Assembly (NCBI GenBank): GCA_934717855.1
Contig: CAKUZI010000004.1
Location: 43,973 to 107,972 of the forward strand
Length of the DNA stretch: 64,000 bases
Direction: 5' to 3'
DNA from: an uncultured Candidatus Melainabacteria bacterium
Lineage (GTDB): Bacteria; Cyanobacteriota; Vampirovibrionia; Gastranaerophilales; Gastranaerophilaceae
Below the pieces are notes generated by a model. The model made no database searches. It worked only from the letters and a program-made list of their open reading frames with translations, and was not told the origin of the DNA. This document shows, one piece after another, positions 1 through 64,000 of this stretch; the first letter of the stretch is position 1; each line of letters opens with the position of its first letter. Position numbers and translations under genes: made by a program.

Positions 1-1
1 A

Positions 2-235
2 AATCCGGAAAGTCATCTTGCTGTTCGGTTTTGTGCAAAAGAAGCTGTAGTAAAAGCTTTGACGGCATTAGAAGTTTTTAATGTTTTTTACAATGAGATA
101 GAAGTTTTTCATAACGAAAATAAATGTCCACAAATTCGTATTCTTAAGAATATTGAAAAAAATATAAATTTTCAGCTGAGTTTGTCTCACGATAGATCAA
201 AAGCAATTGCATTTGTTGTTGCAGAAATTATATAA
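2..235 (+). CDS. acpS: holo-ACP synthase (4'-phosphopantetheinyl transferase) C-terminal fragment; the gene starts upstream of the window
   Basis: Frame 2 translates without stops to ...FCAKEAVVKALTALEV...LSLSHDRSKAIAFVVAEII*. This resembles the AcpS C-terminus (AKEA-VKA motif, SLSH). Confidence 0.5.
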   Translation, partial: NPESHLAVRFCAKEAVVKALTALEVFNVFYNEIEVFHNENKCPQIRILKNIEKNINFQLSLSHDRSKAIAFVVAEII

Positions 236-250
236 TAAGCAAGAGGAAAA

Positions 251-1624
251 ATGAGCGAAATTAAATTTGGAACAGATGGCTGGAGAGCTGTTGTAGGAAA
301 AGATTTTAATGAAGAAAACGTAAGAACAGTTACTAAAGCAATTGGAAAATATGTTTTTGATAATTTTGGAACAGATAAAGAAATAATCGTGGGATACGAT
401 CCTCGTAATATGGCGTTAGAATATGCGGAACAAACTGCGGAACAATTAACAGAGTACGGCTTTAAGGTTCTTTTGTCAAAAAAAGTTATTCCAACTCCTG
501 TTTTGGCATATAATGCAAAACATTTAAATGCTTGTGCAATTATGTTTACAGCATCTCACAATCCTCCTGAATATTTAGGAATAAAATTTATTCCGGATTA
601 CGCAGGGCCTGCTACTTCTGAAATTACAGATGAACTTATGTATAATCTTCATGCTAATTTTAAAACTCTTGGTAATGGTTCTGTTACAAAATATAATTTT
701 GCTCCGGATTATTTTGCTCATATAGAAAAATTAATAGATTTCAAAAAGATTAAGACTCTTGATAAAAATATAATCTTTGATGGTTTGTATGCTGCAAGTA
801 TTGGCTATTTCGACAAATTGTTAGATATAAATGAAATTAAATATGACAGTTTGCATATGTATCATGATGTTAATTTTGGTGGTGGAATGCCTGAACCAAA
901 ACCGAAATATTTAAAAGAATTAATTGAAAAAGTTAAATCAACTCCAAATTCTGTAGGGTTTGCAAATGATGGTGATAGTGATAGATTTGGTGTGATTAAT
1001 GAAAACGGGGAATATGTTTCTCCGAATGAAATTATTTCAATTCTTTTAATGCACTTGAAAAAACATAAGAATTATTCCGGTGCGTTAGTAAAAACTGTCG
1101 GAGCAAGTCTTTTGTTGAATAAAGTAGCTGAAAAATTAGGTGTTGACGTAGTTGAAACTGCTGTTGGATTTAAACATGTCGGGGAAGCTATGAGAAAATA
1201 CAATCCGATTATCGGAGGTGAAGAATCCGGAGGATTAAGTATTCAAGGTCATATTCCGGAAAAAGATGGAATTCTTGCAAACTTGTTAATATTAGAAGCT
1301 ATGGCTTATGAAAATAGATCTTTGGTTGAACTACAAAAAGATTTATATAATTTTGTTGGTTGTGAATTTTTCAATGATAGAATTGACAAACGTCTTGAAA
1401 ATGTAGATGAAATTAAACCGGTTTTAGAAGATTTCAAAAACAAAACCTCAATTGGAGATTTCAAAGTAAAATCAATTGATACAAAAGATGGTGTAAAATT
1501 ATATTTTGATGATAATACAAGTTGGGTGCTTGTGCGCCCTAGCGGTACAGAACCATTGTTGAGAATTTATTTTGAAAGTAATAGCGTAGAAAAATTGGAA
1601 AAATTGAGAAGTTTATTAAGTTAG
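251..1624 (+). CDS. alpha-D-phosphohexomutase family protein (phosphoglucomutase/phosphomannomutase)
   Basis: 457 aa. Active-site Ser loop TASHNPPEY, metal loop DGDSDR, C-terminal SGTEPLLRIY; RBS AGAGGAAAA upstream. Confidence 0.85.
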   Translation: MSEIKFGTDGWRAVVGKDFNEENVRTVTKAIGKYVFDNFGTDKEIIVGYDPRNMALEYAEQTAEQLTEYGFKVLLSKKVIPTPVLAYNAKHLNACAIMFTASHNPPEYLGIKFIPDYAGPATSEITDELMYNLHANFKTLGNGSVTKYNFAPDYFAHIEKLIDFKKIKTLDKNIIFDGLYAASIGYFDKLLDINEIKYDSLHMYHDVNFGGGMPEPKPKYLKELIEKVKSTPNSVGFANDGDSDRFGVINENGEYVSPNEIISILLMHLKKHKNYSGALVKTVGASLLLNKVAEKLGVDVVETAVGFKHVGEAMRKYNPIIGGEESGGLSIQGHIPEKDGILANLLILEAMAYENRSLVELQKDLYNFVGCEFFNDRIDKRLENVDEIKPVLEDFKNKTSIGDFKVKSIDTKDGVKLYFDDNTSWVLVRPSGTEPLLRIYFESNSVEKLEKLRSLLS

Positions 1625-1638
1625 TATAAGTAGTATTT

Positions 1639-1668
1639 TGCCGGCATGAAAATGCCGGCTTATTATTT
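1639..1668 (+). terminator. rho-independent terminator after the phosphohexomutase gene
   Basis: Stem GCCGGCAT / ATGCCGGC followed by a T-rich run. Confidence 0.6.
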
Positions 1669-1721
1669 AGTAATATTATTTTATGGTTTGGGTTGTAAAA
1701 TTTTTGTGTAAATTAGTGCAA

Positions 1722-2486
1722 TTATATTCTTTTAAACAAATTTTTGAAAACTTCTTTAAATCCGTGTTCTTCCATGCATTCTTTTATATTAAATAATACA
1801 GAATCATGGTCGCCAATTGCCATAAGACTTCCGGATTTTAATGCTTTTTGAGCAAGTTTAATAAATTCTTCAATTTTATTGTTTTCAAAATATCCTAAAA
1901 TGTTGCGACAAAATAGCATAGTATTTGAACTGTCGTTGATTTCTGTGATTTTTTTGAACATATCTCCTTGTTTAAATTTGACATTTTTAGTCAAAATCTC
2001 TTTGGCTTTTATTGTTTTTTGAGTTTTTCTCAAAAATGAAGCGGATTGTTCATTTGGAATACATAAATTTTTGTCGGTTTTACTTAAATCAAAATATTTT
2101 TCATAATCTTCTGCATTTATTTGCAACATCAATCTTTCATTTACACTAGAGTTGAAATATCCGCTATTTGCAACTTTTACGATTTCTTCATCCAAATCGT
2201 AAGCTTTAATGGGAAAAAATTTCTGTACTTGTTTTGAATCTTGAACATTTTCGTGCAATGAAATTATATCAGTATAAGCTTCAGAGCCATCAGATGATGC
2301 GAACATAATTGTATTAACTTGCGGTTTATCTTTAAAGTTTTCAGCTTGATATTTTGCAAGTTTTTCCCAATTCATATCTTCTCGAAACAGCCAGCTGTTG
2401 CAACCGTATTCTTCTCCGTCTTTGGCAATATATCGCCTTTCTGTCCCGCGAAATGACAGATTATTTCTTAATTGATTTATTTTCAT
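1722..2486 (-). CDS. hypothetical protein with a CheR-like SAM-dependent methyltransferase signature
   Basis: 254 aa. IMFASSDGSEAYT resembles the CheR SAM-binding motif (WSAGCSTGEEPYS). LFCRNILGYF resembles CheR FCRNVLIYF. Confidence 0.4.
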   Translation of the reverse strand: MKINQLRNNLSFRGTERRYIAKDGEEYGCNSWLFREDMNWEKLAKYQAENFKDKPQVNTIMFASSDGSEAYTDIISLHENVQDSKQVQKFFPIKAYDLDEEIVKVANSGYFNSSVNERLMLQINAEDYEKYFDLSKTDKNLCIPNEQSASFLRKTQKTIKAKEILTKNVKFKQGDMFKKITEINDSSNTMLFCRNILGYFENNKIEEFIKLAQKALKSGSLMAIGDHDSVLFNIKECMEEHGFKEVFKNLFKRI

Positions 2487-2503
2487 AATAAAATTAAACC
2501 CTC

Positions 2504-2536
2504 TAAAAATTTTTTTTGCTTTTTTAGAGGGAATTT
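2504..2536 (-). terminator. hairpin terminator between two minus-strand genes
   Basis: CCCTCTAAAAA ... TTTTTTAGAGGG inverted repeat flanked by T/A runs. Confidence 0.5.
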
Positions 2537-2558
2537 TTATTTTGTTATAAATGAAATT

Positions 2559-3077
2559 TTATCTTCCTAAGAACCATTTGTCCAAAATTTTCAAAAATGT
2601 TGAGCGTCTTGCTGCATTTATTGTGTTTTGAAGTTCCATTGCTTGAAGTTCTGGGCCAATTTCTCTATAAGCATATGCTAAAACATCTTGACGACGTTCT
2701 TCTTCCGTTGCATATTGTTCGCGCATTTTTGTTAATTCTCCGTGGTCAAAGAATTTTCCGCCACAGTTATAACATTCGTCAATTGTAATTTCTTTTTTTG
2801 CGCTTACATGATTTTTTACCATTTTATTTCCGCAAACCGGACAAATTCGAACCTTATTTTCATCTACTGGAGTATAGGTTTTGTTTTTTAATGTTTCTTT
2901 TAATTCTTCAATATTTTCTTTGTTTTCGTCGAAATGTTTGAGTTCCATCCCGTCAAAGAATATTCCGCCACAGCCGTCAACACAAACATCTAAACACGTT
3001 CCGCTTTCAGACATAAAAACTTTGTGCATATCTTTTCCACAAGCAGGACACTGAATTGTTTCAATAGTATCGTTCAT
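2559..3077 (-). CDS. tandem zinc-ribbon protein (TFIIB-type zinc ribbon, two repeats)
   Basis: 172 aa. Two copies of CPxCGxxM...xDxCxxCGGxFFDxxEL (CPACGKDM..CVDGCGGIFFDGMEL and CPVCGNKM..CYNCGGKFFDHGEL). Confidence 0.5.
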   Translation of the reverse strand: MNDTIETIQCPACGKDMHKVFMSESGTCLDVCVDGCGGIFFDGMELKHFDENKENIEELKETLKNKTYTPVDENKVRICPVCGNKMVKNHVSAKKEITIDECYNCGGKFFDHGELTKMREQYATEEERRQDVLAYAYREIGPELQAMELQNTINAARRSTFLKILDKWFLGR

Positions 3078-3122
3078 AATTTTTCTCCGTTTTTATTTTT
3101 ATGATAATTGATTTTGAATAAG

Positions 3123-3153
3123 AAAAAACCTCCTTTTATAGGAGGTTTTTGTA
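3123..3153 (-). terminator. hairpin terminator downstream of the 3178..4014 gene
   Basis: AACCTCCTATAAAAGGAGGTT palindrome. Confidence 0.5.
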
Positions 3154-3177
3154 ACATATAAATTGAGTTTGTAATTT

Positions 3178-4014
3178 TTATTTTGTTTCTGCGTTTTCAG
3201 ACAAGTTTTTCAAAATTGTATAAGACGCATCCCAACCGTTCAAACCACCTGTTGCTTTGTATTTCGCAATTTGTTTAGCTCTTTCTTTTTTTAGTTTAGC
3301 TTGTTCTTTTCGGAATTTTGCTAATTTTGCTTTGTTAGAATTCCTTTCAGTGATTGTTGGTTGAATATATGCCAAGAAATTTTTGTATTCTTTGCAGTTA
3401 TAACCGGCTTTAACCTTTGATGGGTAGTTGTATGATAGATAATCATAGATATACATTGTTCGTCTAAAGTTGTTTGGTTGACTTTTTAGGATGTCCATAG
3501 AAGTTCCGGGTTGTTTACCTAAAACAACAATCATAGCTAATGGGTTGTAACCGGCTTGAATCATTAAGTCAACACCTGTAATATCTGCGTTCATTTTATC
3601 TTTTTCAGACATGTTGTTAAGAGTTAATTCATTTGCAATTAATGCTGATTTTTCAAGACTTGTGTCTACAAAATTTCCTGCAAGAGCAGAAGTTACGTTT
3701 GATACAAATTTTTTCTTAGAAGCGTTTGCGTTGATGATAACACCGATTTGTTGAGCGATTATAGCTGCAACTTCGTTGTCATTTCCTGCATAACCCAAAT
3801 CTGTTTTTGGAACGTAAAGTTCGTTATTAGAATTTGAAGAGCTGTTCATTACTTCTGTTTCAGTGACTACAAATTTTGTAGTTGTTGGCAAGTTATTTTT
3901 TGTCATAACTTGTTTTCCGACAGTAGGAACTCTGTCTACTGCGCTCCAAGTTCCAGCAAATGATGGAGCTACAAGAGATGTTGCCAAAAATAATGATAAA
4001 ATAATTTTTTTCAT
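3178..4014 (-). CDS. secreted hypothetical protein with a signal peptide and a Lys-rich C-terminus
   Basis: 278 aa. N-terminus MKKIILSLFLATSLVAPSFAG. C-terminus AKLAKFRKEQAKLKKERAKQIAKYK. Confidence 0.5.
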   Translation of the reverse strand: MKKIILSLFLATSLVAPSFAGTWSAVDRVPTVGKQVMTKNNLPTTTKFVVTETEVMNSSSNSNNELYVPKTDLGYAGNDNEVAAIIAQQIGVIINANASKKKFVSNVTSALAGNFVDTSLEKSALIANELTLNNMSEKDKMNADITGVDLMIQAGYNPLAMIVVLGKQPGTSMDILKSQPNNFRRTMYIYDYLSYNYPSKVKAGYNCKEYKNFLAYIQPTITERNSNKAKLAKFRKEQAKLKKERAKQIAKYKATGGLNGWDASYTILKNLSENAETK

Positions 4015-4030
4015 TTTTTTACTCCTATTT

Positions 4031-4717
4031 TTAATCTGTAAATCTAAACTTTATTAATGCAATTATAGCATGAATTCCATCACGCCACGTAATTTTTTTA
4101 CCCTCTGCGAATTCTCTTCCATAGTATGAAACAGGAAGTTCGTATAACCTTGCCCCGCGTTTTAGAACTTTCGCAGTGATTTCAGGTTCAAAATCAAATC
4201 TGTTTGATTTTATTTCAATCCCTTTTATGAAATCAGCTTTAAAGGCTTTGTAACAAGTTTCCATGTCGGTTAAAGTCGAACCGTATAGAATGTTCGTTAA
4301 CAAAGATAAAAATTTGTTTCCTAACAAATGGTGAAACATAAATGAACGAGACGGTTTCCCGCCTGACAATCTTGAACCGTAACACACATCTGCTTTTCCA
4401 TCCAAAATTAATTTGATAAGTGGTTCATAATCTACAGGGTCATATTCTAAATCGGCATCTTGGATGACAATAATATCTCCGGTTGCTTCTTTAAATCCTG
4501 TTCTCAATGCGGCCCCTTTGCCTTGATTAAATTCATGATACAAAACTTTATATGGATATTTAGAATATAAATCCCTAGTTCCGTCTGTTGAGTAGTCGTC
4601 AATTAAAATTATTTCTTTTTCTAATCCGCAAAATGAAGCTTGTTCAACTTTTTCTAAAATCTTATCCAATGTATTAACTTCATTGTATACAGGAATAAGT
4701 ATTGTAATTTTTTTCAT
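4031..4717 (-). CDS. family 2 glycosyltransferase (polyprenol-phosphate glycosyltransferase-like)
   Basis: Start taken at MKKITILIPVYNE, which has an AGGTGG RBS 8 nt upstream; the longer ORF-track start lacks an RBS. GT2 motifs ILIDDYSTDGT and DADLEYDP. Confidence 0.8.
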   Translation of the reverse strand: MKKITILIPVYNEVNTLDKILEKVEQASFCGLEKEIILIDDYSTDGTRDLYSKYPYKVLYHEFNQGKGAALRTGFKEATGDIIVIQDADLEYDPVDYEPLIKLILDGKADVCYGSRLSGGKPSRSFMFHHLLGNKFLSLLTNILYGSTLTDMETCYKAFKADFIKGIEIKSNRFDFEPEITAKVLKRGARLYELPVSYYGREFAEGKKITWRDGIHAIIALIKFRFTD

Positions 4718-4808
4718 TAAACCACCTATAAAAAAAATTTGTATTATTCTAGAAAATATTGTACAATAAAAATATAGAGTTGCATAATTTATATACAAGG
4801 GTTAAGAA

Positions 4809-6503
4809 ATGGTAAAGTGTGATACGGATATTATAAAAAAGGGACTAGCTCTTTTAGAAGATAAAAACTACAGCGAAGCGATAGAAATTTTTAAAACAGC
4901 AAGAGAAGATTACAAAGACAAGCCGAGTTTTCTTTCGGTCAGTGTAAGTTTATTGGCGATGGCACTTTATCTTCAAGATAAAAAAAATTATACAGAAGTT
5001 TTGGATTTGTTGAATGATGCTCAATATATGGCAGAATTTGCAAAAAGTAATACGGCTAAAATTGCTAATGAATATGCAAAAGGAACTGTTGATTTTGGCG
5101 AGGGGGCTAAAAATACAGCTTTAATGCATTTTGAAAGTGCAAAAAATCTTTCAATGAACACAGGTGATGAACTTTCTATAATGGGTTATGTTTTGACAAG
5201 AATTAAGCAACTGCAAAACGGATTAGATTTCTCGCTTCCGATAAAAAGTGATCCGCTGGTTTCTTTGGTAAAAATTGGGCGATCTATCACTGCGGTAACT
5301 GACATTGATGTATTATTAAAAGTTATTGCGGAAGAAACAAAGATTGCAATTCAAGCTGACAGATGTACAGTTTTCTTGCTTGATAAAGATAAAAATGAAC
5401 TATGGAGTAAGGTTGCATTGGGTTTAGGAAGTCAAGAAATCAGATTTCCTGCCGATAAAGGGCTTGCCGGGTATGTTGTAAAAACCGGAGAACCTTTGAA
5501 TATTCCGGATGCGTATAACGATCCTCGTTTTAATCCTGACATCGACAAAGAAACAGGTTACAGGACAAAAACAATTCTTTGTATGCCAATTAAAAATAAT
5601 AATCAAGAAATTATCGGTGCTTTTCAGGTTCTCAACAAAAATAACGGTGTGTTTACAAAAGGCGATGAAGATTTGCTTGTTGCAATTGGTGGAAGTGCTT
5701 CTATTGCGCTTGAAAATGCTCAATTATTTGAACAGCAAAAAGAACTTTATAAAGAACAAAAAGTATTGTTTGAAAGCTTTATCGATACGCTTGCAACTTC
5801 AATCGATGCTCGTGACAAAATTACAGCAGGTCATTCAAGCCGTGTAAAACTATATTCTATGTTGTTGGTAGAAGCTCTCGGATGTGATGAAAAATATAAA
5901 GAAATTGTTGAAAAGGCCGCAATTTTGCATGATATAGGAAAAATTGGTATTAGAGATTCCGTTCTTCAAAAAGAGGGAAAACTTACGGATGAAGAATACA
6001 AACATATTCAAGAACACGTAAAAATTACGCATGATATTTTAGAAAAAATTCACACATCAGAAGATTTTAAGCAAATTACGGAAATTGCCTGCTCGCATCA
6101 TGAAAAATTTGACGGTTCCGGTTATTACAGACATTTGAGCGGAGAAGATATCCCTTATGGAGGTCGAATTTTAGCAGTTGCGGATGTGTTTGATGCAATT
6201 ACTTCAAAACGTCATTATCGTGATAAAATGCCTATCCAAAACGTTATTGATATTCTTATTTCCGGCAAGAACAAACATTTTGATGGAAGTTTAGTTGATA
6301 CGTTTTTACACATTCCTGTAGATAAAATTATTTTAGTATTTTTGACAGAAAATCATCATAGTTTTAAGGAAGAAGACAGAGAAATTTTGAGCCATTATAA
6401 TTTGTTTGATATTCATAATTTTATCATTAATGAAAATTCATCAGATGAACAAAAACATATTGCAGAATTGTTTAATTTCTATTATTCTGGAAATGTAGAA
6501 TAA
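4809..6503 (+). CDS. GAF domain plus HD-GYP-type phosphohydrolase (putative c-di-GMP phosphodiesterase)
   Basis: 564 aa. HDIGKIGI and HHEKFDGSGYYRHLSGEDIPYGGRILAVADVFDA match HD-GYP. The motif is GYY rather than GYP. A GAF-like region lies upstream. Confidence 0.8.
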   Translation: MVKCDTDIIKKGLALLEDKNYSEAIEIFKTAREDYKDKPSFLSVSVSLLAMALYLQDKKNYTEVLDLLNDAQYMAEFAKSNTAKIANEYAKGTVDFGEGAKNTALMHFESAKNLSMNTGDELSIMGYVLTRIKQLQNGLDFSLPIKSDPLVSLVKIGRSITAVTDIDVLLKVIAEETKIAIQADRCTVFLLDKDKNELWSKVALGLGSQEIRFPADKGLAGYVVKTGEPLNIPDAYNDPRFNPDIDKETGYRTKTILCMPIKNNNQEIIGAFQVLNKNNGVFTKGDEDLLVAIGGSASIALENAQLFEQQKELYKEQKVLFESFIDTLATSIDARDKITAGHSSRVKLYSMLLVEALGCDEKYKEIVEKAAILHDIGKIGIRDSVLQKEGKLTDEEYKHIQEHVKITHDILEKIHTSEDFKQITEIACSHHEKFDGSGYYRHLSGEDIPYGGRILAVADVFDAITSKRHYRDKMPIQNVIDILISGKNKHFDGSLVDTFLHIPVDKIILVFLTENHHSFKEEDREILSHYNLFDIHNFIINENSSDEQKHIAELFNFYYSGNVE

Positions 6504-6519
6504 AGAGGGATATAGTAGT

Positions 6520-8055
6520 TTGAAAAACAAATTATTTTATACAGTTTTTTTAGTCGCGTGTTTGACCGCTCCTGCTTTGGGAGAGGGATTTGACGCTATT
6601 CAACCTGCAAATCCATATTCTCCACAGCCAATTCCTGTTAATACTATTGCAATTCCAATTAAAAAAGCTACACTAACTCACAATAGTTTGCATAATCAAT
6701 ATGTAATAGCGTTTAATCGATTTATGCAAAGTAATGTAAAATCTTCATATATGGATTTTAAAAATCTTATTGAAACAATGGATGAAAACGATTATGCATA
6801 TATGAAGATGGCTGAAAACATGGCTGATATTGGCTTTTTTGAACTTGCAGATTTAGCTGCTTCAAAAATTGAAGATAAAGAATTATCAGACTTTTTAACC
6901 GGTGATATAAATCTTTATTACGGAATTTCCAAAAAATTAAAACAAGATGATGAAATTTATCTTGGCGAAGTTTTTTCCAACATTGTTTATAATGACCAAA
7001 GTAGAGAAGCAACATCAGAACTTGTTAAAGATACAGAGCTTATGACTAATTCTGATTATGCAAATTATCTTGTGGCACTAGGCTATTTAAAATCAAATGA
7101 CTTCATTGAGGCGAACAGTTATATTGATACTGCAATAAAAATGAACCCTCAAAATTTGAATTATAAAAAATTGAAAGCAGAAATCTTGTCGCAAGGCAAA
7201 AAACCTCAAAATGCCTTGAAAATGGTTGATTATATAAAATCTCAAAACCTTTATACTGCGGATTTTTCAAGAAAAATTAATTCTCTTGAACAATATGTTT
7301 TGTATAAATCACAAAAAGATTATTCTGAAAAAATGTATCACTTGGGATACTATTACTATTATGAAAATGAAAATGCAAAAGCATTAAGAACTCTTCAAAG
7401 CTCTTTGACAACTAAAAAGAAACATAATAAAGAAGTTTATGCAATATTATCAAGAGTTTATTATGACATGCAAGAATATGAAAAAGCTCAAGATACAGCC
7501 ATGAAGGCTTACAAGCTTGATAGTGGAAATCCTGTAGTTTTACTTGTTTTGGGTGATTTGAGCTTTAGAACAGGTGACTACAAAACCGCGTTAAAATACT
7601 ACAAGGACGCTGAAAGCAAAGATAAAACATCTTCAATATGTTCTGTTAAAGTTGCTCAAACTTATGAACAGTTAGACAAAAATAAAAAAGCTGTTGAGGT
7701 TTATGAAAAAATCTTGAAAACATATTCAGATAGCTGGGTTGCTTATTACAAAGTTGCCTTGAAAGACAAGTCAAAAGAAATTGCATATCTAAAAAAAGCA
7801 ATAGCGATAAATATGGATTATAAAGACGCATGGATAGATTTAGGGCGTGTAGAAGTTGAACGCGGAAACTATTTTGAAGCTAAAAAATATCTTGGCGTTG
7901 CAAACTATATTGACGAAAATGATTTTAGATATTATTATTATCAAGGATTGATTGCAAAAAATCAGGGACTTAAACAGGACGCAGAAAGATATTTCAAAAA
8001 ATCATTGCTTCTAAATCCAAATTACGCCCCGACAAAAGAGGAATTAAGCATATGA
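6520..8055 (+). CDS. TPR-repeat protein with a signal peptide
   Basis: 511 aa. N-terminal hydrophobic signal. Multiple 34-residue Y/A-rich repeats (YYKVALK, YEKAQDTAMKAYKLD, etc.). Confidence 0.7.
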   Translation: MKNKLFYTVFLVACLTAPALGEGFDAIQPANPYSPQPIPVNTIAIPIKKATLTHNSLHNQYVIAFNRFMQSNVKSSYMDFKNLIETMDENDYAYMKMAENMADIGFFELADLAASKIEDKELSDFLTGDINLYYGISKKLKQDDEIYLGEVFSNIVYNDQSREATSELVKDTELMTNSDYANYLVALGYLKSNDFIEANSYIDTAIKMNPQNLNYKKLKAEILSQGKKPQNALKMVDYIKSQNLYTADFSRKINSLEQYVLYKSQKDYSEKMYHLGYYYYYENENAKALRTLQSSLTTKKKHNKEVYAILSRVYYDMQEYEKAQDTAMKAYKLDSGNPVVLLVLGDLSFRTGDYKTALKYYKDAESKDKTSSICSVKVAQTYEQLDKNKKAVEVYEKILKTYSDSWVAYYKVALKDKSKEIAYLKKAIAINMDYKDAWIDLGRVEVERGNYFEAKKYLGVANYIDENDFRYYYYQGLIAKNQGLKQDAERYFKKSLLLNPNYAPTKEELSI

Positions 8056-8699
8056 AGATAAATATTTTGATAGTTGAAGATCACGAACTTACTCGATTTG
8101 GACTAAAAACAACGTTTGAAAGTGTTGACTTTGTAGGCAATATTTACGAGGCAGATTCTGCAGAAACAGCTATCCAAGTATTTAATAATAACAATATTGA
8201 TGTCATAATTATGGATTTGGGACTGCCAAATATGAATGGAATTGAGGCAACAAAACAAATTCGTACGTCAAACAAAGATGTAAAAATTATTGTACTAACT
8301 TCTCACAACGATGAAAAAGAAGTTTTGAACAGCTTAAAAGCCGGTGCAAATGCTTATTGTTCAAAAGAAATTAATCCTCAAAGATTGATTGAAGTTGTTC
8401 GTTCTGTTGCAGACGGTGCTGCTTGGTTTGATCCTAGTATTGCACATATTGTGCTTAAAGCCAGCGCAAATTCCCCAACTATTGAAACAAGTGACAATAG
8501 AAAAGATTATGATTTGACTTCTCGTGAAGCTCAAATTTTGAAACTTATGACAGAGGGCTACAGCAATATGGAAATTGCTCAAATCCTTGTTATAAGTATA
8601 AATACTACAAAAGCCCACGTAGCAAATATTTTGCAAAAATTAGAAGTTGATGACAGACTTCAAGCTGCATTGAAAGCATTAAAGAACAAAATTGTATAA
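8052..8699 (+). CDS. response regulator, REC plus LuxR/FixJ-type HTH
   Basis: 215 aa. REC aspartate context DVIIMDLGLP. C-terminal LTSREAQILKLMTEGYSNMEIAQIL...TKAHVANILQKL. Start overlaps the TPR gene stop. Confidence 0.8.
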   Translation: MKINILIVEDHELTRFGLKTTFESVDFVGNIYEADSAETAIQVFNNNNIDVIIMDLGLPNMNGIEATKQIRTSNKDVKIIVLTSHNDEKEVLNSLKAGANAYCSKEINPQRLIEVVRSVADGAAWFDPSIAHIVLKASANSPTIETSDNRKDYDLTSREAQILKLMTEGYSNMEIAQILVISINTTKAHVANILQKLEVDDRLQAALKALKNKIV

Positions 8700-8711
8700 A
8701 AGGATTAAACA

Positions 8712-9326
8712 ATGCCGGAATTAACGAAAGTTCTACTGGTTGATGATAATTCTAAATATTTGAAAGATGCTCTGCCTTTTTACGGATACGACGTAACTAC
8801 GGCATACGATGGCGTTCAGGCATTGAAAGAGTTGGCGGATAAAAACAAAAACTTTGACATTATCTTACTTGATGTTATGATGCCTAATATGAACGGATGG
8901 CAGACATTAAAAGAAATTCGTTCAAATGAAAATACAAAACATTTACCCGTAATAATGCTTACAGCTGTGAATGAGGAAGAAAAAATGGTTGCCGGTTTGA
9001 AAATCGGAGCTGACGATTATATCGTAAAACCATTCATTTTACCAAATCTTTTAGCGCGAATGGAAGCTGTTCTAAGACGCTCAAAGTGGCAAACTTCGGT
9101 TAAAACTTCCCCTAAAAAAGAATTGCCTCCGGATTTGCTAACTTCAAAAGAAAAAGAAGTGTTAGAAATGGTTGCAAACGGGGCAAGTAATAAACAGATT
9201 GCAGATAAAATGTTTGTAAAAGAGGTTACGGTAAAAACACATTTGAATAGTATTTTCAAAAAATTAAAAGTTACAAACAGAACGCAAGCTGTACTTGTTG
9301 CAGGATATTTAAGCGAAAATAGCTAA
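8712..9326 (+). CDS. response regulator, REC plus LuxR-type HTH (second, tandem)
   Basis: 204 aa. DIILLDVMMP REC. LTSKEKEVLEMVANGASNKQIADKMFVKEVTVKTHLNSIFKKL HTH. Confidence 0.8.
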   Translation: MPELTKVLLVDDNSKYLKDALPFYGYDVTTAYDGVQALKELADKNKNFDIILLDVMMPNMNGWQTLKEIRSNENTKHLPVIMLTAVNEEEKMVAGLKIGADDYIVKPFILPNLLARMEAVLRRSKWQTSVKTSPKKELPPDLLTSKEKEVLEMVANGASNKQIADKMFVKEVTVKTHLNSIFKKLKVTNRTQAVLVAGYLSENS

Positions 9327-9369
9327 AAGAGGTTACGACCCAGTAATTTAATCAAAAAAGGAGAAATAA

Positions 9370-9900
9370 ATGATAGATTATACAAAAGAAGAATTAGTTG
9401 AATTATTGAGAAAAAATCCGGAAAAATTTAACGAATGGAAAGCGGATCAAGAAGAAGTCGATTTGTCTGAAGTTGATTTTTCGGGAATTAATTTGTCTGA
9501 AGTTAATTTTTCAGATGCGGATTTAAATTCAAGTTCTTTTGCAGATTGCAATCTTTCATTTGTAAACTTTACAAACACTGATTTGACATCAGTAGATTTT
9601 ACGAGAGCAAAGATTTTGGAATGCGATTTTACAGATGCTTTGTTAACAGGTGCAGATTGCAGTTATGCAGAAATGACTTATTGCAATTTTTCTGATTGCG
9701 ACATGGCAGGATGTATTTTATCTGAAACAGATTTGAGCAACTCTGATTTAACAGCTTCATTAAATTTAAGTGCATCTCGCCATGATGACGATACTGTTTG
9801 GCCGGAAGATGATATGTTGCCGGATGGATTTGATGGTTCTGAACACAGAGATTTATCTGCATTACAAGATGATGAAGATGAAGTCGCTTCTGATTGGTAA
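9370..9900 (+). CDS. pentapeptide-repeat protein with an acidic C-terminal tail
   Basis: 176 aa. Runs of A(D/N)LxF-type pentapeptides (SEVDFSGINLSEVNFSDADLNSSSF...). C-terminus DDEDEVASDW. Confidence 0.75.
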   Translation: MIDYTKEELVELLRKNPEKFNEWKADQEEVDLSEVDFSGINLSEVNFSDADLNSSSFADCNLSFVNFTNTDLTSVDFTRAKILECDFTDALLTGADCSYAEMTYCNFSDCDMAGCILSETDLSNSDLTASLNLSASRHDDDTVWPEDDMLPDGFDGSEHRDLSALQDDEDEVASDW

Positions 9901-9926
9901 AAATTAAAATTGCCAATATAGTTAAA

Positions 9927-9962
9927 TTTATTATATTATTCTCTTATTCGCTTCGGGTAAGA
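9927..9962. terminator. bidirectional hairpin between convergent genes
   Basis: TTATTCTCTTA-TTCGCTTCGG-GTAAGAGAATAA palindrome. Confidence 0.5.
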
Positions 9963-9979
9963 GAATAATTGTTTTAATT

Positions 9980-10564
9980 TTAGTAATTCCCGCCTAAAAT
10001 CACGCTTTGGCATTTAAAACCGATTTCAAATAAATCTCGTTTTCTTATAGCTGTAGAAATGTCCGGTTTTTTGTTATTTGAAATCAATATGATTTTTGCA
10101 ATACTGTTTGAAAAATCATATTCTATTTTAATATTTTCGATAATTCTTTCGTGTTCTTTGTTTAGCCCATCCGCAAGTTTTAATATTCCTCCAAGACGCT
10201 TAACAATTTTTCGTTCACTTTTTTCAAGATTTTTATAATATTCGTGTTCGTTTTTGTCCGGAAGACTTCCTCTATGGTATCTTGCAATGCAGGCAATAAT
10301 TTTGGTTTCTTTTTCTGTAAATCCATCTAAGCCGTTTTCTATAATCAAGTGCATAGAGTGCTTGTTATGTCCTTTTGCTTCTATAGAATAACCTATGTCA
10401 TGCAAAAGTGAGGCTGTTTTCAAAAATTCTCGTTCTTTGGCAGACATTTCAAAAAACTTTTTAGAAACTTCTTCAAAAATAAGCATTGCAACTCTTTCCA
10501 CCTCAATTGCGTGTTCGGTGTCGGTTGAATATTTATTAAGCATCTCTTTTACGGAAAATTTCAT
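9980..10564 (-). CDS. stand-alone HD-domain protein (resembles the C-terminal HD domain of Ppx/GppA)
   Basis: 194 aa. LLHDIGYSIEAKGHNKHSMHLI and IARYHRGSLP motifs. Confidence 0.55.
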   Translation of the reverse strand: MKFSVKEMLNKYSTDTEHAIEVERVAMLIFEEVSKKFFEMSAKEREFLKTASLLHDIGYSIEAKGHNKHSMHLIIENGLDGFTEKETKIIACIARYHRGSLPDKNEHEYYKNLEKSERKIVKRLGGILKLADGLNKEHERIIENIKIEYDFSNSIAKIILISNNKKPDISTAIRKRDLFEIGFKCQSVILGGNY

Positions 10565-10597
10565 AATTTCGTATTAATTTTATCAAAAAAATGGATT

Positions 10598-11290
10598 ATG
10601 TTCAATGTTTTTGTTATGATGTTTTTGGTTATGGAAAATGTAGATTTAATAGATATGGATTTTAGTATCCCATCAGATGTTTTGGATGAAATTCAGGCGA
10701 ATATTCAAGATATTATTCAAAGTTTTGATATTCCTGATGACAATAAACTTGATGTAATAAAGAAAATAAATTTTATGTATACTCAAACTAAGCATTTGTC
10801 AGAAACTGATGCTTTGACGAAGTTGTATAACAGAAGACATTTTGAAAACAATTTTGATCGTGAGTTTGCGCGTTCAAAACGTTACGGGAATTCGTTGAGT
10901 GTCGCAATTATTGATATTGACTTTTTTAAGAAAATAAACGATACATACGGACATCTTTGTGGGGATTTTATTCTGCGGGAAGTAGCATATAAAATGATTA
11001 ACAATTTTAGGCAGACTGATTTTGTTTTTCGTTATGGTGGGGAAGAGTTTGCGGTGATTTTAACGGAAACACCTTTGCCGAATGCGAAAATTCCTCTTGA
11101 AAGATTAAGAAAACAAATAGAAAATTCTGTATTTTCATTCAACGGGGAAGACATAAAAGTTACCATTAGTGTAGGAATAAGTTCAAATACGAATTGCGAA
11201 AACGCATGGGAAATGTTTGCGAATGCCGATAAGGTTTTATATGAAGCAAAAAATTCCGGACGTAACAGGGTTAAATCTGTAGAGCAATAG
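10598..11290 (+). CDS. GGDEF-domain diguanylate cyclase
   Basis: 230 aa. RYGGEEFAVIL (GGEEF active site) and DIDFFKKINDTYGH. The precise start among several N-terminal Met is uncertain. Confidence 0.8.
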   Translation: MFNVFVMMFLVMENVDLIDMDFSIPSDVLDEIQANIQDIIQSFDIPDDNKLDVIKKINFMYTQTKHLSETDALTKLYNRRHFENNFDREFARSKRYGNSLSVAIIDIDFFKKINDTYGHLCGDFILREVAYKMINNFRQTDFVFRYGGEEFAVILTETPLPNAKIPLERLRKQIENSVFSFNGEDIKVTISVGISSNTNCENAWEMFANADKVLYEAKNSGRNRVKSVEQ

Positions 11291-11322
11291 ATTTGAATAA
11301 AAAAATAGGATAAGGTTATAGA

Positions 11323-11670
11323 ATGATTAAAAGTATTTGTAAATTATTTATAATGATGTTTTTGTTGACAGGGGTTGTTTCTGCGACTGAATATAGTCAG
11401 GTTCATGCTGAACATATTTTGGTCAGAACTGCGGTTGAGGCTCAACAAATTAAAAAAGAAATTGATAATGGAGCAAGTTTTGAAGCTTATGCAAGGGCAT
11501 ATTCTCTTTGTCCGTCAGGTAGAAATGGTGGAGATTTGGGGTATTTCGGGCATGGTCAAATGGTAAAAGAGTTTGAAAAGACTGCATTTTCAACTCCTGT
11601 CGGAGAGGTTTCAAATCCTGTATATACACAATTTGGCTGGCATTTGATTAAAGTTTTGGATAAAAGATAA
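11323..11670 (+). CDS. parvulin-type peptidyl-prolyl cis-trans isomerase (PpiC family), secreted
   Basis: 115 aa. Signal peptide, then HILVRT...GGDLGYFGHGQMVKEFE...GWHLIKV parvulin core. Confidence 0.8.
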   Translation: MIKSICKLFIMMFLLTGVVSATEYSQVHAEHILVRTAVEAQQIKKEIDNGASFEAYARAYSLCPSGRNGGDLGYFGHGQMVKEFEKTAFSTPVGEVSNPVYTQFGWHLIKVLDKR

Positions 11671-11781
11671 ACCGTCATTTTCTTGATTTATTACTTTAAT
11701 TCTTTTGTCGAAATAGTAATAATGGCGGGGTAGATACCCCGACCTACTTTTGTGTGTCCACTTTTTAGGGTATAGTTCATA

Positions 11782-11904
11782 TCCTCTCTCCAAGGGGAAG
11801 TTAGAGAATTTCATAAAAACAATTAATTAACCCCTCTCCCGAATTCGTAATACTCACCGTTGTTCGTAAACGACTTTGACCTCTTCCCTTGGAGAGGTGA
11901 AATC
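11782..11904. repeat. MITE-like palindromic element, copy 1 (about 123 bp), followed by a further partial terminal repeat to about 11950
   Basis: About 90% identical to 51626..51757. Terminal inverted motifs TCCTCTCTCCAAGGGGAAG / CTTCCCTTGGAGAGGTG. Internal AACCCCTCTCCCGAATTCG. Confidence 0.7.
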
Positions 11905-12250
11905 GGCCTAAAGTCCTCTCTCCAAGGGAGAGAGCTAGAGAGAGGGGTATAAAAAACCTAAAAACACAGATCGCGCAACTCAAAATTTCAATTTGACAAT
12001 TAATGATTTATTTTCATCTTCCGTGCGCGATGACAATATGTATTCTGGATGATTTATTAATCGCCGTTGGAATGGATTGGTTTAGCTTGACATTCTTTTA
12101 ATCTTATCCTACCCTAGTAGCATAGAGGAAATGGAGTGAACATCTTCAACTGCTGGCGCAGCCGTAATAGTCGGAATGCTCAAAACGAATTCGTTTACGC
12201 TCAGATTGAACGAAATTCTTTTAGAGCCTCTTGTAAAAGAGGACTTTTTT

Positions 12251-12934
12251 ATGTCTTTAATAGCTGTAAAATCCAATAATTCCAACAAAATTGGAACTTG
12301 TCCGCACGGACTTCCGCTGGGTGCGTGCCCTATTTGTAATGGAATGGGTGGCGGAGCTAAAAAAGCTGATTTCTCCGCAAAACCTGGTGAAATGAGTTGG
12401 AATGAATGTGCGGCTATCGGAGCGTTTTTAAAAGCCCAAAAAATGGCAAAACTTCAGCGTCAACAAGATGCACAAAATTTTGCGAATAATGTTAGGGCGT
12501 TCCAAAACGCAATGATGAATGCAAGTCAAAAATTAGCCAATATCGGCGTTTTTTTTACTAAAAACACTCCATCTGTTATAGCAAAACCTATAAACTTTGT
12601 TTTGAATACAGTTTTAGGTGGAATTGCAAGAGGAATTGCAAATCTTCCCACGACTATCTCAAATATAATTCAAACTGTCCAACAAAAACTTGCGGATATT
12701 TCAGACAAACTTACTGCAATGATTGGTGAAGTGAAAACAGCAATCGCAAAGAAAATTTCAGAAACATTCAGCGAGCTGAAAAAGAAAATAAAATCTATAT
12801 TTTCTATATTCAAACCGTTAGATGCTGATAATAATGAAAAACAAGTGGACGAAACTAAAAAAGCTTTTAAATTGAAAACTTTTATTCACGATTTGTACAA
12901 AAAATTAACTGAAAAGGAAACAAATGACGATTAG
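12251..12934 (+). CDS. hypothetical protein with an N-terminal Cys motif (CPHG..CPICNG) and a long helical region
   Basis: Start at MSLIAVK, with RBS AAGAGGAC upstream. CPHGLPLGACPICNG looks like a metal-binding knuckle. First of three tightly packed unknown genes. Confidence 0.5.
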   Translation: MSLIAVKSNNSNKIGTCPHGLPLGACPICNGMGGGAKKADFSAKPGEMSWNECAAIGAFLKAQKMAKLQRQQDAQNFANNVRAFQNAMMNASQKLANIGVFFTKNTPSVIAKPINFVLNTVLGGIARGIANLPTTISNIIQTVQQKLADISDKLTAMIGEVKTAIAKKISETFSELKKKIKSIFSIFKPLDADNNEKQVDETKKAFKLKTFIHDLYKKLTEKETNDD

Positions 12935-14411
12935 TACAACTCCGTTGCACGATGCAGAAACAATTCGACAGCAACGAAATTTAACAAAATCACAAAAACG
13001 AACAACTTCGGAAACAAAAGAGGGAGTTCTTGTAAATAATTTCATAAAGGATTGCCCTGAATGCAAGGTAAATCTTGATGATACACGCGATACTCTTGTA
13101 ATTTCCGAAAATACAAAAATGCCGTCTCGAATTTATGAAAAAGATATTTCTCCTGAAAAAAATCTTTTGCCGATTAGCGCTTTAGCAGTAGGAGTGATGG
13201 GGACAATTGCACTTTTGACGGCATTTGTAAAACATAATACAAAAATCAATTTGAAAATTGCTGATGAAAAACGTCTTCCGCCAACAACGAGAAATGTTGC
13301 GTTGAATGAAGAAACTCATCAGGCGCTTTATCAAATGATACAAAGTCCGACAAGAAAAACAATCAGAGCAGGAATTGGTGTGCTTACTCTTACCGCAATG
13401 GGGTTTATGGGAAAAACTTTTCTTGACGGGTTCAAAGAAGTTTGGGTAAAAAAGCGCGAAGCAGATATTCAAAAAAATATGCAAGAACAACTTATTGGCA
13501 TTGAAACACAAGCTTTTGGCGGGAAAATTCAAATTACACGTAGTATGTTATCAAGCAAAGCTGAAGAATTGAATATGTATTTGTCTGGAGAAAAAAAGAA
13601 AATTCTTTCAAATTTCGGTACAAAAATGCCGTTTACAGGTAAAAAATCTCAAAAGCAGAACCAATCAAATAATTTGAGTTATTTCTTGTTAGGAGCAGGA
13701 ACTCTTGCGTCAATAGTGGGGTTAGGGTTCTTGTCTATGAAAAATTTGAGTAAAAGTAATAAACTTTTGAACAATTTTATAAATAAAAAAGAAGCTTTAA
13801 TTAGGGATGTGATAAAAAATTCCTCTGATGCAACAAAAGAGGCTGATAAAAAGTTATTAGATGCATATTTTCAATCTATTGATGCTACAGAAGCGACAAT
13901 TAATGAGTATTTAAAGGATTTGAAGTGGGGCAAAGATGAAATTGCAGAATTCACTCAAAAAATGATTAAAAAATCCAAAACTTCCACAACTGCAGTAAAC
14001 GCGACAATTGGCGGTGACGGAACTCCCAAACCGGCGTTTTATTCTCACGTAAATGATTATAGGGCGTTTTTCTACAATTGGCTTTTAGATACTGACAACA
14101 AACAATTTAAGCAACTTTTCTTTGGTATAACAGGACTTACGGCTCTAAGTTATGGCGGAAAGCTTGCAGGTGATGCGATAAAAGAAGTTCAAGTGAAAAA
14201 AATTAATGCGCAAACAGAAGTAAATCTTCAAAATCGCCTTGTTTCCACAGAATTAAGAAACTTTAAATCAAAAAAAGATTCCGCAATTCAACCGCTTGTT
14301 GATGAATTTTACAAACAGGCACAAAGTGGCAAGCCGAAAGAAGAATTAAAAGTTATGGCGGATAATATTTTGTTAGAAATTAAAAACGGACCTCCGTTTG
14401 TGTATTCGTAA
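12924..14411 (+). CDS. hypothetical membrane protein (3-4 predicted TM helices)
   Basis: 495 aa. Overlaps the upstream gene by 11 nt. Hydrophobic segments LLPISALAVGVMGTIALLTAF, FLLGAGTLASIVGLGFL, LFFGITGLTALSYGG. Confidence 0.5.
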   Translation: MTISTTPLHDAETIRQQRNLTKSQKRTTSETKEGVLVNNFIKDCPECKVNLDDTRDTLVISENTKMPSRIYEKDISPEKNLLPISALAVGVMGTIALLTAFVKHNTKINLKIADEKRLPPTTRNVALNEETHQALYQMIQSPTRKTIRAGIGVLTLTAMGFMGKTFLDGFKEVWVKKREADIQKNMQEQLIGIETQAFGGKIQITRSMLSSKAEELNMYLSGEKKKILSNFGTKMPFTGKKSQKQNQSNNLSYFLLGAGTLASIVGLGFLSMKNLSKSNKLLNNFINKKEALIRDVIKNSSDATKEADKKLLDAYFQSIDATEATINEYLKDLKWGKDEIAEFTQKMIKKSKTSTTAVNATIGGDGTPKPAFYSHVNDYRAFFYNWLLDTDNKQFKQLFFGITGLTALSYGGKLAGDAIKEVQVKKINAQTEVNLQNRLVSTELRNFKSKKDSAIQPLVDEFYKQAQSGKPKEELKVMADNILLEIKNGPPFVYS

Positions 14412-14420
14412 GGAGATGAA

Positions 14421-14963
14421 ATGTATAATCTTGCAATAAATAATAATATTGTGCATTCTGCACCAAATGTTTTTCGAAACAATTTTCATCACTTGCAAAA
14501 ATCTTGTCCGATAGTTGATGAGGGTGATAAGTTTGAATACACACATTGCAAACTTCCGACAAATGATAGAAATTATACACTTGTCGATCCTAACAAAGTT
14601 AAATTCTTTGTTGCGCAAAAGGAAAATGCTTTGCCGTATTTGAACGATATTCTGTTACATTCAAATAATGAGGCTCAAGTTACCGAAACTCTTTATATTT
14701 TGGATAGAATGATAGATAACGGTACAAAAGGCATAGATAAAATGTATCCTACGTTTTCCAGATTTAATAATACGAAATCGCCAAATATTCAAACCTTTTT
14801 GGCGGGAATTTATCGAAAAACACTTGTTCCCGATGCATTTGGGCCATTAGTAAAAATGCTTATTCAAAATTCTATAAATCCTCAACCGGCACCGTTCGAT
14901 CCGAATGAAGAAATCGGGGGTGCAATATTGGAATATATTCGATTTTGGGGTTGCAAGAAATAG
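14421..14963 (+). CDS. hypothetical protein
   Basis: 180 aa. Begins 10 nt after the upstream stop, with a GGAG RBS. No recognisable motif. Confidence 0.45.
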   Translation: MYNLAINNNIVHSAPNVFRNNFHHLQKSCPIVDEGDKFEYTHCKLPTNDRNYTLVDPNKVKFFVAQKENALPYLNDILLHSNNEAQVTETLYILDRMIDNGTKGIDKMYPTFSRFNNTKSPNIQTFLAGIYRKTLVPDAFGPLVKMLIQNSINPQPAPFDPNEEIGGAILEYIRFWGCKK

Positions 14964-15107
14964 TTTATGAGCTGGTAAATTTTACTTCTAATTTTGTCTA
15001 ATGTTACAATTTGTTAATATATTCCTTTTCATGTTTAAAGTTTTTTCCAACATGTGTCGATAACCATGGAGTAAGTACAAAAGTAACGAAAGGAAGATCG
15101 ACAGCAA

Positions 15108-16139
15108 ATGGGAATGTCAGCATCACAAGCTAGATTTTTAGGTCTGACAGCCAGAAAGACAAATGTTGAGTTCGAGGGTCAACAGATTAACCAACAAAGA
15201 ACAACATTGTCTAACCAATCTGCAAATTATTATAACGATTTGCTTGGTATGGCTGTTCCAGTGCCACCGTCTGTCGACGATTACACAAAAGCTGTGTATA
15301 CTTTCGAAGACGGAGCTTTAACAAACCAAATTACAGCAATGATTGCTCAAAACGACGGTACTTATACTGTTAGTTATTTGAGAACTTGGAAAGATGATTT
15401 TTCAATGGTTTCTGCGACTACAAGTATTGTTACTACTACAGACAAAACAAATGACAATGCGTTTAAAGTAGGTTCTACAAAATTAAGAAAAATTGGGGAC
15501 AATTTAACTGATGAACTTGTCAAAAACGATAATTATTTAAAAACATTGTCAGATGATCAACTTAAAAATCTTATGAAAGAAGAAGATCAATACTTGTCAC
15601 TTCTTAGAAAAAAATATGGTGATGGCGACTATATGGTTAGATACGTCCAAAACACAACTACAGGTGAATATGAACCATATTTTTATAAGTTAGATAATTT
15701 GAAAAATGCAAACTATGACGCTAACGGCAATTCGCAATCAAATATTAATTGCTACAAAATTGGTACTGAAACAAAAACTGAAGAAGTAAAAGCGGTTAAA
15801 GATTGTAAAATTGAAAAAGACAGTTCAGGTCGTTACATCAATATTACAATTCCGGATGCGACAGGCAAAGAAGTTACTTATGCTTTGACAACATCTACTG
15901 CAACAGACCAAGCAGCTTATGATGATGCAATGAACCAATATGAATATGAAAAATATGAATACGATCAAGCAATTCAAGAAATTAATTCAAAAATTGAAAT
16001 TGTTCAATCAGAAGATAAAAACCTTGAATTGAGATTGAAACAACTTGATACAGAACAAGATGCGATTTCTACAGAAATTGATGCAGTTCAAAAAGTAATC
16101 GAAAAGAACGTTGAAAGTTCATTCAAAACATTCGGTTAA
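15108..16139 (+). CDS. paralog A of a hypothetical protein family with conserved N/C termini and a variable core
   Basis: 343 aa. N-terminus MGMSASQARFLGLTARKTN. C-terminal coiled coil ending KNVESSFKTFG. Both ends are shared with 38236..39609. Confidence 0.6.
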   Translation: MGMSASQARFLGLTARKTNVEFEGQQINQQRTTLSNQSANYYNDLLGMAVPVPPSVDDYTKAVYTFEDGALTNQITAMIAQNDGTYTVSYLRTWKDDFSMVSATTSIVTTTDKTNDNAFKVGSTKLRKIGDNLTDELVKNDNYLKTLSDDQLKNLMKEEDQYLSLLRKKYGDGDYMVRYVQNTTTGEYEPYFYKLDNLKNANYDANGNSQSNINCYKIGTETKTEEVKAVKDCKIEKDSSGRYINITIPDATGKEVTYALTTSTATDQAAYDDAMNQYEYEKYEYDQAIQEINSKIEIVQSEDKNLELRLKQLDTEQDAISTEIDAVQKVIEKNVESSFKTFG

Positions 16140-16185
16140 AAATAAATAAAAATTTTCCTTTCCCTTTTTCCTATTGATTTTCCAA

Positions 16186-16215
16186 CGACAAGCACAAAGT
16201 TTGTCGTTTTTCTTT
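16186..16215 (+). terminator. rho-independent terminator after paralog A
   Basis: ACGACAAGCACAAAGTTTGTCGT stem followed by TTTTTCTTT. Confidence 0.6.
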
Positions 16216-16265
16216 ATGTAATCTTAGAACAATATATAAAAAGGTTTTTATGCTAATATGTTAAT

Positions 16266-17261
16266 ATGAGTTTTCAAGAAAAATATTTGTCGATTTTTGA
16301 GGTTGTTAAAGATGATGTAGAAAAAGTTAAGTCGTCTTTATTTGATGGAATTGAACTTGACAATTCATTGAAGTTTAAACTTTTTGATATTCTGAACGCT
16401 CCGTCTAAACATATTCGCGCGGTTTTAACTTTTTTGTATCTCAAAACTGCAGGCATGAAAATAGATGAAAAACAAATTATTTACCAATCTGCAATTGAAT
16501 TGGTGCATAATGCGTCGCTTATTCATGATGATGTGATTGATGAAAGTTCTGTAAGGCGTTCAGTTCAGACACTGAATTCAAAGTTTGGTAACAAACTTGC
16601 GGTAATTACCGGAGATTATCTTCTTTCTGTTGCACTAAAAAAAATTAGAACTTTAGAAAATTCGAAAATTATTGATATATTTGCTCAAACACTTGATGAT
16701 ATGTGTCAAGGAGAGATTAAACAAGATTTAAGCAGGTTTAAAATTCCTACAATTGAAGAATATTTAAAAAAAACAGAACTTAAAACAGCAAAACTATTCG
16801 AAACAGCGCTTTGTGGAAGTTTTTTATTATATGGGGCGGGTGGTAGCCCCCACCTCGAAATCAGAGATTTCGGTCCTCCCGCAAGGGGTGGACATGAAGT
16901 TTCAGAAGAAGAAATAGCTGGAACTCCCCTCGCCCCAACGGGGAGAGGGTGTCACGAAGTGATGGGTGAGGGGTTCTATTGCTCAAATGTTCAAGATTTT
17001 GCGCGTAATTTTGGAATAGCTTTTCAAATTCGCGACGATTTGATTAATGCAAAAACTTCTCAAAATGATGTTAAAGATGGTATTTACACGGCTCCTGTTA
17101 TTTTTGCTGGTTCTGTTGATGATTATGAAAATGGTATTGAAAAAACTCAAATTTTGTTAAATAATTACATAGAGAGTGCGCAAAAAGAGATTGAAAAATT
17201 TGAAGAGAGTAAGTATAAAACAGCACTTACAAATCTTTTAGGACTTATTAAAAATGAATAA
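16266..17261 (+). CDS. trans-polyprenyl diphosphate synthase (IspB/IspA family) carrying an in-frame repeat-derived insertion
   Basis: 331 aa. First DDxxD motif LIHDDVIDE. Second Asp-rich region FQIRDDLIN. About 47 extra GC-rich residues (GAGGSPHLEIRDFGPPARGGHEVSEEEIAGTPLAPTGRGCHEVMGEGFY) sit between the helices that normally precede the second motif. Confidence 0.8.
   Translation: MSFQEKYLSIFEVVKDDVEKVKSSLFDGIELDNSLKFKLFDILNAPSKHIRAVLTFLYLKTAGMKIDEKQIIYQSAIELVHNASLIHDDVIDESSVRRSVQTLNSKFGNKLAVITGDYLLSVALKKIRTLENSKIIDIFAQTLDDMCQGEIKQDLSRFKIPTIEEYLKKTELKTAKLFETALCGSFLLYGAGGSPHLEIRDFGPPARGGHEVSEEEIAGTPLAPTGRGCHEVMGEGFYCSNVQDFARNFGIAFQIRDDLINAKTSQNDVKDGIYTAPVIFAGSVDDYENGIEKTQILLNNYIESAQKEIEKFEESKYKTALTNLLGLIKNE
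16836..16978. repeat. GC-rich palindromic repeat (RPE/REP-like) lying inside the polyprenyl synthase CDS
   Basis: Hairpins CCCCCACCTCGAAATCAGAGATTTCGGTCCTCCC and CCCCTCGCCCCAACGGGGAGAGGG. The first 60 nt are about 90% identical to intergenic 51798..51858. Confidence 0.7.
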
Positions 17262-17904
17262 AATTAAGGAATATATACAAAAAATAAAAGAAAATTATCT
17301 TAAGTTAAATCCAAATGTTAGAGAAGTCATAGAAACAATAGTTTTTGTGGTTGTAATGGTGATTATCATCAGGTTTTTTATTGGAGAAATTCGATGGATA
17401 CCGTCAGCGTCTATGCGCCCTACTCTAATAGAGGGTGATAGAATTGTTGTAGAACGCTTTTCTAGGTTTTATTCAAAACCAAAACGCGGAGATGTGATGG
17501 TGTTTTATCCTCCGTTTGAAAAGTTACCGAATACTCCTTGGCGAGTTTTTTCAAGATTAACAGGCTTTTTCTGCAAAGATGTTGCGTATATTAAGCGTGT
17601 AATCGGTACTCCTGGGGATAAATTTGAGATAAAAACGGATGAAGACGGTAAAAGTACTGTATACATTAATGATAAACCGTTGACAGAGCCATATATTGCG
17701 ACAAAATACTACGACAAACCTTGTACAGAAGAGATGATTTGTGGGCCTGTGATAATTCCAGAACATTCATATTTAATGATGGGCGACAATCGCGGAAATT
17801 CTTTTGACGGCCGTTGGTGGGGTTTTTTGCCCGAAGATAGATTTATCGGACGAGCAGTTGTTCTTTTCTGGCCGTTGAATAGGATTAAGTTGTTAGGTAA
17901 ATAG
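17254..17904 (+). CDS. lepB: signal peptidase I
   Basis: 216 aa. Catalytic Ser box SASMRPTL. GDRIVVERF. Conserved GDNRGNSFDGRWWGF. Confidence 0.85.
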   Translation: MNKIKEYIQKIKENYLKLNPNVREVIETIVFVVVMVIIIRFFIGEIRWIPSASMRPTLIEGDRIVVERFSRFYSKPKRGDVMVFYPPFEKLPNTPWRVFSRLTGFFCKDVAYIKRVIGTPGDKFEIKTDEDGKSTVYINDKPLTEPYIATKYYDKPCTEEMICGPVIIPEHSYLMMGDNRGNSFDGRWWGFLPEDRFIGRAVVLFWPLNRIKLLGK

Positions 17905-18110
17905 ATATTCAAATAGGGCAGATTTGAGTGAAAAGTGAGAAGTGAAACGTGAAAAAACCTTATCGTAAAACTATTACCCTTTCTCTTTGTGAGACAAAGG
18001 GAACCGCAGAGCTGTGGCGATGCGTGTGACCCTGTCCGCCTTGTGCCGAGGGAGCAGTTGTTCGTGAGCATCGGCGAACGTTACAAATTCGGGAGAGGGT
18101 TCCTGCTTTG
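17905..18110. repeat. composite GC-rich repeat region
   Basis: Contains the TGAAAAGTGAGAAGTGAAACGTGAAAA motif (inverse of 45420..45445), hairpin CCCTTTCTCTTTGTGAGACAAAGGG, and AATTCGGGAGAGGG (inverse of the MITE core at 11838). Local GC is far above the genome average. Confidence 0.5.
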
Positions 18111-18116
18111 CAATAT

Positions 18117-18503
18117 TTACATTAACATATGATAGTATTTCATATAATCTGCCATAATTTGTGAGCTTGTTGCGTTTGCAACTGTTGCTTTTAGCTCTTG
18201 CTGGCTATCTGTTTCGGCAGTTTTTTGAACTTTTTCAGTTTCTTTATTCGTTGGGGCATTTTGTTGAATTTTTTCTTGTTCTTGAAGTTGTGCCGCATAC
18301 TCAGCAACGGCAGCTTTCATTTCTTCGCGAAGCGCTTTGTCTCCGGAATATGAACCTGTAGATTTAATCCCGTTTTCTTGAAATTCGCCGAGAATTTCAG
18401 ACCATTCATTATAATTTGTAATCGAAGAACCTTGCGCTTGTGCAGCTGCTTGTGCTTTTTTAAGTTCGTCTTCTGATTGAATTCCGTCAATTTTTATTGC
18501 CAT
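18117..18503 (-). CDS. hypothetical protein (Gln/Ala/Glu-rich)
   Basis: 128 aa ORF convergent with the repeat region. No motif recognised. Confidence 0.4.
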   Translation of the reverse strand: MAIKIDGIQSEDELKKAQAAAQAQGSSITNYNEWSEILGEFQENGIKSTGSYSGDKALREEMKAAVAEYAAQLQEQEKIQQNAPTNKETEKVQKTAETDSQQELKATVANATSSQIMADYMKYYHMLM

Positions 18504-18674
18504 AATAAAACCCTCAATATATTATTCTCTTAATGATATTAAGTATATTATTCCCGCCGAATTTCAGGAAATACAAAATTTGTAATAATTTTTAATAATC
18601 AGAATTTGTTCTTTAAAAATATTGGAAAATATGCTAGAGTATAAAGGTAAATATTAAATTTTGGAGGGTGTTTT

Positions 18675-19403
18675 ATGAAAAAAGAGGTAAAAAGAGTTGT
18701 CGGGGGGGGGGGCAATCGCGTTGGTAAATTAGCCTTTACGTTGGCAGAGGTTTTGTTAACTCTTGGTATTATTGGGGTTGTGGTGGTTTTGACAATTTTT
18801 GCGCTTGTTGGAAAATATTCTGATATGCAAAAGTCAGTTGCGTTAAAGAAAGCTTATACTAATTTAAGTCAAGCAATATTGATGTCTCAGCAAGAACATG
18901 GAGAACTTGCTGATTGGGATAGAGCTCCTTATCATCGTAAAGGAATGCTTGAATGGTCTAATGAGTATATTTTTAAATATATGAAAAAAGTTACTGCTTG
19001 TGAAGGTGGAAATAGTGCTATAAAATGTCCGACTGACGCTGATAGAATTTGCAATGCAGAAAATAAAAATTGCAATTCGGTTACTCTTAGGATGGCTGTA
19101 TATGTGCTTGCAGATGGCGAGAATATATATATTTTTAGTGGTGGAAATCCTGTTGCAGGAAAAAGTGATTTTTTACATATCTTAGTTGATACAAATGGGG
19201 TTAAAAAGCCGAATGTGTTTGGGAAAGATGTGTTTGTTTTTACTCTTTGGTTGAATGATAGAGCAGGAAAGCCTTTAAAAAGTTGGGGGTGTACATCGAG
19301 CAGAGATATGGCTCTTACATGTTGTAAAAATAGCTCAGAAAAATGCGCTGGTTTGTTAGAATTGGATAACTGGGAATTTAAAAAAGATTATCCTTGGCGA
19401 TAA
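18675..19403 (+). CDS. prepilin-type N-terminal cleavage/methylation domain protein (type IV pilin-like / pseudopilin) with a G11 tract in the leader-peptide codons
   Basis: 242 aa. Leader MKKEVKRVVGGGGNRVGKLA, then FTLAEVLLTLGIIGVVVV (Glu at +5). GGAGGG RBS. Homopolymer G11 at 18702..18712 encodes GGGG. Confidence 0.7.
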   Translation: MKKEVKRVVGGGGNRVGKLAFTLAEVLLTLGIIGVVVVLTIFALVGKYSDMQKSVALKKAYTNLSQAILMSQQEHGELADWDRAPYHRKGMLEWSNEYIFKYMKKVTACEGGNSAIKCPTDADRICNAENKNCNSVTLRMAVYVLADGENIYIFSGGNPVAGKSDFLHILVDTNGVKKPNVFGKDVFVFTLWLNDRAGKPLKSWGCTSSRDMALTCCKNSSEKCAGLLELDNWEFKKDYPWR

Positions 19404-19660
19404 TTTGTTTAATTAAAAATAAAATAATTAGAAATGTTAAGAAAAATTTACAAAATCCTGAAAAGTTGCTTTAATCACGATTTTTATAGAAACAAGTCTT
19501 TGTTGATAGTGTGGCGTTTTTAAAAAAACAATCAGAGATTTTTGTACATCATTTGCCCGAAAACCATGGCTGTACTGCTTGCAAACTAATTTTTAGCAAG
19601 TAAGATTAATTAAGGTGCACAATTGTGCCGCAATGCCGAAATTTGAAAAGGAAATATTAA

Positions 19661-19876
19661 ATGGCAAAAGATGTAATCGAATTAGAAGGTACTATTTTAG
19701 AAGCTATGCCGAATGCAATGTTCCGTGTAAAGCTTGAAAATGACCACGAAATACTCGCTCATATATCAGGTAAAATTAGAAAGAATTTCATCAGAATTCT
19801 TCCTGGAGACAAAGTGAAAGTCGAAATGACGCCTTACGATTTGAGCAGAGGTAGAATAACATTCAGACTTAAATAA
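19661..19876 (+). CDS. infA: translation initiation factor IF-1
   Basis: 71 aa. [11 protein letters not shown]...[34 protein letters not shown]1-like fold sequence. Confidence 0.9.
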
Positions 19877-19903
19877 TGTACACAAAACATAAAGGAAAAC
19901 ACA

Positions 19904-20017
19904 ATGAAAGTAAGATCATCAGTAAAACCAATTTGCGATAAATGCAAATGTATTAAAAGAAAAGGAAGAATCGCTATTATTTGCGAAAACCCTAAACACA
20001 AACAAAGACAAGGTTAA
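19904..20017 (+). CDS. rpmJ: 50S ribosomal protein L36
   Basis: 37 aa [37 protein letters not shown]. Canonical L36 zinc ribbon. GGAAAAC RBS. Confidence 0.85.
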
Positions 20018-20022
20018 TTTTT

Positions 20023-20117
20023 GTGTAGTGCGCCGCGTGAGCTTTGGGCGAGCCAAAAATAGGAAAAGTTTTGTTTTCATATAAAAGCGAGCAGCAACAG
20101 AGCGAACCCAGCACGAA
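20023..20117. repeat. intergenic repeat (rpmJ-rpsM spacer), copy 1
   Basis: GTGCGCCGCGTGAGCTTTGGGCGAGCC ... AGCAACAGAGCGAACCCAGCACGAAG. Shared with 21197..21310. Confidence 0.65.
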
Positions 20118-20302
20118 GTAACACGAAGCATAGTGAACGGAAATTTTCGGAGAAAATGCAGTGAACGACAGCGTAGTGTGAAACAAAAATTAATTCAATT
20201 AGTAAAAGAGCCCGAAACTACGGGGCTAGACAGTGGTTGGTGAGGAAGTATTTAACCCTCATACACAAAAAAATCTAACAACAAGAAAGGAAAATTAAAA
20301 CA

Positions 20303-20674
20303 ATGGCAAGACTATCTGGGGTAGATTTACCTCGTAACAAAAGAATGGAAATCGCGTTAACATATATTTACGGGATTGGACCAACTAGAGCTAAAAAAAT
20401 TCTTGAAGCTACTAAAATTTCACCAGATTTGAGAACAGATGACTTAACAGATGAAGATATTAAATTGTTAAGAAACGAATTAGCTAACTACCACATCGAA
20501 GGTGACTTGAGACGTGAAGTTTCATTACACATCAAACGTCTTCAAGAAATCGGTTCTTACAGAGGAATGAGACATAAACGTAATCTTCCTTGCCGTGGAC
20601 AAAGAACAAAAACAAACGGTAGAACAAGACGTGGTAAAAAAGGCTTGGCTATCACTAAAAAGAAAACAGTATAG
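20303..20674 (+). CDS. rpsM: 30S ribosomal protein S13
   Basis: 123 aa. [26 protein letters not shown]... Confidence 0.95.
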
Positions 20675-20814
20675 TGTATAGTGCGGTGAATAAAGGCAGC
20701 TAAGCAGCTAAGATGCGAGGCAGCTAAGCGAAATTAAGAACTTTACTATAACTTATTCGCAGATTCACTTATTAACTTGATAAATTAAAAAGAAAAACAT
20801 AAAGGAAAGTAAAA

Positions 20815-21201
20815 ATGGCAAGACCAGTAAAAACAAAGAAAAAAGAAAAGAAGAACGTATTGCAAGGTGTTGTACACATTCAATCAACATTCAACAATAC
20901 AATCGTAACTTCAACTGATACTCAAGGTAATGCTATTGCTTGGGCAACAGCAGGTGCTACAGGTTTTAAAGGTGCTAGAAAAGGAACTCCGTTCGCAGCT
21001 CAATCAGCAGCTGAACTAGTAGCTAAAAAATCAATCGACCAAGGTATGAAAAAAGTTGAAGTTCATATCAAAGGACCTGGTTCAGGTAGAGAAACTGCAA
21101 TCAGAGCAATCCAAGCTGCTGGTTTGGAAATTACATTGATTAAAGATGTTACTCCAATCCCTCACAACGGATGTCGTCCACCTAAAAAACGTAGAGTGTA
21201 G
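20815..21201 (+). CDS. rpsK: 30S ribosomal protein S11
   Basis: 128 aa. [18 protein letters not shown]...[12 protein letters not shown]. Confidence 0.95.
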
Positions 21202-21310
21202 TGGATTTTGGCGAGTGCGCCGTGTGAGCTTAGGCGAGCCGAGTATAGGAAAAGTATTTTAACTTATTTAGGTGAGCAACAACAAAGCGAACCCAGCACG
21301 ACCTCACGAG
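21197..21310. repeat. intergenic repeat (rpsK-rpsD spacer), copy 2; begins at the rpsK stop codon
   Basis: GAGTGCGCCGTGTGAGCTTAGGCGAGCC ... GAGCAACAACAAAGCGAACCCAGCACGA. About 85% identical to copy 1. Confidence 0.65.
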
Positions 21311-21472
21311 AAACTTTATGAAACGGAATAAATTTTATAAAAATTTATGTAGTGGAATGAAAAGTTTCGAGTTGCCAACAATCTAAGATTACAAAAAATA
21401 ATTAACCGCAGGGGCTTGCTTTTAAGCCAAGAAGTGAACCATAGATGCCCTGCAAAAGAAAAGGAGAAAATA

Positions 21473-22075
21473 ATGGCTAGATACACAGGACCTTCTAATA
21501 AATTATTTAGAAACAAAAAAGTAAAAGATTTGTCAAATAGAAAATTAACATCTTCTATGAAACAAAACGCTTCAGGTCAACACGGTGCAGTTAGAAAGAA
21601 ACTTTCAGAATATGCTTTGCACTTGACAGAAAAACAAAAAATTAGATTTACATATTTAGTAAGCGAAAAACAATTCGCTAAATATTATAATGAAGCAGCT
21701 AGAAGAAAAGGCGTTACAGGTACTATCTTGTTACAAATTCTTGAATCAAGATTGGACAACGTTCTATTCAGAGCTGGTTTGGGTATCACTCGTAAACAAA
21801 CAAGACAAATCGTTAACCACGGTCATGTTCTTGTAAATGATAAAAAAGTTGATATTCCATCATTCCTTGTTAAAGCAGGCGATGTAATCACAATTAAAGC
21901 AAAAAGTAACGCTTTCTTGAAAAGTGTTGGTGAATTAATTGATATGCCTTGCTCAGCAGCATGGTTGACAGTTGATAAAGAGGCTCTAAAAATCACTTTC
22001 GATAGAATTCCTGAAAGAGAAGAATTAGATCCAGATTTCAAAGAACAACTTGTAATTGAGTACTACTCTAAGTAA
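21473..22075 (+). CDS. rpsD: 30S ribosomal protein S4
   Basis: Start at MARYTGPS, with an AAGGAGAA RBS. S4 domain VNHGHVLVNDKKVDIPSF. Confidence 0.95.
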   Translation: MARYTGPSNKLFRNKKVKDLSNRKLTSSMKQNASGQHGAVRKKLSEYALHLTEKQKIRFTYLVSEKQFAKYYNEAARRKGVTGTILLQILESRLDNVLFRAGLGITRKQTRQIVNHGHVLVNDKKVDIPSFLVKAGDVITIKAKSNAFLKSVGELIDMPCSAAWLTVDKEALKITFDRIPEREELDPDFKEQLVIEYYSK

Positions 22076-22198
22076 TAGAGGGTAAGAGGCTTGGAAGACG
22101 GGAAGTCAAACTATTAGTTATAATAGTCTGAACTGAAAACTTCATAACCTTTAAAAACAAAACAAATAGTTAATCGAAAAACTAGGAGATTAAATAAA

Positions 22199-23164
22199 AT
22201 GGAATTAAAAATTAAAAATGTTAATACAACAACAAGTTCTGACGGCTCACAATATGGTAAGTTTGTTATCGAACCGTTGGAAAAAGGTTTTGGTACAACA
22301 ATTGGTAATTCTTTGAGAAGAGTACTTTTGTCTAGCCTTGAAGGTACAGCAGTTACTGCGGCTAGAATTGAAGGTATCACTCACGAATACACAGCAATTC
22401 CAGGTGTATTGGAAGACGTTATCGATGTAATGCTTAACCTTAAAGGATTAGTTGTAAAAACTGATTCCAAAGAACCTCAACAACTTAGAATAGATGTTGA
22501 TCGTCCGGGTGCAGTACTCGCAAGTGATATTCAGCTTCCTGCAGGTGTTAAAGTTGTTAACCCTGACTGGTTGATTTGTACTGTTGCAGATGGCGGAAGC
22601 TTCCACGCTGACGTTACTGTTGAAACAGGCAAAGGATACGTTGCTCATGATGTTCCAAGAGATTCAAAAGGCGTTTCAATTGACGTTCTTCCTATCGATG
22701 CAACATTTATGCCTATTAAACGTGTTAGCTACAACGTAGAAAGCACTCGTGTAGGTGATTCTATTGACTTCGATAAATTGACTCTTGAAATTTGGTCTAA
22801 CGGATCTATTGATGTTACAAATGCTTTGAGCCAAGCAGCTAACCTATTGATTGACCACTTTATGCAAATCGCTTCAATTACTGGTCAACCGGTAATTACT
22901 CCATCAATGGCTATTGAAGAAGAAAAAGAAGATGATTCTAACGCTCCTACAATGACTATTGAAGAATTGGAACTTTCAGTTAGAGCTTACAACTGTTTGA
23001 AACGTGCAAGCATCAATTCAATGGCTGAATTGTTGAAAAAATCAGAACATGATTTATTAAACATTAAAAACTTCGGTAAGAAATCTTCTGACGAAGTTAT
23101 CGAAAGACTTCATCACTTTGGTTTAGACTTAGCTCCAAACCCTGAAGTTGAAGAAGAAGTTTAA
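22199..23164 (+). CDS. rpoA: DNA-directed RNA polymerase alpha subunit
   Basis: 321 aa. N-terminal dimerisation and insert domains. C-terminal alpha-CTD LELSVRAYNCLKRA. Confidence 0.95.
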   Translation: MELKIKNVNTTTSSDGSQYGKFVIEPLEKGFGTTIGNSLRRVLLSSLEGTAVTAARIEGITHEYTAIPGVLEDVIDVMLNLKGLVVKTDSKEPQQLRIDVDRPGAVLASDIQLPAGVKVVNPDWLICTVADGGSFHADVTVETGKGYVAHDVPRDSKGVSIDVLPIDATFMPIKRVSYNVESTRVGDSIDFDKLTLEIWSNGSIDVTNALSQAANLLIDHFMQIASITGQPVITPSMAIEEEKEDDSNAPTMTIEELELSVRAYNCLKRASINSMAELLKKSEHDLLNIKNFGKKSSDEVIERLHHFGLDLAPNPEVEEEV

Positions 23165-23308
23165 GAAGTAGTTAGGACGATGAGGCGATAAGTCGTTAAG
23201 TCTGTTACAATTTCAAATGAAGTGATAATACAAACATAATGTCGAACGTCTTAAAAACTTAACATCTTAATAAAAACAATATAAGAAAAAATATAAAGGA
23301 AAACTAAA

Positions 23309-23737
23309 ATGAGACACCAAACTAAGAAAAATACGCTAGGAAAGGCAAAGGATCAAAGAGATGCTTTGTTGCGTTCATTGGCGACTGAACTTTTTGTACA
23401 TGGTGAAATCAAAACAACTATGGCTAGAGCAAAAGCTTTACAACCATATGCTGAAGAGATTATCACTCTTGCAAAAAGAGGCGATCTTCACGCTCGTCGT
23501 CAAGCTGCTAAATTCATTTTTGACAAAGAAACTGGTAAATTCATGGATTTAGCTTCAGGCGAAGTTTTTGATGCTCCTCAAGCAGACAAAAAATTAGCTG
23601 ACGAAACAGTTTTGAGAAAACTTTTCGTAATCATCGGTAAAAAATATTCTGACCGCAAAGGTGGTTACACAAGAATATTCAGATTACCTCCAAGACGCGG
23701 TGACGCTTCTGAAATGGCTTTAATCCAATTGGTATAA
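23309..23737 (+). CDS. rplQ: 50S ribosomal protein L17
   Basis: 142 aa. RDALLRSLATELFVHGEIKTT. Confidence 0.9.
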   Translation: MRHQTKKNTLGKAKDQRDALLRSLATELFVHGEIKTTMARAKALQPYAEEIITLAKRGDLHARRQAAKFIFDKETGKFMDLASGEVFDAPQADKKLADETVLRKLFVIIGKKYSDRKGGYTRIFRLPPRRGDASEMALIQLV

Positions 23738-23741
23738 GCCT

Positions 23742-24512
23742 ATGCGTTACGCGCTTCAAGTTCAGTATATCGGTAAGAATTACGCCGGAAGTCAAATTCA
23801 ATTTGAAAATGGTATAGAAATTCAAACTCCGACAGTACAAGGTGAACTTGAAAAAGCAATCAGTACATTGATATTCGGTGATACCGAAAATAAAAACCGA
23901 CAACTTAAAACAGTCTTTTCCGGAAGAACTGACAAAGGTGTTAATTCAAAAGGGCAAGTCATTCATTTTGATACAGATAAATCTATTGTTGCTTCAAAGT
24001 TTGTCTATCAGTTGAATGAAATATTGCCACCTGATATTTCTGTCAGTGATTTGAAAGAAGTCGATGATAAGTTTCACGCTCAGAAATCTGCCAAACGTAG
24101 GTATTACAGATTTGTTTTTATTAACAGAAAATGTAAGAATGCGTTTGACGGAGATTTGATGCGGGTTAAGTATCCAGTTGATATTGAAAGAATGCAAAAA
24201 GCTCTTGATTTTATCAAAGGTGAACATGATTTTTCAAGTTTCAAAAGTTCCGGAACGCTAAACCCAAGCAAGATTTGTTTTATAGAAAAAGCCACTTGTC
24301 ACAAAGATGGTGATAACGTGATTATAGATATTGTGGGAAATAGATTTCTTTACAATATGGTAAGAACAATTGTCGGAACCCTTTTAGAAATAGAAGGACA
24401 TAAACTACCTGCAGAACATATGGAGCAAGTTTTAATGGCTTGTGATAGACGGAAAGCAGGACAAACTGTCAGTCCGTATGGATTGACACTAATGAAAGTA
24501 GAATACAATTAA
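23742..24512 (+). CDS. truA: tRNA pseudouridine(38-40) synthase
   Basis: 256 aa. GRTDKGVNSKGQVIHFD catalytic Asp region. Canonical position downstream of rplQ. Confidence 0.9.
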   Translation: MRYALQVQYIGKNYAGSQIQFENGIEIQTPTVQGELEKAISTLIFGDTENKNRQLKTVFSGRTDKGVNSKGQVIHFDTDKSIVASKFVYQLNEILPPDISVSDLKEVDDKFHAQKSAKRRYYRFVFINRKCKNAFDGDLMRVKYPVDIERMQKALDFIKGEHDFSSFKSSGTLNPSKICFIEKATCHKDGDNVIIDIVGNRFLYNMVRTIVGTLLEIEGHKLPAEHMEQVLMACDRRKAGQTVSPYGLTLMKVEYN

Positions 24513-24545
24513 CCTTATTAAGGTAAAAATAAACGGAGATAAAGC

Positions 24546-24983
24546 ATGAAAACATATTCAGCAAAACCTCTAGAAGTTGAAAGAAAATGGTATGTAATTG
24601 ATGCTGAGGGTGAAATCCTTGGTAGATTGGCAACCAGAGTAGCAAATATTTTAAGAGGAAAAAATAAACCTGAATACACTCCAAACGTTGATACAGGTGA
24701 TTTCGTTATCGTAATCAATGCTGACAAAGTTTTGGTTTCAGGTAAAAAAGAAACTGATAAAATTTACTACCACCACACAGGTTTCCCAGGTGGTTTGAAA
24801 TCAGCAAGCGTAAAAGAATTACGTGAAAAAGATGCAAGACTTTTAATCGAAAAAGCTGTTAAAGGTATGCTTCAACACAATACATTGGGTGATACTCAAT
24901 TTACTAAATTGAAAGTATACAACGGACCTGAACATCCACACGCAGCTCAAAAACCTATCGTGTTGGAAAAGGAGGCTAAATAG
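24546..24983 (+). CDS. rplM: 50S ribosomal protein L13
   Basis: 145 aa. [27 protein letters not shown]. Confidence 0.95.
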
Positions 24984-24985
24984 TT

Positions 24986-25381
24986 ATGGCAGATAAAGAA
25001 ATTATGGCTACAGGCCGTAGAAAGACATCTATCGCAGTTGTAAAACTTGTAAAAGGTAAAGGTAGAATTTTTGTTAACGGTAAAACTTTGAAAAACTATA
25101 TCGGTAACAGACCTGCTATCGAAATGTTAGTTTACAGACCATTAGTTTTAACTGACAACCAAGAAAAATATGATGTAAGAGTTAAAGCAGTAGGTGGCGG
25201 TATCGTTGCTCAATGTGGAGCTATCAGACATGGTATTTCAAGAGCTTTGGTTAAAGCAAACGAAGAATACAAAAACGTATTACGTTTAGAAGGTTTGTTA
25301 ACTCGTGACCCACGTGTAAAAGAACGTAAAAAATACGGTCGCAAACGTGCAAGAAAACGTTTCCAATTCTCAAAACGTTAA
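24986..25381 (+). CDS. rpsI: 30S ribosomal protein S9
   Basis: 131 aa. GRRKTSIAVVKL ... C-terminal KKYGRKRARKRFQFSKR. Confidence 0.95.
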   Translation: MADKEIMATGRRKTSIAVVKLVKGKGRIFVNGKTLKNYIGNRPAIEMLVYRPLVLTDNQEKYDVRVKAVGGGIVAQCGAIRHGISRALVKANEEYKNVLRLEGLLTRDPRVKERKKYGRKRARKRFQFSKR

Positions 25382-25414
25382 TCAACTTGCGAGTTTCGCA
25401 AAAACAATATTTCA

Positions 25415-25452
25415 AAAAAGAACGGCAGAAATGTCGTTCTTTTTTTGTATTT
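25415..25452 (+). terminator. rho-independent terminator ending the ribosomal operon
   Basis: AAGAACGGCAGAAATGTCGTTCTT hairpin plus TTTTTTTG. Confidence 0.65.
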
Positions 25453-25671
25453 GAAATGAATAGGTTAATAAGTGTGTGTACCATTAGAGGTTACTAGGTT
25501 ATTAAGTAATTGAGCGTGTGATTGATTTTGATTGGCAATCTCGCTTCCTATAAGAATTAAAGAACACCTTTGTTAACTTTTGTAACAAAAGAGGCAAGTT
25601 GTGAAATTGGAGGTTTTCAAAATACTTTATATAAGCAAGAGAGATAAATAAAAAACATAAGGAGAGATGAG

Positions 25672-25998
25672 ATGACTTTTTTAGCATTGGATGCACAGAA
25701 AAATTTATTTACATTGCAGAAAAGCCAACTGCAATTTGAACAAACACTTGTAATGAGCAGATGTAATTATATTACAAAACAAATGGGTTATAGAGCTCAA
25801 GAGTTGGAAGCTAAAGATATTGATACTGATGATGATCCAACTTATATCCAGTTACAACAAGAAGAATCGTACTTAGAGACTAGACAGGATTCTTTGGATT
25901 CGCAAATTAGTTTGATGGAAAACGAAATTTCAAGTTTGAAGAACCTTGTAAATAGTAATATTAAGTCTTCTTGCACATTGAACTTAATCAGTGGCTAG
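25672..25998 (+). CDS. small hypothetical coiled-coil protein; possibly a short member of the family at 15108 and 38236
   Basis: 108 aa. GGAGAGATGAGATG RBS. C-terminal ...SLKNLVNSNIKSSCT loosely resembles the KNVESSFKTFG tail. N-terminus ALDAQKNLFTLQKSQLQFEQ loosely resembles SASQARFLGLTARKTNVEFEGQQ. Confidence 0.35.
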   Translation: MTFLALDAQKNLFTLQKSQLQFEQTLVMSRCNYITKQMGYRAQELEAKDIDTDDDPTYIQLQQEESYLETRQDSLDSQISLMENEISSLKNLVNSNIKSSCTLNLISG

Positions 25999-26116
25999 TA
26001 CTAAATACTTGATACTAGAATATTTATTCACAAATATTCGTCATCTTGAGTGTTAGCGAAAGATCTTATTAAGATTCTTCGGGCTTAAATTCCCAATTGT
26101 CCTCAAAATGACAGAC

Positions 26117-26947
26117 TTATTTTTCAGCCAATTCCACAGTATTAAGCATTAAAGATGCAATTGTCATTGGGCCTACACCGCCCGGAACCGGAGAAATATA
26201 TGCGGTTACCTTAGAAACATTTTCAAAATCAACATCACCGCTGATTTTTCCGTTCTCATCTCTAAAAATTCCCACATCAATAACAACACAATTTGATTTT
26301 AACATTTTTTCCCCTATAACATTTTTTCCCACTGCTGACACTACAATATCAGCAGTTTTTGTTATTTCGGAAAGATTTTTTGTATGGCTATGGCACATTG
26401 TAACTGTTGCATTTCTATTTAAAAGCATTTGAGCAACCGGTTTACCAACCAGGTTTGAACGCCCTATAACCACAATGTTTTTCCCATCTAATTCAATATT
26501 ATATTCATCCAATAGCAATAAAATTCCTTTTGGGGTGCATGGGTAAACATAAGGTTTTTCCCCTGAAAACAATTTACCTAAGTTGTAAGGAGTTAAGCCA
26601 TCAACATCTTTTTGCGGTAATATAGCGTCAATTACCTTATTTTTGTTAATGTGTTTTGGAAGTGGCAATTGAACTAAAATTGCAGTAACATTTTTATCAT
26701 TATTTAATTCTTCTATTTTTGCAACAAGTTCTTTTTCACTAATATCTGCAGGATATTCGATAGACAAAGAATTTATTCCAAGTTTTTCTGCTGTCTTTTT
26801 TTTGTTGCGAACATAAATTTGACTTGCAGGATTTTCTCCAACCAAAATTACGGCTAGAGTTGGTTTTTTCTTCATTTTATCTATTTTCTCTTTTAAATCT
26901 TCAAAAATTTTATCTCTTAATTTTTTACCGTCTAATATTGTTGTCAT
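26117..26947 (-). CDS. folD: bifunctional methylene-THF dehydrogenase/methenyl-THF cyclohydrolase
   Basis: 276 aa. YVRNKKKTAEKLGI. GRSNLVGKPVAQML. PGGVGPMTIASLMLNT. Confidence 0.9.
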   Translation of the reverse strand: MTTILDGKKLRDKIFEDLKEKIDKMKKKPTLAVILVGENPASQIYVRNKKKTAEKLGINSLSIEYPADISEKELVAKIEELNNDKNVTAILVQLPLPKHINKNKVIDAILPQKDVDGLTPYNLGKLFSGEKPYVYPCTPKGILLLLDEYNIELDGKNIVVIGRSNLVGKPVAQMLLNRNATVTMCHSHTKNLSEITKTADIVVSAVGKNVIGEKMLKSNCVVIDVGIFRDENGKISGDVDFENVSKVTAYISPVPGGVGPMTIASLMLNTVELAEK

Positions 26948-26948
26948 T

Positions 26949-27701
26949 TTACTCCCTTACTTGAGGTAAATTTAATCTAAAATAAAACTGTTTAATGGCA
27001 TCTTGTACAATTTTAGATTCTCTATCCATTGAATGCGATTTTAATTCTTCATCAAGAGGAACTACCCCAAGAACATCCAAATCATAGCGTTTTAAAAATT
27101 CATATAAATTGTTTAAATTAGAGCCGTCCGCTTTGTTAATTACAACTCCGAGTTGATTTCCAGCGGAATATTTTGCGCTGAATTCTTCAATACGTTTAGC
27201 AAGATGAGCGCTTTCATCAGTCGGGTTCGCAACGATGATTGTTGTATCAATATCTGTATCAACTAGTTGATTTAAGTATTTTAAATCGAATTCACAATCA
27301 AAGATTACTATATCATATCTTTCGATAAGTTTTAAAACGGCATCGTTAATTTGTCCTGTTATTGGACAACGACAGTCTTTTGAACCAACAAACCAAGAAA
27401 CAATAATATCAACGTTTTCGTCTAATGATACAACAATGTCTTCCATTGCCCATTCAACGTATTCTTGTTTGGACATTCCTTCTGGAATTCCTGTTTTATA
27501 TTCGTGTTTCCCGCTTCTGATACCATAAATTGTATTTCTAATATCAAGTCCAAAACTGTGCCCAAGTTCACTAGTTAAATCATTATCAAACAAGAGTATT
27601 GATTTATCCGGAAAATATTCTTGAAAAACTCTCAAAAACCCTTTTACAATCGTGGTTTTGCCACTTCCGCTTTTCCCTGTAACAGCTAATTTAAAAGTCA
27701 T
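26949..27701 (-). CDS. MinD/ParA-superfamily P-loop ATPase (CooC-like)
   Basis: 250 aa. AVTGKSGSGKTT deviant Walker A. LLFDNDL. Stop lies 2 nt from the folD start. Confidence 0.5.
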   Translation of the reverse strand: MTFKLAVTGKSGSGKTTIVKGFLRVFQEYFPDKSILLFDNDLTSELGHSFGLDIRNTIYGIRSGKHEYKTGIPEGMSKQEYVEWAMEDIVVSLDENVDIIVSWFVGSKDCRCPITGQINDAVLKLIERYDIVIFDCEFDLKYLNQLVDTDIDTTIIVANPTDESAHLAKRIEEFSAKYSAGNQLGVVINKADGSNLNNLYEFLKRYDLDVLGVVPLDEELKSHSMDRESKIVQDAIKQFYFRLNLPQVRE

Positions 27702-27781
27702 AAACCTCTCTTTATAAAAAAAGAAGACATATTTTCAAGATAAATGAAAATTATGTCTTCTCTTTTATGAATTCATATCAC

Positions 27782-28279
27782 CTATTCTTCAGTTTCTTCT
27801 GCAACTTCTTCAACAGCTTCTTTAAGAACTTCTGAAGCAGTAACTACAACAGCTAATTCACATTTAACTTTAGAAGTCAACTTGATTAGCATAGTGTATT
27901 CACCAACTTTATTGATAGGAGCGTTCAAAGAAACGTTCTTTCTATCAACTTCAATGCCTGATTTAGCCAACAATTCTTCAGCTAATTTTTTAGTTGTAAT
28001 TGTACCGAACAACTTGCCAGATTCACCAGCTTTAGCAGAAAGTTCAAGTTTAGCGAATTCTTCAATTTTCTTAGCTGTTTCAAGAGCTTCTGCGTGTAAT
28101 TTTTCTTGTTTAGCTTTAATTCTAGCTAAGTTTTTTTCTCTGTTTTCCAAAGCGCCTTTTGTAGCTACTTCAGCAACTGCTTGTGGAAGCAAAAAGTTTC
28201 TAGCATAACCGTCTTTTACATTAACGATATCGCCTGCTTCACCTAGGTTTTGAACATCTTTTTTCAATATAACCTGCAT
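27782..28279 (-). CDS. rplI: 50S ribosomal protein L9
   Basis: Start at MQVILKKDVQNLGEAGDIVNVKDGYARNFLLPQ, with a GGAGATAT RBS. The ORF-track upstream extension lacks an RBS. Confidence 0.85.
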   Translation of the reverse strand: MQVILKKDVQNLGEAGDIVNVKDGYARNFLLPQAVAEVATKGALENREKNLARIKAKQEKLHAEALETAKKIEEFAKLELSAKAGESGKLFGTITTKKLAEELLAKSGIEVDRKNVSLNAPINKVGEYTMLIKLTSKVKCELAVVVTASEVLKEAVEEVAEETEE

Positions 28280-28576
28280 TTTATATCTCCTTTTATTTAT
28301 TATAATTGTACTATTTATATTCGCAAGTAAGCTCATTTTACACTAAACAAAACTTAATGTCGAGTGTTTTTTTCGGAATGTAAAGAAAATAGCGGAGTTT
28401 AATAGGAAATTTTAAAAGTGAGAAGTATATAATGAGTTGTGAGTAGTTTGTATCATAAAAATTAATGATTTTTTTTGTATAATTAAGAATTGTAAAGAAA
28501 CTCTACTTAAATAACAAAATTTAAGCTTGATTGCATTTATCAGCTATATGTGTAGTGATTATTGAAAGGTTTTATT

Positions 28577-29257
28577 ATGGAATGTAATAATGTAAATATG
28601 CAAAATATGAACTCTGTAAGTTTTGGAGCTCTTAAAGGAATTAATGTTGATAAAAAGTTAATGGATGAATGCCCAAGTGTTGTAATTAATATTTTAGATA
28701 AATTTGAAAGTAATTCATCAATTCAAAATTTTACAAAAAAATATGATTGTGATGTTGAAATTGGTAGAAAAAAATTGTTGGGTGGAATTTATAAATATAT
28801 ATTTAAGTTACGTTGCTTTGGAAAAGATAGTGGTAATACGAATGCAAATGTATTAGATGCAATTAAAGATGTATTTTCAAATGGACAACAATATACAATA
28901 AAACATACATCTTACCAAATGGGTATTGAACCTAAAAAGTTGGAAAAATATTTGGACAAGCCAAGAGTAAGATATACGAAGTATCATGAAGCAAGAGCAG
29001 GTGTTGGAAAAGACGACTTGGGTGGTCATAGTGCTTATTGGGATACTAAAGAAGTTGGAACAACAGTAAAAAATTCTCTTCAGAAGTTGGAACGTAAAAT
29101 ATCTAAAAAAATTGAATCGCATATCAAAAAAGTGAATAAAAAGAAAGAAGCAGAACAATTGAAAGCCCAAAAGATTGAAGCTGAAAACCAAAGGATAGCT
29201 AATATTCAAAAAAATAAAGAGCTAGTTAAAACTAAGATTTCGGAATTGACTAAGTAA
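28577..29257 (+). CDS. hypothetical Lys-rich protein
   Basis: 226 aa from MECNNVNMQNMN. GAAAGG RBS. C-terminal K/E-rich coiled coil. Confidence 0.4.
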   Translation: MECNNVNMQNMNSVSFGALKGINVDKKLMDECPSVVINILDKFESNSSIQNFTKKYDCDVEIGRKKLLGGIYKYIFKLRCFGKDSGNTNANVLDAIKDVFSNGQQYTIKHTSYQMGIEPKKLEKYLDKPRVRYTKYHEARAGVGKDDLGGHSAYWDTKEVGTTVKNSLQKLERKISKKIESHIKKVNKKKEAEQLKAQKIEAENQRIANIQKNKELVKTKISELTK

Positions 29258-29315
29258 TTATATAATAAAGCTAATATCTATTTATTTTATCAAATGTGTC
29301 TGTGTAGCGTTGCAA

Positions 29316-29960
29316 TTATTTAATTGCAGGGAAATAGTATTTTACACCTTTGTCTGAACGCCATCTTACGTAGCCTGTTTTAGGAGTTCTGTCAATATCC
29401 ATAACACTAACTAATGCCCAGTTCCCGCGAATAAGGTTTACATTAATTTTCTTTGGCATGTTAATTGTTCCGACAATTTGAGATTTAGAATCAGTTGAAA
29501 CATGCAAATCTTTTGCTTCTGGTGGTGCTTCTTTCAAAAGATTTAATCCGTATTTTCTTCCGTACATGTTATAAAACATTACCCAAGTTGAAAATCTATA
29601 TGGGTCGTCTTTTTTTATCCAGCCTTTTGCTCCTGTAGAGTTGTTATAAATTACCTGAACCCAATCTTCTGTTTCGTCGACAACAGCAAGAATTCCAAGA
29701 TTTTTGGCAGGAAGATAGACAACAAATAAATCTTGCGGTTTTACGCTTTCCGGAAATATTTTGCCACCGATCCAGCTGATACTGTGAACAAGTGTAGAAG
29801 CCTCGGACGGTTCACTATACAAGATAATTTCATTTGGTGCTTGGTAAACCCCGAGTGTGTTAGTTTGTTGAATACTTACGTATTGAGGTATAACATCTGC
29901 ACATAACGCCTTAATCGGTGTTAATAATAATATTGCAAGAATTAATAATAGTTTTTTCAT
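29316..29960 (-). CDS. secreted hypothetical protein
   Basis: 214 aa. Signal peptide MKKLLLILAILLLTPIKALCA. Confidence 0.5.
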   Translation of the reverse strand: MKKLLLILAILLLTPIKALCADVIPQYVSIQQTNTLGVYQAPNEIILYSEPSEASTLVHSISWIGGKIFPESVKPQDLFVVYLPAKNLGILAVVDETEDWVQVIYNNSTGAKGWIKKDDPYRFSTWVMFYNMYGRKYGLNLLKEAPPEAKDLHVSTDSKSQIVGTINMPKKINVNLIRGNWALVSVMDIDRTPKTGYVRWRSDKGVKYYFPAIK

Positions 29961-30037
29961 TCTATTTTCCTCTTTTCTTAGGAATTATTTGTAATAACTT
30001 GTCTTAGTGAATTTTATCACAGGGATCTCTAACAAAA

Positions 30038-32503
30038 TTATTCTCTAAAACTTATTTCTGCATAAGTTTTTTGTAATTTTGCGCGAACATTGCTCATTTG
30101 GCGTTCAATCACTTCATCTGTTAGAGTTGCATTTTCGTCTTGCATTTTTATGCGGAAAGCAAGGCTCTTGAAGCCTTTGTCGATATTTTCACCTTGGTAA
30201 ACGTCAAATACTTCGCTACCTTTAAAGATATTTTGTTGAACTGCGCCTTTGATTACTCTTTGAATATCGTCGAATGAGACTTCTTCATTGATTACAAAAG
30301 CTAAGTCACGACGTACTTCAGGAAATTGTGGAAGTTTTTTAAATCTTACCGTATGTTCCTTGATAATTGGAATCAAGCTGTCTAAGTTGATTTCAAACAT
30401 AAATACATCTTGACCTTTGATTTTTAATTTATCTTTTAAAATCGGATGGATTTGACCAAAGTAACCGATGCAAGTTAGGTTTTTACCTAAAACGTTAACT
30501 TTTGCGCTTCTGTAAGGGTGCATATAGTCAACATCTTCACAAGGAGTTAATTTAATTCTTTTTGTAACACCAAGTTCATCAAACAATTTTTCAATAATAC
30601 CTTTAAGAGTATAAAAATCTGTGTGTGATTTAACTTGCCATTTAGAATTTTCAATTTCGCCTGTCAAAACACCAGCAAGAACTCGAGATTCTTTTACTCC
30701 AGAAGTTTTTTCATCTGCCGGATTTTCAGCAACATAAGTTTTTCCTATTTCATAAGCCCAAACAGTCTTTTGAGCGTTGTCATAGTTGTATTTCATACAA
30801 TTCAAAACGCTTGCAGCCATATTTTGTCTAAGCATTGTACTTTCATCGCTTGCTGAATTCAATACTTTAACTGCTTTTGCTTCGTCAAAGGATTGCATAT
30901 ATTTGTCTAACAATGGTTTTCCGATTAATGATGTTGTAATAATTTCGTCTAAACCTGATGAAAGCATTAATTCGTTTACTTTTTTAATAACTTTTTCTTC
31001 CAAAGTTATTTCTGCTGTTTGGTTTTTAGCAGGAAGTGTCGGTGTAATTTTGTCATAACCGTTAATTCTTGCAATTTCTTCTATTAAGTCGATTTCGCGA
31101 GTAACATCACCAGCTCTGAATGATGGAACTAAAAATTTTGCAGCCGCTGCATTTCCGCCTAGATTTTTAAAACCTAGTTTTTCAAGAATTGAAATACATT
31201 TTTCAGAAGCAATTTCACATCCCAAAATACGTTTAATTTGAGCGTATCTTAAAGTGATTTCAATAGGTTCAAGTTCGTTTTTGCCTGTTTCGACAACGCC
31301 TTCAATTTCTGCGTCTGCAAGTTCTACCAAAAGCTGCATTGCACGCATTAAAGCCGGTCTGATTGCTTCGATATCAATTCCGCGCTCAAATCTTGCACTT
31401 GCTTCTGAACGGTAGCCTACGCTTCTGGAAGATTTTCTTGTTGTTGCAGGTGGAAAATAAGCTGCTTCTAATGCTATATTTTTAGAATTATCGTCAATTT
31501 CAGAGTTTTCTCCGCCGAATACGCCTGCAAGACAAACTCCTTTTTCGTTATCTGCAATCAAAACACTGTCTGTGGTAAGAGTTCTTTCAGTACCGTCAAG
31601 TGTAACGATTTTTTCTCCATCTTCAGCACGTCTTACACATAAATAACCGTTTAATTTGTCTAAATCGAAAGCGTGAAAAGGTGTACCATATTCAAGCATT
31701 ACGTAGTTTGTAATATCTACTACGTTGTTAATTGCACGAACACCTGAAGCTAAAAGTCTTTTTTGCATCCAATCCGGAGAAGGTTTTGTTTTAATATTTT
31801 TCAAAACTCCTATTGAGTAATATTTACAAACATCTTCATCTTTAATTTCAACTTTAAACTTGTCTGTTGATAAATCTTTTGTGCATTCAAGAGGTGAAAA
31901 TTTTAAAGGTTTGTCGAAAATTGCACTTAATTCTCTTGCAACCCCAATTACAGACATTTGGTCTCCTCTATTTGCTGTTGGGGCAACATCTAAAATATAA
32001 TCTTTTTCAAATCCTAAAACATCTTTTACATCAGCACCGATTTGAACGTCCGGAAAAATTCTGTTTAAAACAAGAATTCCATCTTCTTCTTGATAATTTC
32101 TATCTGAAACTCCAAGTTCGTCTGCAGAACAAAGCATACCTTGAGATTCAACTCCTCTGATAGTTGCAGGGGCAAGTGTAAACATTTCACCGGTTTTTCT
32201 GTCGAGAACTTGTGAACCCACTGATGCATAAGGTATAATTTGACCGACTGCAATATTTTGAGCACCGCAAACCACTGTTTTTAGGCCTGAACCAGTATTT
32301 ACGGTTACTAGATGTAAGTGATCAGAGTTTGGGTGATTGTCAATTTTTTCAATTTTAACAGTTTTTATGTTAGTAAATTGAGGCTTTAATTCTTCAACCG
32401 CTTCTACTTCCAATCCGCTCATAGTCAATTCGTGAGCTATTTGTTCTACTTCTATATCTGATAAATCAACAAATTCGTTTAACCAGTTTAATGATACTTG
32501 CAT
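30038..32503 (-). CDS. pheT: phenylalanine--tRNA ligase beta subunit
   Basis: 821 aa. N-terminal tRNA-binding domain, B3/B4 and B5 domains, C-terminal FDX-ACB domain. No adjacent pheS. Confidence 0.9.
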   Translation of the reverse strand: MQVSLNWLNEFVDLSDIEVEQIAHELTMSGLEVEAVEELKPQFTNIKTVKIEKIDNHPNSDHLHLVTVNTGSGLKTVVCGAQNIAVGQIIPYASVGSQVLDRKTGEMFTLAPATIRGVESQGMLCSADELGVSDRNYQEEDGILVLNRIFPDVQIGADVKDVLGFEKDYILDVAPTANRGDQMSVIGVARELSAIFDKPLKFSPLECTKDLSTDKFKVEIKDEDVCKYYSIGVLKNIKTKPSPDWMQKRLLASGVRAINNVVDITNYVMLEYGTPFHAFDLDKLNGYLCVRRAEDGEKIVTLDGTERTLTTDSVLIADNEKGVCLAGVFGGENSEIDDNSKNIALEAAYFPPATTRKSSRSVGYRSEASARFERGIDIEAIRPALMRAMQLLVELADAEIEGVVETGKNELEPIEITLRYAQIKRILGCEIASEKCISILEKLGFKNLGGNAAAAKFLVPSFRAGDVTREIDLIEEIARINGYDKITPTLPAKNQTAEITLEEKVIKKVNELMLSSGLDEIITTSLIGKPLLDKYMQSFDEAKAVKVLNSASDESTMLRQNMAASVLNCMKYNYDNAQKTVWAYEIGKTYVAENPADEKTSGVKESRVLAGVLTGEIENSKWQVKSHTDFYTLKGIIEKLFDELGVTKRIKLTPCEDVDYMHPYRSAKVNVLGKNLTCIGYFGQIHPILKDKLKIKGQDVFMFEINLDSLIPIIKEHTVRFKKLPQFPEVRRDLAFVINEEVSFDDIQRVIKGAVQQNIFKGSEVFDVYQGENIDKGFKSLAFRIKMQDENATLTDEVIERQMSNVRAKLQKTYAEISFRE

Positions 32504-32595
32504 GTTTATACTTCCCTCTCGATTAATATATTATCTTTGATTGAATAATACTACAAACTCAAATGAATTACAAATTTTCATGTTATAATTTTTAT

Positions 32596-33336
32596 ATGAA
32601 AAGAGCTGTAGTTTTTGCGCATTATGATAAAGATTGTTTGATAGATGATTATGTTGTTTATTATATAAAAGCGTTGAAAGAAGCTGGTTGTGACGTAGTT
32701 TTTGTATCTTGTAAAGAACTTACGCAAGTTGAATTGAATAAGTTGAATGGGCTTATAATCAATGCAATTACAGAAAAACATGATGAATATGATTTTGGCT
32801 CTTACAAAAGAGGTTTTTTGTATTTAAAGCCGTTTTTAAGTAATTATGATGAATTGATTTTTGCAAATGACAGTTGTTATGGTCCGCTTTATCCGATTTC
32901 AGAAGTTTTTGAAAACTTTGTGTCATCAATAGAACATCAAGAAAATAAAAAATTGATTATTTCAAAATACGAAATTGGATTGACTGAAGTATTGGTAGAG
33001 AATGGATTTAGCTTTAAGACATTTATAAATGCATATGAAAATATTAACAACATTGTTATTTTAAAATGGCGTCAAATTATTCAAAAATATCAAATGCCAT
33101 TTGTAAAAAAATCGTTATTTGATTTGAAAAATATTGATGCAACCACTATTGAAAATTATGATAAAGTTTTAACAAAATTCCCTTGTGACTTAATAAAGTC
33201 ACCTAGAAAAATTCAAACAAAAACTCCATATTTTATTAAGTTTTTTATTTTTGATACACTTGCAAATTTTCCATTTCCAATAAGAAAATTTTTTGCAATT
33301 ATTGTAAAAGAGCTATTTCCATATATTATGGATTAA
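32596..33336 (+). CDS. hypothetical protein, possibly RgpF-like (rhamnan synthesis) glycosyl-transfer associated
   Basis: Start at MKRAVVFAHYDKD; the start choice and the assignment are tentative. VVFAHYDKDCLIDDYVVYYIKALKE resembles the N-terminus of RgpF-family proteins. Confidence 0.3.
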   Translation: MKRAVVFAHYDKDCLIDDYVVYYIKALKEAGCDVVFVSCKELTQVELNKLNGLIINAITEKHDEYDFGSYKRGFLYLKPFLSNYDELIFANDSCYGPLYPISEVFENFVSSIEHQENKKLIISKYEIGLTEVLVENGFSFKTFINAYENINNIVILKWRQIIQKYQMPFVKKSLFDLKNIDATTIENYDKVLTKFPCDLIKSPRKIQTKTPYFIKFFIFDTLANFPFPIRKFFAIIVKELFPYIMD

Positions 33337-33439
33337 TTTTCGTGTTTCTATAATAATTTACATATAATTTAACGAAACGTAACAGGATTTTTCAATCTGA
33401 ACATGTTTATAATATAATGTTCCTTGAGGTAATATAAAA

Positions 33440-34744
33440 TTGAAACATTCTAAATTAACAGCCCTAATATTTATAGCACTTATACTTGGTGTTATCGTAG
33501 GACATTTTGCCCCAGATTTTGCGGTTAGAATGAAACCTTTTGCAGTAATCTTTTTGAGAATGGTTAAGATGATTATTGCTCCGTTGCTATTTGCAACTTT
33601 GGTCGTTGGAATTGCAGGTCACGGCGACGCTAAAAGTCTTGGTAAAATCGGGCTTAAAACAATTATTTATTTTGAAATCGTTACAACTTTGGCTTTGATT
33701 ATCGGTTTGACAGTGGCAAACATATTTAAACCCGGAGTTGGTTTTGTTACGAGTAATTCGGCTCACGCAATTCATATGCAAGAAGCCGGACTTATGGCCG
33801 CAACTCAAGCACATACATCTGTAAGTGAAATGGTTACAAGTATTTTCCCAACAAGTATTATTGACGCAATGGCGCAAGGCAATTTGTTGCAAATCGTAGT
33901 GTTTTCAATATTTTTTGCGCTTGCAATGGTTGCAGTCGGAAAGAGTGCAAAGCCTGTTATAGATGTTCTAAATTCCGTTTCTCAAATTATGTTTAAGTTT
34001 ACGGAATATGTAATGTATTTTGCGCCACTAGGTATTTTTGGTGCAATCGCATCTACTATCGGTGCAAATGGCTTAGCTATTTTAAAAAGTTATTTTAAAG
34101 TAATAGGCGCTATGTATTTTGCATTGGGAGTTTTTGTGTTACTCGTTTTATTTATTGTTTGTAAAATCGTAAAAATTTCTTTGAGAGATTTGTTAAGAGT
34201 TGTTCAAGAACCGGCTCTTTTAGCTTTTACAACAGCGAGTTCTGAGGCTGCTTTCCCAAAAGCAATGGAAGCAATGGAAAAATTCGGTGTTCCTAAAAAT
34301 ATTGTCGGTTTTGTAATGCCGACAGGTTATACTTTTAACCTTGACGGAAGCACACTTTACCTTGCAATGGGTGTGTTGTTTTCATCTCAAATCGTTGGAA
34401 TTAATTTAGATTTAAATCAACAAATTATTATAATGCTTGCTTTAATGCTTACAAGTAAAGGAATTGCAGGTGCTCCAAGGGTATCTTTAATTGTTCTTGC
34501 TGGAACTTTGGCAAGTTTTAATATTCCAATCTTAGGTGTTGCAATACTTTTAGGGATTGATCAAATCCTTGATATGGGCAGAACAACGATTAATCTTGTT
34601 GGAAACTGTATCGCAACAGTTGTTATTGCGAGATGGGAAAAAGTTTTTGATTATGACAAAATGAGAGAATTTGTAAGAGCGTCTAAAGAAGAAAGTATTG
34701 GACGTGATATACAAGAAACTATTGGACAAATAAAAGAAGGATAA
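33440..34744 (+). CDS. dicarboxylate/amino acid:cation symporter (DAACS / GltP family)
   Basis: 434 aa. About 8 TM segments plus re-entrant loops. LAFTTASSEAAFP and GVPKNIVGFVMPTGYTFNLDGS match family hallmarks. Confidence 0.85.
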   Translation: MKHSKLTALIFIALILGVIVGHFAPDFAVRMKPFAVIFLRMVKMIIAPLLFATLVVGIAGHGDAKSLGKIGLKTIIYFEIVTTLALIIGLTVANIFKPGVGFVTSNSAHAIHMQEAGLMAATQAHTSVSEMVTSIFPTSIIDAMAQGNLLQIVVFSIFFALAMVAVGKSAKPVIDVLNSVSQIMFKFTEYVMYFAPLGIFGAIASTIGANGLAILKSYFKVIGAMYFALGVFVLLVLFIVCKIVKISLRDLLRVVQEPALLAFTTASSEAAFPKAMEAMEKFGVPKNIVGFVMPTGYTFNLDGSTLYLAMGVLFSSQIVGINLDLNQQIIIMLALMLTSKGIAGAPRVSLIVLAGTLASFNIPILGVAILLGIDQILDMGRTTINLVGNCIATVVIARWEKVFDYDKMREFVRASKEESIGRDIQETIGQIKEG

Positions 34745-34751
34745 GAATAAT

Positions 34752-37580
34752 ATGGCAAACGAAACAGGAACAAAAAAAGAGTACAAAGATACTTTAAATT
34801 TGCCTCAAACAACTCTTGCTATGAGAGCAAATGCAACAGTTAGAGAATTAGAAATTCAAAAATTTTGGGAAGAACACGATATTTATAACAAAATTATTAA
34901 CAATCGTGACAAAGCAAATAAATTTATTTTGCACGACGGCCCTCCATATTTGAGTTCTGAAAAAATTCACGTTGGTACTGCTTTGAACAAAATTCTTAAA
35001 GATATTTTGTTGAAATATAAAGCTCAAGCAGGGTTCTATACTCCGTATGTCCCGGGGTATGATGGGCATGGTTTGCCAATTGAAAATAAAGTTGTAAAAA
35101 ATATAAAAGGCGGAAGAAGCGCAGTAACTCCTTATGAGTTGCGTCAAAAATGTCGTGAATATGCTCATAACAGTTTAAAAGGTCAAGAAAGCGAGTTTAA
35201 ACGTCTTGGCGTTTTGGGTGACTGGGAAAACCCTTATTTGACTATTAAACCAGAATTCGAAGCTGAGCAAGTTAGAGTTTTTGGGGATATGTACAAAAAA
35301 GGTTATATTGAAAAAGGTTTGAAACCTGTTTATTGGTGCGCATCTTGCGAAACTGCTCTTGCAGAAGCAGAAGTTGAATACGCTGATGTTACATCAACTT
35401 CTATTTATGTAAGATTTAAGTTTGATGAAGAAAGTACTGAGAAAATTCAAAAGTTATTGAACAATTCACTACTCACTACTCACCATTCACCAGTATACGC
35501 CATCATTTGGACAACAACACCTTGGACAATTCCATCAAATATGGCAATCAGTATGCACCCTAAATTTGAATATACTTTCTTTGAATACAAAGGTGACGTT
35601 TATGTTGTTGCTCAAGGCTTGTTGGCAAGCTTCTTGGCTGACGTTGAATGGGATGAAAAAGATATTAAAGTCCTTGGTTCTTGTGTAGGACAAGACTTAG
35701 AACTTTTAACAACTCAACATCCGCTTGTAGATAGAAAATCTCCAATTATTTTAGGAGAACACGTAACGCTTGATGCAGGTACCGGTTCTGTTCATACAGC
35801 TCCAGGACACGGTCTTGAAGACTATGAAGTCGGTTGTAAATATGGTATTGAAGTATTTTCACCACTTGATAGTAAAGGTGTTTGGACTGATATCGTTAAA
35901 GATCCTGATTTGATAGGATTACCTTATTATAAAGGAAATTCTGTAGTAATCGAAAAACTTAAAAATTGTGGCGCTTTGTTAAAAGCTCAAGATATAAACC
36001 ACAGTTATCCGCACTGTTGGAGATGTAAAAATCCTGTAATTTACAGAGCTACACCTCAATGGTTTGTAAAAGTAGATAAATTCAGAGATCAAGCATTGGA
36101 AGCTATCAAGGGTGTAAAATGGATTCCTGCTGGCGGTGAAGCAAGAATTTCAAACATGGTTGCAGGTCGTACAGACTGGTGTATTTCCCGTCAAAGAGCT
36201 TGGGGCGTACCAATTCCGGTGTTCTACTGCGAAGATTGCGGAGAGGTTATTGTTACTGACGAAACAGTTGAAAATGTTGCAAAAATCTTTGAAAAAGAAA
36301 GTTCTGACGCTTGGGTAAAATATTCTGCAGAAGAATTGTTGCCTCAAGGATTTAAATGCCCTAAATGTGGTAAAACTCATTTCAAAAAAGAAAATGACAT
36401 TATGGATGTTTGGTTTGATTCAGGTGTAACATGGCGTGCAGTAGTTGAAAATCGTTCAGACGTTTTGGGGCATACTCCTGTTGAAATGTATTTGGAAGGT
36501 TCTGACCAACACAGAGGTTGGTTCCAATCATCACTTTTGACAAGTGTTGCTGTTCAAGGAAAAGCTCCTTACAAATCAGTTTTAACACATGGGTTTGTAT
36601 TTGGTGAAGATGGCCGAAAAATGTCAAAATCATTAGGCAACTACATCAGACCAGACGAAATTATTAAAACATATGGTGCAGATATTTTGAGATTGTGGGC
36701 TGCTTCTGTTGACTATAGAAACGATACAAAAATCGGTAACAACATTATTAAACAGCTTGCTGAAATCTTTAAGAAAACTAGAAATACTTCAAGATTTTTA
36801 CTTGGAAACTTGTTTGACTTTGATCCAAAAGTTGATTATGTACAGTATAATGATTTGAAAGCTATTGACAAATTTGCGTTACACAAGCTTAATCAGCTTA
36901 TTGCAAATGTAACTGAAGCTTTTGATAATTATGAATTCTATAAATATTTCCAACAGCTTCAAAATTTTGCAGCAGTTGATTTGAGCTCATTCTATCTTGA
37001 TATTGTAAAAGACAGATTGTACACGGCAGGTAAAAAATCGCTTTCACGTAGAGCTTGTCAAACTGTTTTGTATGAAACATTGCAAACTCTTGTAAGAATG
37101 CTTGTTCCTGTAATGCCTCACCAAGCTGAAGATATTTGGGCTAGCGTTCCGGAATGTCAAAAAGACGGATTGGAAAGTATTTTGCTCTCTGATTGGGTTA
37201 AAGTTAATCCAGAATGGAACAACGAACAATTAGAAAACGATTTCACGCAAATATTGAAAACTCGTGAAGTTGTCACTCGTGCAATTGAACCTCTTAGAGC
37301 TGAAAAACAAGTCGGAAGTTCTTTAGAAGTTGCTGTGTTTGTAAAATCTGACAACGCAGAAATTTTGAAAGCTAACGAAGATGAGTTATGTAATATATTT
37401 ATTACATCACAAGCACATGTAGTTGATGAAAAACCTGCAAATGTCTTGAATGAACATTCCGAAGAGGGCTATACTGTTTGGGTTACAAAAGCAGAGGGTG
37501 AAAAATGTGCTCGTTGCTGGAAATACAGAAAACTAAATGCCGACGGAATTTGTGAAGAATGTGCAGAGGCTATTAAATAG
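34752..37580 (+). CDS. ileS: isoleucine--tRNA ligase
   Basis: 942 aa. TLNLPQTTLAMRAN. HDGPPYLSSEKIHVGTALNKILKD (HIGH-type). KMSKSLGN. C-terminal Zn finger CARCWKYRK..CEECAEAIK. Confidence 0.95.
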   Translation: MANETGTKKEYKDTLNLPQTTLAMRANATVRELEIQKFWEEHDIYNKIINNRDKANKFILHDGPPYLSSEKIHVGTALNKILKDILLKYKAQAGFYTPYVPGYDGHGLPIENKVVKNIKGGRSAVTPYELRQKCREYAHNSLKGQESEFKRLGVLGDWENPYLTIKPEFEAEQVRVFGDMYKKGYIEKGLKPVYWCASCETALAEAEVEYADVTSTSIYVRFKFDEESTEKIQKLLNNSLLTTHHSPVYAIIWTTTPWTIPSNMAISMHPKFEYTFFEYKGDVYVVAQGLLASFLADVEWDEKDIKVLGSCVGQDLELLTTQHPLVDRKSPIILGEHVTLDAGTGSVHTAPGHGLEDYEVGCKYGIEVFSPLDSKGVWTDIVKDPDLIGLPYYKGNSVVIEKLKNCGALLKAQDINHSYPHCWRCKNPVIYRATPQWFVKVDKFRDQALEAIKGVKWIPAGGEARISNMVAGRTDWCISRQRAWGVPIPVFYCEDCGEVIVTDETVENVAKIFEKESSDAWVKYSAEELLPQGFKCPKCGKTHFKKENDIMDVWFDSGVTWRAVVENRSDVLGHTPVEMYLEGSDQHRGWFQSSLLTSVAVQGKAPYKSVLTHGFVFGEDGRKMSKSLGNYIRPDEIIKTYGADILRLWAASVDYRNDTKIGNNIIKQLAEIFKKTRNTSRFLLGNLFDFDPKVDYVQYNDLKAIDKFALHKLNQLIANVTEAFDNYEFYKYFQQLQNFAAVDLSSFYLDIVKDRLYTAGKKSLSRRACQTVLYETLQTLVRMLVPVMPHQAEDIWASVPECQKDGLESILLSDWVKVNPEWNNEQLENDFTQILKTREVVTRAIEPLRAEKQVGSSLEVAVFVKSDNAEILKANEDELCNIFITSQAHVVDEKPANVLNEHSEEGYTVWVTKAEGEKCARCWKYRKLNADGICEECAEAIK
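35461..35493. repeat. repeat-family fragment lying in frame inside ileS
   Basis: ACAATTCACTACTCACTACTCACCATTCACC matches the intergenic CACAATTCACTACTCAC / CACTATTCACCATTCACTAT family at 40860..40896 and 41846..41862. It encodes the low-complexity peptide NSLLTTHHSP. Confidence 0.45.
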
Positions 37581-37607
37581 TTTAATAATTAAAATTATTA
37601 ACAAATA

Positions 37608-37641
37608 TAAAAGGCGACTTAAAAAAGTTGCCTTTTTATTT
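37608..37641 (+). terminator. probable terminator after ileS
   Basis: AGGCGACTTAAAAAAGTTGCCT hairpin plus TTTTATTT. Confidence 0.5.
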
Positions 37642-37700
37642 CCTGTGAACTATAATTTTCTCGCCAATATACATTTATTAAAAGACCCTAAGGAGAGATT

Positions 37701-38132
37701 ATGATAACAAGAGTAAGTAACTTTTCAGTTTTGAACAGGAAAATTTCTGCAATTGAGAATTCTCATAAAAGAAATTCATCAGGAATAGAACAACTTAAGG
37801 CGTCTGTTCGTAGAGAAAACGCTATGTATGATTATATTTTAAAAGATAAAAAGAATTTTGGCGCAAATATGATATATCTATTCATGAAGTGTCCTCACGA
37901 AATGTTACATATTGAAATTGCCAAAGGCTATAATGTCGATTGGGTTTCAAAGTTTGCGGACTATGACAAACAAAAACGATTAGTGAAAAAAATTAGTGAT
38001 TTATACTCAAGTGATTATAAAAAGACAGGCAAGCTAAGAAAACAACTGATAAGTGATGGCCGAATTTCCATGGATACAGTTGTTCCCAAAATGACAAGTA
38101 AGTTAAAGAAATTTTTCAAATATAAGTTTTAG
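37701..38132 (+). CDS. hypothetical protein
   Basis: 143 aa. AAGGAGAG RBS. Lys-rich. No motif recognised. Confidence 0.35.
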   Translation: MITRVSNFSVLNRKISAIENSHKRNSSGIEQLKASVRRENAMYDYILKDKKNFGANMIYLFMKCPHEMLHIEIAKGYNVDWVSKFADYDKQKRLVKKISDLYSSDYKKTGKLRKQLISDGRISMDTVVPKMTSKLKKFFKYKF

Positions 38133-38235
38133 ACTATATTTGTAAACTTATTGTAACGAAATTTTAACAAAACCTAAAGATTTTCTTTGATTGTGCCGTA
38201 GACATGATTGTACAATTTTGAAAGGAAAATCTATT

Positions 38236-39609
38236 ATGGGAATGGCAGCGGGACAAGCTAGACTATTAAGCATAACAGCAAGATTGACCAATAATGAAAA
38301 TTCTGGTCAAAGTATTTCCTATTCAAAACAACGTTTAGCTGATCAAACACAACAAATTACAAATGAATATAATGAAGCTCTTAATACTACTAAATTAACG
38401 GTATTAACAGGATTTAACGGAGCTGATGCAACATATACTGATATTTCGTATGACACAATGACAAATAAACAAATGGCTGCGAATACAAAACAATATGTTG
38501 TTACAGATACCAAAGGCAGAATTTTGGTTACAGAAGATATTGCAAATGCTTACAAACAATCCGCAGGAAATTATAACCAATTTTTAGCAAAATTATCAGA
38601 TAAAGAGGGGGGGCCTTATACTCAATCTGATTTGAAAGTTCAAGATAACGGAACCTATAACAATGCTGATTTAATAGGTGCTGCACAAAAAATCCATGAA
38701 GCTTGGGATAAATACTTTGCGTCAGTTGGTATTGAATGCAACGATGACGAACATAAAGGGATTTATAATGATGGTAAATATAGATTCCAATGGAATAACG
38801 TGTTGGATACAAATGACAAAGGAGAATATTTAGACAAAGACGGTAAAGTTATTACTGCAGATGAAGCTAAAACAAAAGGCTATTCATCAGTTGGTAGTGG
38901 TTATGCAAGTTGGGCTGTTTTAGATAAAAATGGAGAACCTACCGGCGAATATACTCCAATCAACTATGAAGGTACAACTGAAGAATCTCGTGAATTATTT
39001 GATTATGCGATGGCTATAACAGAATCATTCATGAGAACAGAAAAAAACTTAAAAGCAGAAGGCAAATCAGCAGAGATGAATGAGGTATTTGATCCAGAGA
39101 AATACACATTAAATCTTGATTCTAGCAACAAAGCTGATTTGGCTTACTACAAAAATATCTTCTCAAAAATGCAATCAAGCGGATATTTTACTTACACAAA
39201 TACTCCTGCAAAAGCTGTTAACGATCCTGAACACTATAAAATAGCTTCTATTGGAACTGGTACAGCTGGCAATGTTCAAAAATCTCCATTGAAAGATAAT
39301 ACTGTTTTTGAAGCAGCTTTGAGAGACGGCTCATTAAGGTTGGAATATTATTCAACAACTTCAAAATCATTTAAGACAACTACAATTTCAGAAGACAATT
39401 GCATTCAAGAAGTTGCAGATGAAAGAGCTATTGCAAGAGCTGAATCAAAATATAATCAAGATATGGCAGATCTAGAAAATCAAGATAAGAAGCTTGATTT
39501 GGAACTAAAAAAACTTGATACAGAACACTCTGCTTTGCAAACAGAATATGATTCAGTTAAAAACGTAGTTGACAAAAACGTTGAAAGTTCATTCAAAACA
39601 TTTGGATAA
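38236..39609 (+). CDS. paralog B of the family with conserved N/C termini and a variable core; contains a G7 tract
   Basis: Start at MGMAAGQARLLSITARLTN, with an AAAGGAAAA RBS. C-terminus ...DSVKNVVDKNVESSFKTFG is identical in its last 11 residues to paralog A. G7 tract at 38606..38612. Confidence 0.6.
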   Translation: MGMAAGQARLLSITARLTNNENSGQSISYSKQRLADQTQQITNEYNEALNTTKLTVLTGFNGADATYTDISYDTMTNKQMAANTKQYVVTDTKGRILVTEDIANAYKQSAGNYNQFLAKLSDKEGGPYTQSDLKVQDNGTYNNADLIGAAQKIHEAWDKYFASVGIECNDDEHKGIYNDGKYRFQWNNVLDTNDKGEYLDKDGKVITADEAKTKGYSSVGSGYASWAVLDKNGEPTGEYTPINYEGTTEESRELFDYAMAITESFMRTEKNLKAEGKSAEMNEVFDPEKYTLNLDSSNKADLAYYKNIFSKMQSSGYFTYTNTPAKAVNDPEHYKIASIGTGTAGNVQKSPLKDNTVFEAALRDGSLRLEYYSTTSKSFKTTTISEDNCIQEVADERAIARAESKYNQDMADLENQDKKLDLELKKLDTEHSALQTEYDSVKNVVDKNVESSFKTFG

Positions 39610-39619
39610 GGAGTTGTGA

Positions 39620-40162
39620 TAACCCCTCTCTGAAATTTGTAAATTCGCCTGTCTATTAAATGATAAAGACAGTCTCATTAACAAATTTCTTCTCTCCCCA
39701 AAGGGCGAGATTAGAGAACATTTAACCTTATTTCTTCTAATACATTTTCTATATTATTGTTTATTTTGTTATTATAAACTCTAATAATTCTATAGCCTTG
39801 TTCTTTGAGAAATTTATCTCTTATTTCATCGTGCTGAGTTTGTTTTTCTTCAAGATGCCCTGAACCATCTAGTTCAATAATTAAATTCTTTTCTTTGCAA
39901 ACAAAATCTACAATATAATTTCCTATTGGTGCTTGTCGACGAAACTTAAGCCCCATAAATCTTCTAGCTCTTAAATTAAACCAAAGTTTTTGTTCAAATA
40001 TTGTCATATCTGAACGTAGTTCTTTTGCTTTTTGTAATGAAAAATTTGTATAATTGTGATTAGCTTTCTGCATAAATAAAGTATAACATAATCTCGCCCT
40101 TTGGGGAGAGAAGAAATTTCTTAGCGAATTTGAATGAGCTTAGGAATTTTAGAGAGGGGTTA
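39620..40162. mobile_element. small cassette carrying a DUF559 endonuclease gene, bounded by nested inverted repeats
   Basis: Outer IR TAACCCCTCTCTGAAATT (39620..39637) vs its reverse complement at 40145..40162, 17/18 matching. Inner 32-bp IR AAATTTCTTCTCTCCCCAAAGGGCGAGATTAG (39683..39714) vs 40089..40120, perfect. The cassette fills the convergent spacer between the paralog B stop and the rdgB stop. Confidence 0.6.
39711..40073 (-). CDS. DUF559 (Vsr-like / PD-(D/E)xK) endonuclease domain protein
   Basis: 120 aa. IFEQKLWFNLRARRFMGLKFRRQAPIGNYIVDFVCKEKNLIIELDGSGH...RVY is typical of DUF559. Confidence 0.7.
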   Translation of the reverse strand: MQKANHNYTNFSLQKAKELRSDMTIFEQKLWFNLRARRFMGLKFRRQAPIGNYIVDFVCKEKNLIIELDGSGHLEEKQTQHDEIRDKFLKEQGYRIIRVYNNKINNNIENVLEEIRLNVL

Positions 40163-40759
40163 GATATTTGTTTTTTTCAAAAACTCCAAAACATTTCTCA
40201 AGGCTTGGCCTCTGTGGGAAATTTTGTTTTTGTCATCTTCTGAAAGTTCTGCCATTGTAATCTCAATTCCCTGTGTTTTAGTAAACGGAGTATCGTTTGG
40301 AATAAACACAGGATCATAACCAAAACCGTTTGTACCTGCTTGTTTGTATGCTATATGCCCGTGACATTCTCCGCGAGTTTGAAAAACAATTTCTCCGTTC
40401 GGATTTACTATTGTCATTGCGCAAACAAATTTTGCGTTACGGTTTTCTTTTCCGATCAATGCATTTAAAAGTTTGTCAATTCTTGCTTGAGGTGTATCAG
40501 CGTATCTTGCAGAATATATTCCTGGAGCACCATCCAGTGCTTCAACACAAAGTCCTGAATCGTCTGCAAGTGCAAGTATTCCGCTCAGTTTTGACGCTTC
40601 TTTGGCTTTTATATATGAATTTTCTTCAAAAGTTGTTCCGTCTTCTATTGGGTCAAAGCCGTTTGGCGGTAATAAAAAATTTATATCAGTATCTCCTGCA
40701 ATGTTTTTAATCTCTTGCAATTTATGTGGATTTGATGTTGCGAATACAAGTTTAATCAT
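40160..40759 (-). CDS. rdgB: non-canonical purine NTP pyrophosphatase (RdgB/HAM1 family)
   Basis: Start at MIKLVFATSNPHKLQE, with an AAGGAG RBS. GFGYDPVFIP motif. The longer ORF-track N-extension runs into repeat DNA. Confidence 0.85.
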   Translation of the reverse strand: MIKLVFATSNPHKLQEIKNIAGDTDINFLLPPNGFDPIEDGTTFEENSYIKAKEASKLSGILALADDSGLCVEALDGAPGIYSARYADTPQARIDKLLNALIGKENRNAKFVCAMTIVNPNGEIVFQTRGECHGHIAYKQAGTNGFGYDPVFIPNDTPFTKTQGIEITMAELSEDDKNKISHRGQALRNVLEFLKKTNI

Positions 40760-40782
40760 TGGAACTCCTTTGTTTTTTATAG

Positions 40783-40896
40783 TGAATAGTGAGTAGTGAA
40801 TAGTGCTTATAGCTCGCTTTGCTCGAAAAATAAATTTGGCGTAAGCCCGTAAAGGTCTACTCACTATTTCACAATTCACCATTCACTATAAAAACT
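40783..40896. repeat. palindromic 'AGTGAATAG-family' intergenic element (rdgB-uppS spacer)
   Basis: AGTGAATAGTGAGTAGTGAATAGTG...TTGGCGTAAGCCCGTAAAGGTCTACTCACTATTTCACAATTCACCATTCACTAT. Arms are mutually inverted. Matches 46851..46960. Confidence 0.7.
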
Positions 40897-40900
40897 AAAA

Positions 40901-41617
40901 TTACTTCCCAAACCTTCTTTGTCTGTTATGAAATTCTTCAACGGCGTCTGCAAGAGAATTCTTATCAAACTCCGGCCAATACTGTTTTGTTACAAGAATT
41001 TCAGAATATGCGATTTGCCACAAAAGGTAGTTGGAAATTCTTTTTTCTCCACCTGTTCTGATTAATAAATCAGGGTCAGGAATTCCTTTTGTGTAAAGGT
41101 TTTGAGAAATCAATTCTTCTGTTATGTTTTCAGGTGCAATCCCTAGTGTAACGATGCTTTTTACTGCGTGAACAATTTCATCTCGTGCACCATAATTGAA
41201 AGCGATTTGAAGATGTACACCGGTATTATTTTTTGTTGTTTCAACAGAATTGTTTAGGATTTTTTGAAGTTTCGGACTAAGTTTTTGTGTATCGCCGATA
41301 AAACTAATTACAACACCTTCAGAGTGCATTTCTGCAAGTTCATTAGTTAAGGTGATTGCAAGAAGTTCCATTAAAAAATCAACTTCTTCTTTTTTTCTAT
41401 TCCAATTTTCTGTTGAAAATGCGTACACCGTCAAATATTTAATTCCAAAATCTTTGCAAGCACGAAGAGTTGCTTTCAGAGCGTCAACTCCTTTTTTGTG
41501 TCCCATTGCCGATGGAAGATTTTTTTCTTTTGCCCAGCGACGGTTTCCGTCCATAATTATTGCGATGTGTTGTAAATTTGTATCTTTTACTATTTCAGCT
41601 ATTTTTGTTGTGTCCAT
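40901..41617 (-). CDS. uppS: di-trans,poly-cis-undecaprenyl diphosphate synthase
   Basis: 238 aa. HIAIIMDGNRRWAK. RTGGEKRISNYLLWQIAYSE. Confidence 0.9.
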   Translation of the reverse strand: MDTTKIAEIVKDTNLQHIAIIMDGNRRWAKEKNLPSAMGHKKGVDALKATLRACKDFGIKYLTVYAFSTENWNRKKEEVDFLMELLAITLTNELAEMHSEGVVISFIGDTQKLSPKLQKILNNSVETTKNNTGVHLQIAFNYGARDEIVHAVKSIVTLGIAPENITEELISQNLYTKGIPDPDLLIRTGGEKRISNYLLWQIAYSEILVTKQYWPEFDKNSLADAVEEFHNRQRRFGK

Positions 41618-41655
41618 GATTTTAATTATATTGTAAAAATATTAAAATAACAAGT

Positions 41656-41776
41656 CTTTAAGTCGATAAGGCGATAGGACGTTAAGTTCATTTTGTTAAA
41701 CAGTCTGGACGAAATTTTATTAATAAAATTTGATGTAAAGAACTTTATGACTTATCGACTTAACGTCTTATAGTCT
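41656..41776. repeat. short-word repeat region (GATAAG / GTTAAG units in inverted arrangement)
   Basis: TTAAGTCGATAAGGCGATAGGACGTTAAGT ... ACTTATCGACTTAACGTCTTATAG. A related block lies at 23171..23203 after rpoA. Confidence 0.5.
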
Positions 41777-41991
41777 TTTTAATATTTTACATACAAAAAA
41801 ATTTTGGCGTGCTAATTATTGTAATGGTCTAGTCACTATTCACAATTCACTACTCACTTCCCCAAAATATGAACTTTGCTTAACCTCTCTTTTCAAATTA
41901 TTTACAAAAAAACTTGTTCATGTGATAATAATTGTTGAAAGCTAAAAATATAATAGCGAATGTACACAATATAAAAAAGGAAAAAACAAAA

Positions 41992-44079
41992 ATGGCTAGA
42001 CAAACTCCATTAGAAAAAATCAGAAACATTGGTATTGCCGCTCACATCGATGCTGGTAAAACCACTACAACTGAACGTATTTTGTTTTACACAGGTAAAA
42101 CTCATAAAATCGGCGAAACTCACGATGGTGCTGCCGTAACTGACTTTATGGAACAAGAAAAAGAACGTGGTATTACAATCCAATCAGCTGCTGTAACAGC
42201 TTCTTGGAAAGGTCACCAAATTAACATTATCGATACCCCGGGTCACGTTGACTTCACAATCGAAGTTGAACGTTCACTTCGTGTATTAGACGGTGTTGTT
42301 GCTGTATTCTGTGCAGTAGGTGGTGTTCAATCTCAATCTGAAACAGTTTGGAGACAAGCTAACAGATACGAAGTTCCACGTATGGTATTCGTAAACAAAA
42401 TGGACAGAACAGGTGCTGATTTCTACAGAGTTGTAGACCAAATCAAAACAAGATTAGGAGCTAACGCTGTTCCTATTCAATTGCCTATCGGTTCTGAAGA
42501 TAAATTCAACGGTCTTATTGACTTGATGACAATGAGAGCTGAAATCTATACTAACGACCTAGGTACTGATATTAAAGAAGAAGATATTCCTGCTGATATG
42601 TTGGAAAAAGCTCAAGAATATCATGATGCTATGGTTGAAGCTATCGCTTCAGAAGATGACGCTTTGATGGAAAAATATTTTGAAGATCCATCATCTATCA
42701 CAGTTGACGAATTGAAAGCTGTTTTGAGAAAAGCTGTTTGCGAAAACAAAATCGTTCCTGTAACTTGTGGTACAGCATTCAAAAACAAAGGTGTTCAATT
42801 GTTATTGAACGCAGTTGTTGATTATATGCCATCACCGGTTGATGTAAAAGCTATTGAAGGTGAACTTGAAGATGGAACAAAAACTGAAAGACATTCATCA
42901 GATACAGAACCTTTCTCAGCTTTGGCATTTAAAGTTATGACTGACCCTTATGTAGGTCGTTTGACTTTCTTAAGAGTTTATTCAGGTGTAATTACTGCAG
43001 GTTCTTACGTTCTTAACGCTACAAACGGCAAAAAAGAACGTATCGCTCGTTTGGTTCGTATGTACGCTGACCAAAGACTTGAAGAACAAGAAGTTTACGC
43101 TGGTGACATCTGTGCAGCAGTTGGTTTGAAAGACACAACAACAGGTGATACATTGTGTGACGAAAAAGCTCCAATCATCTTGGAAAGAATGACTTTCCCT
43201 GAACCTGTAATCTCAGTTGCTATTGAACCAAAAACAAAAGCTGACCAAGATAAAATGGGTATCGCTCTTCAAAAACTTGCTGAAGAAGATCCTTCATTCA
43301 GAGTTAAATCTGATACAGAAACAGGTCAAACAATCATTTCTGGTATGGGTGAACTTCACTTGGATATCATTGTTGACCGTATGTTAAGAGAATTCAAAGT
43401 TGAAGCTAACATTGGTAAACCACAAGTTGCTTACAGAGAAACAATTCGTGGAAACGCTGATCAAGACTCTAAATTCATCCGTCAATCAGGTGGTAAAGGT
43501 CAATATGGTCACGTTAAAGTTAGAATTTCTCCAGCAGAAGAAAATGCCGGATTTGTATTTGAAAACAAAATCGTTGGTGGTGCTATTCCTAAAGAATACA
43601 TCGAACCTGCAAGAAAAGGTATGGAAGAAGCTCTTGAGGGCGGTATCTTAGCAGGATTCCCAATGATTGACGTTAAAGTTGAACTTTATGATGGATCTTA
43701 TCACGAAGTTGACTCTTCAGAAATGGCGTTCAAAATCGCTGGTTCTATGGCTATTAAAGATGGTTGTCGTAAAGCTCAACCTTGTATTCTTGAACCAATG
43801 ATGAAAGTTGAAATCGAAATTCCTGATGAATTCACTGGTACAATTATTGGTGATATTTCAAGACGTCGTGGACGTGTTGAAGGTCAAGAACCTCAAGGTA
43901 ATACAGGTAACGTAATTGTTAGAGCATTAGTTCCATTGGCAAATATGTTCGGTTACGCAACAGACTTGAGATCAAATACTCAAGGTCGTGGAACATTCTC
44001 AATGGAATTCCACAACTACGAACAAGTTCCTGCTAACGTAGAAAAAGAAATTATCGAGAAATCAGGTGCTAAAGCGTAG
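41992..44079 (+). CDS. fusA: translation elongation factor G
   Basis: Start at [36 protein letters not shown]1-G5 motifs. 696 aa. Confidence 0.95.
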
Positions 44080-44103
44080 TTAAAGCTAAATGCAATTAAA
44101 TTA

Positions 44104-44140
44104 GAAATAGGGTTTTCAGTTTTGAGAACCCTATTTTTAT
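44104..44140 (+). terminator. rho-independent terminator after fusA
   Basis: AATAGGGTTTTCAGTTTTGAGAACCCTATTTTTAT. Confidence 0.65.
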
Positions 44141-44182
44141 ATGGAAAATTTATAATAAATCAATTGATATATTTATAAAATA

Positions 44183-44509
44183 TTATTTATACTTTTTAAC
44201 AGCAATAATCAAATCTTTAATGAGATGCAGTTCCGGTATTGATGATGTTTGTATCAATTCACAAACCTCTGTTCTTAGACTATTATCATTGACAGGGGTA
44301 AGATTAAAAAAATCATTGATATCTATATCAAGAACCTGTGCAATTTTAACAAATGTTTCAAGTGACGGGAAAGAATTTCCGTTCTCAATTGTGCACATGT
44401 GACGCGGAGAAATGTCAATTTTTTCAGAAAGTTTTTCTTGTGAAATTCCTTTTTCTACGCGTATTTGCTTGATTTTTTGTCCGATAATTTCTTTGTCTAA
44501 TTTCATCAT
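44183..44509 (-). CDS. XRE-family (Cro/C1-type HTH) transcriptional regulator
   Basis: 108 aa. IGQKIKQIRVEKGISQEKLSEKIDISPRHMCTIENG. Divergent from the pseudopilin gene. Confidence 0.75.
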   Translation of the reverse strand: MMKLDKEIIGQKIKQIRVEKGISQEKLSEKIDISPRHMCTIENGNSFPSLETFVKIAQVLDIDINDFFNLTPVNDNSLRTEVCELIQTSSIPELHLIKDLIIAVKKYK

Positions 44510-44571
44510 ATACCTTAATTAAAATATATAGATAATGTTAAATCGATATAATGATATTAATATCAATAATC

Positions 44572-44600
44572 TTGACAAATTGATATAGATATCGTATAAT
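44572..44600 (+). promoter_or_regulatory. consensus sigma70-type promoter (TTGACA-17-TATAAT) with overlapping palindromes, upstream of the pseudopilin gene
   Basis: TTGACA at 44572..44577, a 17-nt spacer, TATAAT at 44595..44600. The 14-bp perfect palindrome TGATATTAATATCA lies just upstream and could be an operator. Confidence 0.6.
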
Positions 44601-44629
44601 AATCATGTATACAATCAAGAAAGGTGGAA

Positions 44630-45355
44630 ATGATTATGAGATTAACAAATGAGAGAGCTGGATTTACACTCGCTGAGGTTTTGATTACTTTGGGTATTAT
44701 TGGGGTAGTTGCAGCAATGACTATGCCAACATTGATGAACCAAACAAACGGTGCACAGTACAAAGCAGCTTACAAAAAAGCGTTGTCTGCAATTTCTCAA
44801 GGTGTAACTTTGAACGTTGCTCTAGATGACGCTAGTTTTGCAGATGCTGTTGCTGGTGATGCTGGTAAAACTGACAAACCAACATCAGGTGATTCTGTAG
44901 CAAGTATTTTGGGGGCAAGAATGAACGTTGTTAAAGCTGCAAGTACCGCAGCAGAGGGTGGATATTCTTCTTTCCCTGGAACTTTAGGCACTGTAACAAC
45001 ATGTAAAGAAGCAGGTAAAAAACCAGGTGATGACGGTTGTACACAACAAACCACAAATGTAGTTCCTGATACATACTTATTCTTTAATGATGGCTCAATG
45101 TTTGCCTATAAAGCAGTTGATGCTGTAGCTTGTTCTAAAGATGGTAATGTTGATGGTGGTAAAGTTTGTGTCGGTGTAATCGATGTAAACGGTGCAAAAG
45201 GTCCAAACAAAGTTGTACAATGTGATAATGGAACTGGGACTGATTCTAAACCGTGTACAGCCGGTAATCCTACAGATATATACCCTGTTGAGTTTTATGA
45301 CCAAACAATTTTGCCAGCTTCAGCTGCTGCAAGAGCTGTATTGTATGGCAAGTAG
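44630..45355 (+). CDS. prepilin-type N-terminal cleavage/methylation domain protein (pseudopilin)
   Basis: Leader MIMRLTNERAG, then FTLAEVLITLGIIGVVAAMTMPTLM. GAAAGGTGG RBS. Gly/Thr-rich, Cys-containing C-terminal domain. Confidence 0.7.
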   Translation: MIMRLTNERAGFTLAEVLITLGIIGVVAAMTMPTLMNQTNGAQYKAAYKKALSAISQGVTLNVALDDASFADAVAGDAGKTDKPTSGDSVASILGARMNVVKAASTAAEGGYSSFPGTLGTVTTCKEAGKKPGDDGCTQQTTNVVPDTYLFFNDGSMFAYKAVDAVACSKDGNVDGGKVCVGVIDVNGAKGPNKVVQCDNGTGTDSKPCTAGNPTDIYPVEFYDQTILPASAAARAVLYGK

Positions 45356-45473
45356 AAATTTGATGTGAAGAGTAAGTGGGTTTGAATATAAATTTTGTGC
45401 GTAAGCACTGAAAAGGACTATTCACTTCTCACGTTTCACTTTTCACTCAATAAAACAAATCGAATCTTTTTGT

Positions 45474-45510
45474 AGACCGGAAATCTTTTCACGCCGGTCT
45501 TTTTTTTATT
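45474..45510 (+). terminator. rho-independent terminator after the pseudopilin gene
   Basis: AGACCGGAAATCTTTTCACGCCGGTCT plus a T8 run. Confidence 0.65.
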
Positions 45511-45686
45511 CCTTTATTCAAAAGGTGAGGGAGGGAGGTAGAAAGGCGGTGAAAGTGGGTTTTGCTATGTAATAATTATTGTTCCAAGTAGGCTATTTAT
45601 AAAATTTTTTTATTGACATAAAAAAAAATTAATTATACAATTGTTGTAAAAACAACATAGTATAAATATTCAGACAGGGAGAGTAA

Positions 45687-46847
45687 ATGAAGAAAAATAT
45701 TATAATATTTTTGTCGGTAATTATTGCGGCAATTTTGATTAGATATGGTTTTTCAATGTTCGGAACAATTATGCAAGGAAAGGCGATGAAAAACAAGCCT
45801 GCTCCGTCTGTTACGGTTCAAGAAGTTGAAACAAAAAACGTTATTAGAAGTTTTGAAGCTCCGGGGCGTGTAGTTTCTAAATATAGAGTTGACGTAATGG
45901 CACGTATTTCCGGATATCTTTTGAAAAGTTATTTTAAAGAGGGCGATTATGTTAAGGCCGGTCAAGTTTTATTCCAAATTGAGCCGAATGAATATTCAAA
46001 TGCTTCTAGCGTAGCATCTGCAAATGTTAAAAATTTAAAAGCTCAACTCGTATATGCAGAAAAACAATTGGCACGTGCTTCTGAACTTGTGAAAAAGGAT
46101 TATATTGCAAAAGCACAATATGACCAAATTTTGTCTCAAAGAGATGCTTTGAGAGCTCAATTGGCTTCTGCGCAGGCTTCTTTAAATGATGCGAATAGAA
46201 ATCTTGGTTATACTAGAGTAAAATCACCGGTAAATGGTAAAGTTGGTATAATTAATGTAACAGTCGGAAACTATGTTTCTCCAACTTCAGGAGCTTTAAC
46301 GACAATTAACAGTACAAATCCGATTTATGTTACTTTCCCTATTGAATCTGCTGATTTTCAGGCACTTGCTGTTGCTGACAAATCAAATAACAAAAACAGA
46401 AAAGTTGAACTTATAATGAACGGTGGAGTTAAGTATGCAAAACTTGGTGTTCAAGATTTTCAAGACAACAAAGTTGACCAAACTACCGGCACAGTAACAA
46501 TGAGAGCTACTTTTGATAATCCGAATAATGAACTTATTCATGGGGAATTCGTAACAGTAAAATTGTATTCAAATAATCCTGTAGAAGTTCCTGTTGCACC
46601 GATTACAGCTGTTTTGGAAAACCAAGCAGGAAAATATGTTTATAAATTAGATGAAAAAAATCTTCCTCAGCTTGTTTATGTAAAAACAGGGGAGCAAAAT
46701 GGTGATAATTGGATAATCAAAGAGGGATTGCAAAAGGGAGACAGAATTGTTACAGAGGGGCTTCAAAAAGTAATTCCTGGAAAACCTGTGACAATCGTGA
46801 CTGCAGACGAGATGAAGAAAATTAAAAATGGAAAAGAAAGTGAGTAG
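45687..46847 (+). CDS. RND efflux periplasmic adaptor (membrane fusion protein, AcrA/HlyD-like)
   Basis: 386 aa. N-terminal anchor, coiled-coil hairpin (QLVYAEKQLARASELVKKDYIAKAQYDQ), beta-barrel and MP domains. Confidence 0.85.
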   Translation: MKKNIIIFLSVIIAAILIRYGFSMFGTIMQGKAMKNKPAPSVTVQEVETKNVIRSFEAPGRVVSKYRVDVMARISGYLLKSYFKEGDYVKAGQVLFQIEPNEYSNASSVASANVKNLKAQLVYAEKQLARASELVKKDYIAKAQYDQILSQRDALRAQLASAQASLNDANRNLGYTRVKSPVNGKVGIINVTVGNYVSPTSGALTTINSTNPIYVTFPIESADFQALAVADKSNNKNRKVELIMNGGVKYAKLGVQDFQDNKVDQTTGTVTMRATFDNPNNELIHGEFVTVKLYSNNPVEVPVAPITAVLENQAGKYVYKLDEKNLPQLVYVKTGEQNGDNWIIKEGLQKGDRIVTEGLQKVIPGKPVTIVTADEMKKIKNGKESE

Positions 46848-46850
46848 AGG

Positions 46851-46960
46851 CTAGTGAGTAGTGAATGGTACTTATCGTTCGCTTCGCTCAAAAAATATTT
46901 GGCGTAAGCCCATAATGGCCTACTCACTATTCACCATTCACTATTCACTTCTTAAAACCA
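46851..46960. repeat. palindromic 'AGTGAATAG-family' element in the acrA-acrB spacer
   Basis: GTGAGTAGTGAATGGTACTTATCG...TTGGCGTAAGCCCATAATGGCCTACTCACTATTCACCATTCACTATTCAC. About 85% identical to 40783..40896. Confidence 0.7.
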
Positions 46961-46973
46961 AAAAGGATCTAAA

Positions 46974-49900
46974 ATGCCAAACGATAATAAACAAGGAAAT
47001 TTATTTATAAAACGCCCAAAGCTGGCGATAGTTATATCTTTAGCGATTATGCTTGCCGGAGCATTAATGATGTTAGTTCTTCCGTTGGAAGAATATCCGT
47101 CAATTACACCACCTCAGGTCGTTGTAACTGCGACTTACGCTGGTGCGAGTTCAGATGTTATTGAAAACACAATTGCTGCTCCGGTTGAAGCTCAATTAAA
47201 TGGTGTTCAGGATATGATTTATATGTCCTCAACTTCTCAAAACGGACAATACCAGCTGACTTTGTATTTTAATATCGGTTCTGATCCTGATATGGCGGTT
47301 GTAAACGTCCAAAACCAATTGCAACTGGTTACTCCGAGGTTGCCGGAAGAAGTTAAGCGCTATGGCTTATCTGTAAAAAAATCTACGGGTGGTCCTGGGT
47401 TGATGATGATTTCCGTAAATTCTCCAACCCATACTTATGATTCTTTGTATATCGCAAACTATGCATCTATTTATATTAAGGATGAATTAGCTCGTATTAA
47501 AGGTGTTGGTAAGGTTGCGGTTTTCGGTTCTTCTGATTATTCTATGAGAGTTTGGTTAGATGCTTCTAAGATGGCTAATTTGGGTGTATCTGTTTCAGAA
47601 GTTAGTTCTGCTATTCAGTCTCAAAACACACAGGTTCCGGCTGGTGACTTGGGTGTTGAACCAATGAAAAATAAGCAGATGATTAAACTTACAATGCGTA
47701 CAAAAGGCCGTTTGAAAGATGTTTCTGAGTTTGAAAATATTATTGTTCGCTCAAAAGCTGACGGTTCGCAAATTAAGTTGAAAGATATTGCAAGAGTAGA
47801 GCTTGGGGCAGAAAGTTATTCATTCTTCTCTCGTATTGGCGGAAAAGATTCTGCAATTATTTCAGTTAGTCAATTGCCGGAAGCAAATGCGATTGATTTG
47901 TCAAATAAAATTACTAAAAAAATGGCGGAATTGAGTAAAAGTTTTCCGCAAGGTATTGAATATAAAATTCAACGTGATGAAACTGAATTCGTAAGAGAAT
48001 CTATCAAAGAGGTTATCAGTGCAATCGGGCTTGCTATTTTGCTTGTAGGTATTGTAACTTATATGTTCTTGGGTAGTGCAAGAGCGGCATTAATTCCGTT
48101 CTGTGCAATTCCGGTTTCGTTAATCGGTGTATTTATATTTATGAATATATTAGGTTTTTCAATCAACCTTTTAATCTTATTTGGATTGGTTCTTGCAGTA
48201 GGGCTGGTTGTTGATGATGCTATTGTTGTTTTGGAAAACACGCAAAGACATATTCAAGAGGGCAAAAAACCTGTTGATGCGACAGAAGTTACTATGAATG
48301 AAGTATTTGGAGCTGTTCTTGCTACTTCTCTAGTATTGATGGCGGTATTTGTTCCGGTTTCATTTATGTCAGGTATTACGGGGCAAATGTTTAGGCAATT
48401 TGCGCTTTGTATCGCATCATCAATCGGTTTGTCTACTCTCGTTGCATTAACTCTTGCGCCTGCGCTTTGTGCAATGATTTTGAAATCAGGTGAAGAAAAA
48501 GCCGATTTTGAATTTATTCAAAAATTTGATGACTGGTTTGCCGGAGTAAGAGAGCAATATTTGAATGGTGTAAAAATATTTATTAATTCGCCAAAATTGA
48601 CAGCATCGGTTTTTGCCGGAATTGTTTTGTTTACGTCTGTAATGTTTTGGTTAATCCCAAAAGGATTTTTACCGACAGAAGATAAAGGTGCTGTATTTAC
48701 TCAAATTCAGTTGCCTGACGGTTCTTCAGCTTCTCGTACAAATATTGTTGCAAATGAGGTTGAAGAAAGAATTTTAAAAATTCCTGGGGTTGAAAATACA
48801 ATTACTTTGGTAGGATTTTCAGGTGAAAATACAGCGTTGATTGTAGCAGAATTGTCAAATTGGTCTAAACGTAAATCAAAAGATCTTTCTATGCAAAGTA
48901 TTTTGGGTAAAATTAAGAATGAATTTGCAAATTATCCATCAGCAACAATAGCTTCATTCTCTCCTCCGTCAATTTCCGGTTTAGGTATGTTCGGTGGTTT
49001 TGAATATCAATTGTTGGATAAAGGCGATAGAACTCCGCAGGAACTTTATGATGAGGCTCAAAAACTTATTCAAGCAGGAAACAAAAACTCTGCTTTCCAA
49101 ATGGTTTATACCTCATTTACGGCAAACTTACCTCAATTGTTGATTAAGGTTGATGAAAATAAAGCTCTTGCACAAGGTGTAAGTATTTCTGAAATTTATA
49201 GTGCTTTGTCAAGTTATTTCGGAAAATCTTATGTAAACGACTTTAATAAATATGGTCGTGTTTACCGTGTTTATTTGCAAGCAGATTCTGAATATAGAGA
49301 AAAACCTAGTGATATTGATAAAATTTATGTTAAAAGCAATTCAGGTTCAATGGTGCCTTTATCGGCTGTTGTAAATGTGTCTAATATTGTTGGACCTTAC
49401 AGTTTAACAAGGTTTAATATGTATCCTGCAATTACAATTAACGGGCAGGCTCGAAACGGTGTAAGTTCCGGTCAGGCCATGTCTGCAATGGAAGCAATTT
49501 CTGATGAAATTCTTCCGAAAGATATGGGATATGCTTGGTCTGGAAGCTCTTTGCAAGAAAAAGAATCAGCAGGACAAATCGGGCCAATTCTTGCAATGTC
49601 ACTTGTATTTATCTACTTATTCTTAGTGGGTTTGTATGAAAGCTGGATGTTGCCGATTGCGGTACTTTTGATTTCGCCTGTTGCGTTAGTTGGTGCGCTG
49701 TTCTTCCAATATGTTTCAGGTTATTCGTTAGACTTGTATTCTCAAATCGGTCTTGTAATGTTGATTGGTTTGTCTACAAAACAGGCGATTTTGATTATTG
49801 AATTTGCGAAAGATGCACACGAAAAAGGAATGAGTATTATTGAGTCAGCTATGCAGGCTGCAAAATTAAGATTTAGGGCGGTAATGATGACGAATATTGC

Positions 49901-50114
49901 GTTTATCTTAGGGTTGTTACCGCTTGTATTTGCAAAAGGTGCAGGTGCTGCCAGCCGTAACTCTGTTGGTATGACAGTATTTGGTGGAATGATGGCGGTT
50001 GCGTTTATCGGAACATTTTTAGTGCCGGCATTCTTTGTAATGGTAGAAAATTTGAAAGTTTACGTGGCTCACAAAGCTCGTGAATTACATTTAAAAAAGG
50101 AAAATAACAAATAA
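46974..50114 (+). CDS. RND multidrug efflux transporter (AcrB/HAE1 family)
   Basis: 1046 aa, 12 TM with two large periplasmic loops. AAGGATC RBS. Confidence 0.95.
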   Translation: MPNDNKQGNLFIKRPKLAIVISLAIMLAGALMMLVLPLEEYPSITPPQVVVTATYAGASSDVIENTIAAPVEAQLNGVQDMIYMSSTSQNGQYQLTLYFNIGSDPDMAVVNVQNQLQLVTPRLPEEVKRYGLSVKKSTGGPGLMMISVNSPTHTYDSLYIANYASIYIKDELARIKGVGKVAVFGSSDYSMRVWLDASKMANLGVSVSEVSSAIQSQNTQVPAGDLGVEPMKNKQMIKLTMRTKGRLKDVSEFENIIVRSKADGSQIKLKDIARVELGAESYSFFSRIGGKDSAIISVSQLPEANAIDLSNKITKKMAELSKSFPQGIEYKIQRDETEFVRESIKEVISAIGLAILLVGIVTYMFLGSARAALIPFCAIPVSLIGVFIFMNILGFSINLLILFGLVLAVGLVVDDAIVVLENTQRHIQEGKKPVDATEVTMNEVFGAVLATSLVLMAVFVPVSFMSGITGQMFRQFALCIASSIGLSTLVALTLAPALCAMILKSGEEKADFEFIQKFDDWFAGVREQYLNGVKIFINSPKLTASVFAGIVLFTSVMFWLIPKGFLPTEDKGAVFTQIQLPDGSSASRTNIVANEVEERILKIPGVENTITLVGFSGENTALIVAELSNWSKRKSKDLSMQSILGKIKNEFANYPSATIASFSPPSISGLGMFGGFEYQLLDKGDRTPQELYDEAQKLIQAGNKNSAFQMVYTSFTANLPQLLIKVDENKALAQGVSISEIYSALSSYFGKSYVNDFNKYGRVYRVYLQADSEYREKPSDIDKIYVKSNSGSMVPLSAVVNVSNIVGPYSLTRFNMYPAITINGQARNGVSSGQAMSAMEAISDEILPKDMGYAWSGSSLQEKESAGQIGPILAMSLVFIYLFLVGLYESWMLPIAVLLISPVALVGALFFQYVSGYSLDLYSQIGLVMLIGLSTKQAILIIEFAKDAHEKGMSIIESAMQAAKLRFRAVMMTNIAFILGLLPLVFAKGAGAASRNSVGMTVFGGMMAVAFIGTFLVPAFFVMVENLKVYVAHKARELHLKKENNK

Positions 50115-51529
50115 TGTTAAAAAGAATTTTATTAATAAGCTTAATAATTGGAATGACTTCAACAAGTGCGATTTGTGCGGATATTGGGAACAAAGTTAAC
50201 GATAAAGAATATCCGTCGGCGGATAAGGTTTTGCCGTCAAATACGCAAAAACCTGATTTTGTTATAGAGGGTTCTGTTGAAAAAAATATAGATATGACGC
50301 TCGATAAATGTATTGAGCTTGCTCTAGGAAATAATCCTCAAATTAATGCGGCATTTCATGATATTTTAGCTTCTGATGCCAGAATTAAACAAGTTTGGGC
50401 TAATTATTTCCCTCAATTGAGCTGGCAGACTGGTTATACAAAGATTAAACAACTTCAATTGTCAGATGCGTTGGGTCGAAATTTGACGTTTAATTACTAT
50501 ATTTTGGGGCAAGTTACGCTTCAACAAATGCTTTATGATTTTGGAGTTACGCAAAACCAAGCAACTATCAAACGTTTGGATTATGAAGCTTATAAAACAA
50601 CTCTAAGTGCAACGATTAATGATGTAATTTATCAAACAAAAGATGCGTATTACAATCTGTTGTTTGCTTTTGAAAATCGTCGTGTTGCGGAAGATACGGT
50701 TAAGAAATTTGAAATGTTTTATAATCAGGCAAAAGCGTTCTATGAAATCGGTATGAACCCAAAAGTTGATGTTACGATTGCGGAAGTTAATTTAAGTAAT
50801 GCAAAATTACAACTTATTCAGGCAGATAATGCTGTAAATCTTGCTGTTGCAAAGTTGAATAATGTTATGGGTGTTCCGTTTATTGATAAATATAATGTTC
50901 AAGAACGCTTGAAATATCAGCCGGTTGATGTTTCATTTAACCAATCTATTGAAATTGCACGAGAAGCAAGACCGGAATTAAAACTTGCGGAATTAAAAGT
51001 CGAGAGTGCAAATCAAACGATGAAATTGGTGAAAAAATCATATTTTCCAACACTTTCTATTGAAGGACAATATCAACGAGGTGGTAAAAGTTGGAATTCC
51101 AATTACGGTTATAACATTGGAGGTTACTTGAATTTCCCGACAATTAACGGAATGTTGATTAAAAACGAGATTAAAGAGGCGCGTTATTTGTATGACAAGG
51201 AAATAGCTAATGCAAAGAATACTCAAAATACGATTTATTTAGAAATTCAAAATGCGTTTTTAACACTTGAAGAGAAGAAAAATCAAATGCCTGTTGCTAT
51301 TTTGGGTGTAAAACAAGCGAAAGAAAACTATGAACTTTCTTATGGCAGATACCGTGTTGGAGAAGCAAGTCCGACTGAGTTGAAAGATGCACAAATTAAT
51401 TATCAACAAGCTCAATTGACGTATTACAATGCGCTTTATCAATATAATTCATCAAAAGCTTCATTAGAAAAAGCAATAGGTAAAAACCTCACAAGTCAAA
51501 ATTCTGATGTTGTAGAATTAGGGAAATAA
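50114..51529 (+). CDS. TolC-like outer membrane efflux protein
   Basis: 471 aa. Signal peptide. Two OEP repeats. Start overlaps the acrB-like stop (ATAATG). Confidence 0.8.
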   Translation: MLKRILLISLIIGMTSTSAICADIGNKVNDKEYPSADKVLPSNTQKPDFVIEGSVEKNIDMTLDKCIELALGNNPQINAAFHDILASDARIKQVWANYFPQLSWQTGYTKIKQLQLSDALGRNLTFNYYILGQVTLQQMLYDFGVTQNQATIKRLDYEAYKTTLSATINDVIYQTKDAYYNLLFAFENRRVAEDTVKKFEMFYNQAKAFYEIGMNPKVDVTIAEVNLSNAKLQLIQADNAVNLAVAKLNNVMGVPFIDKYNVQERLKYQPVDVSFNQSIEIAREARPELKLAELKVESANQTMKLVKKSYFPTLSIEGQYQRGGKSWNSNYGYNIGGYLNFPTINGMLIKNEIKEARYLYDKEIANAKNTQNTIYLEIQNAFLTLEEKKNQMPVAILGVKQAKENYELSYGRYRVGEASPTELKDAQINYQQAQLTYYNALYQYNSSKASLEKAIGKNLTSQNSDVVELGK

Positions 51530-51625
51530 TATGTTGTAGTTTTACGACTACTTTTATATAATACCAATATTTGTTATCGCGGACTATGTTCCGCGATTTG
51601 TTTCGAACAGAAATGTTAAAACTTG

Positions 51626-51757
51626 TCCTCTCTTCTAGGGGAAGTTAGAAAAATGGATTTATTTTATAAAAACAATTAATTAACCCCTCTCCCGAATTCG
51701 TAATACTCACTGTTGTTCGCAAACGACTTCGACCTCTTCCCTCGGAGAGGTGAAATC
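51626..51757. repeat. MITE-like palindromic element, copy 2 (about 132 bp)
   Basis: Aligns with 11782..11904, with a 9-nt indel and a few substitutions. Confidence 0.7.
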
Positions 51758-51797
51758 TATCGAAATATTTTATTTAAAAAAACTATTACTATTATTT

Positions 51798-51858
51798 TCC
51801 CCCACCTCGAAATCAAAGATTTCGGTCCTCCCTCAAGTGGAGGACATGGAGTAACAAA
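51798..51858. repeat. intergenic copy of the GC-rich palindromic repeat also found inside the ispB-like CDS
   Basis: CCCCCACCTCGAAATCAAAGATTTCGGTCCTCCCTCAAGTGGAGGACATGGAG vs 16847..16907. Confidence 0.65.
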
Positions 51859-51928
51859 CATTTTTGTTTGTCATTCTGAGCGATTAGCGAAGAATCTCAA
51901 AGTAAGAGGAACATGTTTTTACATTAAT

Positions 51929-53719
51929 TTATGCATTCCTTTGGAAAAATCCTGCGATTTCTTTGTGTGGGAAAAATTTTACAACAGGACGTCCATGAGG
52001 GCAAGTGTACGGCATTTTAGTCGTTCGCCATTTTTTTACAATTTCTTGCATTTGCCAAGTTGAAAGTTTTTGACCTGCTTTTACAGATGCTTTACAAGCT
52101 GTTGTTATTAAAATATGTTCTTCAAGTCTGTCGATGTTGCCCTCAATGTTTTCTAAAATATCTGCCAAAATTTCTTTTGGGTTTACTTTAGCAATCATTT
52201 GCGGAACTTTTCTGAAAATTAATTCATTTTCTTTTAAAAATTCTATTCCAAATCCAAATTTTTCAAACTTTTCAATATTTTCTTTTATTAATTCTGCTTC
52301 AGTGCTGGAAACAGGAACAACATCTGATACAAATAACATTTGAGAAACGATATTTTTTTCTGACATAAGTTTTTCGTAAATATATCTTTCTTCCGCAATA
52401 TGTTGATCAATAATTTCAAGTCCGTCTTCTTTTTCTACCAAAATGTAGGTGTTTTTGTATTGCCCGATAATATTTTCTTCAGGTTCCGGATCTTTTTCTA
52501 TTGGTACAAAAAATTGACGTTGTTCTATTTTTTCTTCTTGTTGTTGTGCAAATTTTGCTTCTTCCTCTTGCATTAATTTACTTGAAACATAAATAGTATC
52601 TTCTTTTTTATCAAAATAAATGTCTCCAGATGTTTCAAGTTTTGGCTGTACAAAATCAACAACATTGTTTTGGGGTTGAATTGTTTGAGAAAATTGTTGT
52701 GGCTCAAATGTCATTGTCGGTTGGCGTTCAACATAATTTGCCAAACCTGCATGAATTGATGCGTAAATAAAATTGAAAACTTGGTTTGGATTTTTATAAC
52801 GCACTTCTTTTTTTGTCGGATGGACATTTACATCAACATCTGACGGTGGAAGTTCTAAATTTAAAATTACAAATGGATATTTCCCGCTTGCAATAAGACT
52901 TTTGTATGCCATATCAATTGCTTTTTGGAATACAGGACATTTAACCGTTCTTCCATTGATATAAATGTGATAACCTTTTTTGCTTGAACGAGTATAATTT
53001 GGAGTGCTTACGTAGCCTGTCATCTTCATTCCGGCAAGTTGGTCTGTTTTTAATACTTCTTTTAAGTTAGGAATTATATCGGCTGAATAAACCTCTTTTA
53101 CAGTTTGCAAAAGATTGTTTTGACCGGATGTTTTTAAAACAGTTTTACCATTCTTTTTTAATTCAATGGAACATTCCGGATGTGCTAAAGCAATTGATTG
53201 AACAAGTTCTTGAATGTATGAAAATTCTGTGTTTGAACTTTTTAAAAATTTTAAACGTGCAGGGATGTTGTAGAACAAATCTTTTATATCCATAATTGTT
53301 CCGATAGCACAACCTGTTTCAACTTGTTTAACTTCAGAGTTTTCACATTTTACCTTTGTTCCGGTGTCAAAATCTGCAGTTCTTGTTGTGCAGGTTAATT
53401 TTGAGATTGAAATTATGCTGGATAAAGCTTCTCCACGAAAACCAAGAGTATGAATATCAAATAAATCTTCATCTGTTGAAATTTTGCTTGTAGCGTGTTT
53501 TGAAAATGCAAGCATAATATCGTCAGGATAAATTCCGCAACCATTATCTGCTACTCTAATATCTCTGCAGTCATTATTGATTTCAATACTCACTTTTGTA
53601 GAGCCGGCATCAACGGAATTCTCTACTAATTCTTTTACAACAGAAGCCGGTCGTTCAATAACTTCACCTGCTGCAATTTGATTTATTAAATGTTTTGAAA
53701 GTTGTTTTATCCTCGCCAT
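51929..53719 (-). CDS. mutL: DNA mismatch repair protein MutL
   Basis: Start at MARIKQLSKHLINQIAAGEVIERPASVVKELVENSVDAGS (GHKL ATPase motifs). C-terminal dimerisation domain. Confidence 0.9.
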   Translation of the reverse strand: MARIKQLSKHLINQIAAGEVIERPASVVKELVENSVDAGSTKVSIEINNDCRDIRVADNGCGIYPDDIMLAFSKHATSKISTDEDLFDIHTLGFRGEALSSIISISKLTCTTRTADFDTGTKVKCENSEVKQVETGCAIGTIMDIKDLFYNIPARLKFLKSSNTEFSYIQELVQSIALAHPECSIELKKNGKTVLKTSGQNNLLQTVKEVYSADIIPNLKEVLKTDQLAGMKMTGYVSTPNYTRSSKKGYHIYINGRTVKCPVFQKAIDMAYKSLIASGKYPFVILNLELPPSDVDVNVHPTKKEVRYKNPNQVFNFIYASIHAGLANYVERQPTMTFEPQQFSQTIQPQNNVVDFVQPKLETSGDIYFDKKEDTIYVSSKLMQEEEAKFAQQQEEKIEQRQFFVPIEKDPEPEENIIGQYKNTYILVEKEDGLEIIDQHIAEERYIYEKLMSEKNIVSQMLFVSDVVPVSSTEAELIKENIEKFEKFGFGIEFLKENELIFRKVPQMIAKVNPKEILADILENIEGNIDRLEEHILITTACKASVKAGQKLSTWQMQEIVKKWRTTKMPYTCPHGRPVVKFFPHKEIAGFFQRNA

Positions 53720-53908
53720 AAAAAATAAATCCCTCAATCTAATTCTCAATCTACACCAAACACAAATTCATCTAAATGTTTGATTACAAATTTGAAACAT
53801 TTTTATACGATAGTAGCGTGATAGAGCTATTAGGTTTTAGAACAATAAGCGACTAGGTAGCTAATAAGTTAGGTAGCTAGGCATATTTAAGATAGGGAGA
53901 TTAAGGAC

Positions 53909-54781
53909 TTGGCAAGAGTTAGAACAAATACAAAATTAAAACCGTCAAAAAAAGCTGATTTGCAGGTAGTAAAACCTGTTAAAACAACTCGATACAGTGA
54001 TATAGATTTAAATAATTGGAAAGCATATGATCACGTTAAAACTGATACTTTGTGGGAATTCCCTACAAGATTAAGAGAGGGCGGTCACTCTAACGAATAC
54101 CATGGAAATTATATTCCTCAAATTGCTCAACAATTGTACGAAAGATTTACAAAGAAAAATGACGTTGTGCTTGATTTGTTCTTTGGTTCAGGAACATCAG
54201 GGATTGAAGCAATTAATATGGGCAGACGTTGTATTGGTGTTGAGCTTAAAGATGAACTTGCAGAAAGCGTTTCACAAAAATTTACTCCAAAACAACTTGT
54301 AACAGATGTTCGTATTATTTGTGCGGATTCTGCTTCTGAAGAAATGAGAGAAAAAGTTCAAGCAAGTTTAGATATTATGCGTGAAGAAAAAGCTCAATTC
54401 TTAATTCTTCATCCGCCTTATGATGATATTATCAAGTTTTCTGACAAAAAAGAAGATTTGTCTAACTGTGATACTACAGAAGAATTTTATGATTTATTCG
54501 CAAAAGTTGCAAAAAACGGTTATGATATGCTTGAAAAGGGTCGTTTTGCAGCGTTGATAATTGGCGACAGCTACAAAAATTCCGAAGTTCAACCTCTCGG
54601 TTTTGAATGTATGGCTCGTATGATGGCTTTGGGATTTAAACTAAAAGGTATTATTGTAAAAGATATTCAAGGTAATGAACGTGCTAAAGGTAAAACTGCA
54701 AACTTGTGGCGTTATAGAGCTTTAGCTGGTGGATTTTTCATATTTAAACATGAATATGTAATGATTTTTGAAAAAAAGTAA
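53909..54781 (+). CDS. SAM-dependent methyltransferase of the N6-adenine/N4-cytosine (DPPY-type) class, apparently orphan
   Basis: 290 aa. SAM motif VVLDLFFGSGTSGIEA..GRRCIGVEL. Catalytic-type motif LILHPPYDD. No restriction endonuclease or specificity gene nearby. Confidence 0.55.
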   Translation: MARVRTNTKLKPSKKADLQVVKPVKTTRYSDIDLNNWKAYDHVKTDTLWEFPTRLREGGHSNEYHGNYIPQIAQQLYERFTKKNDVVLDLFFGSGTSGIEAINMGRRCIGVELKDELAESVSQKFTPKQLVTDVRIICADSASEEMREKVQASLDIMREEKAQFLILHPPYDDIIKFSDKKEDLSNCDTTEEFYDLFAKVAKNGYDMLEKGRFAALIIGDSYKNSEVQPLGFECMARMMALGFKLKGIIVKDIQGNERAKGKTANLWRYRALAGGFFIFKHEYVMIFEKK

Positions 54782-54901
54782 ATACGTAAAAATTTTCATA
54801 GAGAAAATTGATTTTATTTATCCTGAAAAGAGCATATTCACTTATTCTTCTTTTTGTGATTATTATGATATAATAATCTTAGAGAATAGTGGGAAAGTTT
54901 T

Positions 54902-57127
54902 ATGGCGACGCAAACAAAAAAATTATCAATAGCATTTTATTGGCATATGCACCAACCTGTTTATCAACTTACACCTACGGGAGATTATTTAATGCCGTGG
55001 GTCAGATTACATGCGGTGAAAGATTATCTTGATATGGTTCTTATTCTTGACAAATTCAAGAATATAAAATTGAACTTTAACCTTGTACCGGTTTTGTTGG
55101 ATGCTTTAATTGATTATGGCCAAAATGGTTTGCATGATATCCATTCAAGACTTTCTATTACAGATGTTGAAGATTTGACGGATGATGACAAAGAATTTAT
55201 TATTAACAATTTTTTCGATGCCAATTATCACTATATGATTTTGCCAAATGAAGAATATAACAGACTTTATCAAAAAATTCAATTAAGTGATACAAATGAT
55301 TTAAACATTTTTTCAAACCAAGAATATTCTGATTTGATGGCATTGTTTAACCTTGCGTGGTTTGATCCGATTTATAAAAACAAATATCCGGAATTAAAAA
55401 AACTTATCCAAAAAGGTAAAAATTATACGCTGGAAGATAGGATTAAAATAATTGATATTCAACGCGATATTATTAGAGAAATTATTCCTGCTTATAAAAA
55501 ATATATGGAAGACGGTAAAATTGAAATTACAACAAGTCCATATTATCATCCGATTTTACCGATATTGTTAGATTTTAAAAATATTAAAACAGCTCCAGAA
55601 AGTGATTTGCCTGAAGATTTAAAAATGCAAACAGATGCCAAAGAACAAACGCAAATGGCTTTAGACAGAATAGAAGAAATTTTTGGCAGACGTCCTAAGG
55701 GAATTTGGCCATCGGAACATTGTATTAATTCTAAAGTTGCAGAAATGTTGAGTGAACTTGGTGTTAAGTGGACAATTTCTGATGAGGGAGTTTTGTCAAA
55801 TTCAATTAATTTTGAATTTATAAGAGATTTTAGAGGCTATTTGGAAGATCCTTATCATCTTTTAAAAACTTATAATCACAAAAATGTTGATATCATTTTT
55901 AGAGATGCTATGCTTCCAAACCTTATAGGGTTTGAATATCCTAATCATTCGGCAGAAGGCGCTGCAAACGATTTGTATGACAGAATAAAAGTTGCTCAAA
56001 GTAAATTGGTATCCTCTCCTGATGAACATCATTTGCTGACTATTGCAATGGATGGTGAAAATTGTTGGGAAAATTACACTCAGGATGGTGATGAGTTTTT
56101 GACAAAAATTTATTCACTAATCGAAAATGATCCGACACTTGAAACTGTATTAATTAGTGATTATGTTGAAAAAGATACCTCAAAACCTTTGAATAAATTA
56201 AGTGCCGGTTCTTGGATTAATCGTAACTTTAAATTATGGATTGATGAACCGATAAAAAACTTAGCTTGGACATATTTAGAGCACGTGAGAGAAGATTTTT
56301 CTGCTTTTGTAGAAGCAAATCCGCAAAATCCTAATATTGATGCCGCAAAAAAAGAATTGTTTATCTGCGAGGGCAGTGATTGGTTCTGGTGGTATGGCGA
56401 ACCTAACGATTCAGGGCGTGATAACATTTTTGATTACATTTTTAGAGAACATTTGAAAAATATTTATTTCTATTTAGGACTTGAACCGCCAGAATATCTT
56501 GAAACTCCGCTTTTGTCAGCAATTGCAAAACCGTCAAGGTATCCAAAATGTGAGATTACTCCACAGATAGATGGAAAAGAACACAATGACGATATTTGGC
56601 AAAATGCTGGTTGTATAAAAATTCCAGATGGTCCTGTACTTAAGGAAAATAAATTTTATGACAAAATATATTTTGGATACGACAAGGACAACTTGTATTT
56701 GAGATTTTATCTGAATGAATATTTGAAAGAAACTCCTGCTTTATTAAAGCAAGCTAACCAAATGTACATTTACATGAGAAATCAGAATAAAAAACAGGCG
56801 CTTTCTCCAATAAGAATTATCCAAAAAACCGAGAGTATTTTACCAATTTCAAAAGAAAAATTTCATAATGAATTTCAAATTTCAATTTTTGGTGGTGAAA
56901 TAAATCTTGTAAGACTTGTCAAAGCTATACCGAATAACCTGTGGGTAATTACAACTTCTAAAAGTATAAAGACGGTTTATGACAAAGTTGTAGATGTAAG
57001 TATTCCGTTTGATTCAATAGAAATTGCAAGTGGTGATACTTTGGAATTTTTGTTTGTAAATGCAAATTATGGTGTAAAAGATTATTTTGTTCCGAATGAA
57101 ATGCTATTAACAATAACGAGAATGTAA
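54902..57127 (+). CDS. glycoside hydrolase family 57 protein (alpha-glucan processing)
   Basis: 741 aa. FYWHMHQPVY and WVRLHAVKDY GH57 signatures. Catalytic-region motifs DGENCWE and GSDWFWW. Confidence 0.8.
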   Translation: MATQTKKLSIAFYWHMHQPVYQLTPTGDYLMPWVRLHAVKDYLDMVLILDKFKNIKLNFNLVPVLLDALIDYGQNGLHDIHSRLSITDVEDLTDDDKEFIINNFFDANYHYMILPNEEYNRLYQKIQLSDTNDLNIFSNQEYSDLMALFNLAWFDPIYKNKYPELKKLIQKGKNYTLEDRIKIIDIQRDIIREIIPAYKKYMEDGKIEITTSPYYHPILPILLDFKNIKTAPESDLPEDLKMQTDAKEQTQMALDRIEEIFGRRPKGIWPSEHCINSKVAEMLSELGVKWTISDEGVLSNSINFEFIRDFRGYLEDPYHLLKTYNHKNVDIIFRDAMLPNLIGFEYPNHSAEGAANDLYDRIKVAQSKLVSSPDEHHLLTIAMDGENCWENYTQDGDEFLTKIYSLIENDPTLETVLISDYVEKDTSKPLNKLSAGSWINRNFKLWIDEPIKNLAWTYLEHVREDFSAFVEANPQNPNIDAAKKELFICEGSDWFWWYGEPNDSGRDNIFDYIFREHLKNIYFYLGLEPPEYLETPLLSAIAKPSRYPKCEITPQIDGKEHNDDIWQNAGCIKIPDGPVLKENKFYDKIYFGYDKDNLYLRFYLNEYLKETPALLKQANQMYIYMRNQNKKQALSPIRIIQKTESILPISKEKFHNEFQISIFGGEINLVRLVKAIPNNLWVITTSKSIKTVYDKVVDVSIPFDSIEIASGDTLEFLFVNANYGVKDYFVPNEMLLTITRM

Positions 57128-57207
57128 CAAAAACTTTACAAAATTGCAAAAACACTAAAGTTTTTATTATGTTTGACGTTAAGGAATATACAAAGGGAAA
57201 TTATATA

Positions 57208-57387
57208 TGGTTGATTTTAATTCTGACATACCTAAAGGACTTCCAAAATTAGATAAAGACTATTGGTCAAAAAGCAAAACAAATGTAGGAGACCAGTCTC
57301 AAGAACCACTTTTTGATGTAAATACAAAATTTACTCTTGAAAACGATTTGGCAAAAATTTCAGTTTTCAATGGAAATAAAAAATAAA
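57208..57387 (+). CDS. small hypothetical ORF (59 aa)
   Basis: AGGGAAAT RBS-like sequence then ATG. Read manually; it is not in the ORF track because it falls just under the length cut-off. Confidence 0.25.
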
Positions 57388-57420
57388 TTTTAAATTCCTC
57401 TCTTTTCCTCACACAATTTA

Positions 57421-57458
57421 TAAAAAAGAACCTCTCTAGTGATAAGGTTCTTTTTTTT
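57421..57458. repeat. terminator-like hairpin, copy 1 of an identical direct repeat
   Basis: AAAAAAGAACCTCTCTAGTGATAAGGTTCTTTTTTTT. Identical to 58319..58358. Confidence 0.7.
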
Positions 57459-57632
57459 GATAAAGTTAGGGTATATCGGGTAGCTGAGAAAGTGAAATGG
57501 GGCTAAAAATAGCACCATATAAACTATTTTTTTTGTAAAATTTTATGAAGTCAAAAATATGACATAGCAAAATTTTTTATTAGAAGTTTTATTATAAAAA
57601 AATAACATGTGTAACGCAAGAGAAAGAGGTTA

Positions 57633-58082
57633 ATGATGGAAATTAAAATAAACACACTTCTAGGACATAGATTATTTCATAACAGTAAAGGTGAAACATT
57701 GATTTTGCAAAAGGGACTTCGGGCTAATGATAATAGGCCAACTGTATCTTTGTTTAAGTTAGATGGAATCGATGTTATTCCGGTAGCAGAAAAAATATAT
57801 GGTGAAAATCATTCTGCAAAAACTCCAGATATCTACAAACACCATAAACTAAATGAACAAATTGTTACAAGAACAAAAAAAGGTAACAACATGATTGGAA
57901 CTTTGTATAGTTACAGAACCTTTTTTAAAGGTTCCGTTTACTTTGCGGAAACAAAAAATGGTGCAAAAATAACTTCTAGCTATGATAAAGATAAACCTAT
58001 TTCAGCATTCCAAAGTTTTTGTGAAGCTTTTGGTAATCCAGGAAAAAGGATTTATAATAGGCTTTTAAAAGGTGATAAGTAG
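57633..58082 (+). CDS. hypothetical protein
   Basis: 149 aa. GAAAGAGG RBS. Bracketed by the duplicated hairpins. Confidence 0.4.
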   Translation: MMEIKINTLLGHRLFHNSKGETLILQKGLRANDNRPTVSLFKLDGIDVIPVAEKIYGENHSAKTPDIYKHHKLNEQIVTRTKKGNNMIGTLYSYRTFFKGSVYFAETKNGAKITSSYDKDKPISAFQSFCEAFGNPGKRIYNRLLKGDK

Positions 58083-58272
58083 TAGTAAAATATTTCTCGT
58101 AATTATTAACCAAAATCAACACAGAGCAGAAAAAATACTTAAGTATTTCTCTGCTCTGTAGTTTATTGTGTGCAATTTTTGCTACAAATTTATAGAATGG
58201 AATTGATGTTTTGTAACAGACTTGGTATCTGTGCATTTATGCGTCTAAAATTTAATGTCTCAGTAACTTCCG

Positions 58273-58318
58273 GATAATTTATTTCCCAGTAGAGCCGAAA
58301 CCGCCTTCCCCGCGAGAT
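58273..58318 (-). pseudogene. decayed duplicate of the 3' end of dut
   Basis: TTATTTCCCAGTAGAGCCGAAACC is identical to the real dut terminus at 59628..59651. The next 21 nt are about 70% identical. Confidence 0.55.
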
Positions 58319-58358
58319 TTATCAAAAAAGAACCTCTCTAGTGATAAGGTTCTTTTTT
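58319..58358. repeat. terminator-like hairpin, copy 2 (identical to 57421..57458)
   Basis: AAAAAAGAACCTCTCTAGTGATAAGGTTCTTTTTTTT. Confidence 0.7.
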
Positions 58359-58404
58359 TTATAGTGATTTGGTATTGTTGGGATATGTATCTATTAGTAC
58401 TGTT

Positions 58405-58623
58405 TTAATCAAAAGTAAATAATTTATTTGGCTCGACATCTAACGCTGTAATCAGACGATATAAAGTTTTAAATGTAATATTTCTTGTACCACATTCAAT
58501 GTCACTAATATAATGAGAATCAATACCGAGTTTTTCAGCCAATTTTTCCTGAGTATAACCACGTATTAGACGGTAGTATTTCAATTTATTCCCGAATTTT
58601 GCACAAAGTTCATTGTATTCCAT
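58405..58623 (-). CDS. XRE-family HTH transcriptional regulator (small)
   Basis: 72 aa. LKYYRLIRGYTQEKLAEKLGIDSHYISDIECG. Divergent from the pseudopilin gene. Confidence 0.7.
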   Translation of the reverse strand: MEYNELCAKFGNKLKYYRLIRGYTQEKLAEKLGIDSHYISDIECGTRNITFKTLYRLITALDVEPNKLFTFD

Positions 58624-58662
58624 ATTCTAATCATATAGGATTATAATATTCAATAAATAGTA

Positions 58663-59493
58663 TTGCAAAATACAATATTGTATATTATGATATACAATAT
58701 GATAAATAAATTGATTAATAATGATTTTGTTTTGACGGAAGATATTGTACGGGGAACTTACTGCAATAATTTCCGTAAATCAGGTTTTACTTTAGCAGAG
58801 GTGTTAATTACTTTAGGTATAATAGGAGTTGTTGCTTCTTTGGTTTTACCTACGTTAATTGAAAAATTTAAGGACAAAGTTTATATTACACAAACTAAAA
58901 AGACTTATTCTACTGTACAGACAGTATTCAATCAATGGATGTATGACAAAGGTTGTCTTGATTATGCCTGCCTTTTTGAGCAATCTAAAACTCAGGCAGA
59001 ATTGTCTAGCGAATTTTTATCATATTTTAAGAGCGTAAAAACTTGTAAACTTTCTGTATCTGGTTGTTTAGCTGATAATATAAAATTACCTAAAGCAACT
59101 AATAATGGTCATGGAAAATTAGATGTAATGCATGGAAAAAATTGGTATAGTGCAATTTTAGCTGATGGTTCAGTAGTCGGAATATTCCCTTATGTTAATG
59201 GGGATGAAAATTGTGGACGAATTTTTGTTGACAGGCTAAGAGATGAAAATGGTAATTATATTTCTGATGGAAAGGGTGGGTACAAAACAAAAGAGACATA
59301 TTCAAAACAGTGTGGAGTTTTTTTGATTGATTCAAATGGTTTGAAAGGACCAAATCAGCTTGGCGCGGATGTATATACTTTTATTATTAATAATAAAAGT
59401 ATATTTAATTGGCATACAAAAATTGATACAGTATTGGTAGATGAAAAACTTGATTATATAAACTACAATCTAGATAATATAAAAGGTAATTAA
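58663..59493 (+). CDS. prepilin-type N-terminal cleavage/methylation domain protein (pseudopilin)
   Basis: ...FRKSG then FTLAEVLITLGIIGVVASLVLPTLI. The start among several upstream Met is uncertain. The 12-bp palindrome TACAATATTGTA sits at the start region. Confidence 0.65.
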   Translation: MQNTILYIMIYNMINKLINNDFVLTEDIVRGTYCNNFRKSGFTLAEVLITLGIIGVVASLVLPTLIEKFKDKVYITQTKKTYSTVQTVFNQWMYDKGCLDYACLFEQSKTQAELSSEFLSYFKSVKTCKLSVSGCLADNIKLPKATNNGHGKLDVMHGKNWYSAILADGSVVGIFPYVNGDENCGRIFVDRLRDENGNYISDGKGGYKTKETYSKQCGVFLIDSNGLKGPNQLGADVYTFIINNKSIFNWHTKIDTVLVDEKLDYINYNLDNIKGN

Positions 59494-59515
59494 TTATTAT
59501 TATAATATTGAACAG

Positions 59516-59572
59516 TTAAATTTGTTGTTTGAACAAACAACGACTATTTATTCACAGACAAATAGTCGTTGT
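59516..59572. terminator. twin hairpins between the convergent pseudopilin and dut genes
   Basis: GTTGTTTGAACAAACAAC and CGACTATTTATTCACAGACAAATAGTCG. Confidence 0.55.
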
Positions 59573-59627
59573 AATAATATTCATTTCAATTAATAACGAA
59601 ATTTTTCTTTAAAAAAGGTAGCAAAAT

Positions 59628-60065
59628 CTATTTCCCAGTAGAGCCGAAACCACCCTCTCCTCGAGATGTTTCTGAAAGCTCTACTGCAACTTTAATTTCT
59701 GCTTGTTCAACTCGAGCAATTACCATTTGTGCAATTCTTTCGTCTGGTTGAATTGTATATGCTTCATTTGAAACATTTACGATTGGCACACAAACTTCTC
59801 CACGGTAATCTTCATCAATTGTTCCGATGCAGTTGATAAGAGTAATTCCGTGTTTAATAGAAAGTCCTGAACGAGGTCTTACTTGCGCTTCATATCCGTG
59901 TTCAAGTTCAATTTTTAGCCCTGTAGGAATTAACTTTCTTTCCAAAGGTTGCAATGTAATCGGTTCAGAAATAGCTGCGCATAAATCCATTCCTGCAGCT
60001 CCCTCTGTTTTGTATTCCGGTAAAAATTTGTTGTGTGGTAACCTTTCAATTTTCAATACTGTCAT
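59628..60065 (-). CDS. dut: dUTP diphosphatase
   Basis: 145 aa. [24 protein letters not shown]-terminus [12 protein letters not shown]. Confidence 0.9.
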
Positions 60066-60078
60066 TTTTTAGCCTTTC

Positions 60079-60849
60079 TTATTTATACATTTCAGATCGT
60101 ATTTTTTTAATTTCTCCAATAGTTTCAGGATAATTTTCAGTCAAAAGTTCGCCAATTGATTTGTAAAGTTTAAGAATAGATTGCTCTATGTTTTTGTGAT
60201 TAAGATTTACCATATCGCAAGCCATTTCTTCGTTTGACAAAGCTAGGCGAGTCATATCCCTAAAACCGCTGGACGCTATTTCTAGAGCAAGCGGATTATC
60301 TTTTGCCGATAATACAAGAGCTTGTGCCAACACCATTGGCATATGTGAAATTAGTGCAACGGATTTGTCGTGTTCTTCCGCACTTGCAAAAACCGGTTTT
60401 GCCCCAACAAAATCAATGATTTCAAGCAAAGGATTAAATATTTCGTTTTCTGATTGTTTAGTTGAATAGTCATTAATTACAACCCATTTTGCACCTTTAA
60501 ACAATCCTTTAAAAGAGTTTTCAAACCCTTTATGTTCTGTACCAGCCATCGGGTGAGACGGAATAAAATTGTAAGGTCTTTGTTTTTGGCAAACAAATTC
60601 TTTTAAACTGCATACATCTGTAACTACTGTTTCCGGTTTTAAAACATTTTCAAGCTCGTCTAATACATTGAGAGTTTTGTTCATTGCAGTGCAAACAAAG
60701 ACAATATCCCTGTCTTTTAGTACATCATAAGTACTAAAAATTCTATCTCCGTTTTGAGATTGTGAAACAGCAATAACGTCGAAAGTCTTGCTCAAATCTT
60801 TGAATAGAGACCCGCCAATTAATCCTAAACCTATAATTCCAATTTTCAT
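60079..60849 (-). CDS. tyrA: prephenate dehydrogenase
   Basis: 256 aa. MKIGIIGLGLIGGSL Rossmann. HPMAG catalytic His region. Confidence 0.8.
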   Translation of the reverse strand: MKIGIIGLGLIGGSLFKDLSKTFDVIAVSQSQNGDRIFSTYDVLKDRDIVFVCTAMNKTLNVLDELENVLKPETVVTDVCSLKEFVCQKQRPYNFIPSHPMAGTEHKGFENSFKGLFKGAKWVVINDYSTKQSENEIFNPLLEIIDFVGAKPVFASAEEHDKSVALISHMPMVLAQALVLSAKDNPLALEIASSGFRDMTRLALSNEEMACDMVNLNHKNIEQSILKLYKSIGELLTENYPETIGEIKKIRSEMYK

Positions 60850-60949
60850 AAAAAAATTGTATCACAAAAATTAATCTAAGAAATTAATGGATAGTAACAT
60901 TTTGACTGTGTTGATATTGTGTAGTAAAATTGAGAAAAAGGAGATTGAT

Positions 60950-61465
60950 ATGGATTTGTTAGAACTTTTAAAGAAAAGATATTCAGTAAGAAAATTTGAA
61001 GATAAAAAAGTCGAAAAAGAAAAGTTAGATTCAATTTTGGAAGCATCTAGAGTTGCACCGACAGCTTGTAACTTTCAACCGCAAAGAATTTTAGTTTTAA
61101 ATACTGAAGCTTCTTTAGAAAAGTTAAAAAAATGTACTCCTTATCATTTTCATGCCCCGCTTGCATTAATTGTATGTTACGACAAAACAACAAGCTGGAA
61201 ACGTAAAGATGGCGACGATATGGGGGAAGTTGATGCTGCAATCGTTACAACTCAGATGATGCTTGAAACAGAGAATATTGGTCTTGGTACAACTTGGGTT
61301 GGATATTTTGACAAGGAAGAATTGATTAAGGAGTTTGAAATTCCTGAAAATTTTGTTCCGGTTTCTATTCTTCCGATTGGTTATCCGAAAGCTGGAGTTG
61401 AGCCAAATCCTCTTCACTTTGAACGAAAAGATTTGAGTGAAACTGTATTTTATAATAAGTTTTAA
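60950..61465 (+). CDS. nitroreductase family protein
   Basis: Start at MDLLELLKKRYSVRKFEDKKV, with an AAAGGAG RBS. Classic nitroreductase N-terminus RRS.R.F. Confidence 0.8.
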   Translation: MDLLELLKKRYSVRKFEDKKVEKEKLDSILEASRVAPTACNFQPQRILVLNTEASLEKLKKCTPYHFHAPLALIVCYDKTTSWKRKDGDDMGEVDAAIVTTQMMLETENIGLGTTWVGYFDKEELIKEFEIPENFVPVSILPIGYPKAGVEPNPLHFERKDLSETVFYNKF

Positions 61466-61467
61466 AA

Positions 61468-61500
61468 AATTACGGGTGGAAAAATTTCCACCCATTTATT
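61468..61500. terminator. bidirectional terminator hairpin
   Basis: GGGTGGAAAAATTTCCACCC flanked by A/T runs. Confidence 0.6.
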
Positions 61501-61501
61501 T

Positions 61502-61804
61502 TTATATTTTGATTAATAAAAATCGACTATCTTTCAATGCAACAACTTTGTGTTGTTTATCTTTTTTAAACATTAAAATTTCACCTTTTTCAATCTTAAA
61601 TTTTTCTGCATCAAAGTGAAGTTCTATTTCTCCATCAATAACTACAACAGCGACATCACATGTAGATGTATGAGTATCAATAATTTCTTCTTTTTTCAAT
61701 GAAATAACAGATAAGCTACTATTGTCATGTTCCATTAGAATTTCTTTTTCAAACTGTTTGTCGGTTTTCCCAAGTTCTTTGAGTTTTAGTACATTGTAAA
61801 ACAT
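61502..61804 (-). CDS. cupin-domain protein
   Basis: 100 aa. HTSTCDVAVVVIDGEIELHF...GEILMFKKDKQH matches the conserved cupin barrel motifs. Confidence 0.6.
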   Translation of the reverse strand: MFYNVLKLKELGKTDKQFEKEILMEHDNSSLSVISLKKEEIIDTHTSTCDVAVVVIDGEIELHFDAEKFKIEKGEILMFKKDKQHKVVALKDSRFLLIKI

Positions 61805-62275
61805 TTTAATTCTCCTTATTTTGTTTCGTTCTTATTTTAAAAAAGGAGAAAAATTTTTGTATTAGACAGTTGTAGAATAAATTTTATTAATGTTCTTAAA
61901 GGCATGACATTCGCTTATTCTCAAAGTTTTGAACCATGCTTTATGGCATGCCCTTTGTGTTTCGTGTAATTGCAGGATAAATACTTTTAATTGTGTTAAA
62001 TAATGTGCAAAATATTACGATAATAAAAACGATTATGAAGAAATTTAAACTCGGGTAACCTTGTCAAATAAAGATAAACCCAAAAATCAATCTTTATAAT
62101 ACCATTAATCTATTGCAATGTTGATTTTAAATGGTGTATTATATTAATACGAATAAATAAACGAGATTTGGAAAAATAAAAGGTAGTTTAATCTTGGAAT
62201 AGCTTGAGTAGTCAAACTTTTCAGGGTAGGGGTAGCCCAAGAGGCAAAATTTCGCAGTGAAGGAGATTAGATAAA

Positions 62276-64000
62276 ATGCAAAATAATATTTTGGACAATA
62301 ATAAGGTTGTAAATCTTACACCATTAACATCTAAAAAATCAGTTTCGAATGCGACAGTTCCGACTGAATTGAGAAGTGTGAAAGATCATGCTATTGCAAG
62401 TAAAATTGTAGTGATTAAAAAAGATGGAACTAGGGAAGATTATAATTTCCAGAAGATTATTAACGCAGTAAAAAAATCTGCCGGAAGAGTTATGATTTCA
62501 TTGTCTGATGAAGATTTTAATGATTTGGCAGAATATGTAGAAAGCGAACTTGCAAATCTAAACTCTAAAGAAGTTAACATTGCTCAAATGCACGATATTG
62601 TTGAAAGCGCATTAGAAGATGTTAGTCCGAAAATTGCAAGAAGTTACAGAAATTACCGTAACTACAAAAAGGATTTCGTTCATATGCTTGACAAAGTTTA
62701 CCAAGAAAGTCAAAAAATTATGTATATCGGTGATAAAGAGAATTCTAACGCCGATTCTGCACTTGTGTCTACAAAACGTTCATTGATTTTCAATGAGTTG
62801 AACAAAGAGTTATATAAAAAGTTTTTCTTGAATGTTGAAGAACTTCAAGCAATAAATGACGGTTATATTTATATTCACGATATGTCAGCAAGACGTGATA
62901 CTATGAACTGTTGCTTATTTGATGTTGCATCAGTTTTAAAAGGCGGATTTGAAATGGGTAACTTGTGGTATAACGAACCAAAATCCCTAAATGTTGCGTT
63001 TGACGTAATCGGAGATATTACAATGGCAGCTGCAAGTCAACAATACGGTGGTTTTACATTGCCGGAAGTTGATAAAATTCTTGCACCTTATGCACAAAAA
63101 ACTTATGAAGCAAGCTATGCAAAATATATTGAAATGGGAATTTCTCCTGAAAAAGCAGATGTTCAGGCTACAAAAGATGTAGAAAAAGATTTTCACGATG
63201 GTTTCCAAGGATGGGAATACAAATTTAATACAGTTGCATCAAGTAGAGGTGATTATCCGTTCATTACAGTTAGTGCCGGTTTAGGACAATCTAAATTTGA
63301 AAAAATGGCAACAATTGTAATGCTTGATGTGAGACGTGGTGGTCAAGGTAAAAAATCTTGCAAAAAACCTGTATTGTTCCCTAAAATCGTGTTCTTGTTC
63401 GATAAAGATTTACACGGAAAAGGAAAACCATTAGAAGATGTTTATAATGCAGGTATTGAATGTTCTAAAAAGGCTATGTATCCGGATTGGTTGTCTTTGA
63501 CCGGTGAAGGTTACGTTGCATCAATGTACAAACAATATGGAAAAGTTGTTTCTCCAATGGGTTGCAGAGCGTTCTTGTCTCCTTGGTACGAAAGAGGCGG
63601 AATGCACAAAGCTGATGAAAATGACAAACCAATTTTTGTTGGTAGATTTAATATCGGAGCAATCAGCTTACACTTACCTTTGATTTATGCAAAGGCTCAA
63701 AAAGAAAGCAAAGATTTTTATGAAGTTCTTGATTACTATATGGAATTAATCAGAAAAATTCATATCAGAACTTATGATTACTTGGGAGAAATGAAAGCTT
63801 CAACAAACCCTCTTGCATATTGTGAAGGCGGTTTCTTAGGCGGTCACTTGGGTATTCATGACAAAATTAAGCCTATTTTGAAATCAGCAACAGCTTCATT
63901 CGGTATTACAGCATTGAATGAGTTGCAAGAACTTTATAACGGAAAATCTTTGGCAGAAGATGGAGCATTTGCTCTTGAAGTTATGGAATATATCAATAAG
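62276..64000 (+). CDS. nrdD: anaerobic ribonucleoside-triphosphate reductase (class III), 3'-truncated by the window end
   Basis: Read manually. AAGGAG RBS then MQNNILDNNKV. ATP-cone-like N-terminus. Core with CLFDVASVLKGGFEMGN. Open to the window end. Confidence 0.85.
   Translation, partial: MQNNILDNNKVVNLTPLTSKKSVSNATVPTELRSVKDHAIASKIVVIKKDGTREDYNFQKIINAVKKSAGRVMISLSDEDFNDLAEYVESELANLNSKEVNIAQMHDIVESALEDVSPKIARSYRNYRNYKKDFVHMLDKVYQESQKIMYIGDKENSNADSALVSTKRSLIFNELNKELYKKFFLNVEELQAINDGYIYIHDMSARRDTMNCCLFDVASVLKGGFEMGNLWYNEPKSLNVAFDVIGDITMAAASQQYGGFTLPEVDKILAPYAQKTYEASYAKYIEMGISPEKADVQATKDVEKDFHDGFQGWEYKFNTVASSRGDYPFITVSAGLGQSKFEKMATIVMLDVRRGGQGKKSCKKPVLFPKIVFLFDKDLHGKGKPLEDVYNAGIECSKKAMYPDWLSLTGEGYVASMYKQYGKVVSPMGCRAFLSPWYERGGMHKADENDKPIFVGRFNIGAISLHLPLIYAKAQKESKDFYEVLDYYMELIRKIHIRTYDYLGEMKASTNPLAYCEGGFLGGHLGIHDKIKPILKSATASFGITALNELQELYNGKSLAEDGAFALEVMEYINK

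What the first reader, a model, noticed from the sequence alone, without database searches (positions are those of the whole stretch)
16836..16978. GC-rich palindromic repeat inserted in frame inside a polyprenyl diphosphate synthase gene
The ispB-like CDS reads straight through a 140-nt GC-rich block made of two hairpins. This block stands out against the 33% GC gene body. Its first 60 nt recur at about 90% identity in intergenic DNA at 51798..51858. The insertion adds about 47 residues (GAGGSPHLEIRDFGPP...GRGCHEVMGEGFY) between the two Asp-rich catalytic motifs without breaking the frame. This is how Rickettsia palindromic elements (RPEs) colonise coding sequence. Such behaviour is rare outside obligate intracellular lineages.
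Basis: partly seen in the sequence, partly recalled or inferred. Interest (0 to 1): 0.72.

Follow-up and report, generated by a model that had tools for sequence, protein, structure and literature searches.

The report
Selfish hairpin repeat inside enzyme gene
A 141-base GC-rich selfish repeat sits in frame inside an isoprenoid-synthesis gene of a gut Melainabacterium, and the same repeat family forms the ends of small cassettes carrying a DUF559 endonuclease, which suggests how these widespread 'triplex-motif' repeats spread.

Summary
Confirmed. This is a gut Melainabacterium (Gastranaerophilales). Its 331-aa polyprenyl-diphosphate synthase ORF (16266-17261) reads through a 141-nt, ~56% GC block (16836-16976) that basal orthologs (283-284 aa) lack.

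The block is an inverted doublet of two ~50-nt units. Module A is 16847-16895 plus a tail hairpin. Module B is 16926-16973. Module A has about 78 dispersed copies in roughly 25 Gastranaerophilales genomes, some in frame in other genes. Module B carries the exact three blocks of the published bacterial 'intrastrand triplex motif' (TM) repeat.

Empty, B-only and A+B alleles, and in a second lineage A+B and decayed alleles, coexist in gene backgrounds about 97% identical. The insert is far younger (dS 0.16) than its host gene (dS ~1). AlphaFold predicts a disordered loop at the end of the helix bundle opposite the Asp-rich motifs.

The same units also form the terminal inverted repeats of small DUF559 (Vsr-like endonuclease) cassettes. 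These occur in this window (39622-40156) and in frame inside an M14 peptidase gene of sister genomes. Inverted arms also flank 39 of 77 environmental DUF559 loci (controls 0.4%), and a single unit lies next to E. coli ycjD.

Verdict: an RPE-like in-frame selfish insertion belonging to the TM repeat family. Mobilisation by DUF559 is probable but inferred and untested.

The parts
16266..17261 (+). Host gene: long-chain polyprenyl (solanesyl/octaprenyl-like) diphosphate synthase, 331 aa
   Evidence: ORF. PF00348 E 5.9e-44. Best NCBIfam match is solanesyl-PP synthase, below its cut-off. PDB relatives are solanesyl/octaprenyl-PP synthases. The 90% identity cluster has 47 member sequences; 14 of the 15 listed are 331 aa and one is 330 aa.
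16836..16976 (+). The in-frame insertion: 141 nt = 47 codons, aa 191-237 (AGGSPHLEIRDFGPPARGGHEVSEEEIAGTPLAPTGRGCHEVMGEGF)
   Evidence: Absent from 283-286-aa orthologs. GC 0.52-0.56. pLDDT <50 for residues 192-237. 52 query residues stand where a solved homolog has a 9-residue loop.
16847..16895 (-). Module A core. On the + strand it reads C-box CCCCCACC, hairpin Y CGAAATC-AGA-GATTTCG, hairpin X GTCCTCCC-GCAA-GGGGTGGAC. It is read on the - strand in the X-Y-G convention.
   Evidence: Second copy at 51799-51852. About 78 copies in Gastranaerophilales genomes with sharp borders. Hairpin X covaries. Sub-threshold whalefall-1 hit at 16846-16895(-). R1 hit at 16844-16896(-), E 0.25.
16898..16925 (+). 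Linking hairpin AGTTTCAG...CTGGAACT. Its 5' part belongs to a long form of module A.
   Evidence: Folds. GGTGGACAT[G/A]AAGTTTCA[G/A]A is shared with solo copies in L015, L023, L037 and L060.
16926..16973 (+). Module B: CCCCTCGCCCC-AAC-GGGGAGAGGG, mini-hairpin TGTCACGAAGTGAT, GGGTGAGGGG
   Evidence: The three blocks are identical to E. coli TMECO type 'A mm', CCCTCGCCCC/GGGGAGAGGG/GGGTGAGGGG (PMC4666352 Table 1). R1 hit at 16925-16975(+), E 0.08. Present alone in the B-only allele L004.
51799..51852 (-). Intergenic copy of module A, inside a mosaic of other GC-rich units (51626-51900)
   Evidence: R1 hit at 51796-51848(-), E 0.003.
39622..40156 (-). Complete DUF559 cassette in this window. Layout: C-box/Y/X arm, DUF559 ORF (39711-40073, minus strand, 120 aa), X/Y/G-box arm. 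The inner 35-nt arms are 39679-39713 and 40089-40123.
   Evidence: Inverted repeat I3, 97% complementary. Sequence. ORF. DUF559 homologs. 3hrl at 1.9e-30.
11812..11949 (+). Solo units related to the arms of the window's DUF559 cassette (11812-11912), plus an X-G unit (11914-11949)
   Evidence: Alignment with the cassette arms. R1 best hit in the window, 23.9 bits, E 2e-4.
51661..51757 (+). Solo unit of the same family as 11808-11904 (95% identical)
18030..18108 (-). Solo unit of the same family, in the spacer downstream of the signal-peptidase gene
   Evidence: Inverted-repeat pairs I2 and I4. Alignment.

Best explanation
The block is an inverted doublet of two non-autonomous units of a selfish, GC-rich, hairpin/triplex-forming repeat family. 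Each unit has a pyrimidine block, its purine complement, an optional small hairpin and a G-rich third block. It inserted into the part of a polyprenyl-diphosphate synthase gene that encodes an inter-helix loop.

It persists for three reasons. The units are stop-free in several frames. The total length is a multiple of three. The loop lies at the end of the helical bundle away from the catalytic Asp motifs, so the enzyme gains only a disordered ~47-residue loop.

Shown: the repeat family; the strain-level presence/absence and allelic diversity; the young age of the insert relative to the gene; the in-frame state; and the predicted disordered loop.

Also shown: units of this architecture are the terminal inverted repeats of small cassettes encoding a DUF559 (Vsr-fold, PD-(D/E)XK) endonuclease. 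This holds here, in sister genomes and across environmental bacteria; in E. coli a single unit lies beside the DUF559 gene ycjD.

Inferred (about 50% on its own): the DUF559 nuclease recognises or nicks these folded units and drives their copying in trans. The route would be repair or gene conversion, or a REP/RAYT-like reaction. Under this view solo units and doublets such as this one are its by-products.
For: Repeat family. Module A has about 78 exact-core copies in 71 stretches, almost all from Gastranaerophilales/Melainabacteria MAGs. Copies have sharp borders and unrelated flanks. In hairpin X, 51 of 60 unique copies form a Watson-Crick pair at the variable position, 12 of them through a two-sided T-A to G-C change.

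Known family. Module B has the same three blocks as TMECO. Inverted heterologous doublets are typical of that family.

Polymorphism. L004 (B only), L005 (empty) and L006 (A+B) are 97-98% identical outside the site. The window (A+B) and L002 (AT-shifted A plus a deletion) are 97.3% identical.

Other lineages carry different X-(Y)-G-type units in the same loop.

Age. Insert dS is 0.158 against about 1.0 for the rest of the gene. Insert dN/dS is about 0.47 against 0.145.

Tolerance. pLDDT is <50 and there is no secondary structure for residues 192-237, between helices 163-191 and 240-260. The segment replaces a 9-residue loop of structure 9jv9.

Frames. Module A is open in 4 of 6 frames and module B in 3 of 6. 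Module A is in frame in a PolyA_pol-family gene, an unannotated membrane-type ORF and an M14 peptidase gene.

DUF559 link:
- The window cassette 39622-40156 has arms that align with three solo units in the window.
- M14::[A-DUF559-A'] occurs in frame in at least 8 genomes and in about 74 of the top 120 protein clusters. The same site also shows empty and stub alleles, and a second cassette with B-like arms.
- 39 of 77 environmental DUF559 genes are flanked by GC-rich inverted repeats scoring >=14, against 1 of 238 controls.
- A covariance model built only from those environmental arms ranks the window's modules among its top five hits. It hits the TM beside E. coli ycjD at E 4e-8.
- Published work finds 'DUF559 domain-containing protein' enriched (odds ratio 14.3) among inversion targets.
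- DUF559 is related to the I-Bth0305I homing endonuclease.
Against: No target-site duplication or common target motif was seen at the empty sites.

No polyprenyl-synthase allele carrying DUF559 was found among the top 120 homologs or among relatives of the window's DUF559.

Modules A and B are different subtypes, so the doublet is not a simple deletion derivative of one cassette.

The R1 matches to the two units inside the gene are marginal (E 0.08 and 0.25, with rough calibration). The whalefall-1 matches are below Rfam's threshold.

The recurrent use of one loop could reflect selection for tolerated sites rather than targeting.

DUF559 activity on these sequences has never been tested. Holder et al. 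found no mobility genes near E. coli TMs. E. coli ycjD has a TM on one side only.

The window's own DUF559 cassette has arms of another subtype than modules A and B.
Confidence: 0.75

Rival explanations
1. Passive spread without a dedicated enzyme. The triplex/hairpin-forming units cause replication stalling, template switching and ectopic gene conversion, so copies appear at new sites. DUF559 genes merely sit in such unstable spots.
For: TM loci are hypervariable among E. coli strains, and no transposase or integrase was found near them. No target-site duplications were seen here. The AT-shifted allele and the fresh GC-rich allele sit in 97%-identical backgrounds, which fits gene conversion.
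Against: This does not explain why half of environmental DUF559 genes carry matched inverted arms on both sides while 0.4% of control positions do. It also does not explain why two different DUF559 cassettes occupy the same M14 codon position.
Confidence: 0.25
2. The doublet is the footprint of a complete DUF559 cassette that once sat in this gene and lost its endonuclease ORF by deletion between the arms.
For: The arrangement here (a C-Y-X unit on the left, an X-Y-G unit on the right) is that of the Gastranaerophilales cassettes. In the M14 gene, full cassettes and short stubs coexist in three lineages: P0264/P0244, P0196/P0198 and P0170/P0176. L054 keeps a perfect 35-nt palindromic stub.
Against: No DUF559-bearing allele of this gene was found. 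The two arms are of different subtypes. A B-only allele exists. The linker matches the tail of solo module A copies, not a DUF559 remnant.
Confidence: 0.15
3. The extra loop is an old, vertically inherited, functional addition to the enzyme (for example a partner-binding loop), not selfish DNA.
For: The frame is kept in all alleles. An AT-shifted allele (P0002) keeps a similar peptide pattern (xSHLxIxxFG..GGH). The 331-aa allele is common, with 47 cluster members.
Against: Empty alleles occur in 97%-identical backgrounds. Insert dS is six-fold lower than gene dS, and dN/dS is relaxed. The loop is predicted disordered. The same DNA unit is dispersed in intergenic DNA and in other genes, in three different reading frames.
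Confidence: 0.05
4. The block acts at the RNA level (a structured element or an embedded sRNA of the whalefall-1 type) rather than as selfish DNA.
For: The RNA fold is strong (-72.1 kcal/mol, z -4.2). Every module A copy gives a full-length but sub-threshold match to Rfam whalefall-1. Hairpin X shows compensatory changes.
Against: Copies occur in both orientations relative to genes, and inside ORFs on either strand. All scores are below the gathering score. Covariation is equally expected for a DNA hairpin recognised as such.
Confidence: 0.07
5. Assembly or binning artefact.
For: The window comes from a metagenome assembly.
Against: The identical 331-aa protein is present in many independent assemblies from NCBI, ENA and Logan. 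A second species-level lineage carries the same insert (L006).
Confidence: 0.01

Closest known systems
Bacterial intrastrand triplex motif repeats (TM / TMECO; Hoyne et al. 2000; Holder et al. 2015, PMC4666352)
   Same: Module B has exactly the three TMECO blocks CCCTCGCCCC / GGGGAGAGGG / GGGTGAGGGG. In both modules the third block has T where the purine block has A, as in the published triplex scheme. Both families are dispersed and GC-rich, occur as inverted doublets of two subtypes, and are associated with locus variability.
   Different: In E. coli the motif is 'always intergenic', with 1-6-nt loops and no associated enzyme reported. Here the second loop holds an extra mini-hairpin of 14-17 nt. 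Units sit in frame inside genes, and they flank DUF559 genes.
Rickettsia palindromic elements (RPE; Ogata et al. 2000, from my own knowledge; reviewed in PMC10969869)
   Same: Palindromic repeats inserted in frame in protein-coding genes without destroying them. The extra peptide lies in a surface loop. Copies also occur in intergenic DNA.
   Different: Different taxon and lifestyle (gut Melainabacteria). Units are shorter (~50 nt) and much more GC-rich than the host genome. No sequence relation was shown. RPEs have no known associated enzyme.
REP/REPIN-RAYT systems (PMC3116915)
   Same: Short palindromic repeats occur as singlets and inverted doublets. A single small enzyme gene is flanked by inverted copies of the same repeat.
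   Different: The flanked gene here is a PD-(D/E)XK Vsr-fold DUF559 nuclease, not a HUH Y1 transposase. The repeats have a three-block triplex-type architecture. The enzymology is untested.
Rfam whalefall-1 RNA motif (RF01762; Weinberg et al. 2010, PMC2864571)
   Same: The order is the same: GC hairpin (UCUCUCC-UUGG-GGAGAGA), second hairpin, then GGGUGAGGAC. Every module A copy and some DUF559 arms align to the whole model.
   Different: Scores are 21-33.5 bits, below the 37-bit gathering score. whalefall-1 was interpreted as a non-coding RNA known only from a whale-fall metagenome.
Vsr-fold homing endonuclease I-Bth0305I (PDB 3r3p) and structural-genomics DUF559 protein 3hrl
   Same: The DUF559 proteins flanked by these repeats match 3hrl (E 1.9e-30) and weakly match 3r3p (E 0.003). 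VSR/DUF559 are grouped with a group I intron homing endonuclease in PMC3424549.
   Different: There is no intron or intein here. The cassette is bounded by hairpin/triplex repeats, and in the M14 gene it is read in frame with the host protein.
Mobile GC clusters and 'byp' elements of yeast mitochondria (from my own knowledge)
   Same: GC-rich palindromic mobile units invade AT-rich genomes, including coding sequence.
   Different: They are organellar. Byps are skipped by the ribosome, whereas here the frame is simply open.

Membership tests
Intrastrand triplex motif repeats (TM, Holder et al. 2015) | Three blocks: a pyrimidine block, a complementary purine block and a G-rich third block mirroring the purine block | tested here: met
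   Module B is CCCTCGCCCC / GGGGAGAGGG / GGGTGAGGGG, identical to TMECO 'A mm'. Module A read on the - strand is TCCACCCC / GGGAGGAC / AGGTGGGGG.
Intrastrand triplex motif repeats (TM, Holder et al. 2015) | Short loops (1-6 nt in their search) between the blocks | tested here: not met
   Loop 1 is 3-4 nt. The second spacer is 14 nt (module B) or 17 nt (module A), and each forms its own small hairpin.
Intrastrand triplex motif repeats (TM, Holder et al. 2015) | Actual triplex formation by the DNA | not testable with these tools
   Needs CD/NMR or footprinting, as in PMC4666352.
Rickettsia palindromic elements | In-frame insertion in protein-coding genes, with the extra peptide tolerated at the protein surface | tested here: met
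   Further genes.
Rickettsia palindromic elements | Sequence similarity to an RPE family consensus, and occurrence in Rickettsia | not tested
   No RPE sequences were available in the tools used. The host is Gastranaerophilales, so this is an analogy only.
MITE | Terminal inverted repeats plus target-site duplication, and derivation from an IS with a transposase | tested here: not met
   The outer C-box and G-box are complementary. No target-site duplication was seen at filled versus empty sites. No transposase-bearing parent was found; the only gene between such ends is DUF559.
REP/REPIN-RAYT | The enzyme gene flanked by inverted copies of the dispersed repeat is a RAYT (HUH Y1 transposase) | tested here: not met
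   The flanked gene is PF04480 DUF559. The architecture is analogous but the enzyme is different.
Rfam whalefall-1 (RF01762) | Bit score at or above the gathering score (37) | tested here: not met
   Module A copies score 21.3-26.5 bits. DUF559 arms in L147 and L084 score 25-33.5 bits.
DUF559-cassette arms (defined here) | Match to a covariance model built only from environmental DUF559 flanks | tested here: inconclusive
   51796-51848 at E 0.003; module B at E 0.08; module A in the gene at E 0.25. These are ranks 2, 3 and 5 in 64 kb, but the calibration is rough.
DUF559-cassette arms (defined here) | The same unit found as inverted pairs around a DUF559 ORF | tested here: met
   Module A pairs flank DUF559 in L017, L031 and L034, and at one matched end in L024, L026, L029, L050 and L069. 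Module-B-like arms flank DUF559 in L162.
Intein / intron-type insertion | Splicing domains or a known intron RNA family | tested here: not met
   The only Pfam hit is PF00348. Rfam finds no intron family.

The most novel reading that the evidence does not exclude
The GC-rich 'triplex motif' repeats known since 2000 have had no known origin. The orphan Rfam motif whalefall-1 may belong with them. The most novel reading is that they are the ends and solo derivatives of a phylum-spanning class of selfish cassettes, not previously recognised, whose only gene is a Vsr-fold DUF559 endonuclease. These cassettes can live in frame inside host genes, so they are expressed through the host's own translation. 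They shed gene-less units that colonise coding loops, as in this polyprenyl synthase.
Probability: 0.45. Interest if true: 0.85.

Novelty: new variant of a known kind. Interest (0 to 1): 0.75.

Why it matters
Three points.

1. In-frame colonisation of essential genes by palindromic repeats has been seen as a curiosity of Rickettsia-like intracellular bacteria. Here it occurs in a free-living gut lineage, with fresh, decayed and empty alleles segregating. That gives a natural series for studying how proteins absorb random loops.

2. The published work on triplex-motif repeats left open how they spread and stated that no mobility function lies nearby. The DUF559 association found here names a concrete candidate enzyme, including E. 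coli YcjD. The question can therefore be tested in a model organism.

3. DUF559 is one of the large 'unknown function' families. A role as the nuclease of a hairpin/triplex-bounded selfish cassette would give it a function. A cassette sometimes translated as part of a host protein would be an unusual strategy for a mobile element.

Tried and rejected
(a) An apparent second in-frame insertion in ribosomal protein S4 (242 vs 200 aa in L005) is only an upstream TAG-to-TGG change that lengthens the called ORF. I rejected it.

(b) I looked for a polyprenyl-synthase allele carrying DUF559. There is none among the 120 best homologs. Relatives of the window's DUF559 are all stand-alone proteins of 79-179 aa.

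(c) Rfam finds no family reaching its gathering score for the block, and no intron family.

(d) A strict hairpin scan of the window was too restrictive to inventory the units. It does show an excess of GC-rich hairpins (28, against 1-8 in shuffles).

(e) Whole-locus indel comparison of the window with L002, L004 and L005 gave fragmented gaps. I did not use it as evidence of mobility beyond the gene itself.

(f) The hint that the linker (AAGAAGAAAT) is a remnant of the DUF559 'KEEII' codons is low-complexity. The match of the linker to the tail of solo module A copies explains it better.

(g) Literature searches found nothing on DUF559 as a mobile cassette or on palindromic repeats in Melainabacteria.

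(h) L071 (Gallionellaceae) is a chance match of the search pattern inside a GC-rich gene. It lacks hairpin X, and I excluded it.

(i) I made no scans of the viral collection, judging it irrelevant.
Full report
**1. The observation**

The window (33.4% GC) holds an ORF at 16266-17261 (+) of 331 aa. It is a polyprenyl synthetase (PF00348, E 5.9e-44). Its nearest curated models are solanesyl, heptaprenyl and octaprenyl diphosphate synthases, all below their equivalog cut-offs.

The ORF runs through a GC-rich island at 16827-16979 (GC 0.56). The flanking gene body is 0.26-0.35.

None is expected in shuffles. The shared stretch is 54 nt at 91% identity.

The block folds significantly better than shuffles, both as DNA (z -3.2) and as RNA (-72.1 kcal/mol, z -4.2). 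In the RNA fold the outermost pairing joins its C-rich 5' end to its G-rich 3' end.

**2. Organism**

Cluster members of the orthologs are named 'Clostridium sp. CAG:967' and 'Candidatus Gastranaerophilaceae bacterium'. Nearly all genome hits to the repeat are Candidatus Gastranaerophilales or Melainabacteria MAGs from gut and rumen. This is a gut Melainabacterium, not an obligate intracellular organism.

**3. The insert is lineage- and strain-specific, and the site is used repeatedly**

A search of 5.8 billion proteins found orthologs of many lengths. In the alignment, basal orthologs (283-284 aa) have a short loop after the conserved 'CGS' motif. The query has 47 extra residues there, aa 191-237, nt 16836-16976.

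The states at this one loop are:
- 47 aa, module A + linker + module B: the query and P0011.
- 28 aa, an AT-shifted A-like segment fused to the end of B: P0002-P0010.
- 24 aa, B with a different left piece: P0013-P0026.
- Unrelated G/P-rich segments in more distant lineages: P0030; P0033-P0047; P0068, P0082 and P0100.
- No insert, in close relatives: P0012, P0028, P0032.

At the DNA level, three contigs that are 97-98% identical outside the site carry three states: B only (L004), nothing (L005) and A+B (L006). The window and L002 are 97.3% identical but carry the GC-rich and the AT-shifted versions respectively.

The inserts of the distant lineages are again GC-rich units of the same build. 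L159, for example, reads CCCCTCTCCC-TCT-GGGAGAGGG, then hairpin GCAGTTGT...ACAACTGC, then GGGTGAGGG.

**4. Age and constraint**

The window and L006 belong to lineages whose synthase genes differ at saturated synonymous sites (dS about 1.0, dN/dS 0.145, 78% nt identity). Their inserts differ by only 13 of 147 nt (dS 0.158; 5 synonymous and 8 non-synonymous changes; dN/dS about 0.47).

The insert is therefore much younger than the split of its hosts, and its peptide is weakly constrained. This points to horizontal spread, by recombination or by repeated insertion at the same place. The caveat is that DNA or RNA structure may also restrain synonymous change in the insert.

**5. Effect on the protein**

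AlphaFold2 with the ortholog alignment gives a confident host fold (mean pLDDT 83; most 10-residue blocks average >90). Residues 192-237 have pLDDT <50 and no secondary structure. They lie between helix 163-191 and helix 240-260.

The second Asp-rich motif (D257) lies at the C-terminal end of the latter helix. The first (D88-D92) lies at the C-terminal end of helix 68-91. By inference, the insert therefore sits about 17 residues (roughly 25 Å of helix) away, at the opposite end of the bundle.

Against solved solanesyl-PP synthase 9jv9, query residues 9-185 and 238-283 align to chain residues 8-191 and 201-254. So 52 query residues replace a 9-residue loop.

The 331-aa allele is common. Its 90% identity cluster has 47 member sequences from independent assemblies.

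**6. Anatomy of the units**

Module A (16847-16895) reads on the + strand as:
- C-box CCCCCACC
- hairpin Y, CGAAATC-AGA-GATTTCG
- hairpin X, GTCCTCCC-GCAA-GGGGTGGAC

A scan of one genome per species found the core in 71 stretches. That gives 79 matches, of which one (Gallionellaceae) is a chance hit lacking hairpin X. UBA4641 has about 17 copies. MGYG-HGUT-04473 and Tb.RUG.531 have about 9 each.

Copies share sharp borders (CCCCACC ... GGAGGAC-AT) and have unrelated flanks. At the variable position of hairpin X, 51 of 60 unique copies form a Watson-Crick pair: T-A 38, G-C 12, A-T 1.

A long form continues into AAGTTTCA.., which explains the linking hairpin at 16898-16925.

Module B (16926-16973) reads CCCCTCGCCCC-AAC-GGGGAGAGGG, then mini-hairpin TGTCACGAAGTGAT, then GGGTGAGGGG.

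The consensus of A is stop-free in 4 of 6 frames, and B in 3 of 6.

Module A is translated in three different frames in real genes:
- PHLEIRDFGPP in this synthase
- PTSKSKISVLP in an M14 peptidase
- CPPLEGGPKSLISRWG on the other strand, in a PolyA_pol-family gene, in a 460-aa ORF without a Pfam match, and in the right arm in M14

Several other 'in-ORF' copies lie upstream of pilin-like genes. They are probably in leader regions, and I did not count them.

**7. A known family**

A literature search with the block sequences led to Holder et al. 2015 (PMC4666352). The E. coli 'intrastrand triplex motif' TMECO has the consensus CCCTCGCCCC-TTT-GGGGAGAGGG-TTA-GGGTGAGGGG. [quoted passage not shown]

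According to that paper the motif forms a purine-motif triplex in vitro. It is 'always located intergenically'. It occurs at five sites as inverted doublets, always combining two subtypes, and it marks hypervariable loci. [quoted passage not shown]

Module B has the same three blocks, letter for letter. Both modules obey the rule that the third block has T where the purine block has A. The differences are the extra mini-hairpin in the second spacer and the location inside genes.

The doublet in this gene (A in C-Y-X orientation, B in X-Y-G orientation, of two different subtypes) matches the family's habit of heterologous inverted doublets.

**8. The DUF559 connection (found while following module A)**

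In L017, L031 and L034, two inverted module A copies about 400 nt apart enclose an ORF. In L024, L026, L029, L050 and L069 the same holds with one arm matched by the exact pattern. Pfam identifies that ORF as DUF559 (PF04480, E 2.8e-34). It lies inside, and in frame with, a Peptidase_M14 gene.

Homologs of that peptidase fall into length classes:
- 212-220 aa: empty site, ...EYLKKHTP|KNLLFIPC...
- 230-252 aa: stubs that keep the arm ends, PTSKS..ISRWG.
- 365-412 aa: full cassettes, in about 74 of the top 120 clusters, called as single ORFs by independent pipelines.

Frames are kept even though different lineages read the left arm in different frames (L034 against the others). This argues for selection on read-through.

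Stub and full alleles coexist within three lineages (P0244/P0264, P0198/P0196, P0176/P0170). L054 retains a perfect 35-nt palindrome, CCCCCACCT-CGAAATCACAGATTTCG-AGGTGGGGG. That is what a deletion between the palindromic Y hairpins of the two arms would leave.

Some right arms carry further nested inserts (P0170, P0228).

One lineage (P0253/L162) has a different DUF559 at the same codon position, with module-B-like arms. The left arm is CCCCTCTCCCC-AA-CCCTCTCCC-TCAA-GGGGCGAGGG. The right arm is CCCTCGCCCC-TCGA-GGGAGAGGG-CTA-GGGAGAGGGGG.

The window itself has a complete cassette at about 39622-40156. It holds a 120-aa DUF559 ORF (39711-40073, minus strand) between 35-nt arms that are 97% complementary, nested in outer C-box and G-box arms. 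Those arms align along their length with three solo units in the window, at 11812-11912, 51665-51765 and 18030-18108.

**9. Generality of the DUF559 link**

I fetched 80 DUF559 loci from environmental metagenomes by protein similarity alone (locus GC 33-69%). Of 77 testable genes, 39 are flanked by an inverted repeat scoring >=14 and 24 by one scoring >=18. For positions shifted within the same loci, the figures are 1 of 238 and 0 of 238.

The arms are GC-rich and share one consensus: CCCTCCCC-TTGA-GGGGAGGG, then a short spacer or small hairpin, then GGGKGRGGG(TGA). One locus (L135) even has module A's Y hairpin, CGAAATCACAGATTTCG.

Both orders occur. In many environmental loci the X hairpin is outermost. 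In the Gastranaerophilales cassettes the C-box and G-box are outermost.

A covariance model built only from 39 of these environmental arms was run over the window without filters. Its best hits are:

| Rank | Position | Element | E-value |
|---|---|---|---|
| 1 | 11914-11949 (+) | X-G unit | 2e-4 |
| 2 | 51796-51848 (-) | module A, intergenic copy | 0.003 |
| 3 | 16925-16975 (+) | module B | 0.08 |
| 5 | 16844-16896 (-) | module A in the gene | 0.25 |

The last two are marginal in themselves.

In E. coli K-12 the DUF559 gene ycjD has TMECO no. 9 lying 168 nt beyond its stop, in X-to-G orientation. The model hits it at 32.9 bits, E 4e-8. With 23 copies in 4.64 Mb, about 0.004 would be expected by chance in such a neighbourhood (my arithmetic).

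ycjD is present in 3378 of 5426 complete E. coli genomes. An ST131 strain lacks both ycjD and that TM.

Published data add two points:
- 'DUF559 domain-containing protein' is enriched 14-fold among genes overlapped by recombining inverted repeats (PMC9881135).
- DUF559 shares the Vsr fold group with a group I intron homing endonuclease (PMC3424549). My profile search agrees, hitting 3hrl at 1.9e-30 and 3r3p at 0.003.

Called DUF559 proteins from unrelated bacteria often carry terminal extensions such as PLPQPLSRKRARGEGG or SPSPSPVNGRGE. These are translated arms.

Every module A copy gives a full-length but sub-threshold match to Rfam whalefall-1 (21-26.5 bits), and some environmental arms do too (25-33.5 bits; gathering score 37). 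That motif is an orphan described only from a whale-fall metagenome (PMC2864571). It may be the same kind of element, but this is a lead only.

**10. Mechanism: what is shown and what is inferred**

Shown:
- a discrete, structured, dispersed repeat family
- insertion alleles segregating at strain level
- an insert younger than its host gene
- in-frame persistence in a predicted disordered loop
- the same units as inverted arms of DUF559 genes in many phyla
- loss of the DUF559 core by deletion between arms, leaving stubs

Inferred: DUF559 recognises or cuts the folded units and promotes their copying. Solo units and doublets would then be non-autonomous derivatives, and only in-frame, stop-free insertions in tolerant loops would survive selection. 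I put the nuclease step at about one half.

The main rival is enzyme-free spread through structure-induced recombination. A footprint of a former cassette in this gene is possible but less likely (no DUF559-bearing allele, heterologous arms, a B-only allele). Why one loop is hit repeatedly remains open. It could be targeting or tolerance, and no common target motif or target-site duplication was seen.

**11. Novelty**

The repeat family is known (TM repeats), and so is in-frame colonisation by palindromic repeats (RPEs). As far as the searched literature shows, three things are new:
- TM-type units inside coding sequence, in a free-living gut lineage, with a full allelic series.
- Their systematic role as the inverted ends of DUF559 endonuclease cassettes, including an in-frame cassette within a peptidase gene.
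- The resulting candidate answer to how these repeats move.

I classify it as a new variant of a known kind, with an interest score of 0.75.

Noticed in passing
window 39622-40156: A complete DUF559 (Vsr-like endonuclease) cassette. The 120-aa ORF on the minus strand lies between 35-nt arms that are 97% complementary, nested in outer C-box/G-box arms. The arms are homologous to three solo units in the window.
   Followed up: yes
L017 6420-7542; also L024, L026, L029, L031, L034, L050, L069; stub in L054; second cassette type in L162 2001-3122: In sister genomes a DUF559 gene with module A arms is inserted in frame inside a Peptidase_M14 gene and is called as one 365-412-aa protein. Empty, stub and nested-insert alleles exist at the same codon position, as does a different cassette.
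   Followed up: yes
L164 (E. coli K-12 NC_000913.3 1351204-1351760): The E. coli DUF559 gene ycjD has a published triplex-motif repeat 168 nt downstream, and a partial duplicate of its own 3' end lies in between. A long perfect palindrome (CACCTCATTCTGACAA...TTGTCAGAATGAGGTG) lies upstream. ycjD is absent from 38% of complete E. coli genomes.
   Followed up: partly
window 16846-16895 and 51796-51848; L147 2940-2992 and 3361-3413; L084: All module A copies and some DUF559 arms give full-length but sub-threshold matches to the orphan Rfam motif whalefall-1 (RF01762). That 'RNA' may be a DNA repeat of this kind.
   Followed up: partly
window 20023-20126 and 21207-21310: Two copies of a conserved GC-rich segment of about 100 nt (GTGCGCCGYGTGAGCT..GGCGAGCC ... 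GCGAGCARCAACARAGCGAACCCAGCACGA) lie upstream of rpsM (S13) and rpsD (S4). The copy upstream of rpsD is also present in L004 and L005. They may be ribosomal-protein leader structures.
   Followed up: no
window 18703-18713, inside ORF 18675-19403: A run of 11 G encodes GGGG in the leader peptide of a prepilin-like protein (MKKEVKRVVGGGGNRVGKLAFTLAEVL...). This is a candidate slipped-strand phase-variation tract.
   Followed up: no
window 17924-17964, 35455-35493, 40769-40900, 41822-41860, 45410-45450, 46845-46961: A second, AT-richer intergenic repeat family is built of TCAC/GTGA-containing heptamer-like units (e.g. TCACTATTCACAATTCACTACTCAC). Similar arrays lie next to module A copies in L013, L043, L055 and L063.
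   Followed up: no
window 51853-51900: Next to the intergenic module A copy lie a hairpin ACAAACATTTTTGTTTGT and a unit GTCATTCTGAGCGATTAGCGAAGAATC of yet another repeat family. Related 'CATTCTGA' and 'GGAGTGACGTGGTAATCC' units precede many module A copies in UBA4641. Together they form mosaic arrays like E. coli BIMEs.
   Followed up: no
window 17034-17048 (aa 257-261): The second Asp-rich motif of this synthase and all 27 aligned orthologs reads DDLIN, not the canonical DDxxD.
   Followed up: no
window 18735-18796, 44663-44724, 58786-58847; L011, L019, L030, L041, L075: The window has several prepilin-like genes with FTLAEVLxTLGIIGVV N-termini. Module A copies are often found just upstream of such genes in other genomes.
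   Followed up: no
L005 14900-15628: Ribosomal protein S4 is called as 242 aa instead of 200 aa. The cause is an upstream TAG-to-TGG change that extends the ORF call, not an insertion.
   Followed up: yes

Follow-up and report, generated by a model that had tools for sequence, protein, structure and literature searches.

A DUF559 nuclease gene between inverted BoxC/PIT/TM-type repeats in a human-gut Melainabacteria genome: a candidate nuclease–repeat system

The 64,000-nucleotide stretch of DNA analysed here, referred to as the window, belongs to a human-gut Gastranaerophilales (Melainabacteria) genome and contains, at positions 39620-40162 (543 bp), one intact DUF559 gene enclosed by nested inverted repeats. 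On balance, we favour the interpretation that this unit is a gene-bearing copy of a nuclease-plus-repeat system, which resembles REP/RAYT or homing systems and uses a different enzyme fold. A broader and tentative proposal is that DUF559/YcjD nucleases could be the missing enzymes that create, maintain or move the BoxC/PIT/TM_ECO repeats, and that they would form a cross-phylum PD-(D/E)xK class parallel to REP/RAYT. Literature searches on DUF559, YcjD and COG2852 yielded no connection with repeats, with BoxC, with triplex motifs or with mobility, and the association, predicted to be new in a preliminary description of this DNA, is apparently unreported. The unit is composed of the following features:

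39620..39638 (+): left arm of the outer terminal repeat, TAACCCCTCTCTGAAATTT, the counterpart of the third block CCCTCACCC of a BoxC/TM module and closed by the palindrome AAATTT at 39633-39638
39639..39682 (+): left spacer (Ls), which contains a separate small hairpin, CTGTCT...AGACAG
39683..39713 (+): left arm of the inner inverted repeat, formed by AAATTT (39683-39688) and the G/C-rich hairpin TCTCTCCCCAAAGGGCGAGA (39691-39710)
39711..40073 (-): DUF559/YcjD-family gene of 120 aa, predicted Vsr-like (EDxHD-type) PD-(D/E)xK nuclease
40080..40088 (-): extended -10-like element TGTTATACT, located 6 nt before the ATG and identified by inspection of the sequence
40089..40119 (+): right arm of the inner inverted repeat, formed by the hairpin TCTCGCCCTTTGGGGAGAGA (40092-40111) and AAATTT (40114-40119)
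40120..40144 (+): right spacer (Rs), CTTAGCGAATTTGAATGAGCTTAGG
40145..40162 (+): right arm of the outer terminal repeat, AATTTTAGAGAGGGGTTA, whose terminal TTA is the rdgB stop codon

The outer inverted repeat extends over 39620-39642 / 40140-40162 (23 nt, 87%), and the agreement of the outer 18-mer TAACCCCTCTCTGAAATT at 17 of 18 positions was reproduced. The inner inverted repeat comprises 35 nt with one mismatch (39679-39713 / 40089-40123); its perfect stretch, previously given as 32 nt, is 31 nt long (39683-39713 / 40089-40119). The unit was thought to fill the convergent spacer exactly from stop to stop, which is correct on the rdgB side, where the stop codon occupies 40160-40162, but not on the upstream side, where the unit begins 10 nt past the stop codon at 39607-39609. 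The DUF559 gene is, as claimed, the sole real open reading frame of the unit. With at most three mismatches, the 20-mer hairpin TCTCTCCCCAAAGGGCGAGA occurs twice (0.00 expected), and with at most one mismatch AACCCCTCTC occurs eight times (1.37 expected; eight occurrences were reached in 0 of 100 shuffles). The left end of the unit folds as DNA with z = -5.4, and its spacer Ls is the expanded counterpart of loop 2 of the TM module.

The final 3 nt of the left inner arm are the complement of the DUF559 stop codon, and the 5' hairpin occupies the position usual for a -35 element or operator. The short distance between the -10-like element and the ATG implies a leaderless mRNA. The element was not called in a consensus promoter scan; the spacing from TATAAT/TATACT to the start codon is identical in L012, L015, L019 and L111 (loci are denoted by L numbers). 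The left outer terminus is also found in L012, L015, L104-L110 and L111, and the terminal GGGG(T) touches the rdgB stop codon in L111 and L104-L110 as well. The view of the unit as a discrete entity is borne out by other loci and species that preserve its layout. In homologues with 81%, 68% and 65% identity, the outer motif, spacer, hairpin, -10 element, gene and stop-codon hairpin are all retained; one of these homologues occupies a different locus, and one is oppositely oriented. Target-site duplications were sought at the ends of the unit and none is visible; similarly, no consistent duplication flanks the elements of the window, L104, L111 or L092. Terminal repeats are present, but the unit contains no DDE transposase and thus does not qualify as a DDE-type IS or MITE pair. 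Rfam gave only sub-threshold whalefall-1 matches at both ends (19.2 and 16.4 bits against 37), which are absent in related loci.

DUF559 is a very large family that includes E. coli YcjD, and we know of no function established for it. The window protein is predicted to be a Vsr-like/EDxHD nuclease with retained fold and catalytic residues. Residues 14-117 of 120 match Pfam DUF559 (PF04480) with E 1e-38, and PDB entry 3HRL was matched at E 8.5e-21. NCBIfam PRK09767 was matched at E 1.3e-26, but with 92.9 bits against an equivalog cut-off of 218 bits, and the window protein is therefore not a YcjD orthologue. The AlphaFold2 model (pLDDT 88) was matched by Foldseek to 3HRL (E 6.6e-8), the homing endonuclease I-Bth0305I (E 1.3e-4, TM-score 0.73) and Vsr 1CW0 (E 9e-3). 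Residues D56, E67, D69, H73 and D82 are invariant across 31 homologues, E27 is nearly so, and the spacing of the catalytic residues agrees with the EDxHD description (PMC3239194). The dN/dS of the gene is 0.10-0.25, corresponding to purifying selection, and together with the catalytic residues and the fold similar to those of I-Bth0305I and Vsr it makes the protein look active. PADLOC and PHROGs returned only weak matches to nuclease domains, and membership in a defence system was rejected. The gene is single-copy and almost exclusively chromosomal; a plasmid or phage vehicle was rejected, since the gene is nearly absent from both record sets (30 of 72,556 plasmid records and 0 phage records). 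A 120-aa open reading frame next to the motif at 18085 (17709-18071, minus strand) was considered as a second DUF559 gene and dismissed as spurious, since its product does not belong to DUF559 and a plus-strand gene overlaps it.

Repeats named BoxC, PIT or TM_ECO have been catalogued since the 1990s, and to our knowledge no function, origin, mobilising activity or enzyme has been assigned to them. Publications on BoxC, PIT elements and the TM_ECO intrastrand-triplex motifs comprise those of Bachellier (1999), Hoyne (2000) and Holder et al. (2015, PMC4666352), and the 2015 survey, which covered 3,610 copies across 262 proteobacterial genomes, never found a mobility gene close to them (PMC4666352). 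Their pattern is CCCTCNCCC-loop (N3-6)-GGGNGAGGG-N3-GGGNGAGGG. Judged by sequence, the flanks of the unit appear to be AT-drifted BoxC = PIT = TM_ECO repeats. The hairpin part of the pattern is present in the window, where TCTCGCCC-TTTG-GGGAGAGA corresponds to CCCTCGCCCC-TTT-GGGGAGAGGG of E. coli, and the window hairpin is one single-base indel apart from the E. coli TM_ECO type 'A mm'. The third block of the window, AGAGAGGGG, is ~25-45 nt off versus the canonical 3 nt, and the canonical three-block spacing occurs in L111, an allelic cassette, as well as in L092, L067 and L074. The preliminary description did not recognise the similarity of the flanks to this family. A G.A/T.C stem mismatch that occurs in E. 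coli and in the window was considered as a universal cue for a mismatch nuclease and rejected, because it is present in only ~14% of the surveyed flanking hairpins.

The location in a convergent spacer, the hairpins at the gene ends and the occurrence of the unit at the same site in several related species could also be expected of a conventional housekeeping gene whose palindrome is regulatory or a shared bidirectional terminator, unrelated to the repeats elsewhere. We regard this explanation as the most improbable of all. The terminator scan of the unit found no intrinsic-terminator-like site, and neither hairpin is followed by a T-run; PIT elements showed neither promoter nor terminator activity (PMC4666352). 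Furthermore, the same specific sequence stands beside DUF559 genes in unrelated phyla and is also dispersed without the gene, and the presence of the unit varies among sister strains.

Modules similar to those of the unit occur elsewhere in the window without the gene:

11828..11949 (+): gene-less version of the unit, TAACCCCTCTCC - spacer - hairpin - 16 nt - hairpin - AGAGAGAGGGGTA
16847..16975 (+): two inverted TM-type modules, in frame in the polyprenyl-synthase-like CDS 16266-17261
51682..51757 (+): solo module of outer motif, spacer and hairpin, with 95% identity to 11808-11904
51799..51852 (+): solo module of a second subfamily, CCCCCACC - small hairpin - GTCCTCCC...GGAGGAC

The gene-less version at 11828..11949 folds as DNA with z = -4.25. 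The sharing of the terminal motif with MITE-like elements, noticed before over 10 nt, reaches ~25 nt and the whole layout in the elements at 11828 and 51682. The motif is also present at 18085-18105, as a variant shorter by one base (AACCCTCTCCC), and in the in-CDS element at 16966-16975, with one mismatch (AACCCCTCAC). The modules at 16847..16975 enclose ~30 nt resembling native coding sequence (DNA fold z = -3.7). An empty/filled pair for this site was not obtained from the aligned polyprenyl synthase beside a pig-gut cassette, which is a distant paralogue; the alignment showed just two modules around native-looking codons. The module at 51799..51852 shares its layout with the 3' flank of the L048 in-CDS cassette. 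In related genomes, gene-less modules are found at at least three other locus types, three of them on one 137-kb contig, and whole cassettes are embedded in frame within priA, prmA, a GHMP-kinase gene and a radical-SAM gene of other Gastranaerophilales/Melainabacteria. The earlier idea of an autonomous element with derived MITEs is thus upheld in part: gene-less MITE-like derivatives exist at the same site in sister strains and dispersed in the window and its relatives, but a transposase role of DUF559 is not supported.

The association of gene and repeat was surveyed in 80 DUF559 genome loci from many phyla, which were those nearest to the query and therefore sample one DUF559 subfamily. Three-block TM modules were present at 1.03/kb near the gene, compared to 0.19/kb in other intergenic and 0.03/kb in coding DNA. 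The flanking-repeat score exceeded the 99th percentile of shifted controls in 43% of the loci. A G/C-rich hairpin lies within 200 nt of the DUF559 gene in 76 of the 80 loci, with hairpins on both sides of the gene in only 33. Twenty-one of 30 downstream hairpins begin between -40 and +30 nt relative to the DUF559 stop codon, and in the Enterobacter locus L100 the TM loop 'TAA' doubles as the stop codon. The cross-phylum pairing suggests that the DUF559 nuclease may be the missing partner of the orphan repeat family. Modules occur beside the gene in two opposite configurations, which fits the accumulation of modules around a static gene as well as a mobile cassette. Clusters of modules were seen at several DUF559 loci.

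In E. coli, the repeat is found on only one side of ycjD, where TM_ECO no. 9 is located 167 nt beyond the stop codon. TM_ECO counts are 19-30 in strains of phylogroups A, B1 and C, with the exception of UMNK88 (13 copies), which we take to belong to phylogroup A, and 1-2 in B2 strains. Eleven copies are retained in E. coli O157:H7 strains, which presumably lack ycjD, given the ST11/phylogroup E assignment in the eef paper. The ycjD search identified at most two places per genome, and a search with the Enterobacter gene revealed no extra DUF559 copies in E. coli. Since ycjD is carried by phylogroups A/B1/C and missing from B2 (PMC12817139), TM_ECO copy number appears to track ycjD, with few independent E. 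coli lineages behind the correlation. Among other enterobacteria, Salmonella is reported to be devoid of TM_ECO, and TM numbers differ between Enterobacter strains, from more than 300 in some to fewer than 30 in others.

It is possible, though unlikely, that DUF559 is a passenger or helper and that the modules spread without it, by replication slippage, recombination or an unknown transposase acting in trans. DUF559 would then be a host structure-specific repair nuclease trimming hairpin or triplex structures, as its relative Vsr is a repair enzyme (PMC3384342), and the co-localisation would result from the piling up of modules around the gene or from selection linking both. The two module configurations, which are often one-sided, the module clusters at several loci, the persistence of TM_ECO copies in E. 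coli lineages without ycjD and the single-copy, nearly chromosome-confined gene agree with this possibility. However, the hairpins physically overlap the end of the open reading frame and the promoter, gene and modules were inserted jointly, as one unit, within coding genes, and the modules are conserved from E. coli to Melainabacteria only alongside the DUF559 family. No other candidate enzyme was ever found beside BoxC/PIT/TM_ECO (PMC4666352).

Comparison of relatives, recommended in the preliminary description, showed that the unit is not uniformly present at its site: sister strains contain either the full unit or gene-less remnants of 59-85 nt. Strains with an identical p448 protein carry full units, two kinds of gene-less stub of 64-85 nt and one stub with an inverted interior; the cassette is present, for example, in the window strain and L106. 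The left spacer Ls is kept alone in the gene-less alleles L104 and L108, and the right spacer Rs in L103, L105 and L109, an allele type also present in L121, L153 and L162. Because each remnant retains a different part of the full unit, internal deletion is the simplest explanation, and all same-site variants are best read as losses rather than gains; among these alleles, neither a fully empty site nor a recent gain was seen. In the alignment of the alleles, every junction coincides with one of four palindromic AAATTT sites. Deletion and inversion junctions could come from microhomology or replication slippage and need no dedicated enzyme. The gene has the opposite orientation in L019 and L111, the core of L012 is flipped relative to its spacers, and the interior of L108 is inverted. 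Two cassette types, the window type and the L111 type, occupy precisely the same site in related strains. The gene-bearing copy in the p448/rdgB spacer has been repeatedly flipped, swapped for the other cassette type, or cut to a stub. The divergence of DUF559 in the clade is similar to that of fast-evolving neighbours, and the gene looks vertically inherited near rdgB/fusA; in the lineage of the window, the cassette has apparently resided in the p448/rdgB-fusA neighbourhood for a long time and did not arrive recently. The units of the window and L106 carry a mirrored loop change in their two arms, and L105 has a compensatory change in both outer arms; the two repeat arms evolve in concert.

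The alleles bear on two further explanations. DUF559 might be a free-standing homing endonuclease gene, so that the nuclease cuts gene-less doublets, which gain the gene when they are repaired with a filled copy as the template, and the repeats are a mere homing site with homology arms. DUF559 agrees in fold and catalytic motif with I-Bth0305I, an EDxHD homing endonuclease with a pseudopalindromic cleavage site; there are gene-less doublets whose ends are the same (window 11828-11949, inverted TM pairs of E. coli, L104), and the window-type and L111-type cassettes share their exact site. Nevertheless, we consider homing improbable. The three kinds of gene-less allele point to deletion and not to an ancestral empty site, no recent gain was seen in any case, and the DUF559 protein lacks the NUMOD/HTH DNA-binding region of I-Bth0305I. 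Moreover, complete hairpins flank the gene on both sides, so that insertion does not destroy the presumed target.

The second explanation, that the unit is a programmed invertible cassette acting as a phase-variable switch through its nested inverted repeats, is very improbable. Both nested repeat pairs did mediate evolutionary inversions (L104 versus L108; window versus L012), the inner repeat is perfect over its 31 nt, and predicted targets of programmed inversion are enriched in 'DUF559 domain-containing protein', with an odds ratio of 14.3 (PMC9881135). However, the exact protein, which is carried by 19 contigs, is in one orientation at all 10 places listed for it, no recombinase gene is present among the neighbours and no invertase gene was found, and a flip would not switch expression, because the -10 element lies within the invertible segment. 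The inverted forms represent differences fixed between lineages, one of them being a different cassette type. The proposed invertible cassette therefore survives as evolutionary inversion and probably not as a programmed switch.

A probable mechanism can be proposed for the nuclease-plus-repeat system that we favour. A small Vsr-like endonuclease (DUF559/YcjD) is encoded between two inverted BoxC/PIT/TM-type modules, in each of which a spacer separates a terminal C-rich block from a G/C-rich hairpin. The nuclease may recognise the modules in palindromic form or as hairpins, either extruded or single-stranded, and nick or cut them or the DNA close by. Repair of the break, template switching or gene conversion would copy the modules elsewhere, occasionally together with the gene, and the deletions and inversions may represent failed or aberrant events. 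Binding of the nuclease to the 5' hairpin, which overlaps the promoter, could in addition repress the DUF559 gene.

The link between DUF559 and BoxC/PIT/TM_ECO gives a testable role to both the gene family and the repeat, and would add a second, mechanistically different nuclease-repeat partnership beside REP/RAYT. It raises the questions of whether YcjD cuts BoxC, whether the loss of ycjD is behind the just 1-2 copies in B2 E. coli, and whether the hypervariability of the loci is caused by the nuclease rather than by triplex DNA. The analysis also revealed that complete nuclease cassettes can lie in frame within genes, priA among them. If the proposal is true, a nuclease-repeat class could insert whole, in frame, into essential genes, and could account for the 'genomic instability' formerly ascribed to DNA triplex formation.

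The flanks resemble BoxC/PIT/TM_ECO in the pattern of C-rich arm, loop, G-rich arm, N3 and second G-rich block, most clearly in its hairpin part, and in the inverted doublets and the hypervariable, rearrangement-prone loci. They differ in that the published repeats are orphan and non-coding, whereas here they bracket a nuclease gene, and in the AT-rich genome of the window loop 2 is ~25-45 nt rather than 3 nt long and the third block has drifted to AACCCCTCTCT. I-Bth0305I has the same catalytic fold, and its conserved acidic and histidine residues match those of DUF559. I-Bth0305I is a dimer that cuts a pseudopalindromic target, contains an N-terminal NUMOD/HTH region and resides in a group I intron, whereas DUF559 is a stand-alone protein of ~110-120 aa, flanked by repeats and without intron or intein association. 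Rickettsia palindromic elements (RPE) and in-frame MITEs are similarly palindromic modules in open reading frames that leave the frame intact (window 16847-16975) and would be translated into short linker peptides; RPEs are geneless, unlike the whole cassettes with a ~110-residue folded nuclease domain in priA, prmA and other genes.

A close parallel in organisation is provided by REP/RAYT and REPIN doublets, in which a single-copy chromosomal nuclease gene likewise lies between inverted short G/C-rich palindromic repeats that are also dispersed without the gene, as singlets and inverted doublets. Both systems are mostly inherited vertically, target-site duplication is not seen, and repeat abundance appears to follow the presence of the gene (ycjD versus TM_ECO counts). 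In contrast to REP/RAYT, the DUF559 repeat is a three-block BoxC/TM motif and not a GTAG-tagged REP, and the whole cassette can occur in frame within genes. DUF559 has a Vsr-like PD-(D/E)xK (EDxHD) fold and not that of an HUH/Y1 (IS200/IS605 TnpA-like) transposase, and the system may therefore work like REP/RAYT, yet is not a member of it.

The DUF559 gene of the window is the sole real open reading frame between two nested inverted repeats, which together form a unit at 39620-40162.

Elements of the unit
39620-39642 / 40140-40162: outer inverted repeat, 23 nt at 87% identity
39679-39713 / 40089-40123: inner inverted repeat, 35 nt with one mismatch, perfect over 31 nt
39711-40073, minus strand: DUF559 gene, 120 aa (Pfam DUF559, E 1e-38)

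The repeats occur in the window, which has a G+C content of 30-39%, far beyond chance expectation. The 20-nt hairpin is present twice against 0.00 expected occurrences, and AACCCCTCTC, allowing at most one mismatch, eight times against 1.37. Each inner arm is a G/C-rich hairpin on its own, TCTCTCCCC-AAA-GGGCGAGA. One of these hairpins overlaps the DUF559 stop codon, and directly downstream of the other is a -10-like element of the TGn-extended type, ending 6 nt ahead of the ATG. The unit is bordered by p448 (plus strand), which encodes 448 residues without a Pfam family, and by rdgB (minus strand; Ham1 family, E 6e-60), the stop codon of which is formed by the final three bases of the unit. 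The unit ends (39621-39712, minus strand, and 40090-40161, plus strand) match the Rfam motif whalefall-1 with 19.2 and 16.4 bits, below the gathering score of 37, and this 'RNA' motif of metagenomic origin is possibly a related repeat. TCACTAT/TCACCAT heptamer-like repeats and their complement TAGTGAA, which resemble the short tandem heptamer repeats of cyanobacteria, are located upstream of rdgB and in three other places of the window (40780-40889, 41833-41853, 46845-46944, and 35473-35493), with an adjoining conserved block of 40-50 nt. A prepilin-type N-terminal coding segment, FTLAEVLITLGIIGVV, has three copies (18735-18796, 44663-44724, and 58786-58847); such segments are typical of the pilin-like genes that are numerous in Melainabacteria.

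The AlphaFold2 model of the DUF559 protein (pLDDT 88, pTM 0.81) resembles the Neisseria DUF559 protein 3HRL (E 6.6e-8, TM-score 0.88), the catalytic domain of the homing endonuclease I-Bth0305I (E 1.3e-4, TM-score 0.73), and Vsr (E 9e-3). Residues D56, E67, D69, H73, and D82 are invariant among DUF559 homologues and E27 is nearly so, a pattern that, judged from sequence, agrees with the description of I-Bth0305I as a dimeric EDxHD endonuclease cutting a pseudopalindromic site (PMC3239194). The family is nearly missing from plasmids, with 30 of 72,556 records, and had no match in phages at E 1e-10, and the protein had no strong match among defence-system models.

The exact DUF559 protein is encoded on 19 metagenomic contigs. 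The order rdgB-DUF559-p448 is found in all 10 places listed, chiefly human-gut samples, with a DNA identity of 98-99.7%. The single orientation of the gene in these ten places leaves a programmed inversion switch poorly supported. Candidatus Melainabacteria bacterium MEL.A1 contains a p448 homologue of 87% identity. The anatomy of the unit is preserved in more distant DUF559 homologues (81%, 68%, and 65% identity). An inversion of the rdgB-uppS-fusA block places the 81% homologue (contigs L011-L014) between fusA and p448. In L019-L021 the 68% homologue has both neighbours as in the window, the opposite gene orientation, and hairpins spelled differently. The 65% homologue, which comes from pig gut (L015-L018), occupies a different locus, retains the outer AAGCCCCTCTCT / AGAGAGGGGCTT and inner TCTCTCCCC-loop-GGGGAGAGA, and has a TATAAT box 6 nt ahead of the start codon. 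The identities between the window and L012 (DUF559 81%, p448 77%, RdgB 79%, UppS 96%, IleS 95%) suggest that the gene has long resided near rdgB/fusA by vertical descent, with local rearrangements. With dN/dS values of 0.10-0.25 in five comparisons, it is under purifying selection.

The neighbouring p448 (38263-39609; homologues P0121-P0240) is highly polymorphic: gut metagenomes contain over 100 distinct variants of it, 84-95% identical, whereas the flanking FusA, UppS, and IleS still show 93-99% identity to relatives that are farther away (L011-L012, L019-L021). The p448 product may be a surface or antigenic protein. In three of the four contigs with the identical DUF559 protein P0005 (L011, L013, and L014), the 3' cassette hairpin is interrupted by a palindromic insert of about 40 nt (ACTCTGCCGAACAAAACAATTGATAATTGTTTTGAGAGA...), which the L012 hairpin lacks. 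The cassette hairpins themselves are apparently targets of insertion. A small element of about 110 nt (GTCTTGRATTTSCTCCACGCTYACAGAGTT...) directly follows the cassette on its 3' side in two species (L019, about 4380-4500; L091, about 1290-1400).

What follows p448 differs among strains that share one variant of it, a 449-aa protein identical on all contigs.

Alleles next to the 449-aa p448 variant
Full unit, 546 nt (L106, L107, L110): as in the window
Left-spacer stub, 85 nt (L104): outer repeats and left spacer
Inverted stub (L108): L104-type stub with the 44-nt interior inverted
Right-spacer stubs, 64-68 nt (L103, L105, L109): outer repeats and right spacer

A metagenome scan added a 59-nt stub and one contig with nothing but one 18-nt outer arm. 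The junctions in the aligned alleles all fall at the four palindromic (G)AAATTT(C) sites of the full unit, which has an outer and an inner one on either side. Since different stubs retain different parts of the full unit, they would most simply be its deletion derivatives. Classical homing of the gene into gene-less doublets appears unlikely. Read in this way, the stubs are direct evidence for an origin of MITE-like elements from the gene-bearing form, which supports the derivation proposed in the preliminary description. The presence, absence, and inversion that it suggested looking for in related strains were all encountered, as full units, gene-less stubs, and the inverted L108 stub. Neither the target-site duplications that it had considered at the unit ends nor a fully empty site were seen among the p448-site alleles compared. 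The core of the unit (hairpin-gene-hairpin) is flipped relative to both spacers between the window and L012, and inversions have occurred in evolution at both repeat pairs. The repeat arms evolve in concert, as a compensatory change in L105 is present in both outer arms (AACCACTCTCT / AGAGTGGGGTT) and the loop change between the window and L106 affects the two inner arms in mirror image. In L111 (p448 90% identical), the same spacer is occupied by another cassette type in the opposite orientation, with a 48-nt perfect inverted repeat of the canonical form AACCCCTCACCC-N14-CCCTCTCCCC-GTT-GGGGCGAGG.

Solo modules are dispersed beyond this site, and whole cassettes have been inserted in frame into genes of four other Gastranaerophilales/Melainabacteria genomes.

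Gene-less modules in the window
11828-11949: full layout without the gene
51682-51757: solo end with 95% identity to part of the element at 11.8 kb
16847-16975: two inverted TM-type modules, in frame in the polyprenyl-synthase-like CDS 16266-17261
51799-51852 and 16847-16900: second-subfamily modules

DUF559 domains in frame within larger reading frames
L092, 1829-4459: priA, between the 3'-binding domain and the helicase Walker A motif
L048, 1733-3190: prmA, within the methyltransferase domain
L035, 1859-3100: GHMP-kinase gene
L071, 1424-2827: radical-SAM gene, C-terminus

The modules at 16847-16975, the in-frame placement of which is similar to that of Rickettsia palindromic elements, enclose about 30 nt that seem to belong to the native coding sequence (SEEEIA). 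Scanning metagenome contigs for the 18-nt terminus yielded 82 stretches, and the module without a gene (terminus, spacer, AAATTT, and hairpin) was present at at least three further locus types on low-GC gut Melainabacteria contigs. One 137-kb contig holds three such modules within mosaics of other small repeats. Solo modules in L144, L167, L142, L131, L177, L127, and L186 are intermixed with other repeats, among them GTCCTCAGTATGACRTTTCACGTCATTGCGAGCG and the poly-C tract TTGCCCCCCCCCCGA, in an arrangement that recalls BIME and NIME mosaic elements. In all four interrupted genes the host reading frame includes the hairpin modules, translated as PSP...GEG linkers. The priA insertion has the exact bounds CCCCTCACCCC...GGGTGAGGGG, and its hairpins are translated as the linkers 'PSPQPSPARGEG' and 'PSPLAGEGRVRG'; these features suggest that the gene and its modules can reach new sites together, as a single unit.

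The motif flanking DUF559 genes was matched in the literature to BoxC, also described as the PIT element and as the 'intrastrand triplex motif' TM_ECO (Holder et al. 2015, PMC4666352). TM_ECO has 23 copies in E. coli K-12, with inverted pairs at five sites, and 3,610 copies among 262 proteobacterial genomes (PMC4666352). The elements were reported to lack promoter and terminator activity, and a function of the window repeats as plain terminators is poorly supported. TM_ECO loci are hypervariable, which Holder et al. ascribed to triplex DNA; they never found any transposase, integrase, or other mobility activity nearby, and nowhere mentioned DUF559 or endonucleases (PMC4666352). A nuclease encoded beside the repeats is an alternative cause of this instability that is worth testing.

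The window hairpin (TCTCGCCCTTTGGGGAGAGA) is a one-base indel apart from the commonest E. coli type (CCCTCGCCCCTTTGGGGAGAGGG). The DUF559 gene of E. coli K-12 is ycjD (1,351,407-1,351,760), the profile of which (PRK09767) was matched by the window protein. Its stop codon is covered by a degenerate hairpin, and TM_ECO no. 9 begins 167 nt beyond it. Between this stop codon and the TM_ECO copy there is a duplicate of about 70 nt of the ycjD 3' end (GGAGACGGTGCTGGAGAATATTC...; L102, 2790-2990). The gene is present in 3,378 of 5,426 complete E. coli genomes. We take K-12, BL21, HS, 55989, IAI1, O104:H4, E24377A, W, APEC O78, and UMNK88 to belong to phylogroups A/B1/C, with ycjD; CFT073, UTI89, IHE3034, UM146, S88, APEC O1, JJ1886, and LF82 to B2, without it; and O157:H7, IAI39, 042, and UMN026 to neither group. 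In phylogroups A, B1, and C, ycjD is located in the fabI-sapF spacer, and elsewhere eefRABCD takes its place (PMC12817139). TM_ECO counts are 21-24 in K-12, 20 in BL21, 19 in HS, 30 in W, 27 in E24377A, 29 in 55989 / IAI1 / O104:H4, 23 in APEC O78, and 13 in UMNK88; 1-2 in each strain from CFT073 to LF82; and 11 in O157:H7, 6 in IAI39, 12-13 in 042, and 15 in UMN026 (supplement, PMC4666352). Cross-read from two papers and covering few independent lineages, these counts are a hint consistent with nuclease-maintained repeats.

The physical coupling of the gene for a predicted functional Vsr-like nuclease with BoxC/TM modules is conserved across phyla. We scanned 80 DUF559 loci from species-representative genomes, drawn from at least 597 matches; as the closest relatives of the query, they represent the short stand-alone subfamily. 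They include Gallionella, Pseudomonas, Neisseria, Enterobacter, rhizobia, Nitrospirota, Chloroflexia, Patescibacteria, Planctomycetota, and others. Gene starts were approximate, and modules were detected in the fetched loci by purpose-made regular expressions. The median flanking inverted-repeat score was 12.5 near DUF559 and 9.0 in shifted controls, and 43% of loci exceeded the control 99th percentile (1% expected). A perfect G/C-rich hairpin was located within 200 nt of DUF559 in 76 of the 80 loci, at a density of 3.7/kb against 0.55/kb elsewhere. Three-block modules reached 1.03/kb near DUF559, 0.19/kb in other intergenic regions, and 0.03/kb in coding sequence. Almost without exception, the hairpin arms are CTCTCCC, CTCCCCC, or CCCTCCC. 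The modules have the form CCCTCTCC-loop-GGAGAGGG-TTA-GGGTGAGGG and come in two configurations, in which the third block is on the side away from the gene or on the side facing it. Two Enterobacter loci have an inverted TM doublet that starts at or over the DUF559 stop codon, which in one of them (L100) is the 'TAA' of TM loop 2. Annotated homologues frequently have odd N- or C-terminal extensions, for example 'PLS...GRGEG', which we read as translated flanking hairpins.

The coupled gene could be a passenger or a repair gene, which we consider rather unlikely. More probably, the nuclease recognises the modules that flank its gene and cuts them, which would drive module copying and local instability. 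No link of DUF559 or YcjD to BoxC/PIT/TM repeats or to mobility was found in the full-text literature searched, which leaves most subscription journals outside its coverage, and an earlier description is possible. DUF559 does appear, without comment, among annotations enriched at predicted inversion sites (PMC9881135). In its proposed nuclease-repeat behaviour the system would be similar to REP/RAYT or to a homing element, with a different class of enzyme.

Follow-up and report, generated by a model that had tools for sequence, protein, structure and literature searches.

How the 3′ end of a housekeeping gene comes to stand a second time downstream of the intact gene is the question raised by one locus in a 64-kb stretch of DNA (the window) from an uncultured gut bacterium. 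The last codons of dut, which encodes dUTPase, and a 37-nt hairpin each occur twice at this locus, together with small accessory genes. The sequence-only reading of the window took the repeats for the footprint of successive cassette insertions next to dut, with duplication of the target or capture of a terminator. Both repeats are real, and the coordinates given for them hold to within about 5 nt. Here we compare the locus with other contigs of the same species and with related species, and describe the joints between its parts base by base.

Gene order around dut

On one side, the variable site is anchored by a core gene for a GH57 glycoside hydrolase (54902..57127, plus strand; Pfam PF03065, E = 1.6e-59), the relatives of which place the window among gut Melainabacteria of the order Gastranaerophilales, with MEL.A1 as the nearest named genome (91% protein identity). 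Downstream of GH57 lies a conserved 59-amino-acid (aa) open reading frame (ORF), here called s59 (57207..57386, plus strand), which is ancestrally convergent with dut, has a dN/dS of 0.15 and is without a family match in Pfam, NCBIfam or PADLOC; small ORFs of this type are found in most related loci. Functional dut occupies 59628..60065 on the minus strand (Pfam PF00692, E = 6.6e-30). The order GH57, small ORF (50–60 aa) and convergent dut is kept across 80 species-level Gastranaerophilales loci, and in many species only 30–100 nt separate the ends of the small ORF and dut. A check of synteny had been proposed from the sequence alone, and the three genes are indeed directly adjacent in related genomes. 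In the closest genomes with an empty site (L012, L075 and L014), about 20–30 nt lead from the dut stop codon to a hairpin, AAAAAAGAACC-loop-GGTTCTTTTTT, which is followed by an AT-rich flank of the ATTAAT or ATTGTA type.

A further variable site seems to lie on the other side of GH57. A gene for an N6/N4 DNA methyltransferase lies just upstream (53909–54781); it is missing from the sister lineage, which has a histidine kinase gene there, and MEL.A1 has an XRE/pilin-like gene pair at the same position.

The 37-nt hairpin, AAAAAAGAACCTCTCTAGTGATAAGGTTCTTTTTTTT, is present in exactly two copies in the 64 kb, at 57422..57458 and 58324..58360 (37 of 37 bases identical), where none is expected by chance; there is no third copy in the window even with three mismatches permitted. 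The second copy had been placed at 58319–58358, which is off by about 5 nt. An imperfect ATTTAT(C) lengthens the repeat leftward, and the usual flank after the T-run is ATAAATTGTG. An A-run and a T-run flank the stem, and the minimum free energy (MFE) of the fold is −12.3 kcal/mol on one strand (z = −3.8) and −13.7 kcal/mol on the other (z = −4.4). A simple terminator scan missed the hairpin because its loop is above the limit of the scanner, and flagged only a GAACC..GGTTC stem within an ORF; an Rfam scan of 56500–60500 at E ≤ 1 returned only two sub-threshold chance matches.

The position and stem of the hairpin are kept, with variable loops, in empty sites and in 21 loci of other species. 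Each of the 21 loci that have the stem motif contains exactly one copy, however large the insert, and each of 44 loci of other species has exactly one dut end, whatever the insert. Because the hairpin occupies one position in empty sites and in other species, and is foldable with A- and T-runs, we predict that it is the native bidirectional intrinsic terminator common to convergent dut and s59, and not a repeat borne by an element. Further copies had been suggested as something to look for genome-wide: the count of two in the 64 kb is confirmed, and there is no dispersal, as a search for the exact core in 185,579 species-representative genomes gave nothing and JGI metagenomes gave a single match, in the same GH57 context. 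These counts exclude a dispersed repeat of the REP or MITE-like kind.

Two alleles of a strain-variable islet

Our population series comprises the distinct contigs of this species that encode exactly the dut, XRE, 59-aa or 149-aa proteins of the window; gene orders are given here on the dut strand. Some strains carry a single cassette. In P1 (2 contigs, L002 and L115), dut is followed by a 149-aa ORF, the hairpin and s59; in P2 (4 contigs, L004, L007, L091 and L110), it is followed by a pilin-like gene, an XRE-type regulator gene, the hairpin and s59. Others carry both cassettes. The window type, found in 14 contigs and the window with an identical junction (J1) in all, runs dut, pilin-like gene, XRE gene, hairpin, dut fragment, 149-aa ORF, hairpin and s59. 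The J2 type (one contig, L003) runs dut, 149-aa ORF, hairpin, pilin-like gene, XRE gene, hairpin and s59, with no extra dut end, and the J3 type (three contigs, L104, L105 and L107) has the same order, but part of the s59 end is repeated behind its first hairpin. A single dut end is present in all four contigs with the XRE–pilin cassette alone and in all four contigs of the J2 and J3 types. In a sister lineage with the same dut protein, the site is empty (L001, L006 and L010) or holds a DUF2752–TM2 pair (L008 and L009).

At this locus the window consists of P2 followed by P1: two alternative alleles of an islet that varies between strains are fused in tandem. Window positions 57387–58318, which hold the terminator, the 149-aa gene and the dut fragment, differ from the P1-only contig L115 at one base in 932 nt (99.9% identity), and positions 58324–59680, with the terminator, XRE gene, pilin-like gene and working dut end, align to P2-only contigs without gaps at 98.2–98.3%. 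The hairpins had been seen as bracketing the 149-aa ORF. They are not the borders of a mobile 149-aa cassette: the copy at 57422..57458 belongs to the core sequence at the end of s59, as the resident terminator, and the copy at 58324..58360 is the distal end of the P2 allele and came with the XRE–pilin genes.

Within P1, a strong hairpin lies between the 149-aa ORF and the dut fragment (58121..58159; MFE −21 and −24 kcal/mol, z of about −6). It has the same place downstream of working dut in the P1-only contig L002, and is predicted to be the convergent terminator of dut and the ORFan in that allele. The spacer between the pilin-like gene and dut contains an inverted repeat, read from the sequence as ACAACGACTATTT...AAATAGTCGTTGT (59537..59572), a likely candidate for the convergent terminator inside P2.

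The dut fragment is the start of the P1 allele, severed from its gene. A 24-mer at 58279–58302, TTATTTCCCAGTAGAGCCGAAACC, matches 59628–59651 with one mismatch, where no match is expected by chance, and the similarity to the dut end extends over 53 nt (58276–58328) at 83% identity. This 24-mer core occurs at these two places only in the 64 kb, and is not the common terminator motif that the sequence-only reading had allowed for. On the minus strand, 58279..58317 encodes the same 12 residues as the C terminus of working dut and then stops. The two ends differ at four synonymous third positions and in their stop codons (TAA in the fragment, TAG in the working gene); in a simulation, all five random substitutions were silent in this stretch in 0.08% of trials (P = 0.0008). 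As the differences are only silent, divergence between the two ends took place while each still belonged to a working gene, which makes them two alleles and not an original with a degenerate copy. In P1-only L115, the functional dut end has the same sequence as the fragment, down to the TAA and the bases after it, and the fragment is invariant across all window-type contigs. Working dut ends beside the pilin cassette comprise about seven synonymous alleles; that of the window is of the P2-linked type and equals that of P2-only L007 and L110. About 21 nt of the fragment had been described as decayed; there is no decay, and the fragment reproduces base for base a living allele, namely the dut end found ahead of the 149-aa cassette in P1-only strains.

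Other small insertions and remnants occupy the same spacer elsewhere. In otherwise empty sites, MEL.A1 (L011, about 8560–8690) and L001 (10440–10590) have GC-rich inserts of about 120–150 nt (CCCTCTCCC...GGGGTGAGG type) between the dut stop and the terminator, and these inserts could represent a small repeat element. In the sister lineage (L006, L008, L009 and L010), short units (CCTTAGTG / ACTTAGTA / TAGTAAC) are repeated in tandem about 80–140 nt upstream of the terminator. In L008 and L009 of the sister lineage (10435–11068), dut overlaps a DUF2752 gene in the same orientation, downstream of which lies a TM2-domain gene, and about 60 nt of the DUF2752 start are left as a deletion scar in L006 (10436–10500). 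In several other species, two to four co-oriented small ORFs follow dut (L015, L016, L018, L019, L032, L044, L056, L068 and L073).

Genes of the two cassettes

The 149-aa ORFan of P1 (57633..58082, plus strand) has no match in Pfam, NCBIfam or PADLOC, and only 5 protein clusters among 5.8 billion represent it, all from this lineage. Its dN/dS of 0.22–0.25 indicates a real gene; an AlphaFold model from 5 sequences has a mean pLDDT of 42.8, too low for fold matches to carry meaning. Between window-type and J3-type alleles (L104, L105 and L107), its dS is 0.27–0.34, about three times the 0.06–0.11 of its neighbours, dut and the pilin-like gene. This difference implies either that the alleles of the cassette considerably predate the sequence around them or that their source lay in more distant strains. 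At 57916–57934, the ORF contains the stem of the terminator, GAACCTTTTTTAAAGGTTC, near-identical to the terminators of other species (L019 and L027: GAACCTTTTAAAAAGGTTC). Apart from this stem, the 64 kb contain just two of the GAACC..GGTTC form, those of the terminator copies; it is there by chance, or is left over from an earlier duplication of the terminator inside the ORFan.

The P2 cassette encodes a generic 72-aa helix–turn–helix regulator of the XRE type (58405..58623, minus strand; Pfam HTH_3, E = 4e-13) and, divergently, a pilin-like protein with a prepilin-type GFxxxE motif (58699..59493, plus strand, with a possible upstream TTG start at 58663; Pfam N_methyl, TIGR02532). The pilin-like protein has a dN/dS of 0.05–0.25 and belongs to a family of more than 5,700 members. 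Its nearest relatives, at about 60% identity, adjoin genes for a T2SSE ATPase and a ParA/CpaE-like protein in other species; on this basis, it is predicted to be a variant filament subunit, and probably is one. Certain strains have a cassette gene broken into two ORFs (the pilin-like gene in L096/L106 and L113, the 149-aa gene in L099 and L100); these genes are being inactivated in part of the population, as expected for dispensable islet genes.

Similar genes occur elsewhere. The window holds a second divergent XRE/pilin-like pair (44183–44509, minus strand, with 44624–45355, plus strand) and a third pilin-like gene (18675–19403, plus strand). The pilin-like genes of the window have the N-terminal GFTLAEVL(I/L)TLGIIGVV in common with the cassette gene and are 29–38% identical overall. 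Other species have XRE/pilin-like pairs at further positions (L011 4853–5400, L032, L050 and L060), and the pair may be a recurrent two-gene module.

Joints between the alleles

The three tandem types are joined at different places. J1 (58319..58323) reads, on the dut strand, ...GGTTCTTTTTT / GATAA / ATCTCGCGGGG..., and leads from the T-run (T6) of the P2 terminator to codon ~133 of P1 dut. Neither parent is colinear with its five filler bases (plus-strand TTATC), and the parents are identical at 8 of 13 positions around the joint. The two sides of J1 are colinear with different parents, as is characteristic of homology-facilitated illegitimate recombination (HFIR), considered below. The whole junction, including the bases missing from both parents, is identical in 14 other contigs from different samples and assemblers.

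J2 reads ...GGTTCTTTT / GAATATTATTAC... on the dut strand. Here the P1 terminator, which keeps only four bases of its T-run, meets the spacer that follows dut in P2 at position +67, with no dut copy. The sequence-only reading had named, as an observation that would refute it, the same arrangement without duplication in related genomes; the J2-type contig carries both cassettes and no duplicated dut end. J3, ...TTTTGTATTTA / ACTGTTCAAT... on the dut strand, leads from the terminator and about 105 nt further into the s59 end to P2 spacer position ~+137. Relative to the dut stop, the breakpoints in the partner are thus −45, +67 and +137. The duplicated sequence is the dut tail plus terminator at J1, the terminator alone at J2, and the terminator plus s59 tail at J3. 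Microhomology is clear at J3 only (5 nt, ATTTA); J1 has the imperfect patch and its filler, and J2 at most 1–2 nt. Three independent events, with three different breakpoints in each partner, are the behaviour of illegitimate recombination and not of a site-specific enzyme. The concatenation, the identities of the alleles and the differences between the joints are direct observations.

Alternative explanations

A duplicated gene 3′ end, an intact gene and silent-only differences are the classic signature of icd-type integration in E. coli, in which the 3′ end of a housekeeping gene is likewise doubled, the gene is intact and the copies differ only silently. The attachment site of phage 21 and e14 lies within icd (PMC12803456). 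The XRE and pilin-like genes could accordingly be read as a small integrative element with an att site in the 3′ end of dut, which brings a replacement dut end, and the fragment does keep the gene end in frame with silent changes only. We nevertheless consider site-specific integration very unlikely. No integrase, resolvase or transposase was found in the 1.3-kb segment, or among the Pfam families of genes within 10 kb in the window and ten related loci; those genes include prephenate dehydrogenase, nitroreductase, cupin, NrdD/NrdG, FtsH, a DNA methyltransferase, MutL, an RND efflux pump, EF-G and ribosomal proteins. Unlike the icd system, the locus lacks a fixed att core and phage genes. Flanking att-core repeats are not a constant feature either, since P2-only contigs contain just one dut end; the second copy is absent when the cassette stands alone, and what is duplicated is the end of the adjacent allele. 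The far end of the supposed element is the chromosome’s own terminator with its ATAAAT flank, the same two cassettes are joined at other positions in J2 and J3, and the exact XRE protein occurs at this locus only.

Very little credence is due to accretion directed by the hairpin, in which an unlinked recombination system would recognize the terminator and add cassettes beside it, in the manner of attC with no adjacent integrase. Each cassette ends in the same hairpin, and J1 and J2 fall within 4–13 nt of its T-run. However, J3 lies about 105 nt past the hairpin, the breakpoints in the joined partner range from −45 through +67 to +137 from the dut stop, and viable joints are in any case limited to short intervals near the hairpin. 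The hairpin is also present in empty sites as the predicted native terminator; elsewhere it has no match in the 185,579 species genomes and one JGI match in the same context, and other species have a single copy with inserts of any size. A wider version makes the dut–terminator spacer a preferred landing pad across Gastranaerophilales, where some unlinked mechanism at the hairpin (stalled replication or transcription, or a trans-acting nuclease or recombinase) builds integron-like arrays with no local integrase; we regard it as highly improbable.

Integron cassette arrays resemble the locus in that small cassettes form an array, each followed by the same hairpin-forming repeat. They differ in having IntI and attI and a GTTRRRY core, none of which is found here, where the hairpin is a conserved terminator of empty sites that is unique to this locus, and where the cassettes have their own promoters, opposite orientations and joints that are not at a fixed base. 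An integron array is excluded by the missing integrase, the joints at three positions and the residence of the hairpin in empty sites.

Still harder to sustain is local duplication followed by decay, or target duplication in the style of a transposon, by which the dut tail and terminator would have been copied within one genome and the copy would then have drifted. The inserted DNA is flanked by direct repeats, as such duplication would leave it. Drift is contradicted by the wholly silent differences (P = 0.0008), by the identity of the fragment to a living allele in another strain, and by the flanking 890 nt, which are one base off L115 and hence leave almost no time for drift. Against transposition, there are no terminal inverted repeats among the repeats found and no transposase, and the repeat measures 39–45 nt and comes from a different allele; known target-site duplications are far shorter than 45 nt. 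The insertions next to dut that were first proposed are real to the extent that two cassettes are stacked between dut and GH57, but target-site duplication by a mobile element did not place them there: a transposase or integrase is missing, contigs with XRE–pilin alone have no second dut end, and two other tandem types are joined elsewhere.

Least probable of all is an assembly chimera of two co-resident strains through their common hairpin: all data are metagenome assemblies, and P1 and P2 do have the hairpin and dut in common, but J1 contains bases of neither parent and is identical in the window and 14 other contigs (MEGAHIT, SPAdes, Logan and MAGs), and the arrangement is therefore not an assembly artefact.

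Origin of the tandem

We consider it likely, and hold this with good confidence, that illegitimate, microhomology-type joining of the two alleles made the tandem; the joined DNA probably came by uptake from another strain. In the ancestral state, dut and the small ORF converge on one bidirectional terminator with a spacer of only about 30 nt, and the P1 and P2 cassettes are alternative occupants of that spacer in different strains. DNA of a strain with the other allele would then have entered the cell. One end of it would have recombined homologously, in dut or in GH57/s59, and the other end would have joined illegitimately at microhomology, with HFIR as the most likely route. For the window, a P2 segment from inside dut to just past the terminator would have been joined to a P1 chromosome at dut codon ~133, with J1 placed within the patch of 8/13 similarity and furnished with five filler bases. 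The product is a complete dut with a P2-type end, an orphan P1 dut tail (45 nt) and two terminator copies. Capture of the terminator, one of the two options of the original interpretation, survives in this scheme, as the second hairpin is the local terminator in a further copy that travelled with the joined segment. Because the P2 segment ends in the chromosome’s own terminator and ATAAAT flank and starts inside dut, the ‘element’ is just a chromosomal allele.

The tandem could shed either cassette through its direct repeats (37 nt or 39–45 nt). Some single-cassette strains may therefore be secondary, which leaves the reading of the junctions unaffected. P2-only contigs could in principle derive from the window type by deletion between the hairpins, and L115 by deletion between the dut ends.

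HFIR arises during natural transformation and depends on RecA. In transformable Streptococcus pneumoniae, Acinetobacter baylyi and Pseudomonas stutzeri, one end of the incoming DNA is anchored by homology and the far end joins with short or no homology; insertions are typically about 1 kb in length, most junctions have 3–10 bp of microhomology, and insertion variants are found between conserved genes (PMC3240628). The additions described here, of 0.9–1.3 kb with irregular joints, resemble these events. They differ in that the ‘foreign’ DNA is the other allele of the same locus and that the product, instead of an insertion with deletion, is a tandem that contains short repeated stretches (of the dut tail, the terminator or the s59 tail). 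Type IV pilus genes have been reported for Gastranaerophilales (PMC5877343). As we found no report of competence or natural transformation in Melainabacteria in the literature, the route of DNA entry is one that we infer, along with the side of the homologous anchor (dut or GH57/s59). Unequal exchange between chromosome copies, conjugative DNA or phage-borne DNA would give the same products.

The closest parallel is found in strain-variable genomic islets between conserved convergent genes, at which small accessory genes are swapped at one site between core flanks, recombination in the flanks exchanges the genes, and some genes are broken in some strains. The locus does not differ from these in substance; what is particular to it is the uncultured lineage and the base-resolved joints. 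We conclude that the locus represents ordinary strain-level genome plasticity of a known kind, and not a new mobile element.

Implications

The locus provides a clean, base-resolved natural case, from an uncultured gut lineage, of accessory genes piling up at one intergenic hotspot without mobile-element machinery. For genome scans, it shows that a second gene tail with silent-only differences does not, taken alone, establish an integrase att site; it can be the leading edge of a neighbouring allele. At least three times, DNA from strains that differ in their allele has come together in a single cell, and such repeated encounters constitute indirect evidence for gene exchange among gut Melainabacteria.
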